The position numbers were made by a program, and so were the translations under genes. Positions 1 to 64,000 of a DNA stretch of 64,000 nucleotides are shown in pieces (the first letter of the stretch is position 1; each line of letters starts with the position of its first letter). The notes beneath the pieces are model-generated. The model saw only the letters and a program-made list of their open reading frames with translations, made no database searches and had not been told where the DNA came from. The DNA comes from Lingula anatina (lineage: Eukaryota; Animalia; Brachiopoda): NCBI GenBank assembly GCA_051362555.1, contig CM120640.1, positions 21,266,001 through 21,330,000 of the forward strand, given 5' to 3'.

Positions 1-3658
<3,658 letters not shown>

Positions 3659-4198
3659 TATGACTGGAAATTATTAGATGATTAAGATTTATGCAAATGA
3701 TCATTTTATTTTTCCACAATAACTATTCAAACATCAACAATCATCTTAATCTCAACCTCCTTTCAAAGGCTAACAATCATTCCAATGCATGAGCAAATAA
3801 TCCCTGCAACTTCTCTTCCAATTCCAAAGGCAAATATTAACCATCGTTTTTAATTTACAGGTACTGTAGAATGATCACTTTTTCATCAATATGACAATCT
3901 GATTCAAAGCTAACTGGATCCAAGACATTCAAAAAAGTATTAGACAAGTATGTACGCACCAGTAGGCTGCACCTATCCTACTAGCTCCGCAGACCAAGGC
4001 AGGGATATTTAATTTCTCTGTCAATCGGCCACAACACGGTACGTGTGCCACTGAACAACTGTGAAAGTTGGGTCCAGTCCCCTTTTGAGCCCGTTATTAA
4101 CAAGTTCAAATAATCCCGTTCGGAACAGTTACAAGATCTTTAACAATTAAATGTCCAAGGTGTGTTAAATTCATCAAAATATCATCTCACAGACTTAC

Positions 4199-4451
4199 AG
4201 CAAAAGATGAACATGTGCAGCTTCTAAAATTAGGTCAAGGTTGGCATTATTGTTGACCCAAAGCTGACGCAAATTTATACTTTTGTATACGGTGAAATAG
4301 GATAAGAGTTCTTCTGACTTTAGTATTATCATTTTCCTTTGATATTTCAAAATTTAAGCAATATGTGATCTAGAGAAGATGATTTGCTAAGCGTGTTTTA
4401 TCTCAACCAAAACAAAGTTTTGGGCTTATGTTACAACATACAGTACACCAG
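4199..4451. promoter_or_regulatory. Probable bidirectional promoter and non-coding first exons of PRMT3 (-) and the SOCS-box gene (+)
   Basis: Minus-strand donor GTAAGT at 4193-4198 matches the acceptor just before the PRMT3 ATG (3664-3666). Plus-strand donor GTAAGG at 4452 matches acceptor TTTTACAG at 4817, just before ATG 4819. CpG content is locally raised. Confidence 0.55.
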
Positions 4452-4818
4452 GTAAGGGATTTCCACAACCCTGGGCATTTCCTACACATTTTCTACACAG
4501 TTTCGGTTCGGCACTCCTGTATTGCTACGGTGAGGCTCATGCTTTTTTTTCTCTCAAATATCCCAAGTTTCTTTAGATATTTAACGAATGATATTATTAG
4601 AAGTAAAGTTTAAATAGTAATAACTCAGTACGTTTAACTTTAAAACCAAATTTGTTTGTCTGAATGTGAATGACGCTTTGTTTACATCAATTTACATCAA
4701 TACCAATACAGCTATGGTCAGCTCATAAGGCATGTCAGCATCCATCTTTCTATCTTTTGCTGCTGTGGATACGTCTAATATAAATAGTTATTACACTGTA
4801 CTCATGTTGTTTTACAGA

Positions 4819-6009
4819 ATGAGTGTCTATACTGGAAAGCATCATCTGTCCTGGGTTTGCAAGGTTCCTCTGTCATGCCTGCAGGGGAGGATCTTCCATG
4901 TAGAACTGGTACAACAAGAAAAGTTCAAAGTCACAGAGTATTTATCACCTGCTCCTTTTAGGTGGTGTACTCAAGAGTCACTAATCACAGTAGCTGCAGA
5001 CCTTGGCGAAATTAAAAATACCTTTCTATTTCCTTTGCCACCTTTAGGTGCAAGTGATCGTTGTCTTGACAAATTGGTATGTATAGGAAGCAGAGATAAT
5101 CTTTTGGTTATTCAGTATATGACTGTAAAATGTAAACATATCCAATTTTTGTTGGTTGACACTGCAGCAGGCACTTGTCGACCGTTTCAGGACATTGTGC
5201 ATTATTTCAACAGAGACAATTGCAAGGGTGATGCTGTAGAATGTCATATCAACCCAGAGCAATCAACTGCACTTTTCAGGCTTCCCCAGGGCATTAGAAC
5301 CCCAAAGCATTGGTCCAAAATATTATTGGCTGATCTTTGGAAACGTGACATCAGGACCAGTCCGAAACCAGGCGCTTTGAATGAGGTGACACCTGCACTT
5401 GTCATTACAGATCCAGATGAAGGCTGTTTAAGGGATAGAAGAAGGCAGATGCTAGCTTTTGATCCCAGATCAAGATCAAACTTACTTTTTGTGTTAGTAG
5501 ATGAGTATGGTAATAAATTCAAACTGACTACTTACAATCTATCGGACCACAAAGTTATAAACTGCAGTACTATCAGTGTGGATATTGACAAACAGTCTCA
5601 ATGGTTAACAAGTGATCTGAATTTTAGTCCAAGTGGAGAAGTTGCTGTTGTCACCACATGGTTGTTGTGTGCTGGGCATGGAGTTGATGTTTTTGTGTAT
5701 ATTATAAATCCAGACAGCCTGGAAGTTCTTACAAAAATTCCTGTCTTCCGGGGCTTGGAACTGAAGACCATGAATAGATCACTGCCATATTCAGTCATCA
5801 TGTCAGCAAATGATCGGTCATTTTTTGTGCCAAAAACTATAAGTGTTTCTGCTAGCAAGGCTCATTTTAGGTGCATCTTGCTTCCAAATACTTTGTGCCT
5901 CAAAAGTTTGTGTCGGAAAGTGATATTGACTAATGTGCCAATAAATGCCATAAGACTACTGCCTTTGCCAGATAGCCTGATAACATATCTCATGTTCAAA
6001 TATTTCTAA
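4819..6009 (+). CDS. Uncharacterised 396-aa protein with a C-terminal SOCS box (Elongin BC/Cullin-5 adaptor-like) and a probable beta-rich substrate-binding region
   Basis: Long uninterrupted ORF. The first ATG after the acceptor at 4817 is at 4819. C-terminus 'LCLKSLCRKVILTNVPINAIRLLPLPDSLITYL' fits the BC box plus the LPLP Cul5 box. AATAAA at 6067-6072. Confidence 0.8.
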   Translation: MSVYTGKHHLSWVCKVPLSCLQGRIFHVELVQQEKFKVTEYLSPAPFRWCTQESLITVAADLGEIKNTFLFPLPPLGASDRCLDKLVCIGSRDNLLVIQYMTVKCKHIQFLLVDTAAGTCRPFQDIVHYFNRDNCKGDAVECHINPEQSTALFRLPQGIRTPKHWSKILLADLWKRDIRTSPKPGALNEVTPALVITDPDEGCLRDRRRQMLAFDPRSRSNLLFVLVDEYGNKFKLTTYNLSDHKVINCSTISVDIDKQSQWLTSDLNFSPSGEVAVVTTWLLCAGHGVDVFVYIINPDSLEVLTKIPVFRGLELKTMNRSLPYSVIMSANDRSFFVPKTISVSASKAHFRCILLPNTLCLKSLCRKVILTNVPINAIRLLPLPDSLITYLMFKYF

Positions 6010-6649
6010 ACAATTGTAAGCAAGTTGTCAAGTCAAATATTTGCTGCCTTGTGCTGCATGGATACAAATAAAGTTGTTGATGCATGTACCAGAAAACAAG
6101 ATAATTTTTGTAATATTAGGGAACTGAAGCCCCCTTAATACTGAACAGCATCCTTTCTGCGTCCTTTGCGCAACCATGAAACTAGCACGCTGTGGTCATA
6201 CAAAGGATACACAAGCATATCGCTTTGGTTGCAGAATGAATGCTGAATGATCGGTTAGTTGTCAGCATGTAAAGTATAATTTATTAACTTGCCAATGGGG
6301 CCGTACAGAATGCCATCCAGTGTAAAGGGGGCTTGCACATCTGCATTATAGTCATGACTTGATCTTTATGTGTAGGTTTCAAGACTGGTCTTAAATTTCC
6401 CCAGATTTTCCCAGATTTAGATGAAAAATGTGGAAATGATCCAGACCCCCCCCCCCTCCACTCCAACACACACATGTGCAAACACTCACATAGATGTTGG
6501 TCTCCTCATCACTTTTAGCACCTGGCTATATATGTACCAGCTAGCTGATAATATCACCAGTAAGCGGACTTTGCCATTAACGCTGGGGTTATCTCAAAAT
6601 ATTATCTCTCTAGAATGTGCATGACAGCATCATTTTAAAAATCCCCTTT

Positions 6650-6915
6650 AGCTCGTGACTGGAGGGAATTTGGTAAATATGATCATTTTGATATGAGAAA
6701 AATTTTGAATTTTACAGATCCTGTATTTTTAAGTCATTCCTATTGAGTGGCACTGGTAGCAACAAAATTAACATGCAGGTTACTCTGTTGTTCTATTCTA
6801 TGCAGTAAAAGCACCCCAAATGCTCTATAGAAATATATGTTTTTGTGATCATAAAATTATGTAATTAGAAATTTTGATAATTTTTGCCCTTTGAAAAAAC
6901 TGAGTAATTACTGTA
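6650..6915. mobile_element. Degenerate MITE-like interspersed repeat; second copy at ~58383-58640
   Basis: Shared blocks between the two copies: GAATTTTAC..GAT..CTGTATTTTTAAGTCAT, TTCTATTCTATGCA.TAAAAGCA and ATTTTTGCCC.TT.AAAAA. Confidence 0.6.
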
Positions 6916-6961
6916 TTCACACGTTTTGAAGATGTGTCTTTCAGGTTAAATCAGAAGTAAG

Positions 6962-9900
6962 ATGGCATTACCTAATAAGTTAGCATTTTTTGTGGTGTTG
7001 GTTGTTTTGATGGTTGCTGTTTATGTTGAAGATGTTCAGGGAAAGAAAGGACGAAAGAGGGCAGCAAATACAGGTTAGTTATCTTGAATCTGAGAAATGT
7101 ACAAACTCTGGGATATATCTAGTTACTAAAATATTGGTCACCATAAACCGAATTTCATTGATCACAAAAATACAAGTTGGCATTTTAGAAAACAATTTAA
7201 ATCGGTGTGATTGCTATGAAATTCAGCATTGTTAGGACTTGTTTCATGCTCGATATTGAAAGTGATGTAGTGCAATTACTGGTGTTTTAGTGATCTTAGC
7301 ACAATTAAAATTCATTTCATAAGACAATAGGTTATTAGAGAAAACACCTGACTAAAATGTTATTTTTTGTTATCATAAATAAGCAATAAAGAACAATTTA
7401 TCACTTTAATGAAAGTGTATTCAAATTTCAAGATGTGCAGTCCATAAGTAAACCCCAGAATACAATCAAAGAACAGAAAAATAAAAAAGTCCACCACATA
7501 AAGGGGCATAATGCAAAGAAAAATGAAATAGAAAATAAAAAGAATCAAGAAAAGGGAAGAGATAATCATCCTGGCATTAAAAAAGGTAGGTTTTTATAAT
7601 ATAGAGAATAGTCAATTCTGTTTATAGCCAACTTCTCATATTGCAAAATGTTATCCTGTTTTCCATTCCAATGTACCAAAATTTTCTAGTACATTATAAC
7701 ATTCAAGAAAAGTTTCCTTGCTTGTCTCTTTTACTTAGGTCTGTTCAACACAAAAAAGAAATAAGATATGTTGCCCAATGGCTAACTAATTTCTTTGATA
7801 TAATTATAATTTTATTTATTAATTTTTTATCTTATTCCATTTTTTCTGTCTCAACATATTGTAGTGTATTAGCCTATGTATCGTTTACGCGTCACGCCAG
7901 GTGTCGCATGACACCTGGTACCATGTGACTTGACGCGGGAATCTTGAATGTAATAAAGCAGAACTCACAACAATGGCGACAAGGATGGTCACATTTTATT
8001 ACGTTGAATGATAATTTTACGATTTTAAACAACATGGAGCCTCTATGCTCAAATGAAATTGACAATAGTGGTGAGGAAACACGGATTACACGAATGGAAA
8101 ACGAAATTAGACACTTAAACTCAAAATTTGAAGGACTATGTGAAAATGTTTATAAAATGACAGAAGGATTGCAGAAATTTCAAACAGAATTTATCTCATA
8201 TATGCGACGTGATAATCCATCCTTATTGGAAAATTCAGCTTCACCCTTTACTCATGCTCAGCAAGGACACATTGAGATAAATGATCCTCATGATGGCGAT
8301 GCTCCTCCCGGCTCTGATACTTCAACGGAGTCTTCAACTCATGGTTTAGCTGAGCGAATAAGTTCAAATGCTGATTTTGTACCAGTCCCGGGGCAGCCAG
8401 TTGTCAGTGACCCAACCGTGCCAGCGTACCGTTATGGACGTCAGAATTCTGATCCGAGAGGGCCATATCGACAATTCCGTGAGGATGTACCCACATTCAC
8501 TCCCACGCAAAGATCACAGCCAGTGGACACTCCCCTGTATACTGACGAAAACCGACAACCACCTCCAACAGGTAGGTCATTTCCCATATACAATGAGTCA
8601 CACATTACCTGCCCCCAGCCGCCCACCCGTTTTCAATCATATGATGGAAGTACTAACTTCTATTCATATTACGTAAAATTATGTTGCGTTGCTGAGAGCA
8701 AGGGATGGGGAGTCAAAGAAATCTACGAAATTATGATCAATTCACTAGAAGGTAAAGCCCTTGACGAGTTTGTAAAACTACCACCTAACGAAAGGATGCA
8801 CCTGTACAGTGTTGTAGATACCCTCATGAAATGTTTCGGAAAAACCGAAAATACATCCTTGGCGCGAACAGAACTGGCCGCTATAAAACAAAAAGAAAAC
8901 GAAAGCTATGAGGAATTTGGCTCACGTGTGAGAATTTTAGCGTTGTCTGCCTACCGTGGTACTGGCCTATTTAATCAAATGGCCACTGAATCGTTTTTAC
9001 GTGGGTGTTCAGACAAAGATTTAGTGGAAAAAGTGATGTGCATGAGACCTAGAACATTAGAAGAGGCGGTCGAAAATGCCCGTACGTGTGGCGCAAATAT
9101 GCAAATTCTGGGGCTACGCAATGAAAATTGTAGTAAACAACTGCGCAAAGTTACTTTTAAGGAACCCCAGTCTCCATGTACAGATCATATTGAGCGTCAA
9201 AATCCACCTAATGTGAGTCGCGTTCAGTTTTCACCTCGTAGCTCGAGTCCTAATCGGAGAAAACCATTTCAGTCAAATGATGCAGAGCAGAGGTTGCAAA
9301 ACATTGAATCCTCGTTGTTAGAATTGATTCAGTTATTCCGTCAGTCCGTGAACCAGACACAAAAGGGCAATGACACTCAGTTCAGTACACCCCCCAGGGG
9401 CATCACAAGGTGCTATAATTGCCATGAAATGGGTCACATAAGCACCAATTGTCCCCAGAAAAACAGTGATTCGTTAAACCGCAACAGGTCGCCTGTGCGG
9501 TCCAACAATCGACCTCAGCTGCAGTAGGACCAAATCTGATCCCACACACTGTTTATTGTAATGGCATGGCCAAAGGTGAAAGTTTAGTGGTCCCCATACA
9601 TGTCAATGGAATCAAAACTAACGCTGTTATCGACACAGCAGCGCAAGTGACCATAGTTAGTGACAAGTTGTTATCAGAAATTACTGGAGAAATTACTTAC
9701 GGCGGGTACCATGACATAAAAGGTATACCGCAGATTAACTTACGAGCAAGAGAAATAAAAGGCCTAAAATTAGCAATTGGTTCAGAAGTGTATGAATGGA
9801 CAGTACTTGCTGCTCCTATCCCAGACAATGTTTTATTGGGTTTAGATTTCTTAAAAATGTTTCAGTGTAACATCTGTCTGGAAAACAATTTCATATCGTT

Positions 9901-12900
9901 GGCCAGACCAGATCCTTCAAATAGAAGACGAAACAAAGTTCATGCCTCTATAAGAAAAGGTAGTGACAATTATTTAGTGGCGAATCGTGTCATTTTATCA
10001 AAGAAACTTGCCGTTCCACCGCATTCTGAGAAGTTTGTTCAAGTCCCCTTTGTTGCGGAAAGGAACAAAACATTTTTACTCAACGCCCCTAAATATGATC
10101 AGAAGGGTCTTTCGGTGCCTTATGGGTTGATAAGCACCGATTATACGGATGATTGCCTCAGTTGTTCAATCGCTCTAAGGAATGAGACTGATAAGTCAAT
10201 TACCTTAAAAGCAGGTCATGTGATGGGTGATTTGGAAGAGATTGAGCGTGTACTGGGATATCCTGAGAGTTTTGATAGTTCAAATGTGCACCAGTCTTTC
10301 TCGGTGTTGAAAGTTGATGTGAACTCTAACGATGTGAAGAATAATATTCCTGAACACGTGATTGATTTGTGGAAACGATCTAGTGAGGATTTGTCTGATG
10401 AGCAGTCTCTCAAATTAGGCAATCTTTTGACAAAATACGCCGATGTTTTTTCCAAATCTGAATTTGATATCGGCCATTTTACCAAAATTAAACATAGAAT
10501 TGATACAAACGAAGCAAAGCCTATTAAACAAAGACTGAGACGCACACCTCTGGGTTTTGAACAAGAGGAAAAAGCTACATTAGATAAATTGTTAGCCGCT
10601 GATATTGTGCAACCCTCTTGTTCTGAATGGTCTTCCCCTCCTGTTTTAGTGAGAAAGAAAGACGGCACTTTGAGATATTGCATAGATTTTCGTGCTTTAA
10701 ATAAAGTGACCGTCAAGGATGTGTATCCACTACCACAGATAGACGAATGCTTAGATGTTTTAGCGGGCACTCGATATTTCAGCACTCTTGATATGAACTG
10801 TGCTTATTATCAGGTTGAAGTTGAGGAAAGCTCCCGGCCTAAAACCGCTTTTATGACCAAGTACGGTTTGTTTGAGTTTAAACGACTACCGTTTGGTTTG
10901 ACTAACAGCCCTGCTACTTTCATGCGAGCAGTCAATTCCGTTCTGCATGGTTTGACGTGGAGACAAGTACTCGCTTACTTGGATGATGTTGTTGTGCTTG
11001 GGAACAATTTTGATGATTCTATAGCCAATATTGCACTGGTGTTGGATAGATTCAAAGAAAATGGATTGAAATTAAAACCATCCAAGTGTTCATTACTCAA
11101 AAGGAGTGTTCTCTATTTGGGTAAATTGGTAGATGAGAATGGCATTGCTCCAAATCCTGACAGTATAAAAGCAGTTCAACGTTGGCCACGTCCAAAATGT
11201 AAGAAAGACGTGGAAAGATTTCTTGGTCTAGTTAATTACCATAGAAGTCACATAAAATGTTTTGCTGCTATGTCTGGTGTACTGTATGATTTGACCAAAA
11301 ACAAAAGTGTTTTTAATTGGACTAATGAACACGAAGTTGCATTCAATGACTTGAAACAGGCTTTGGTCCATAGTCCCGTGCTGAGCTTTCCAGACAGTGA
11401 TGGTTTATTTATTTTAGACACGGACGCCAGTGATACTTGTATTGGAGCTGAGCTCATACAGGTGCAAAATGACGCTGAAAAGGTCATTAGTTATGGCAGT
11501 TTTGCTCTCACTCCTAGTCAACGTCGTTATTGCACGACTAAAAAGGAGCTTTTAGCAGTAGTCCGATTTACTCGGCAGTACAGGCACTATCTACTTGGTA
11601 GAAAGTTTGTAATACGGACAGATCATTGCAGTTTGACTTGGATCATGAGTTTTAAATTGCTCAATGGTGTTTTAGCAAGGTGGATGGAGGAATTGGCCCA
11701 GTATGATTTCGAAATTCAGCACCGATCGGGTAAAAACCACAGTAATGCTGATTCGTTGTCACGCATTCCTCTTCAGCACCAAGACTGTAATTACTATGAA
11801 GCTGGTTGTGATGTGACAGAGTTACCTTGTGGAGGCTGTCATCACTGTACCAGGCTTCATGAAGAGTGGGACAGATTTAACAAAGATGTCGATTACATAG
11901 GGCCCCTGTCTCTAAGAAGCGTGAAAACTGTTACACCTGTCGTAGACCCACCCAAGGAAAATACTGGGAATGTTGAATTGTTTGCAAAGTATACAGCAAG
12001 TCAACTCAGAGAAGCGCAATTAAAAGATCCTCACTTATTAAAGGTGATAGGTTGGATTGAGGAAAATGTAAGTCCTTCTCAAGAGGAGTTGCAACTATGC
12101 TCGACAGCTGTGAAATTTTTATGGACCAACTTCAATTTGCTGTCCATGAAAGATGGTGTTTTATATTACAGCAGGTTTGATAAAGGCTTTTTTAACCCTC
12201 TTTTGGTATTACCCAAAGAATTTCAACAGGAAGCCTTATCATTGTGTCATGACCCTGTTATTTCAGGTCATCAAGGGATTGCTCGGACTCTTTCTAAGTT
12301 GAGACAAAGTGTATTTTGGTATGGAATGACTACCGACTGCAAACTGTATGTCAATTCATGTGTGGCCTGTGAAAAAAATAAAAAAGCAAGCAGGAAATTC
12401 AGAGCTGAATTGCAAAATTTCCATGCCGGTGCACCTTTAGAGAGGGTTCACATAGATATTTTAGGACCACTTACTCCCAGTAAAGCAGGGAATAAGTACA
12501 TTTTAGTTGTAGTGTGTCAATTCACTAAATGGGTGGAAGCGTATCCATTACCGGATCAAACTGCAGATACAATTAGCAAAACATTGGTGAACAATTTCAT
12601 TGCTAGGTTTGGTTGTCCAACCATCATACATTCCGACATGGGTGCCAATTTTACAAGTGAATTGTTTAGTAATGTTTGCAGTTTACTGTCTATTAACAAA
12701 ACCCAAACTAGTCCGTACAGGCCGTGTTCAAATGGCGCTGTGGAGCGTCAGAATAGGACTATCATGCAGTGTATACGGTGTTATTTAGAAGGACAGGACA
12801 GTAATTGGGATGAACATTTATCTTTAATTACAAGCGCAATCAGAGCGGTCCCTAACAGACAAACAGGTCTGACCCCAAACATGTTGATGTTTGGAAGGGA

Positions 12901-15900
12901 AACTAGACAGCCCATTGATTTTACGTTTGGTTTAAAATCTATTAAAGGGGATGTTGAACCAAATAGCTATGTCATGCAATTAAAAGAAAAGCTAGAGAGC
13001 GTTCACGAGTTGGCCAGAAAATGTCTCGGCGAGAATTTAAAGACACAAAAAGCGTACTATGACGCAAATGCCAGGCAGACACAATATTGTAAGGGTGACC
13101 TAGTGTATAGATATAATAACATGTCAAAACCCGGTCGTTCAAAGAAATTACAGCCTGTATGGCTCGGTCCCTTCAAAATTATTGAGGTGCTTTCTCCAAT
13201 TTTGTATAAAATAAAAACAAAAAGAAAAGTTGTGGTGGTGCATCATGATCACTTAAAGCCCTGTAAGGGAAGGGGGCCCCTAAAACCCTCAAAAGCTAAA
13301 TGTGTGACTCCTACTAATGTGGGTGATGACCAACCACAAGGTGATAGAACTGTCAAAGATGCTGTTGTTACGAGAAGTGGCAGAACAGTTATACCTCCAA
13401 TACGTTATTGTTGAGAGGAAGACTCAGACTAATGAGGTTATTAACAGATGTGACAGCGATATCCACTACAATACGTTATGCCAAGGACAATTTACTGAGA
13501 TAATGGGACATTTTCTGTGAACTCTATTGACTTTGAACCGAACATTGACTATGTTTTACATACATATATTGGCTACATTATACTGAGCCTGTATTTGCAT
13601 TCAATATTCTATTCATACAAGTGACACAATTATATGTCGTTCACTTTATCAAGGCATTTGTAAAAGTTGTTTGTATTCTGAAGCTGTTTGGATGCACAGT
13701 ACAGTCTTGTGAGTAAAGTGCATGTGTCATGTTGATAATGCAGATTTAGCATAATTAGTAAAGTTCATATGTGCCGTTTATGCAGTAATGTATGCACATT
13801 TATATATAAAAAATATGGGACTTGAAAGTATGCACTGTTTAACACAACATGTTACCTTAGTTATAAGGAAATAATGTATTTATATGTGCCGTTAATATGT
13901 AATGTATATGCACAATTATTATTTACTATGCACAAAAATAGATCTCATTATCATAAACTGTGCTGATGTAAGGCATACAATACATATAACATTGTCATTT
14001 AAAGCAAGGGTTGACTAAGATGCTGTTGATAAAGTGTAATCCGTATGTATGTTAAAGTTATGTCAACAATTGTAATTAATTCACACTTATCTTAATTATC
14101 AGTGGTTTATATATAAGCATGTTTTGAAAATATGATGGGGAGGAATGTAGTGTATTAGCCTATGTATCGTTTACGCGTCACGCCAGGTGTCGCATGACAC
14201 CTGGTACCATGTGACTTGACGCGGGAATCTTGAATGTAATAAAGCAGAACTCACAACAATATAAATAATAATCTCTGGGTATGAATAATTAAAAATTTAA
14301 CAGTCTTTGAATTACTGGATTTTATTTGTACTATTCCAGAAACAGAGGAAAACCCACTGTGACAATGTTAACAAACATACATATACAAAGTAGATATGAA
14401 TCAAAATTTAATGTTAAAAATAGCAGCAATGTTTAGAAGAAATACCTATGCTTTGCAACTATACCATATCTGCCTAATGCCTTTACAAACAATGGTCTCA
14501 ATTTCTTGTCTGCATTGCAGAACAGACACAAAAACCAATACATGACATAGTTGTGAAAAATGAAGAGCAAAAGAAAAATAGAGGAAAAAGGTAAATGCTA
14601 TTCTCTACAAATCGGTAATAATAGATGTCAGACATGTATATAGTATATTTATATACTCTATTGATAACCATTATCAAACAGTTTAGGCATTATTTTGTTT
14701 ATTGATGTCATATGTGATCATGGTTAAAAGCATTTTTGTTAATTAGAATGAAGTAAGTGGTTATTAATGCAGTAAACCTTACTAATGCTATATAAAACAT
14801 TTAAGCTGCATTGGTTGCAAAAACAAAACACTTTAACTCAAATTTATGCATGTTGGCCTATAGTGGTGACAGTTTGCTAAACAGAAAGTTTAAAAATTGA
14901 TCCAGAAAATTTGTCAAGCTACAGTCTTTTAAATAAATGAAGAAGGTTAAATTCTAAAGATGTTCAAACCTATTTTAAATTACTGAACTTATTTTTTGTT
15001 GATATAAAGCCCCATGCAAGAAGAACTTGGAAACTAAGAATTCAACCCATTGTCATAATAACCTGATAGAGCTGATAGACACTGATTTTCCCCATTGGAT
15101 GATATTTTAATTGCTCAAATTTATGATTAAATGAAGTTCCTGATGCATTTCTTATTGAAGTGTTGAAGAAAAAGGCCTAAAGAAGAAAATGAAAGAAAAA
15201 CCAGGAGAGAATCATGTCAAAAGGCAGATAACAGATGCCAAGATACATGATACAAATGGTTTGTAAAAAAAGATGTGAAAATTGGTCTGTTTTTTTTTTT
15301 TTTTCAAAAAAGATATTCCTGTTTCTGTATTTTATTGACAAAGTGATGGTTTGATGAATAAGAATTTATTTTTATTATTAGTTCTTTAAATGAGTTATCA
15401 TATTTTAACTTTTTTGGATTATTAAATGAAAACTTGTGAAAATTTTATAGTCGTTCAGAAGCAGAAAAAATAATTTTTCATATTAATGAATGAGTATTCA
15501 ATTTTTAAGGTGCACAGCCCATAAGTAAACCTCAGAACACAATCAAAGAACAGAAAGATCAAAAAGCCCACCACATTAAGGGTCAAGATGCAAAGAAAAA
15601 TGAGAACAAAAAAAAGAAGGAAAAAAGAAGAGCTAAACATCCTGGTGGGTTTTTGTAATATGATAATTAAGGGTTAACTGAATTTAAAACCAATTTCTCA
15701 TATTACAAACAGGCTAATCTGTTTTCAGTTCTGATGTAGCAGAATTCCTTAGAATATGTATAATATTCAAAGTAAGTTTCCTTGCTCATTGCTTTTTAAT
15801 TACTGTTCAACACTAGCAAAAGAACATTGATGTTTCATACTTTCATTATTATTATATTATTATCTATTTTCATTTATTCTATTTTGCTTTATTGATGTTT

Positions 15901-17216
15901 GATCATAATTCTAAGTGAGAACCTCTGGATTTTAATTACTGAAAATTGAGCAGTTTTTCAATCATTTGATTGATAATTTGTTAATACCATTTCAGAAGCA
16001 GGAGAAAATCCTACTGTAATGGCAACAAACAAAACCAAAGCTGCGAATGAAAAGAAAAAAGGAAATATTAAGGAAGAGAGAGTAACTGCTAAGATACCAG
16101 GCATGAAAAGTAAAGATCATGTTTAATAATATTAAATTTTTAAAAAGAATGTTAATGTTAATTTAAAATCAAATAGCAATGTTAAAAAAATCCAATATGC
16201 TTTGCGACTATACCTTATTTACCTGTTGCCTTCATAAACAATGGTCTGAATCTGAATTTCTTTGTTTTGCAGAACAAACGGCACAAAAACCAATACCTAG
16301 TGTAGATGTAAATGAAAAGAAAAATAAAACAAATAGGTAAATGCTATTCTCTACATATCAGTAGTAACTAGAAAAGTGCTCAGAGAGAAAAGTCCTCTGC
16401 AAAAGTTGCTCAGTTTTCATTATTACGAATTATTTATTAAGAAGTTAATCAATTGATTAATTAGTTTTCATAAATATTTAAACCACTTTGGTTGCAAAAA
16501 CATAATGCTTTAAGGTGCTTCAGTACATTAAGATACACAACTGAATTACCTCTGCAGGTGAAGTTTGATTTCTTTGATGATGACTTGTTATGTAATAAAA
16601 TAACAAAAAAAGAAAGTGGTTAATTTCATCATACTAATATTTAGATAAATATTTGACATAAAAGTAATAGGATAGGAGCTATTTTGACCAATTTAGGGCA
16701 TTTTAACATATAGTACCACCTAGATTATGCATGGTGGCCCAAGATCGAGAGAGATCAATGGCCAAGCAGATGGAAATTAAACCGAAAAATATGGCTGGAT
16801 ACAATATTTTTAATGAATAAAAAAGGTTAAGTTTAAAAAATTACAATCAAATCCCATTTTAGTGCAATCATTCTTAGCTATTTGTAAGTCCTTTAGCCAT
16901 AAGTGTTTGAAAATTTTTAATTCAACTCGTTGTCATGATAACCTTACAAAAAGAGCTTAGGGCTGTGATTTCCCCATGGAATGATACTTTGATTGCTCAA
17001 ATTTAGTGTGAAAATTAAATCAGCTAATTGATGCATTCTTTATTGAAAGCACTGAAGGGAAAGGCCTATGGGAGAAAATGAAGGATATACCAGTGTATTT
17101 CAACAGGTGGATAACAGATATCAAAACACCAAGTACAAGTGGTAAGTTAAAAATAAGTGTGGAAATTGCAAATTTACAGTTCGTTTAAATCGAGTGATAT
17201 CCCTTAATATGGTCTA

Positions 17217-17255
<39 letters not shown>

Positions 17256-20021
17256 ACTCAAAAGTGACATTTCTGTTTAAGTGTTTTATCAGAAAATTGG
17301 GAATAAATTAAGTGATAGATTTAATGATAAATAAATGTTTTCCAATTTTTATGTACAGACACAGATGTGTCTGTACATATTGCCATCACCTGCGTCTGTC
17401 GTCGCCGATGCCGATGGCGATGGCGATGCCAATGCCGGCGCCGTGCACTTTCCTTGTAAACACGATAAGTGGAGGGCAGTTTTACTTTTTGGCTTTATAT
17501 TTACAGAGCTGATGAATATTCATAAAACGCAGGTCAAGTTCGAAAATCAGCATGATCGGGCCATTATTGTAGAAGTTATGCTGTTTTTTCACTTTTCAGC
17601 ATATTTTTCACATTTCCTCAGATTCAATTCTTAGGCATGTTAACAGTCTCATTATTAAACTAATAAGATACGTAAAAGTTTTTGTTTGACATTTCCTGCA
17701 TCTTTACAACATTGTTAGTTGATTTTGTAAAAATGATGGTAAACTTGTTATCGTGTATTGTGTAATAAAGTTTCAAAAATGGAAATAAACTCATATCATT
17801 GCAGTTTGTCAGATTCAATCATTCACTCTGTTCAGAATCTCAGAATGGAAGAAATTGGACATTTAACACTGCTCTATTGATATTTTTCCCATCTCATCAA
17901 TTTTCTTAGTTGATCATATAAAAATGGCAGTAAACTGTTAATTTTGTTTTATGTTAAAAATTGTTAAAAATGGAAAAAAAAATTTCAGAACAGTGCTGTC
18001 TTGTTTACATTTTGGCATTTTCAAGTTGTGACTTTGAAGTTCCATGGGCCTGAAGACCTTTGCTAGTCACATTTTCTGAATATCCATGATACTAATATTT
18101 TATTATTAAAAATTGATGGTCATTATGCTGTTAAACATTATGTAATATTGCCTCAAAATTTGAAAAAAACCTATTTTGGGCACTGCTCCCATGATGACCA
18201 TTTAAGAAAAACCATGTCACTTACTGTTCTCAAACTTACAGGAAAGAAACATGGGACTAAAATATAGCTTCAGTAGGCAATGCAATCTGCCAGTTAAACA
18301 GTTTTTTGTGAAATTTTAATTTTTCACATATTGCCATTTTCAAGGTGTGACTTTGAAGTTCCACAGGCTTGAAGACCCATGCTTGTCATATTTTCTGAAA
18401 ATCCATGATACGTATATTTTATTATTAAAAATTGATTGTCATTATGCTGGTAACCAAAATGTAATATTGCATCAGAATAGAAGAAAACACAATTTTGGGT
18501 GCTGCTGCCATGATGACCATTATGGGAAAACCATGTTACTTATGATTGCCAAACTTTCAAAAAAGAAATACAGGACTAAAATGCAGCCTGAGTTGGAAAA
18601 GCAGTCTAATTGACTTTTTTTTCTGGAAGTTTTACATTTTCAAAGGGTGAACTTGAACTCCCATGGGCCTGAAGCCTTATGTTTGTTACACATTTTACTT
18701 ACATTGGTATTACCTGTTGAGCATAATTAGAATTTGATGTTGAATTTGCAGTTTAACATAATGTACTTTTGCATCAGAATTGACAGTAGCCTATTTTGTT
18801 ATTTCCTGCTTTTTGTCTGTACATTTGACAGCTTTGCTGCCTTGTTTTAAATACATCTATATAGTTTTTCAAGTGGTTCATGATATTTAAACTATTTAGA
18901 AATATGAACTGGACACTATAAAAATTGCAACTTAAACATCTTACATTTTGTTAAATGTAACAGATGGAGAAGATATCCAGGATCAGATTCCTCTTTTACA
19001 AGATAAGGAAATGCTGCACAAAAACTTACAATCATTCCTTGAGACAATTGCCCCTCCACAGGAAACAGTTTCAAAGCACAGGAACATAGTAGATCATTTC
19101 TTACAAGAGATGGAGAGACGTTTACAAGGAGAACAAAAGAGTTTAAAATTTGGAAACCTTGGTCTTGTTGGCAGCGTAAGTGAAGGGGTTCAAGTCATTG
19201 CAGCAGACGACTTTGATGTTAGTGTAGCCATAGATATTGGTCATCTGTCAGCCATGGCATCACAGACTCCAGGGTACGATTTCATCGAATCTCCTAATTG
19301 TACCAGGACAAAACTTTGTGGACATGACAATTTAAAAGTTGTCCCTTTTAAAGTTATCTCCCGTTTGCAAAGTATCATTCAAGAAAATTTAAATTACTTC
19401 CAAAAATTTAGCCCAAATCTTAAATATAACCTTGGTTTTAAAGGACCTACTGTCAAAGTAGAAATTCTGGAAGGAGAAGAGTTTCTTGTACGCATTGAAT
19501 TTGTCCCATTGGTAACTAGTTCCAATGGCAATAGATATGTAGCAAAAAGTTACAAAGATGAAGACATTGAGACAGTTACAGTTTGGCGCAGGTCATTTGC
19601 GCGGGAGGAAAGAGAACTTTTATCCAAATTCAATAGAAAGTCCACATGCCATTTAGATGTCTTGCGAATTATGAAAGCAATCATCAAAAGAGACCCAGAA
19701 CTGAACACAACTAAAAAACATCATCGCCTGACGTCATATCACATGAAAACAGCTTTGTTTACTTTGATAAGTGAAACACAGGGCACTGACTGGTCTCCAA
19801 ACCAACTTTCATCTTATTTTGTTAAATTCCTCCAAAGGCTGAGAGATTTCCTGAATCAGGGTTCTATGAAAAGTCATTTTTTGGATGGTGGTAATTTATT
19901 TAATAGCATTTCCAAATCAGATATGCCACGTATTATTAATAGGATTGACACATTTCTGAAGGAGCCAAAACATCTGTACAGAATACTATCAGCTGAAATG
20001 AAAGCTCATGAAGAACTGTAG
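6962..20021 (+). CDS. cGAS-like receptor (cGLR / Mab-21 family NTase), ~628 aa: signal peptide or anchor, Lys-rich repeat stalk, Mab-21 domain. Exons 6962-7073, 7433-7585, 14521-14590, 15161-15258, 15510-15644, 15996-16100 (or 16109), 16273-16336, 17050-17141, 18964-20021
   Basis: The nine exons join in compatible phase with no stop (1887 nt). ATG 6962 has a good Kozak context (AAGATGG) and an in-frame upstream TAA. The last exon has 'GSVSEGVQVIAADDFDV', 'VRIEFVP', 'WRRSFAREERELL', 'LRIMKAI', 'LTSYHMKTALF' and 'SHFLDGGNLF', the cGAS/Mab-21 signatures. Confidence 0.75.
7860..7972 (+). repeat. 5' LTR (113 bp)
   Basis: TGTAGTGTATT...CTCACAACA, identical to 14146-14258. AATAAA at 7952-7957. Confidence 0.97.
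7974..7988 (+). promoter_or_regulatory. Primer-binding site, tRNA-Ser(GCU)-type
   Basis: TGGCGACAAGGATGG, 1 nt after the LTR. It matches 14/15 of the complement of the animal tRNA-Ser(GCU) 3' end as recalled (TGGCGACGAGGATGG). Confidence 0.75.
8034..9527 (+). CDS. gag: Gag
   Basis: Open ORF from the first ATG after the PBS. It has a coiled-coil N-terminus, a capsid-like region (FQSYDGST...IKQKENESYEEFGSRVRILA) and a CCHC knuckle CYNCHEMGHISTNC. Confidence 0.93.
   Translation: MEPLCSNEIDNSGEETRITRMENEIRHLNSKFEGLCENVYKMTEGLQKFQTEFISYMRRDNPSLLENSASPFTHAQQGHIEINDPHDGDAPPGSDTSTESSTHGLAERISSNADFVPVPGQPVVSDPTVPAYRYGRQNSDPRGPYRQFREDVPTFTPTQRSQPVDTPLYTDENRQPPPTGRSFPIYNESHITCPQPPTRFQSYDGSTNFYSYYVKLCCVAESKGWGVKEIYEIMINSLEGKALDEFVKLPPNERMHLYSVVDTLMKCFGKTENTSLARTELAAIKQKENESYEEFGSRVRILALSAYRGTGLFNQMATESFLRGCSDKDLVEKVMCMRPRTLEEAVENARTCGANMQILGLRNENCSKQLRKVTFKEPQSPCTDHIERQNPPNVSRVQFSPRSSSPNRRKPFQSNDAEQRLQNIESSLLELIQLFRQSVNQTQKGNDTQFSTPPRGITRCYNCHEMGHISTNCPQKNSDSLNRNRSPVRSNNRPQLQ
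9566..13414 (+). CDS. pol: Pol polyprotein (protease, reverse transcriptase, RNase H, integrase), probably expressed as Gag-Pol by -1 frameshift at ~9473-9479
   Basis: Protease 'VIDTAAQVT', RT 'LPFGL...YLDDV', RNase H 'LDTDAS...KKELLAV', integrase HHCC (CHDPVISGH...CVAC), 'HIDILGP...HSDMG...VERQN', GPF motif and terminal 'TRSGR'. No stops. Confidence 0.97.
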   Translation: MAKGESLVVPIHVNGIKTNAVIDTAAQVTIVSDKLLSEITGEITYGGYHDIKGIPQINLRAREIKGLKLAIGSEVYEWTVLAAPIPDNVLLGLDFLKMFQCNICLENNFISLARPDPSNRRRNKVHASIRKGSDNYLVANRVILSKKLAVPPHSEKFVQVPFVAERNKTFLLNAPKYDQKGLSVPYGLISTDYTDDCLSCSIALRNETDKSITLKAGHVMGDLEEIERVLGYPESFDSSNVHQSFSVLKVDVNSNDVKNNIPEHVIDLWKRSSEDLSDEQSLKLGNLLTKYADVFSKSEFDIGHFTKIKHRIDTNEAKPIKQRLRRTPLGFEQEEKATLDKLLAADIVQPSCSEWSSPPVLVRKKDGTLRYCIDFRALNKVTVKDVYPLPQIDECLDVLAGTRYFSTLDMNCAYYQVEVEESSRPKTAFMTKYGLFEFKRLPFGLTNSPATFMRAVNSVLHGLTWRQVLAYLDDVVVLGNNFDDSIANIALVLDRFKENGLKLKPSKCSLLKRSVLYLGKLVDENGIAPNPDSIKAVQRWPRPKCKKDVERFLGLVNYHRSHIKCFAAMSGVLYDLTKNKSVFNWTNEHEVAFNDLKQALVHSPVLSFPDSDGLFILDTDASDTCIGAELIQVQNDAEKVISYGSFALTPSQRRYCTTKKELLAVVRFTRQYRHYLLGRKFVIRTDHCSLTWIMSFKLLNGVLARWMEELAQYDFEIQHRSGKNHSNADSLSRIPLQHQDCNYYEAGCDVTELPCGGCHHCTRLHEEWDRFNKDVDYIGPLSLRSVKTVTPVVDPPKENTGNVELFAKYTASQLREAQLKDPHLLKVIGWIEENVSPSQEELQLCSTAVKFLWTNFNLLSMKDGVLYYSRFDKGFFNPLLVLPKEFQQEALSLCHDPVISGHQGIARTLSKLRQSVFWYGMTTDCKLYVNSCVACEKNKKASRKFRAELQNFHAGAPLERVHIDILGPLTPSKAGNKYILVVVCQFTKWVEAYPLPDQTADTISKTLVNNFIARFGCPTIIHSDMGANFTSELFSNVCSLLSINKTQTSPYRPCSNGAVERQNRTIMQCIRCYLEGQDSNWDEHLSLITSAIRAVPNRQTGLTPNMLMFGRETRQPIDFTFGLKSIKGDVEPNSYVMQLKEKLESVHELARKCLGENLKTQKAYYDANARQTQYCKGDLVYRYNNMSKPGRSKKLQPVWLGPFKIIEVLSPILYKIKTKRKVVVVHHDHLKPCKGRGPLKPSKAKCVTPTNVGDDQPQGDRTVKDAVVTRSGRTVIPPIRYC
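14134..14145 (+). promoter_or_regulatory. Polypurine tract
   Basis: GATGGGGAGGAA abuts the 3' LTR. Confidence 0.85.
14146..14258 (+). repeat. 3' LTR (113 bp)
   Basis: Identical to the 5' LTR. Confidence 0.97.
14340..14389 (+). pseudogene. Degenerate (frameshifted) copy of the cGLR cassette exon at 15996
   Basis: The TTCCAG acceptor is intact. AAACAGAGGAAAACCCACTGTG aligns to AAGCAGGAGAAAATCCTACTGTA with a 1-nt deletion, giving TGA at 14360-14362. Confidence 0.6.
17218..17252. repeat. (GT)n microsatellite
   Basis: Directly visible. Confidence 0.95.
17350..17640 (+). mobile_element. Non-autonomous interspersed repeat (Helentron/HINE-like) fragment
   Basis: GC-rich microsatellite-like core (CGTCTGTCGTCGCCGATGCCGATGGCG) followed by TTCCTTGTAAACACGATAA, a layout common in mollusc repeats. 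Family assignment is inference. Confidence 0.5.
18010..18800. repeat. Diverged tandem repeat, ~300-320-bp unit, ~2.5 copies
   Basis: TTTCAAG.TGTGACTTTGAAGTTCCA..GGC.TGAAG recurs at ~18018, ~18338 and ~18638. Confidence 0.85.
18964..20021 (+). CDS. Terminal exon encoding the cGAS/Mab-21 nucleotidyltransferase domain
   Basis: ORF 18948-20021. CAG acceptor at 18961-18963. GS motif, DFD and a third acidic residue, followed by the Mab-21 C-terminal helices. AATAAA signals at ~20097-20130. Confidence 0.92.
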
Positions 20022-20174
20022 AAATGCATGACTAGCATCTTTAAACTGAAACAATAGTATGTAGTTGTAGAATTTAATTAATCTGAAATTTAATTGAATA
20101 AAATTTGGAGTTAAATGGAATAAAAATAAACTTCAAGGAGCTTCATACAAGATCATATTTCAGAAGTTTTTTAA

Positions 20175-20487
20175 AAGGGATAATAACTCTTAGTTTTGGC
20201 CAAAAAATGAATTTTCCTGGAGTAAACAATTTCCCCATACTAACCAATGGTAAATGAATACATTTTTACATTCAATGTCAGTCCCTGTTTTTTTTCTAAA
20301 ATGTTTTTTTTTCTAAAAAGAGTATAGCCATCAATAGAGGTCATGTGGTCTAAAGACAAGCTCAGATATCAGAATAATAGCTATAACTGCCATTTTTGTG
20401 GTACAACACAATATATTATATTTCTATGAGTTGTTCACAATGTTTTTATTGTGAAATAAAGATCTCATGCGAAGAGTCATTATCCCT
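20175..20487. mobile_element. MITE, Kolobok-like (TTAA flanks)
   Basis: AGGGATAATAACTCTT ... AAGAGTCATTATCCCT inverted termini, with TTAA at 20171-20174 and 20488-20491. Confidence 0.6.
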
Positions 20488-21329
20488 TTAACTGTTTATA
20501 TTTAATTGTGCCACCAGGTAGAGTGCCATCTACCAGAGGTATTCTCTAGAATTTATAAAATTGGACGAAATACCCCCTGTCAAATTTGAGATGACCAGGT
20601 GGAATGCATTCCTAGCCAGACAAATTTGTATCTCTCAGCAGAGGCAATTTCATTCTTGTTGGGTTACCCAAACCCTTGTATGTGTTTCATAATGCATTAA
20701 ATAGCTGTAAAGATTAGGTAGACCCACTTCAAGTGCCCAGCTGTGCGATTACACCCAACCCAACAAACATCTCTTTTCCTGAGCCATTTTTTTAGGGGCT
20801 GGGAAGTTACATGAGAGAATACAGTTATGGAATGTTTTTTTTTTAACAGTTTCAAATAAAAGAAAGCAAAACAAGTAAATTTCTAAAACTAATGTTTTAA
20901 TATTTTCAATTCTTTACAAAAAAAAAATCTATAATGTACAGTGATCACTTCATTACTCCAAAATCAGTCAATTGCTTTGTATTTGTATTGTCTACAATTG
21001 AAATTTATTCAGACTTGATTTGTTAAAGAATAGGTACATGTCATAAAAGACATGAAATGTCATTTTGGAGTTTGTAATCCATTTCCTTTAAGAAAATGTA
21101 ACAAATAGATGGAGATAAGAGTGCCATCAACTTCTTGTATAAATAGAAATACTTTGGTTCCTCTATCAAAAGCTACAAACAGATTGGATTGTATGCTTTT
21201 CTGCTGATATTCAAATTCTTTAATGTCTTTCCTTGCTTTAAACACTCCCATTATTGTTATCACTTGGGTCAAAGTACTTTACATATCTTATCCATATTGT
21301 AATCAAACCAATACACTGTGCGAAGTCAA

Positions 21330-43111
<21,782 letters not shown>

Positions 43112-43118
<7 letters not shown>

Positions 43119-43160
43119 GCTGCCGGTAAATTAAAGATGGCGGTGCACGTACACAGAACG
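43112..43160 (-). promoter_or_regulatory. SNRNP200 core promoter / 5' UTR with YY1-type motifs
   Basis: AAGATGGCGG at 43134-43143 and ATGGCGG at the start codon. CpG-rich patch. Confidence 0.55.
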
Positions 43161-46100
43161 TAACCACGCTATAGTGGGATTACAAAATAGGACAGCAATT
43201 ATTGAACTAGTTATTCTTTTTGTGTTTTTGTACGAATATGAATCACAGGAATTGTTTGAGATTTGAATTTAGACATTCGATTAAAAAAAAACATGTTGAT
43301 CTGGATTGTGATCTGGATGTGATTTATGATTGCTTTTCACATCGAGTCGCACCTGTAGCAATAGGTGTAATTGAGACTTCATTCGGGTGTCCAGTTTATA
43401 AAAGGGTGAAAGGGTGGCAAAAAGTACATCGATGTAAAAAGAACATCTGTGTTCATCATAAGGAACTTTTAAAGCCTCACACAATTATTGTGAATCAACG
43501 TTATCATTATTTCACACTCAGGTTGACAAAAATGTGTACAATATACTACTTAATTATAAAATCCACCAGGGTAGATGGAGAAATATTTTGAATAGCTTTC
43601 ACTTTTCATCAACTATCAGCATACCAAGACTGCTTTTGTAGTTTATTACTTGTCAGATAAGTTTTGAAATTTACATGGAAAAGCCCATTGACAAGTTTAA
43701 AATAATTTGTATTTTTGTATTTTTATTTTTGATGTAATGGCATCATATTGTGTGAACTAATACTACATTTGTGGTCTTGTGCAATTACCAAGTTTCATCC
43801 ATATCCGATCCTGATTGCCAAAATTGTGGATGTTTGAAATGTCAATTTAGATACTCTGTGGAGTAACTAAAGAGTGTGTGTACTTGGTTGATTGCACCCA
43901 ACACAGTAGCAATAAATTTACCATGGTCCATCAGAGCCTGCAGGCATGAAAACAGCTTGCACCATATCGATTTCACATTTTAATTGGCTCCATAGATGCG
44001 AGACCTATTTTACTGATTTTTTTCTTCTTTGAAAATTTAAGTTGAATAACCTCCACTTATTTTTTCAGATATTGCCATATTGAAGGAAGATGTACAAAAT
44101 CCAAAATTAAATAATCATGTCATGAAAAAGGAAAAAAATCATTATCATTTAACTTAAAGAACAGAATACGATCTTATATTGGGTAAACTGATGTGTACTT
44201 GGCAAAACTCTGCAGTATCATCAGGCACTATTGAGTTTCATAAGCTTTCCGGGAAATACCAAGTAAGATTGCATTCTATTGTTATCATGTAATCATGATT
44301 TTTTTTTTTTTTTTTTTTTGTGATATTCTGATTGATTTTTGAGCCATAGAAAGGGACACATATTTTAATCAGAGGACTACAATGTCAAATGACAGCAATA
44401 TTTCTAACTTCCATGTTATTTTGGAGAACATTGAAATGAAGGTATGGAATCATATAATAAAACAATTGCTTTTGCTTTTGGTCAGTGTTGTTTGGCAGAC
44501 CTAAGAAAAATGATATTGAACTTGACTGCATCTCAGTGGATATCACTATTTTGAGGTCTGCAGAAAAAAATATCTACCTCAGCCAAAGTCAATAATTTTA
44601 TATTACCACCTTCAAGGGCAAACTGCAGTTGTTATCACACTTACAGGTAACTGGTGGCATGTACAGGGGCAGTTTTCTGAGGCTCAGAAGGGACACTGCT
44701 TCGGAAAACACAAACAAAAAATATTCACAATAGTTTTATATTCCTTTTAATTAAGATCGACGGTGAATAATAACAAGTACAATCTTCACAATTGTTAATT
44801 CCACATTCAATAACAAACACTGATTGTCATCTGCCATTCATACTAAGTACTTTTCTTTTAGCATTATATAAGATTATGCAAAAGTGCATACTGTAATTAA
44901 GCCCATAGACTTCAATTATGCCAAGAGGCACCTTTACAATTCAGAGGTATCATCTACACCTTAAATAATTGATGAGAAATTGACAATTATAAAGTGGCAG
45001 GAAATGAGACCAATACAATGCTGCATACACTCATGCCATACAGACATTGCCAGCCCACTGTTTTAATGTCAAACTCATTTTAATTTCTACCTGATGGGGT
45101 GTAGCTGAGAAAGAAACTTCTTACCTTATAATCAATATTCACTATTAATTCCAAATTAAGTGCTGTAAAATAATATCTCTTATAGTGATTAACAATGATA
45201 AACCTTTCTTGCATCTTTTATGCAAGATTCCGAAATGCTTTCAAGGTATGATCAACTATGACAAACACTGAAGCTTTTCAATGCCAAATGACTTAATCTA
45301 ACAGGATATTAGATATCCTAGAAAAAAATTGAAAAAATTTGCCACGGTGATAAACACCTCAGATAAGCATGGAACGTCTCTGACTACAAGTATGACTGTT
45401 GCACAAGAAGCATATAATTATGAAAGATCACACTATCGTTCTCTATCAATAACTGGGTACCATTTGTTATTTATCATGGATTAAAACATTTTTATGAGTA
45501 GAACAGTTAGGATATTATTCAGCAGAAATGGCAGTCCATATTATAGCACAGGTAAACAGAAAGTGGGACATTTCACAATGCTCGTCAGGGTGGCTGTACA
45601 AGTTATGCAACATATTTTTAATGCAATGTACAGTATATTTAAGCTTTGCAATGTCTTAAATAATAAATTAGTTTAATGTACATTAATACACGGTGGTAGT
45701 ATTCTGGAATGTGATAAATCTAACACATTGAAACTTATAGCAACAATGTTCACTATTTTGTAAAGGTTGCTATTAAACAATAAAATAAAAACCCCTAAAA
45801 TGTTTGAAAACTATTAAGACATGCAGTAATTCCAATTACTTGCACTGTGCAGCATTTCATGCTTAAACATCTTGTGTAATATATTTTGAAATATGGAGTA
45901 TTAATTGTACATCTTAAAAAAAGCTTTCACAAATGGTATAATTATTATTGGTGTGGATACATTGGAAAAATTGCCATACTTGGTTGTCTCCCCCCCCCCT
46001 CTCCCACTATAACCCTGTAAAATGTTACTTCTTGTGTATTTATTCAAAAATAAGAACTTATACTGTATGCTCCTGATGCCTTAATACTGAAATCTTAAAT

Positions 46101-46761
46101 AATAAATAACTTAAAGATAATATTACACTAAAAAGAAAATTTTAAATCCCCCCAAATCTTAAATTATCACAGATAGGCTGGTATCACTTAAATTTTGTCC
46201 TACTAGTATAAACAACAGCACTTATCAAGTAAGACAAATTCTTCATGCAAACATAAAAACTGAAAGCAAATTAACTCATCTTAAATTTACTACTGTCAAT
46301 AATTCTGTCAAAAATCTGATCAATAAACATCAGTGAAAAGTGAGGTACATGTTATGATTTTAAACAATTAGGCAAAGTATCAAAGCAGGAAAACTAAAGC
46401 AAATATAATGCAAACAAATCATTTTATAAATAGAGAAATAAGTGACAATTTCAAATTGTTTCTCAATATATCAGGAAAACACTAAATATCAAATACTGTT
46501 GAGAAAAGATTGTGCGTGTAATCTAAACAAAACCTTAAACAAAAAGAAAACACTAAAACCCATCAACAAAAGTAGTTGATGTATCAAGGGAATAAGTGGA
46601 ATGAATATCTATATGTAAGTATTTGTGTACATGTATATATAATACTTGTTGATAATATATGTATTAATATGACGGATCCAGAGCAGAGGTCATGTTGAAC
46701 CCCATCAGCTTCAATCAAAAAAAATTAAAGCAAACACATTTGTTTGTCCCCCCCCCCCCCC

Positions 46762-46795
<34 letters not shown>

Positions 46796-47263
46796 TTTCA
46801 GAGGTGTCAGAAGCTCACGCTAATTATCCTTTTGTTGCTAAAATCTGAAGTTGTGGATTCCTAAAATAAAGGTGCATTTCCCCACAACCTCTAGAACTCT
46901 GATAGTGAGCCAACCAGCATTGTCAGTAATATCTTGGATCCACAACTGGCCTAGACCCCATAAATGCTGACTAGTCACAAAGGTTAAAATCCGCAATGTC
47001 ATACATGCTGGATTGTATTATGATAAACTGCATCACAAACAGAGATTCTATTTCTCCATATACATGTACATGAACTACAAATAAATTATGCAGTCACAGA
47101 TTGTCTTTGTCATTTGTCTTACTCAATATAATTTAGAATTTCTATCATGATGTCTTAAAATATGGAATAGATGTGACGGCCTTTGTTTTAGCATTTTAGT
47201 ATTACCTTCATTGCTTATTGATAGTGAGACAGACCCAAACGCCACTATTCCATTATTTATGTA

Positions 47264-50200
47264 TCAAAATGGGCATTGAAAAAACCCTAAAACAAGCAGC
47301 ACACTGGTTGCCAGAAACCCACTATAGAGTACAAACATGGCTACCCCGAGGCCTTTACTCATCTTCCACTTGAATGCTGCTACAGAGCAGACCACAAATA
47401 ACAACATGAGGAAGAGGAGGACCACAGAGCAGTAGAGACCCTGGCTGTCCACAGATATGGGCCGCCAGTAGATTATGGCACTCAGCAGCCATGGGAATGG
47501 TAATCTGGAAAAAGAAATACATGGTATTCAGTAGCAGACTTCAAGTTAAGTGTCTGTATGTCTTATTAGGGGATCAGATCTAGAGCATCTTCTTCCAGGA
47601 ATGGAGCTATCCAGGTGAAAAGCTTCCACTCTGGGTTCACAATATAGTCTACACTTCAGATATCGGAACATTGGAGGCAAAACACATTTTCAATATAAGC
47701 TTTTGACTGAAGAAAGGTTCCTGCTTTATTCTTAGTACATGACATGCTATAGCTGATGAAATATCTATTTCTTTTACAGAATGTATAACTAATGTTCCTT
47801 TAAAATACAATCACATTCAATCCAAAAAGGAAAGAGTTAAGATATTAAGCAATCCATTTATAAAGTTCTTTCACGTGTATGTAAATGCATACTGACATGT
47901 TTGATTTAAGGATAGTCTGCTAAATAGCATGTTTTCATCATATTTTCTATTAACTGTCATTTTTACATTATCTCTAGTGTTTTAAAATCGCATCCGTCTT
48001 TTCATTACAGATACATACAAGATTAAAAGGGATGGGTAAATTAATTGTTTCACGTAAAAAAACTAAGCTGTTGGATCTACAATTTGTATATCATTAATAT
48101 CTTGGTGTGTGGACAGTAAGGTTTCTATTTGCGATGCACTTAAGTAATGGAGACAAATGAGAAAAAATAATTTAAATTTTATTATTGTTTGTGCAGACTT
48201 TGATGATCGTGATAGATGCATCCACCAAAAAAATATAGGACGTTTCAGAGAAAGCCATTAATAACTAACTGAAGACTTAGACCCCATTCCCAGAGATTAG
48301 ATCGATCCAACTAGATTGACCTAACTCCCTGGGGGTTCACGCTAAATAGCTGTCCGCCGAGCGGGTACGAAAGTTAATTACCCCCTTACAGCTTGTAGTA
48401 GGCGGGACGGACATCATTTAAGCCAAATTATCTGACAGTAATCTAGTGAGACTCCCCACGGGGATAGATCGATCCAAAATCTATGGGAATGCGCCCTTAA
48501 TGAATTCTTTTTTCATATCATTTATCACTTTCTTTTATTCTTAAACTTCTTTTTAATAAAATTTTCAATATCCTTCATGTCAGGCATCACCTCAAATGTT
48601 TAAATTATCTCTGAAATCCACTAAACCATTCTGTTCTCACTTCCTCACGTGTAAAACTAGTCTCTTGTGGTTTGACATTTAGAAGAGGTTTCACGTTAAG
48701 GGCAAAGAAATATAATCTGTCATTTTAATCTACTGATGAATCTTTGAACCAAACAATAGAGCTACACTTTTAAAACAATATTGAAAAATGAAAACATAGT
48801 TACGCATTTTAAATGAATAAAACAAAACCAAAATGTAATCTAATGATCTACATATTGGTATAAAATCTGGCATTTTTGTGGGGAGTGCAGTGGTATAAAA
48901 TAAATAAACACACATTTTCCTCAACTTACCCCACAGTCACATCAAAAAGATTGCTCCCAACTGAACTGGACACAGCCATGTCCCCATATCCTTTTCTTGC
49001 TACAATTACACTGGTAATGAGATCAGGGACACTAGTTCCGGCTGCTAGAAAGGTTATGCCCATTACCTGCAAGCAGATGTACAATCATTAATGTCATTAT
49101 CATCATTATGATGGAATTTTTGCATGGCCTTATCCATATGATCCAACTGCAAAGTTGTTGTACTTACTGGTATTAATAGACATTGCACAAATAAGACCAT
49201 GCAAGAATCAGATATATTTTTTATATTATCAGTACTGCTTGATCTATTTCCAATAAAAGTACACACATCTATTATCATAGAGCATTGTATATCTAAGCTA
49301 TCACTTCTATTATTTCGATAGCTGATTTGAAAAATTTATGGGCACCTGGCTGTCAGAAAGGTTATCTTTATCATATGATAGCAAACCATCATTACCATTG
49401 TGTAAATATATTTTTTAAGTATGTGTTTTTTTTAATTACTTCTACAATCATGTTATATAATTTTTATCATTTCGACAAATCCCATCAAGGTGGACTGCTG
49501 TCTTAGAAAAATTAAATATATATATATAATTTTTTTCTTTACATTCTTTTACAGACTTCTGTCATTTTGGATTTCTGCCATAGAAATTCATTGTTATGTC
49601 GTTTTGCAATAATATATCCTTATGTACATTTTCAGCTATGTGAATGACTGACTTATGAAGAACAGTAGCTATTGGAAAAAGACTGACAATTAATGACCAG
49701 ATGCATTAACAGGTGTCAGACATCTCACAATTGTTATTCAAGATAGGAGAAAATATCTGAGCAATGCCTATCTTTCCATTGTGTACAATATACATCAGAT
49801 ATGAGCCTAGGTTAAAAAAACTGAACATTTATCATGGGATGCAATACCTAACCGGCCTGACGAATCTCAGGCACCATCAGAATTGAATTAAAAAATGCAG
49901 AATTCCACATTTCCATGGAAAAAGCTTATGTCTGATACAAAGAATATTTGAACCAGATTTTAAGCATGCGTTAAATTGTAAATTTGAACCATTTGTCTAG
50001 TCGGTACAGCATAATACATTATGTGTAAAGTGTGACTTTAATTTGGGAACACTTATTCTAGTCTATTCTTACACCCCATTGTGAATCTGTTTTACAAACA
50101 AAATTATGAATCTCTGTTGCCTCATTTTTGCCTCTTTTTAGAATATCAATGAAAATTATTTGTGAACTGGGAATAAATAAAATAAGTTACAATATTTACA

Positions 50201-52206
50201 AACAACTCATCAACTGTCTCAATAGGCTTCTATTGCATAAGATTGGCTACCTATGATTTGAGATGCATTAAATTATTAGAGTGCCTACTATGATGGTATG
50301 TAATGAAATCTGGTCAGCCAATCTCCACTGACATCAGAAATTTAATATGCTGATTTAAAAAAAAAATCTAATCTGTCCCCAAGTAAGCATTATTTTTTAG
50401 GTACTGAAAAAAGTTCTTGAAACATATATTGATTACAAGGCAAAATAAGTTTTGTTGTAGTCTCATAAGGGCTATGACTCAACAATATTCCTACTTATTA
50501 TTATTGTATTTGAAATGTAAAGATTGTTTGGGCATGGAAAAAAATCTTTGCATGTGGATGTAAGATTGCAGTAATGATTTGGCATCTGTTTTAGTTATAG
50601 TCAGGCATTCAACATTAGGCTTTGTATTTTCAACAACTTCCAAACAATTATCGACAAGTATTGGAAAACCAAAAAGAACTTTTAAGAAAATCCATTTTTC
50701 ATCACGTTCTGCAAAGTATTAAACCATGTTTGCACTATGAAAAAAAAAGGTTTGTCCCAGAATGGCTCTAAAATCCAGCTCAGACCTGATCTAGCCTTAC
50801 TTAAGAGCTTGTATTAGAAATTCTCAAAAGATTGATTTCTATTAAGCCTCTGTAAGTATAGCCGATCAATGCCAAAGAGATGCAGTCAGGCAGAACAAAA
50901 GCACTGACGGCTTTGAACTGTTAGCTTACACTTTTGGGCCTTTTCAAGAATTTATTAATTAATGATTGGAAAGCAATTGAAGGTCCAGTTAATGTGAAAT
51001 CTGATATCATTCTTCAATGACAAACAGTAATTAGTGCAATAACTTATTATCTGGGTCTCAGTGTTTCATGCATCTTTTTTTTTTCTTTACTTATTTTTAC
51101 TTCATCAAGAACCTTGTTGCCAAGGCTATGACGCAACAAAGGAACATTTGATATGAAAATATGATCATCTTTTTTACCTTAAAAATAAGAAACTATACTA
51201 AAGCCCAATCTCAATTTCCAAGTGACATCCTGAGGCTTGAAGTTAATAGCTCTGAATATGTCATAGCCTATTAAAATGACAAATGCCTACCACAATAAAA
51301 ATGGATTATTGCCAAAAGCCATAGTCTGTCTTCATGAATCCCATCCATTCATGTAAATATAGTGGTTTTTGGGGTTGTTGTTCAGGTTTCATTGTTTTTC
51401 ACTGTAACTATATGGGAAGTCTGACAGTGCTGTTAAGACAGGTAACCACTTCCTTTAACATTGGAGATACAATTTACCAACATCACCCCCCCCCTCCCCC
51501 CACAGTAGAAGGTTGTGCAAACCAATCCTGTTTGTCAGATTTTCCACTTAATTCCCCAAACCAACTTCACAATTAAGTTGCATTCTTTGCTCTTCTTCAG
51601 ACTGTTAATTCTATGGTTTATGTTGTACAGTTTCAGTCAGGAAAACGTAACATAGATAATAGCAGATAATTTCATACAGGAATTCTGGTACATATATGAT
51701 ACTCAGAGGACTCTTGAAGATTGTAAGTATCCCACTGTCTAGCAGTGTTGCATAATCTTGGCCATACAGCTTTATTATAGACAAATACACTAATGAAGCC
51801 ATGCACGATAAGCTACATGTATTCATTCATATACTATAGACTATCAGGGGCGGATTTAGGCCGACTTCTGGGTCTTCCAGAAGATGGTCAGATTTTCAAG
51901 TTCACATTTACGGGTATCTAATTTTTTCTTTTGGAAGACGGTCAAAAATGGAGGACGGATCAACAAAGATACTTTGGAAGACTGTCAGAAAATATCTCTG
52001 GATCCACCCCTGGACTATCATCTTCTATCTACACTATTTAGTGCAGTCAGGCGCATGAACAAAAAACACCTAAGAGGATTTGTCTGGCTGATGGTCAGTG
52101 ACTTAGGTCAATGACTGCCAAGTGAATGACCAACCCTAATGCAATGGTCTGGAAAACAATGGATGAAGGTATTTGCTGGTATTTGACAAGGTTTGTCCCC
52201 AAGTAA

Positions 52207-52251
<45 letters not shown>

Positions 52252-55200
52252 TTTATTGAGCACTTAATACATGCATTACAAAGACATCTACTGTTTATCT
52301 AATCTACTAATTATTCATAAATAAGATTTCAAGACGTGAGACATCACATAATAATTTCACCCACATAATTCAGATAAAATACATTTCATAAAAACTTTCT
52401 GTTTTGGTTTTCATAAATTTATATGATATATATGATATTTATATGATATTCTGGTTATAAAATACTTAAGCTATCATAATTAAAGAGGTGGAGGAGCCAA
52501 AGTAGTAAGTCACTGCTACTGCATCTTTAAATATTCTTAAGTCAAAGTGCTGAGTTGAGCTGAAAGGGTAATTAATGACCATTAGGTTTTCTAATAAAGC
52601 AAGATATAATTGAAGAAGTGCAAGAACCTGGATCTTCTAGGCACACAGTTTCAGCCTACATATTTGCTCTTAATTTCATTTTTTCAGATGAAATCAATCT
52701 TCCTGCCACAAATGCAAATTCAAAACCTCTTCCGTTTATTTTGAACAATATGATCATAATTATGTAGCTTGACAAAGAAACATGTCTTTAAAATATTCCA
52801 TGACAAAAGTACCTGTCTCTCTGCCTTTTTTTAACCATACAAGAAAATCTGATGGGTACAGTAAGGGTGAAAGGTATCAATACAAATGACACTGAGTTTT
52901 TTGGTTCTCTTTCTACTTTCTAAGTAAGCTAAGAGGATGACAGTCAGTCCCTTCAACTTTGAAAAACAATCAATATTGCCTTATATCTAATCACCTCCCT
53001 TGCACGTTTGCAGTAAAATCTAACCGATAAAAAGTCCTGCCAACAGATCCCACAGGATTTTTCAAATTCAGTACTTCAAGAAGATTTCATAACAGGAAAC
53101 TTGCTTGCTTGAAGCAATAGGAATAAATAACATAAGTAGAGAGCATTTGTCCTTAGGTTCGTTAAAAGATAATGGACATAAGTCAATTGAGATATTTTGC
53201 TGGAAAGAATAGACATTCCCAGGGACATTGCTGTCCAGTCTCTTACTATGGACTATTTCCTTGAACCAATTAGCATCGACTGTGAAAGCACTTCCCTCAA
53301 GACAATCAATCAATCAAACCAATTGGAAAAAGTACTGATGGAATGACCAAGCAGTCTATGTGTGCTTGTGGTGATCAATATCGAGGTGATCGATACCACC
53401 ATCAGTGTTAGTTTGCAACAATCGTTGTCGAGGCCAAGAGACCAAGGTATGCCACTTGACCTTTGAAGCACCTAGACAGTATCAAAAAAATGTCAATAGC
53501 AATGCTGATTGACAAATACTGTATTTGCATGTCATATCCTGGAAATGTGAAAAGTATATTCTGTTGAATCCCACTGAGAATCTTCTTCAACTTGATTCGA
53601 GGTAGATAATCAGTCATCATAACCTTCACCACTGACAGAACAGGAAAGGCATCAATTTAAAGAATAGGTTTTAGGTCAAATAATCAGATACATTTAAGAA
53701 TAACCTGCAGACGACAAGGAGCTGTCTGTGCTTGTGTCTACATCTGTCCTGGTGTAATAATCATGTGCTAAAAGTCAGGAAATACCATAAACATCACTAA
53801 AAACATGACTGATCTCTCACCACTGAAAACCTCACAGGTTTAGAACGTGGTTACAACATTTAAAAAGTGCATGTGCCAGCTTTTGTGGTACTAATTACCC
53901 ATTTTTGGTACAGATTTCCACCAAGAACCTAAACCTCAATCAAGGAAAAAGGCAATAAGATTATTTGTAAACTAGAGGATCAGAGAGGCGATACCGCCAG
54001 CTGAAGTAAGTGCATTTGTATTGGAAACAAAAAAGGGACACCACCTTCAGTGTTGCGCTTGCCAAGCTCTATAAAATGCAGTAAGCAAGAGTTCTCCATT
54101 TTTTTGAAGAAAGTTACAATTCATAACAAAAAAGCATTGGGAAACGTAAAAGGTCAAGTCCAAGGTTACAGTTAGATTGTGAATATAAGACTTCCCATCC
54201 AGGTTCAATGGGTAAATACAGTATAAGAGCTTGACCTTGAAAAGTGTGGTTCATGGTGAAAAGTAAGTCAAAGGTCAAATTCAAGGTTACAGTTAGATTA
54301 CCAAGGTTACAGTTAGATTTCTATTCAAGTTCAATAGTAATTATGGGCATATCTCTAAATTTGCAAAGTTCAGTTCATAGCAAAAAGTAGTCAGAGATCA
54401 ATTTCAAAGTCCAAGAAGACTGTCAAGATATGAGTTCCAATTCAAGTTCAATAGTAAATATGGGCATATCTGTGTCAATTCTGAAAATACAAACGTTAGA
54501 AAATGTGCAAAGTTAATTTCATGGTAAAAAATGCCGTTCACAATGAAAAGAAGATCAAAGGTCAAATGCAAGAGCATATTTGAAATCTCCACATATGACT
54601 TTCGATCAGATATCTATAGTAATTTTTCCCATAACTCCTTGATTTTGGGAGATATTTAGCATTTAATTTTGCAAATTTGGACAAGGGTGCACTGAGATGA
54701 GTGCAACACTTAGACCAGTGCACCGACAATACCCAAAATTTAAATTGATCGAGTTGAGATTATATGCAACCTACATCCAAGAGGTAGGTACATAGGTCTA
54801 GGAGGAGAAGAAGCAGTAACTGTGAAGTGGCGGCAGAATTCAGCAGAACAGGCAGACGAGATGGGTCAGGACTTAAACCATGTGTACTGCCAGCACGGCT
54901 CTGGATCGAGGTACATATAATAGGAGACCAGTTGAAATAGTTATCACTTCTCTCTCCCAAGAGTGACTGTCAATTCTAAATATTTCATCAACATTTGTGA
55001 GGAACTTATTTTGAGATATCTCATACAAACCAAAACCAATGAAAACATAATTTCCTTTGACAGATGTAGAAATCACTTATGAATTTTCATCAGAAACATC
55101 AATCTGCCAGATGGGTACCTGGTAAACTATTGTGATTGCAGTATCAAAATGTTATTCAAGGTGGCAGACTACAGGGCCCTTGATTTATTGCTATTGGCTA

Positions 55201-58200
55201 AATGTACTCGAGTCAAACAACATAACTATGGCATTGTCATAATTCAAATGACATGTTAGGTGGCTAAGATAAAGCACAACGGTAAACAATAAGTATCTCG
55301 CCAGAGCTCTGTCAAAAGGTGCATCACTTCACACCACCAATTTTCCAAATGTACCAAAATTGCAAATCATCAATATGAGTTGTCATACTTGAACAGTCTG
55401 CATGGCAACCATAAAGCATAAAAGTCTAGAACTGGTATCTTTACAGTGAGTGAATAAAAACATCAATTCACACCAGCAAAAATAAAATGAGTTCCACAAC
55501 AGTCAGACAGTCAGCTATGTGAAAGGCTTGGCTGTGTATATAGGCATAGACAATAATCAAACTAATTTTACTGACAGTGCAAATGCACCTGAATAATAGA
55601 AAAACAAGTTACATGATAGTCAAATAATACAAATAGCATATTAATTGGATTAATACTAGTATTTCCTGAATATAATACTAAGCCATTCAGATTAAGCTTG
55701 TGAAACCAGACAAGCATATTGGATTGCAAGCAGCACCAAATTCACAATTAACTCAAATCACAATGTTTTAGCCTTTTAGCCTTGAGAATTGTCTATTAAA
55801 GAATTCCCCATGCAGAGTTGAGAGCTAGCAAGCATCAATTCACTTTCAAGACACTGAACTCATTATCTGCCTTATGCCTTTATTCACCGAGCCCGTTATG
55901 CAAGTCAGAAAGAACTTCAACTCTGGGGAAATCACTGAAACCAGTTGCATATTTCATGACAGTGTTCAATGGAATTTTTCTCACTACTGCTAGAGTAGAA
56001 CATGATATATAACATAAACAATATGCCTTTGTTCAACCTTTGAATGTGTCTTTTCTAGTTTTTTCAGCAAATCCACAAAAGTACAAATATTTGAATTGAA
56101 ATTCGGCTTAGCGCCAGCCATAATACGACAAATGGATTCCATTGTCTCTGCAATTAAGTCATTTCAGGAAATGTTTGGTCTATTTTCAGTCTCAATTGGT
56201 TGTGAAGAAGTACAACTTAAAGTGAACACTATATATAGCAGAATTAACCGCATACCACAACAATAACTATCTTTATATAGATAGAACGGAAGATTTACAC
56301 AAACAATATACTGTATATGTAATAGCTAAAATTGCATTTACCTTTTGCCCTACAATACTTTGGTGTCCATCAAATTGCCTACCAGTACACCAAGACAGTG
56401 GAATTATTGGAAAGCCAAGAGGGACAATTAATTTTTCGAAGAAACTTACTGCATAGTTGTTACATATTTGAATCAAATGTAATTCTCTGATCAACTGGTT
56501 TGTCCCTAGGGTGCTATTTACCTTGAAAATTTCAAATCTCTATGGATCTTTCCATTGGCCAAATCTCTACACATTAATATTTTATATAGCTGATCCCAGT
56601 TTGAGTAAACTGCCAATGCTGGCAATCCATTGTATAGAACTAACTTTTTTTATGGGTCTGTGAAAGAATCCATTTTCAGTTGCTTTACATAGGGAACTAA
56701 TGAATTGCATATCTGTCTGGAAGCCTGATGAGATAACATTATGCACACAAAGATTGCATTCCAAAGTAGAGTGGGCAAGACTGGAAGACCACAGGTTCAA
56801 CATGTTAATGCACTTTCAATGAAAACCTATACTCCCAACTCAGAGAAGAATTTCATTAGCTGTTATGTTATAAGAATAAAGTAATTTTTCTTCACTTAAC
56901 AGCTATTATTGACAGCTAATATTACATGTCTTTCTTTAGATAGTAGCTGGTGGGAGTGAGAGCAAGTATATATGCTGGATAAGAGCTATTCACCTGGAAA
57001 GCCCCATTCCCTGATGAAGATGCTCTGAGAGACATTAAAATATTGGAAGTAATATTAGCTTGTCAATATTAGCTGTTGAGTGAACAAAAATAGCTTAATT
57101 CTTCTCTATTCTCTAACTGAATGTAACTGATAAGTCTATTATAAGCAATATTGTAGCACCAAGCCAGGCAAAGCGGAAGACCACCGCTATCAAATTTATT
57201 TTGATGACAGAATGGTCAACAAAAGACAAATATCTGGGACTTAAACTGAACTAACAGTGTCTCTCTTTTGTTGTTTCACAGGTGAGGTTAGAGCAATTTT
57301 CATCAATGGAATGCTATGCTTAAGATGTATAATTATCAAAACACTTACTTCACTCGGAATTCCTGCAGCTTCACCTGATGAATCAGCCCACCATACCATC
57401 AAGTAAGTGAAAAAAGCAATCCAAAGCATGCTCCCAATAAAACTACATGGATACCACATTTTCTTCTCCTGCAAAACAAAAATCCAGAATAAAATTGGAG
57501 TCCATAAAATATTTAAAATAGATAGAAATTTCCACACAGTTTGTATTAATTGTATTAATTGTATTATCTTGACAGTGGCCCAATGTGATGGACCAACACT
57601 GGCCCATTCATTATTGTTAAAGGGCCAACACTGAAATAACCTTTAAAGCTGAAGGAGCATCATACTAAGAGGCCAAAGCTGCTCCTTCCTTCATCACTGT
57701 TGGGCCAACACTTTCCCACCATTCAATGCTGAATTATCAAAACTGTCCTATCTTTCACATCTAGAGGGCCAACTATGGCCCAGCCTTCTAAGCTAAAACT
57801 GGAGGGCCAAAAATTGGCCAAGCCCTAGATCACAGACTATAACCTTAATTATGTAGTGCCAATGTGCATCCCTTATATTTCTTAATACTGATGAATTACC
57901 ACACAAGTTTGATTACTGACTGCTCTTATTGTTAAGAAAAAGAACTTTAATTAGCTGGCAAATTTATAGTGGGTCAGCTCATACTTACAGGTCTTCTCAC
58001 ATCTGGCAGTGTGATCCATAGTGGAAACACTATGGGAGCCAGCAAAATATATGTTAGTCTTTTCCGTGGGGTTTTTGGCCAACTGATATCCAACGGTTCT
58101 TCCTCTTCTTCCAGGGGGTCTTCATGCTAAAAAAAGCATTAATATATTGATGATCTTTATGGAAGAAGGCCTTAGGCTGCATATAATGTTGAATAGATAT

Positions 58201-61098
58201 ATACTAGAAGTTTCTCACACAATTCTGTCATTGGAAATCACTAACTTTAATAATTAAGGAAAAAGGAACAGGATCAATTAGAGCTGTACAGCATTGGAAA
58301 AAAATTTTTAATAAAATCTGCAGGAACAGCATACAATCATCCAGAAATAAACCAGGAGTCAAAATTTGAGGGTAAATATCACACAGTAACTCGATCTTTT
58401 CAATGGGGAAAAATTGTGAATTTTACTGATACTGTATTTTTAAGTCATAATTTCTTAAAATAAAAGAATTCCTATTGGGTGATTACAACAAAATTGAAAA
58501 AGAGACTACCTTATAGTTCTATTCTATGCATTAAAAGCATCACAAATTCTAATTGAAAAAAAATTTTTATGATTTTAAAATGATGTATCTGAATGTTTGA
58601 TCATTTTTGCCCGTTAAAAAGATCGAGTCATTGCAGTAACACTTTGATGTGTTTTAATCAATTTCTGCACTTCAGATATATGAGATGTATTTTTAAAACA
58701 TTTATATAACTGTTTCTGAAAATGAAGATTTACCTCTGAGTTGGCACTGTCTTGAGTTGCCTGGCTAACAGCATCGTCTGGTGGCAATCCACTGCTTGGA
58801 ACAACAGCTAGGTTGTCACTGGTTTGCTTGCCATTAAAACCAGTTTCCATGTCTGTGTGGATGAGAATATGAATCTTAACATCCAACATCAAACCATTTA
58901 AATCAAATTGTATAACTACATGAAACTGGATACAAATGTTAATTTATTATTCAATTTTATTGATTTTTACATAAAAGTTTTATGGGCCTCTGTAGATATG
59001 TTGGTGTGCAGTTTATTTATTGAAAAATAACCAGAAGCTTACCTCTTGATAGATAACAATATGTATTAAACCTTTTTGTTAGTAGATATGCATTAATTTG
59101 GACTATGATTTACGGAAGAAAGATTAACAGGGTAAGAACAGAATCTTGGAGCTTCTATCTAGTGTGAAAATTCTGGGAAACAACACTCCAGATGACAATC
59201 ACACAAAATGGAAGTTACAAAACCACAGTTCTACACAAGTGACCACACATAGAAGAGTTATATATCTGAGGGACTGTTCACAATGAACTTTGTTGATCTA
59301 CTAGCTAAAGCACATTCACTCCACAGGGACTCTTGCTGAATGCAATTAGATTAACAGACCAACACACCACCTCCTGGCACTGAGTACAATATAGAAAAGC
59401 TGGTTATTATAGGAGCATGTTGGAAACAAGAGGATGTGTGTTAGTCTGATTGCATTGAACAAGAGTCCCACCAAAGCTAGTGCAAATAAGCTAGGTCGAC
59501 AAAATTCATTGTGAGCGGACCCTAACTTTGATCACGCACACTATGAACCATCTTAGAAAAAAAGCCAGATATTCTGAGAAGGTTACAATTTAACAGGGTT
59601 TTGCTTCTAACAAGTGAAGAAAGGGCTCTTTACAGCACATAAGAAAATAAGCATGTTTGAATTGAGATAATCATCAAGTATCATCTGCTTTTCAATTTCA
59701 GGATTAAAAACTTCTTCTAGATAATGAAGCTAAGCTAGTCACTAGGAAGTACAAAAAATCTCACAAGGACTGCACTTTTTGTTAAAATACTTCACAGTGT
59801 GGAGTGCACCTAAAATAATAGGACTTGATCAGTTTCAAAATAGTTTTCAAAGCTGTACCTTAAATTTAGTTATTTGGAAAGAAAAAAATTAAATTGATAG
59901 ATATCACTTCATAAGAAAAAAATTCATCAAACTAATAAAGATCACTCCAATGGCAAATATTTACCAACATGATAAAAACCAGTTTAATGTAAAACAAAAA
60001 AATTCAAATAATCTAAACCAGTCGGTCAAAGTGATTCAAACAGGTTTGAGAGTATAACAACTTGTATAAAACCAGTTCAAGAGATTAAAACAAACAGAGA
60101 AAATGATAAGCATGATTAGTGCCACATCACATAAGCTCTGGGAGCTTACCAGACAAGCTCTCCACTGTGGTTAGTGTGCATCCACCAGATTTGTTATCTA
60201 CCAGTCCAGGGGGGTGATAGTGATTGGTGGCAGTAAACGTACCATTGATTGTGATTCTCCCATTGGAAATGGACGGAATGCCATTTTTTGACTGTGGATT
60301 TGGGGACATGTTGCTGTCACCATCAATCACTACTTTCAGAGAAGCTATGGCATGCAGGTTAACAGCTCTTTCGTGAATGTGCCCTGGAATTTTCAAAAAA
60401 CATCGACTCAGAAAAGTTTTTAAAAATAATACTTATAACTGAATGGTGTGCAAAAATCAACACTTATCGAATATTGACACACAAACACCTTTGCTTACCA
60501 CTAAAGAGTAAAGCTGCATTGCAGTAAGATTGTTTCAATTTTTCAAATTCACAGTTAAACCTTGGAATGAATACTGAAAATGCTCTCCATCACATTACAA
60601 ATTTTGTAAAATTTATTTGACATAATAAATAAAAAGATATTCTACTTCAAAGTGTTTTAAACAACTTGAAGTAATATGCACTGTTACTAAAAATACTTTG
60701 AAATATTTTCTTAAATAGTAATAAAAGATAATAAAATGTAAAACAAGATAATAAATATAATATGCAATATACCACAAAGTTCTATTAGATGCAAAACCAA
60801 TGAAGCATACACACAAACACAAAACAAATCTTGCAGTACCATTAACAACAAACAATTCCACATTTTTAAAACACGTCAAGTCCTGATCAAATTACATGAC
60901 AAATTCTACCTGGTCTGTGCATATTTTAGCACTGCTGCCTGGGTATGTCAAAATGATAATCTTAAACAAAATTACAGGGCTTTTTTTTTTACCTGTTCCC
61001 AGGGGATCAATAGTTTGGATCATCAACTGGACAACCCCATGCCGAAACCTGCCAGTGCCTCCATGGAGGATGGGGAGACTGGTGGATCGCTCGGTTTT
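47264..61098 (-). CDS. K+-dependent Na+/Ca2+ exchanger (SLC24/NCKX family), 3' part. Exons 60993-61098, 60150-60383, 58734-58852, 57989-58126, 57349-57468, 48930-49066, 47264-47504. 5' exons lie beyond the window end
   Basis: Exons join in frame: '[40 protein letters not shown]', '[20 protein letters not shown]', alpha-2 repeat '[51 protein letters not shown]', C-terminus '...FQCPF*'. Confidence 0.95.
48280..48496. mobile_element. PIF/Harbinger-like MITE
   Basis: Imperfect TIRs (CATTCCCAGAGATT..GATCGATC / GATCGATC..AATCTATGGGAATG). TTA on both flanks. Confidence 0.7.
51845..52012. mobile_element. CAGGGGCGGAT-type MITE, copy 1
   Basis: TIR CAGGGGCGGAT / ATCCACCCCTG. 6-bp TSD GACTAT. Similar to 63801-63965 along its whole length. 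Confidence 0.88.
52208..52250. repeat. (AAT)n microsatellite
   Basis: Directly visible. Confidence 0.95.
53970..54745. mobile_element. Interspersed repeat with AAGGTCAA/TTGACCTT internal repeats (Helentron/HINE-like)
   Basis: Recurring AAGGTCAA, CAAGGTTACAGTTAGATT (x3) and TTCAAGTTCAATAGTAA..ATGGGCATATCT (x2). Confidence 0.55.
57574..57830. repeat. Array of GGCCAACAC/TGGCCC motifs, probably a DNA-transposon subterminal remnant
   Basis: About 8 short GGCCAA-containing motifs in a GC-richer patch. Confidence 0.5.
58383..58640. mobile_element. MITE with terminal inverted repeats, same family as 6650-6915
   Basis: CAGTAACTCGATCTTTT ... AAAAGATCGAGTCATTG inverted termini. Confidence 0.7.
59270..59522. 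mobile_element. PIF/Harbinger-like MITE
   Basis: GGGACTGTTCACAATGAACTTTGTTGATCTA / TAGGTCGACAAAATTCATTGTGAGCGGACCC. TGA and TAA flanks. Internal inverted arms. Confidence 0.8.
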
Positions 61099-63800
61099 CT
61101 GAAAATAGGAAATGAACCATTATATCACTAGAGGATCAAATTTTGATATTTCAAGGCTGTCTTTATGTCATATGTGCATACAGTCCTGTGGATTGGTGAG
61201 TTTATCAAAAGGATAAACAATTTATGATCATTGCAACTTTGGGACTCGGCTAAGGTTGGGTTTTCAAATGTCAAGATGCTATATATTGCAACTGTCTTAG
61301 CTACATGTATTTCTTACCCAAATGCAGAAAAAATTCCATTGGTGTTTAGGTTCTTACATTCACTACACCTGGTTATCATAAGTTTTGAAGTTTTGGAAAG
61401 ATTTAGAGGATGCCAGAAAAAAGGTAATTATAATTATGACCCAAACTGCCAAATTCTATCAAACCTGATGACTGCTTACATGATAAAAAAGGTTAAAATC
61501 CCCAAAGATAACAGCATTTTGGATTAAATGCAAGATTGCATGTTGATGACATAAGCATCCAGTGCTGAGTAAGTTCACTAAGGAAATATGAATCTAACAT
61601 TTTAATGTTAGTGCAAAAACAAATTGAAATCACGAACAAAACAGATTGGATTCATTCAAACGTTACTTCATACATGACACAGTAATCTAATCTTACTAAG
61701 CAAGCATTATGTCAAAACGAGAAAAACTGAGTAAATATATTTGACTTAGGATCAGGCCCTTGGGTGAGCTAGGGGCAAATGGTAATAAATTCCTTGGTGT
61801 CAGGTGCGTTTGTTGTGGGATTAACTTACTTTTTAGGTTATCAGAATTTCATTTTTCTCTGAGACTTCTTCCTTGTTGAATGATTGGACATGGATGGGAA
61901 GACTAACTATCAGTCTTTTATTTTTTTTTTTTTACAGAGCTACTTACGAGTAATCATAAATTACCGGCAAGTTAAATTTGCAATTAATTCTGTACAATGT
62001 CCAGAAAATCTAGCAAATTCTATCAACTGATAGTAGTTCTCTTAAAATGAGAAATATGAACGAGTAAGTTTTAATATAATTTTTAAGTACTGCATTGTTA
62101 TAGTAATGGATGTTCTTTATAATATATCCATTCCTTAAGAAATAATCATTTATCTTTTTAAAATATTTTTAAAAGCATCATCAACATACACAGTTAAACA
62201 TTCTTTTCTTTTAACAGTATGTCACTTTAAATGCTTTCTGATGAAGACCGTACAGGGCATATTTCAATTCATCGATGATTGTGTGATCATTTTCCTTTCA
62301 GTATAACAGCTGAAGCAAACTACTTTCCCTGGATGTCATACAAGGACAATGCTTTTGAATCAGAAGAGAATAACGTGACAACATTAATCTTTTGTGCCGC
62401 AAGATATCAAATCTATTCTTTATTAAAGATCACAAAGGAGCAAAGCCATAAGTTCATGGAAAAAGGTATCCACTTGTCTTCCAATATGTACTATGGCCTA
62501 AATGATGACATTTTGCAATGAAAAAGGACCATGCAAAAAGTGATATTGATTTTTACTTGTTCTATTATATTCATCAAATTAACACATGTACACCATACAA
62601 TGTAGATCTGTCATAAAGAAAATAATTCAATTCTATAAATTATGTAATTTCTCGGTGATTTTGTCATCTTCAATGCACACGGTACCATCAAATTACTGTG
62701 CCCATACTAAGTTCCAATAGTTTCCATCATTTAACTTGATAATTTAGGAGTATACAGCTACCCAAAAAATGGCTTTAACACAGTACAATCAACATCATTA
62801 TCCTTAGGCCCTGCTTTCAGGATGGTATTGATTGCTGGATGTTGAATTACAGCTATATTTGTGCATCCCACCTCTTTATTTTCTCTGCTAATGTATGTTT
62901 GCCCTTGCCTCAGAATCTGAGGGACTACAATGCAAACTGTGGAAATTCAACACATTATCTGCATTTGACAAATCTTTATGACGTCTGCTTTTACAAACAC
63001 AGAGCTGAGGATGAATTGACGCATTGTACTATATGCAATCATCAATTTGGTGAAATAAGTGGCGTTTCGGTCTGGCTGTCACATGGAGTGATATAATAAA
63101 TTGTCAATAAAACAGTAACATCAAAGAATATTTACTTTAAAGCATTACGTGGGGGATTATGCATTTCAAACAAAAGATTTCCATCAGAACTTTTCCTGGA
63201 TGGTTTGGAATTGCAGTTAAACTAATATCCTTTCAAATACTTTGAATTAATTCGGATATATCAAAAGACATTTTTAGAAGGAATAGAATCTGTTCAGTGG
63301 TTTTTGTGATTACCTTCTGCAATGGTTACCAAATGAAAATCACATAGATACAATTGATTTGAAAACTTTCTTCAAGCTCTGTGGGTATTATTAGACATTA
63401 TCTTTGTACAAGAGTGGAATCTAAGTGGTGCACTAATATTTGCAAACTGGAGAGAAAGAGAATATGATCCACACAGTTCCCAGGTAATGAGAATCAGAAA
63501 GTTTGAAGTCTGGGGTTTCTCAGGAATTCACACTTGATAGCCATAGTTGCTCTTGTAAGGCAAAATTATATGCTGTAATACAGAAATACATAGACAGGTG
63601 TAACATTTGTTCCCAACAATACCCAGTACTTATCTTCATGGAAAAAACCCGTAAAGAGCAGATGTCTGTAAAAAAAAAAAATCAAACACTGGTCATCAAG
63701 ACTATTTCCTGCCTTTTCTTCTGTTCAGTTATAGACCTTGGTCCCAAATCACTGAAACTAGCATTTCTCCTTACAAAGCATGCCTGTTGCAATGGTCACT

Positions 63801-63965
63801 CAGGGGCAGATTTAGGCCGTCTTCTGGGTCTTCTGGAAGACGGTCAGACTTTTAAGTTTACATTGACCGGTATCTATTTTTTTCTGTCGGAAGACGGTCA
63901 AAATGGAGGATGGTAATAAAGATAATTTGGAAGACTGTCAGAAAATATCTCTGGGTCCGCCCCTG
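63801..63965. mobile_element. CAGGGGCGGAT-type MITE, copy 2
   Basis: TIR CAGGGGCAGA / TCCGCCCCTG. Flanks GTCACT and GTTACT (6-bp TSD with 1 mismatch). Confidence 0.85.
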
Positions 63966-64000
63966 GTTACTGACAAAAAAGGATTTTGGTCAATTGGGTG

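What the first reader, a model, noticed from the sequence alone, without database searches (positions are those of the whole stretch)
6962..20021. Hidden cGAS-like receptor with a signal peptide/anchor and a long cationic stalk
Seen: eight small upstream exons missing from the ORF track splice in phase onto the Mab-21 exon, giving ~628 aa. Exon 1 encodes MALPNKLAFFVVLVVLMVAVYVEDVQG|KKGRKRAANT. That is a basic n-region, a hydrophobic core of ~15 aa and a V-x-G cleavage-like site, followed by a basic cluster. About 240 aa of K/E/N-rich low-complexity sequence follow, then the NTase domain. Known: characterised cGAS/cGLRs are soluble nucleic-acid sensors that make cyclic dinucleotides, while membrane-anchored Mab-21 relatives such as MiD49/51 are not known as synthases. 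Inference: this could be a secreted/luminal or organelle-anchored cGLR whose polybasic stalk captures nucleic acid, as the basic cGAS N-terminus does. That would place second-messenger synthesis in an unusual compartment.
Basis: partly seen in the sequence, partly recalled or inferred. Interest (0 to 1): 0.9.

Follow-up and report, generated by a model that had tools for sequence, protein, structure and literature searches.

The report
ER-lumen cGAS-like enzyme with KDEL tail
This lamp-shell (brachiopod) gene encodes a cGAS-like enzyme with a signal-peptide-like start and a KDEL-type end, as does its closest relative in a chiton, so it is predicted to be held inside the endoplasmic reticulum, where it would likely make a nucleotide signal, instead of working in the cytosol like its studied relatives.

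Summary
The gene is real. Nine exons give a 631-aa protein, 615 of 633 columns identical to RefSeq XP_013403411 of Lingula anatina. One donor is corrected (16109); a young Gypsy element sits in intron 2. The protein is already listed, untested, among 3,020 cGLRs of Li et al. 2023.

Its closest relative, chiton XP_064608202, has the same plan: hydrophobic leader, lysine-rich stalk, Mab-21 domain, KDEL. Both carry a rare D-D-E catalytic triad and group together in three trees. There is no second membrane segment. So the protein is predicted to be a soluble ER-lumen nucleotidyltransferase, neither freely secreted nor anchored with a cytosolic domain. Three to five unrelated Mab-21 hits also end in such tails, so this targeting probably arose several times. 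My searches found no description of a luminal cGLR.

Not shown: localisation, activity, product, ligand, junction-spanning reads; SignalP was not available. Cyclic-dinucleotide synthesis is my best guess (0.5); another luminal nucleotidyl transfer is the main rival (0.3).

The parts
6945..7073 (+). First coding exon: short UTR part after an acceptor at 6943-6944 (inferred), ATG 6962, leader and first basic cluster; phase-1 donor
   Evidence: 37 of 37 residues identical to RefSeq protein
6962..7042 (+). Predicted signal peptide, 27 aa: one Lys, 16 uncharged residues (mean hydropathy 3.16), acidic c-region, V-Q-G site
   Evidence: descriptors only, no SignalP
7433..7585 (+). Exon 2, stalk module A
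   Evidence: RNA depth 7-14 at 7480 in X1, X7
7860..14258 (+). Gypsy-type LTR retrotransposon in intron 2: identical 113-bp TG..CA LTRs, ATAT target duplication, open gag (7929-9527) and pol (9470-13414) frames
14340..14389 (+). Degenerate copy of exon 6 (module B): out of frame from its first acceptor, skipped in the RefSeq model; a weaker AG at 14346-14347 would keep the frame
   Evidence: sequence
14521..14590 (+). Exon 3, stalk module C (phase 1 to 2)
15161..15258 (+). Exon 4, stalk module D (phase 2 to 1)
   Evidence: RNA depth 12-14 at 15207 in X1, X7
15510..15644 (+). Exon 5, module A' (copy of exon 2)
15996..16109 (+). Exon 6, module B'; GT donor after 16109
   Evidence: RefSeq agrees; RNA depth 8-15 at 16034
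16273..16336 (+). Exon 7, module C'
   Evidence: RNA depth 11-17 at 16300
17050..17141 (+). Exon 8, module D'; encodes an amphipathic helix just before the domain
   Evidence: RNA depth 7-11 at 17058
18964..20021 (+). Exon 9: whole Mab-21 nucleotidyltransferase and helical-bundle domain, and stop
19170..19217 (+). G-S loop (19170-19175) and first two catalytic aspartates D362, D364 (19209-19217)
19497..19499 (+). Third catalytic acid, Glu458 (Asp in 89 of 101 other aligned rows)
20007..20021 (+). C-terminal HEEL and stop: KDEL-type ER-retrieval motif (REEL in the RefSeq allele, KDEL in the chiton protein)

Best explanation
The gene encodes a 631-aa Mab-21/cGLR protein with a hydrophobic leader, a basic stalk, a complete catalytic motif and a terminal HEEL, and it is predicted to be a soluble enzyme kept in the ER lumen that likely makes a cyclic dinucleotide or related nucleotide product when its stalk likely binds a polyanion. 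Steps: (1) shown: gene structure, leader, stalk charge, fold model, catalytic residues, tail. (2) Inferred, about 0.8: the leader is cleaved, the chain enters the ER, and KDEL receptors retrieve it. (3) Inferred, about 0.75: the D-D-E triad and the cGAS-type nucleotide pocket are functional. (4) Inferred, weakest: the charge that the near-neutral core lacks is supplied by the stalk, which gathers nucleic acid or another polyanion that has entered the secretory pathway and switches on cGLR chemistry; the product must then leave the lumen, or the enzyme must be released under ER stress, to reach STING.
For: Tail: HEEL and REEL both fit the PROSITE ER motif; the two alleles differ by a 2-residue indel and one substitution in the last eight residues yet both keep it. 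REEL holds human B3GLCT in the ER and its removal was used to obtain secretion (PMC8233153). Chance of the motif is about 0.0005 per protein; 4 of 150 hits carry it, one being the RefSeq allele, against 0.07 expected. Chiton XP_064608202-4: leader, stalk net +21, Mab-21, KDEL; sister to this protein in three trees (SH-aLRT 93, 96; 98/96 with tails trimmed) and sharing D-D-E, seen in 2 of 102 aligned rows. No second membrane segment in either protein. Pocket residues G349, S350, K474, R488, S490, K517, S537, Y538, H539, K541 match the family majority. Model pLDDT 91, TM 0.77-0.78 to cGAS and MiD51. Curated as a cGLR with a putative active site by Li et al.. Stalk exons keep frame: 6 of 7 indels are multiples of three against 9 of 39 in the flanking introns, p 0.003.
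Against: No localisation, activity or binding data. No signal-peptide predictor was run; the chiton leader has no clean (-3,-1) site right after its hydrophobic core. The motif reads LVGS, not h[QT]GS, and a Lys kept in 73 of 101 rows is Gln here. The core alone has pI 7.8, below the 8.5 that Li et al. associate with nucleic-acid sensors. Foldseek ranks MiD51, which I recall as non-catalytic, marginally above cGAS, and the chiton protein's best PDB sequence match is MiD51. The tree tool warns that the Lingula and chiton branches are long and meet. Only two named species and one unnamed record support the clade. From general knowledge: STING binds its ligand on the cytosolic side, free nucleic acid is not a usual luminal cargo, and luminal GTP supply is unclear.
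Confidence: 0.5

Rival explanations
1. Same ER-lumen location, other chemistry: the enzyme transfers a nucleotide to a luminal protein or glycan (as FICD AMPylates BiP), or only binds ATP/ADP as a sensor or scaffold, as MiD51 does; the stalk binds acidic luminal proteins.
For: Location evidence as above. E-D-D changed to D-D-E, T to V before GS and loss of a conserved Lys in both orthologues point to altered chemistry. MiD51 ranks first by fold. Luminal AMPylation exists (PMC4739761, search listing). No route from a luminal product to STING is needed.
Against: The cGAS-type base-stacking and phosphate-binding residues are all kept; the Pfam MID51-like score is below its cut-off (14.8-24.7 bits against 27); the duplicated, polymorphic stalk and several independent ER-tailed cGLRs look like receptor evolution.
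Confidence: 0.3
2. A secreted extracellular cGLR that binds released DNA or RNA with its stalk and makes a signal outside the cell; the tail only delays exit, or release follows ER calcium loss.
For: Leader plus no membrane segment. Hemichordate cGLR3-like proteins P0070/P0187 have a leader with a V-R-G site and no ER tail. KDEL clients leave the ER on calcium depletion (PMC8276033 abstract).
Against: The tail is kept in two alleles and is canonical KDEL in the chiton protein, which argues for steady-state retention.
Confidence: 0.09
3. The leader is an uncleaved N-out anchor (ER or mitochondrial outer membrane, MiD49/51-like), leaving stalk and enzyme in the cytosol as an ordinary but tethered cGLR.
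For: A basic cluster follows the hydrophobic core (net +3 and +4 over the next 15 residues), which favours a cytosolic C-terminus; the core is hydrophobic enough to insert on a crude scale; this topology would fit STING signalling.
Against: A KDEL tail has no use in the cytosol, yet is conserved; the residues right after the core are acidic in both species; true MiD-like hits have Gly/Ala-rich anchors, no ER tail and a separate clade.
Confidence: 0.08
4. The upstream exons belong to another transcript or are a prediction artefact, and the Mab-21 exon is expressed alone.
For: No junction-spanning read was seen here; run X4 shows depth 3-4 on exon 9 and none at the listed stalk positions.
Against: RefSeq joins the same exons under at least four accessions; X7 depth is even across stalk and domain exons (11-19); Met 19011 is Lys in X7 and X9 reads; the chiton protein has the same order of parts.
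Confidence: 0.03

Closest known systems
cGAS-like receptors (cGLRs), Li et al. 2023 (bioRxiv 10.1101/2023.02.22.529553); e.g. Nematostella cGAS A7SFB5
   Same: Mab-21 and Mab-21_C domains, G-S loop, three acids, nucleotide-pocket residues, fold; the RefSeq allele is row 1643 of their Table S1.
   Different: Leader and ER tail; D-D-E instead of E-D-D; near-neutral core with the charge moved to a stalk; not among the 140 proteins screened; the main text has no mention of signal peptides or secretion.
Vertebrate cGAS
   Same: Fold (TM 0.77-0.78), best PDB sequence match (E 7e-12), long basic disordered N-terminal region.
   Different: No zinc-thumb insertion; 18-19% identity; cGAS has no leader or ER tail.
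MiD49/MiD51 (MIEF2/MIEF1)
   Same: Top Foldseek match (TM 0.78); N-terminal hydrophobic segment before the domain.
   Different: Catalytic acids kept; Pfam MID51-like below cut-off; ER tail; MiD anchors face the domain to the cytosol (recalled).
ITPRIP / ITPRIPL1-2
   Same: Mab-21 proteins that enter the secretory pathway by a leader (recalled); an ITPRIP-named cluster is among the top three Atlas feature hits.
   Different: They have a membrane segment that leaves the domain cytosolic (recalled); none is found here.
FICD/HYPE; fukutin and FKRP
   Same: Nucleotide-using transferases in the lumen of the secretory pathway; fukutin and FKRP share the nucleotidyltransferase fold.
   Different: FICD has a Fic fold; fukutin and FKRP are a separate group and membrane-anchored (recalled); none is a Mab-21 protein.

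Membership tests
cGLR (Li et al. 2023 criteria) | G-S loop plus [DE]h[DE]h and h[DE]h acids | tested here: met
   LVGS, 11 residues, DFDV, 91 residues, IEF
cGLR (Li et al. 2023 criteria) | Literal pattern h[QT]GS and spacer of 50-90 | tested here: inconclusive
   V in place of Q/T (also in 12 of 101 rows) and spacer 91; the active Nematostella enzyme has 106; the authors themselves list this protein
cGLR (Li et al. 2023 criteria) | [quoted passage not shown] | tested here: met
   PF03281 33.1 bits and PF20266 63.2 bits, both over the 24.1 cut-off
cGLR (Li et al. 2023 criteria) | Predicted structure matches cGAS/cGLR | tested here: met
   pLDDT 91.3; TM 0.77-0.78 to cGAS
cGLR (function) | Ligand-activated cyclic dinucleotide synthesis | not testable with these tools
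   Not in the 140-protein screen
Vertebrate cGAS | Zinc-thumb insertion | tested here: not met
   Nine-residue gap opposite the Cys-rich insertion of cGAS
MiD49/MiD51 | MID51-like profile at Pfam cut-off and degenerate catalytic acids | tested here: not met
   14.8-16.8 bits against 27; three acids kept
ITPRIP family | Membrane segment between leader and Mab-21 domain (recalled) | tested here: not met
   Best 19-residue hydropathy after residue 40 is 1.14; crude insertion score unfavourable
Soluble ER-resident KDEL-receptor client | C-terminal [KRHQSA]-[DENQ]-E-L | tested here: met
   HEEL, REEL, KDEL
Soluble ER-resident KDEL-receptor client | Cleavable N-terminal signal peptide | tested here: inconclusive
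   n/h/c anatomy and V-Q-G site by descriptors; no predictor available
Soluble ER-resident KDEL-receptor client | No membrane segment in the mature chain | tested here: met
Soluble ER-resident KDEL-receptor client | ER localisation that depends on the tail | not testable with these tools
   needs cell work

The most novel reading that the evidence does not exclude
Animals have a hidden class of cGAS-like receptors that patrol the ER lumen. They sense polyanions in the secretory pathway and make cyclic dinucleotides there for export as a cell-to-cell alarm, or are released as active enzymes under ER stress. This class arose at least three or four times, one branch being as old as the brachiopod-mollusc split.
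Probability: 0.3. Interest if true: 0.9.

Novelty: new variant of a known kind. Interest (0 to 1): 0.73.

Why it matters
Studied cGLRs act in the cytosol or nucleus. A catalytically complete member retained in the ER lumen would mean either immune sensing and second-messenger synthesis in a new compartment, or a new luminal nucleotidyl-transfer reaction. Family surveys trimmed these proteins to the core domain, which removes exactly the leader and the tail, so the class would be overlooked. The prediction is cheap to test with two orthologues and a four-residue deletion.

Tried and rejected
No whole genome is held for the window, so paralogues elsewhere in the genome were not searched; none in the window. 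No RNA holder listed in the index; raw reads were laid once. Word-index protein searches with the domain exon found nothing at 193-616 or 633-2000 aa; the 632-aa relative fell between the two ranges. Metagenome contig scan: 593 pattern matches, none confirmed. Atlas search of the stalk: no usable hit. Single-sequence fold of the full protein: pLDDT 38.6, used only as a hint that residues 31-250 are unstructured. The VIA structural comparison did not complete. Earlier scan findings: none by sequence or words. Rejected: GC donor at 16100; Met 19011 as start; the exon-8 helix as a membrane segment (amphipathic, mean hydrophobicity about 0); one origin for all ER-tailed hits (AU p 2e-8; group named after a first tree had been seen); this gene as the invertebrate MiD51 orthologue (other hits score far higher on that profile). 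The stalk-to-stalk alignment with the chiton protein scored 105 against 59 +/- 9, 0 of 300 shuffles, but lysine runs inflate this, so it is counted as weak. No complex prediction was sent: no partner is claimed.

Full report
Gene structure. Eight small exons (6962-7073, 7433-7585, 14521-14590, 15161-15258, 15510-15644, 15996-16109, 16273-16336, 17050-17141) and one large exon (18964-20021) have AG/GT ends and join in phase to 631 codons without a stop. A search of 1.84 billion representatives with the large exon gave 414 hits at E 0.001 or better; the best, P0001, is 97% identical over the domain and 632 aa long. It is RefSeq XP_013403411-414 of Lingula anatina, so the window is inferred to come from Lingula. 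It differs by substitutions and two indels, so it is another allele or close species, not this sequence. That RefSeq models rest on RNA alignments is recalled, not checked. An in-frame TAA at 6947 closes the frame upstream of ATG 6962.

Expression. Four RNA runs were laid once. In the stranded run X1 the exon-bearing bins are read as + strand RNA. Depth at listed positions is 11-19 in X7 across exons 2, 4, 6, 7, 8 and 9, and 7-14 (stalk) against 1-10 (domain) in X1, as expected of one transcript. X4 shows 3-4 on exon 9 and none at the listed stalk positions. No junction read was visible: the 15 joints shown of 185 all lie in repeats. The junctions therefore rest on phase, RefSeq and depth. Of 808 letter differences 40 were shown; 30 fall in coding positions, 11 silent and 19 not, none a stop and none at a catalytic residue. 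One turns Met 19011 to Lys in 11 of 11 reads of X7 and 9 of 9 of X9. These reads may come from a divergent allele, a paralogue or a cryptic species.

The stalk. Residues 28-250 are 25% Lys, net +35, pI 10.2, without aromatic residues or Cys. The stalk is a tandem duplication of a four-exon block with its introns. Between the copies 6 of 7 indels in live exons are multiples of three, against 9 of 39 in introns (Fisher p 0.003), so the frame is under selection. The first copy of module B (14340-14389) has lost frame at its acceptor and is skipped. A Gypsy element with identical LTRs and an ATAT target duplication fills intron 2 and explains why the gene looks scattered.

The domain. Pfam Mab-21 and Mab-21_C both pass their cut-offs; the best PDB sequence match is cGAS, E 7e-12, with a gap at the zinc thumb. 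An AlphaFold2 model from 102 sequences has pLDDT 91.3 and matches MiD51 (TM 0.78) and cGAS (0.77-0.78) about equally. The G-S loop, three acids (D362, D364, E458) and the pocket residues K474, R488, S490, K517, S537, Y538, H539 and K541 agree with the family majority; deviations are V for T/Q before G-S, Q for a Lys kept in 73 of 101 rows, and D-D-E for the usual E-D-D (77 of 102 rows; D-D-E in 2 of 102). The core alone has net charge +1 and pI 7.8.

The window protein ends in HEEL and the RefSeq allele in REEL. Both fit the PROSITE ER motif [KRHQSA]-[DENQ]-E-L (PMC2140024, passages; there a human HEEL protein was ER-located, with or without its tail). REEL retains B3GLCT, and removing it was used to get secretion (PMC8233153, passages). 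Among the 150 best hits 4 fit the motif, one being the RefSeq allele, against 0.07 expected; two more end in HTEL and RIEL. The nearest single-domain hit, unnamed P0004, ends in KDEL and shares D-D-E. Searching with it found XP_064608202-4 of the chiton Liolophura sinensis, 511 aa, 74% identical to it (3 hits of 4802 candidates). That protein has a 16-residue uncharged leader, a stalk of net +21 and pI 10.3, the domain with D-D-E, and KDEL. P0004 starts at a Met that aligns with residue 117 of the chiton protein, so it is probably cut short. Lingula and these two group together in a 123-row tree (27 short rows dropped; SH-aLRT 93), a 46-row mixture-model tree (96, quick search only) and a 26-row careful tree with tails trimmed (98/96). 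The tool warns of long branches meeting; the shared rare triad and shared architecture are independent of the tree. Identity is only 27-31%.

Topology. The leader has one Lys, 16 uncharged residues, an acidic stretch and a V-Q-G site; the chiton leader is similar but lacks a clean site right after its core. A basic cluster follows in both, which taken alone would favour an anchor with a cytosolic C-terminus. But no second membrane segment exists and a KDEL tail works only in the lumen. Leader plus tail in two phyla makes a soluble ER-lumen protein the best reading (about 0.8). That signal-peptide exons often end in a phase-1 intron, as here, is recalled.

Wider pattern. P0024 (HDEL), P0141 (HTEL), P0072 (RDEL) and P0183 (leader plus RIEL, E-D-D triad) lie elsewhere in the tree; holding all seven tailed rows together is rejected (p-AU 2e-8; the group was named after a first tree). 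P0024, P0141 and P0072 begin inside the domain, so their leaders are unknown. Ptychodera cGLR3-like proteins have a leader and no tail.

Mechanism. Shown: parts and motifs. Inferred: ER entry and retrieval; metal-dependent nucleotidyl transfer. Committed guess: cGLR chemistry, switched on by a polyanion gathered by the stalk, as the basic N-terminus of cGAS adds DNA-binding surface (PMC12116816, search listing). ATP is present in the lumen (PMC3907277, search listing). The gap is output: STING binds on the cytosolic side (recalled), so the product must be exported, or the enzyme released, as KDEL clients are on calcium loss (PMC8276033, abstract). The rival is another luminal transfer, for which FICD is the precedent (PMC4739761, search listing).

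What is in print. Li et al. (bioRxiv 10.1101/2023.02.22.529553; section 5 and passages; supplements of PMC9980059 by term search) list XP_013403411 among their curated cGLRs with a trimmed sequence that ends before the tail; it is not in their screen of 140; their main text has 0 occurrences of 'signal peptide' and 'secreted'. In their Table S1 all 6 HDEL and 31 KDEL occurrences that I saw are internal; other tail variants were not searched and long cells are cut, so this is no full census. A cGLR review (PMC10855445, term search) has 0 for lumen, secreted, KDEL and signal peptide; PMC10732462 (passages) has 0 for the same; PMC12928593 (term search) has 0 for signal peptide and endoplasmic; PMC2794190 (passages) reports no luminal Mab-21 in the passages seen. 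Library searches combining cGLR or Mab-21 with signal peptide, KDEL, secreted or ER-resident listed no paper on the point. Subscription journals, including the final version of Li et al., are not covered.

Verdict. A real, expressed, already catalogued cGLR whose two ends, overlooked in the papers I could search, predict residence in the ER lumen, with the same plan in a chiton. New variant of a known kind; interest 0.73.

Noticed in passing
window 7860-14258 (+): Very young Gypsy-type element: identical 113-bp LTRs, ATAT target duplication, open gag and pol frames, same strand as the host gene; RNA depth under 1.4.
   Followed up: partly
proteins P0007, P0011, P0035, P0054, P0068, P0097, P0117 (one search hits): Invertebrate Mab-21 proteins with MiD-like N-terminal anchors and an E-D-D triad; P0007, P0011, P0054 and P0117 pass the Pfam MID51-like cut-off. 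They may be catalytically complete relatives of MiD49/51.
   Followed up: partly
proteins P0024, P0072, P0141, P0183: Further Mab-21 proteins ending in HDEL, RDEL, HTEL and RIEL on separate branches; P0183 also has a leader.
   Followed up: partly
proteins P0070, P0186, P0187 (Ptychodera flava): cGLR3-like proteins with a signal-like leader and no ER tail: candidates for secreted cGLRs.
   Followed up: no
window 18998-19355: Reads of X7 and X9 differ from the window at many fixed sites in the first half of exon 9 (7-9 differences per read near its start), while X1 reads agree there: a deep allele, paralogue or cryptic species.
   Followed up: partly
window 14340-14389: Frame-shifted copy of exon 6; a weak downstream AG could make it an in-frame cassette exon.
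   Followed up: partly
window 4729-6009 (+) and 3221-3670 (-): SOCS-box gene directly upstream on the same strand and a PRMT3-type zinc-finger exon pointing away; the untranslated first exon of the cGLR gene was not found and may lie near or upstream of the SOCS-box gene.
   Followed up: no
window 21330-40670 (-) and 57241-57642 (-): BRR2/SNRNP200 helicase gene converging on the cGLR 3' end (Sec63 and BRR2_plug hits) and a sodium/calcium-exchanger-like exon (weak hit).
   Followed up: no
window 17345-18950 and 20050-20500: Dispersed repeats, with three diverged copies about 300-320 bp apart at 18001-18783, that draw read depths of 300-1250.
   Followed up: no
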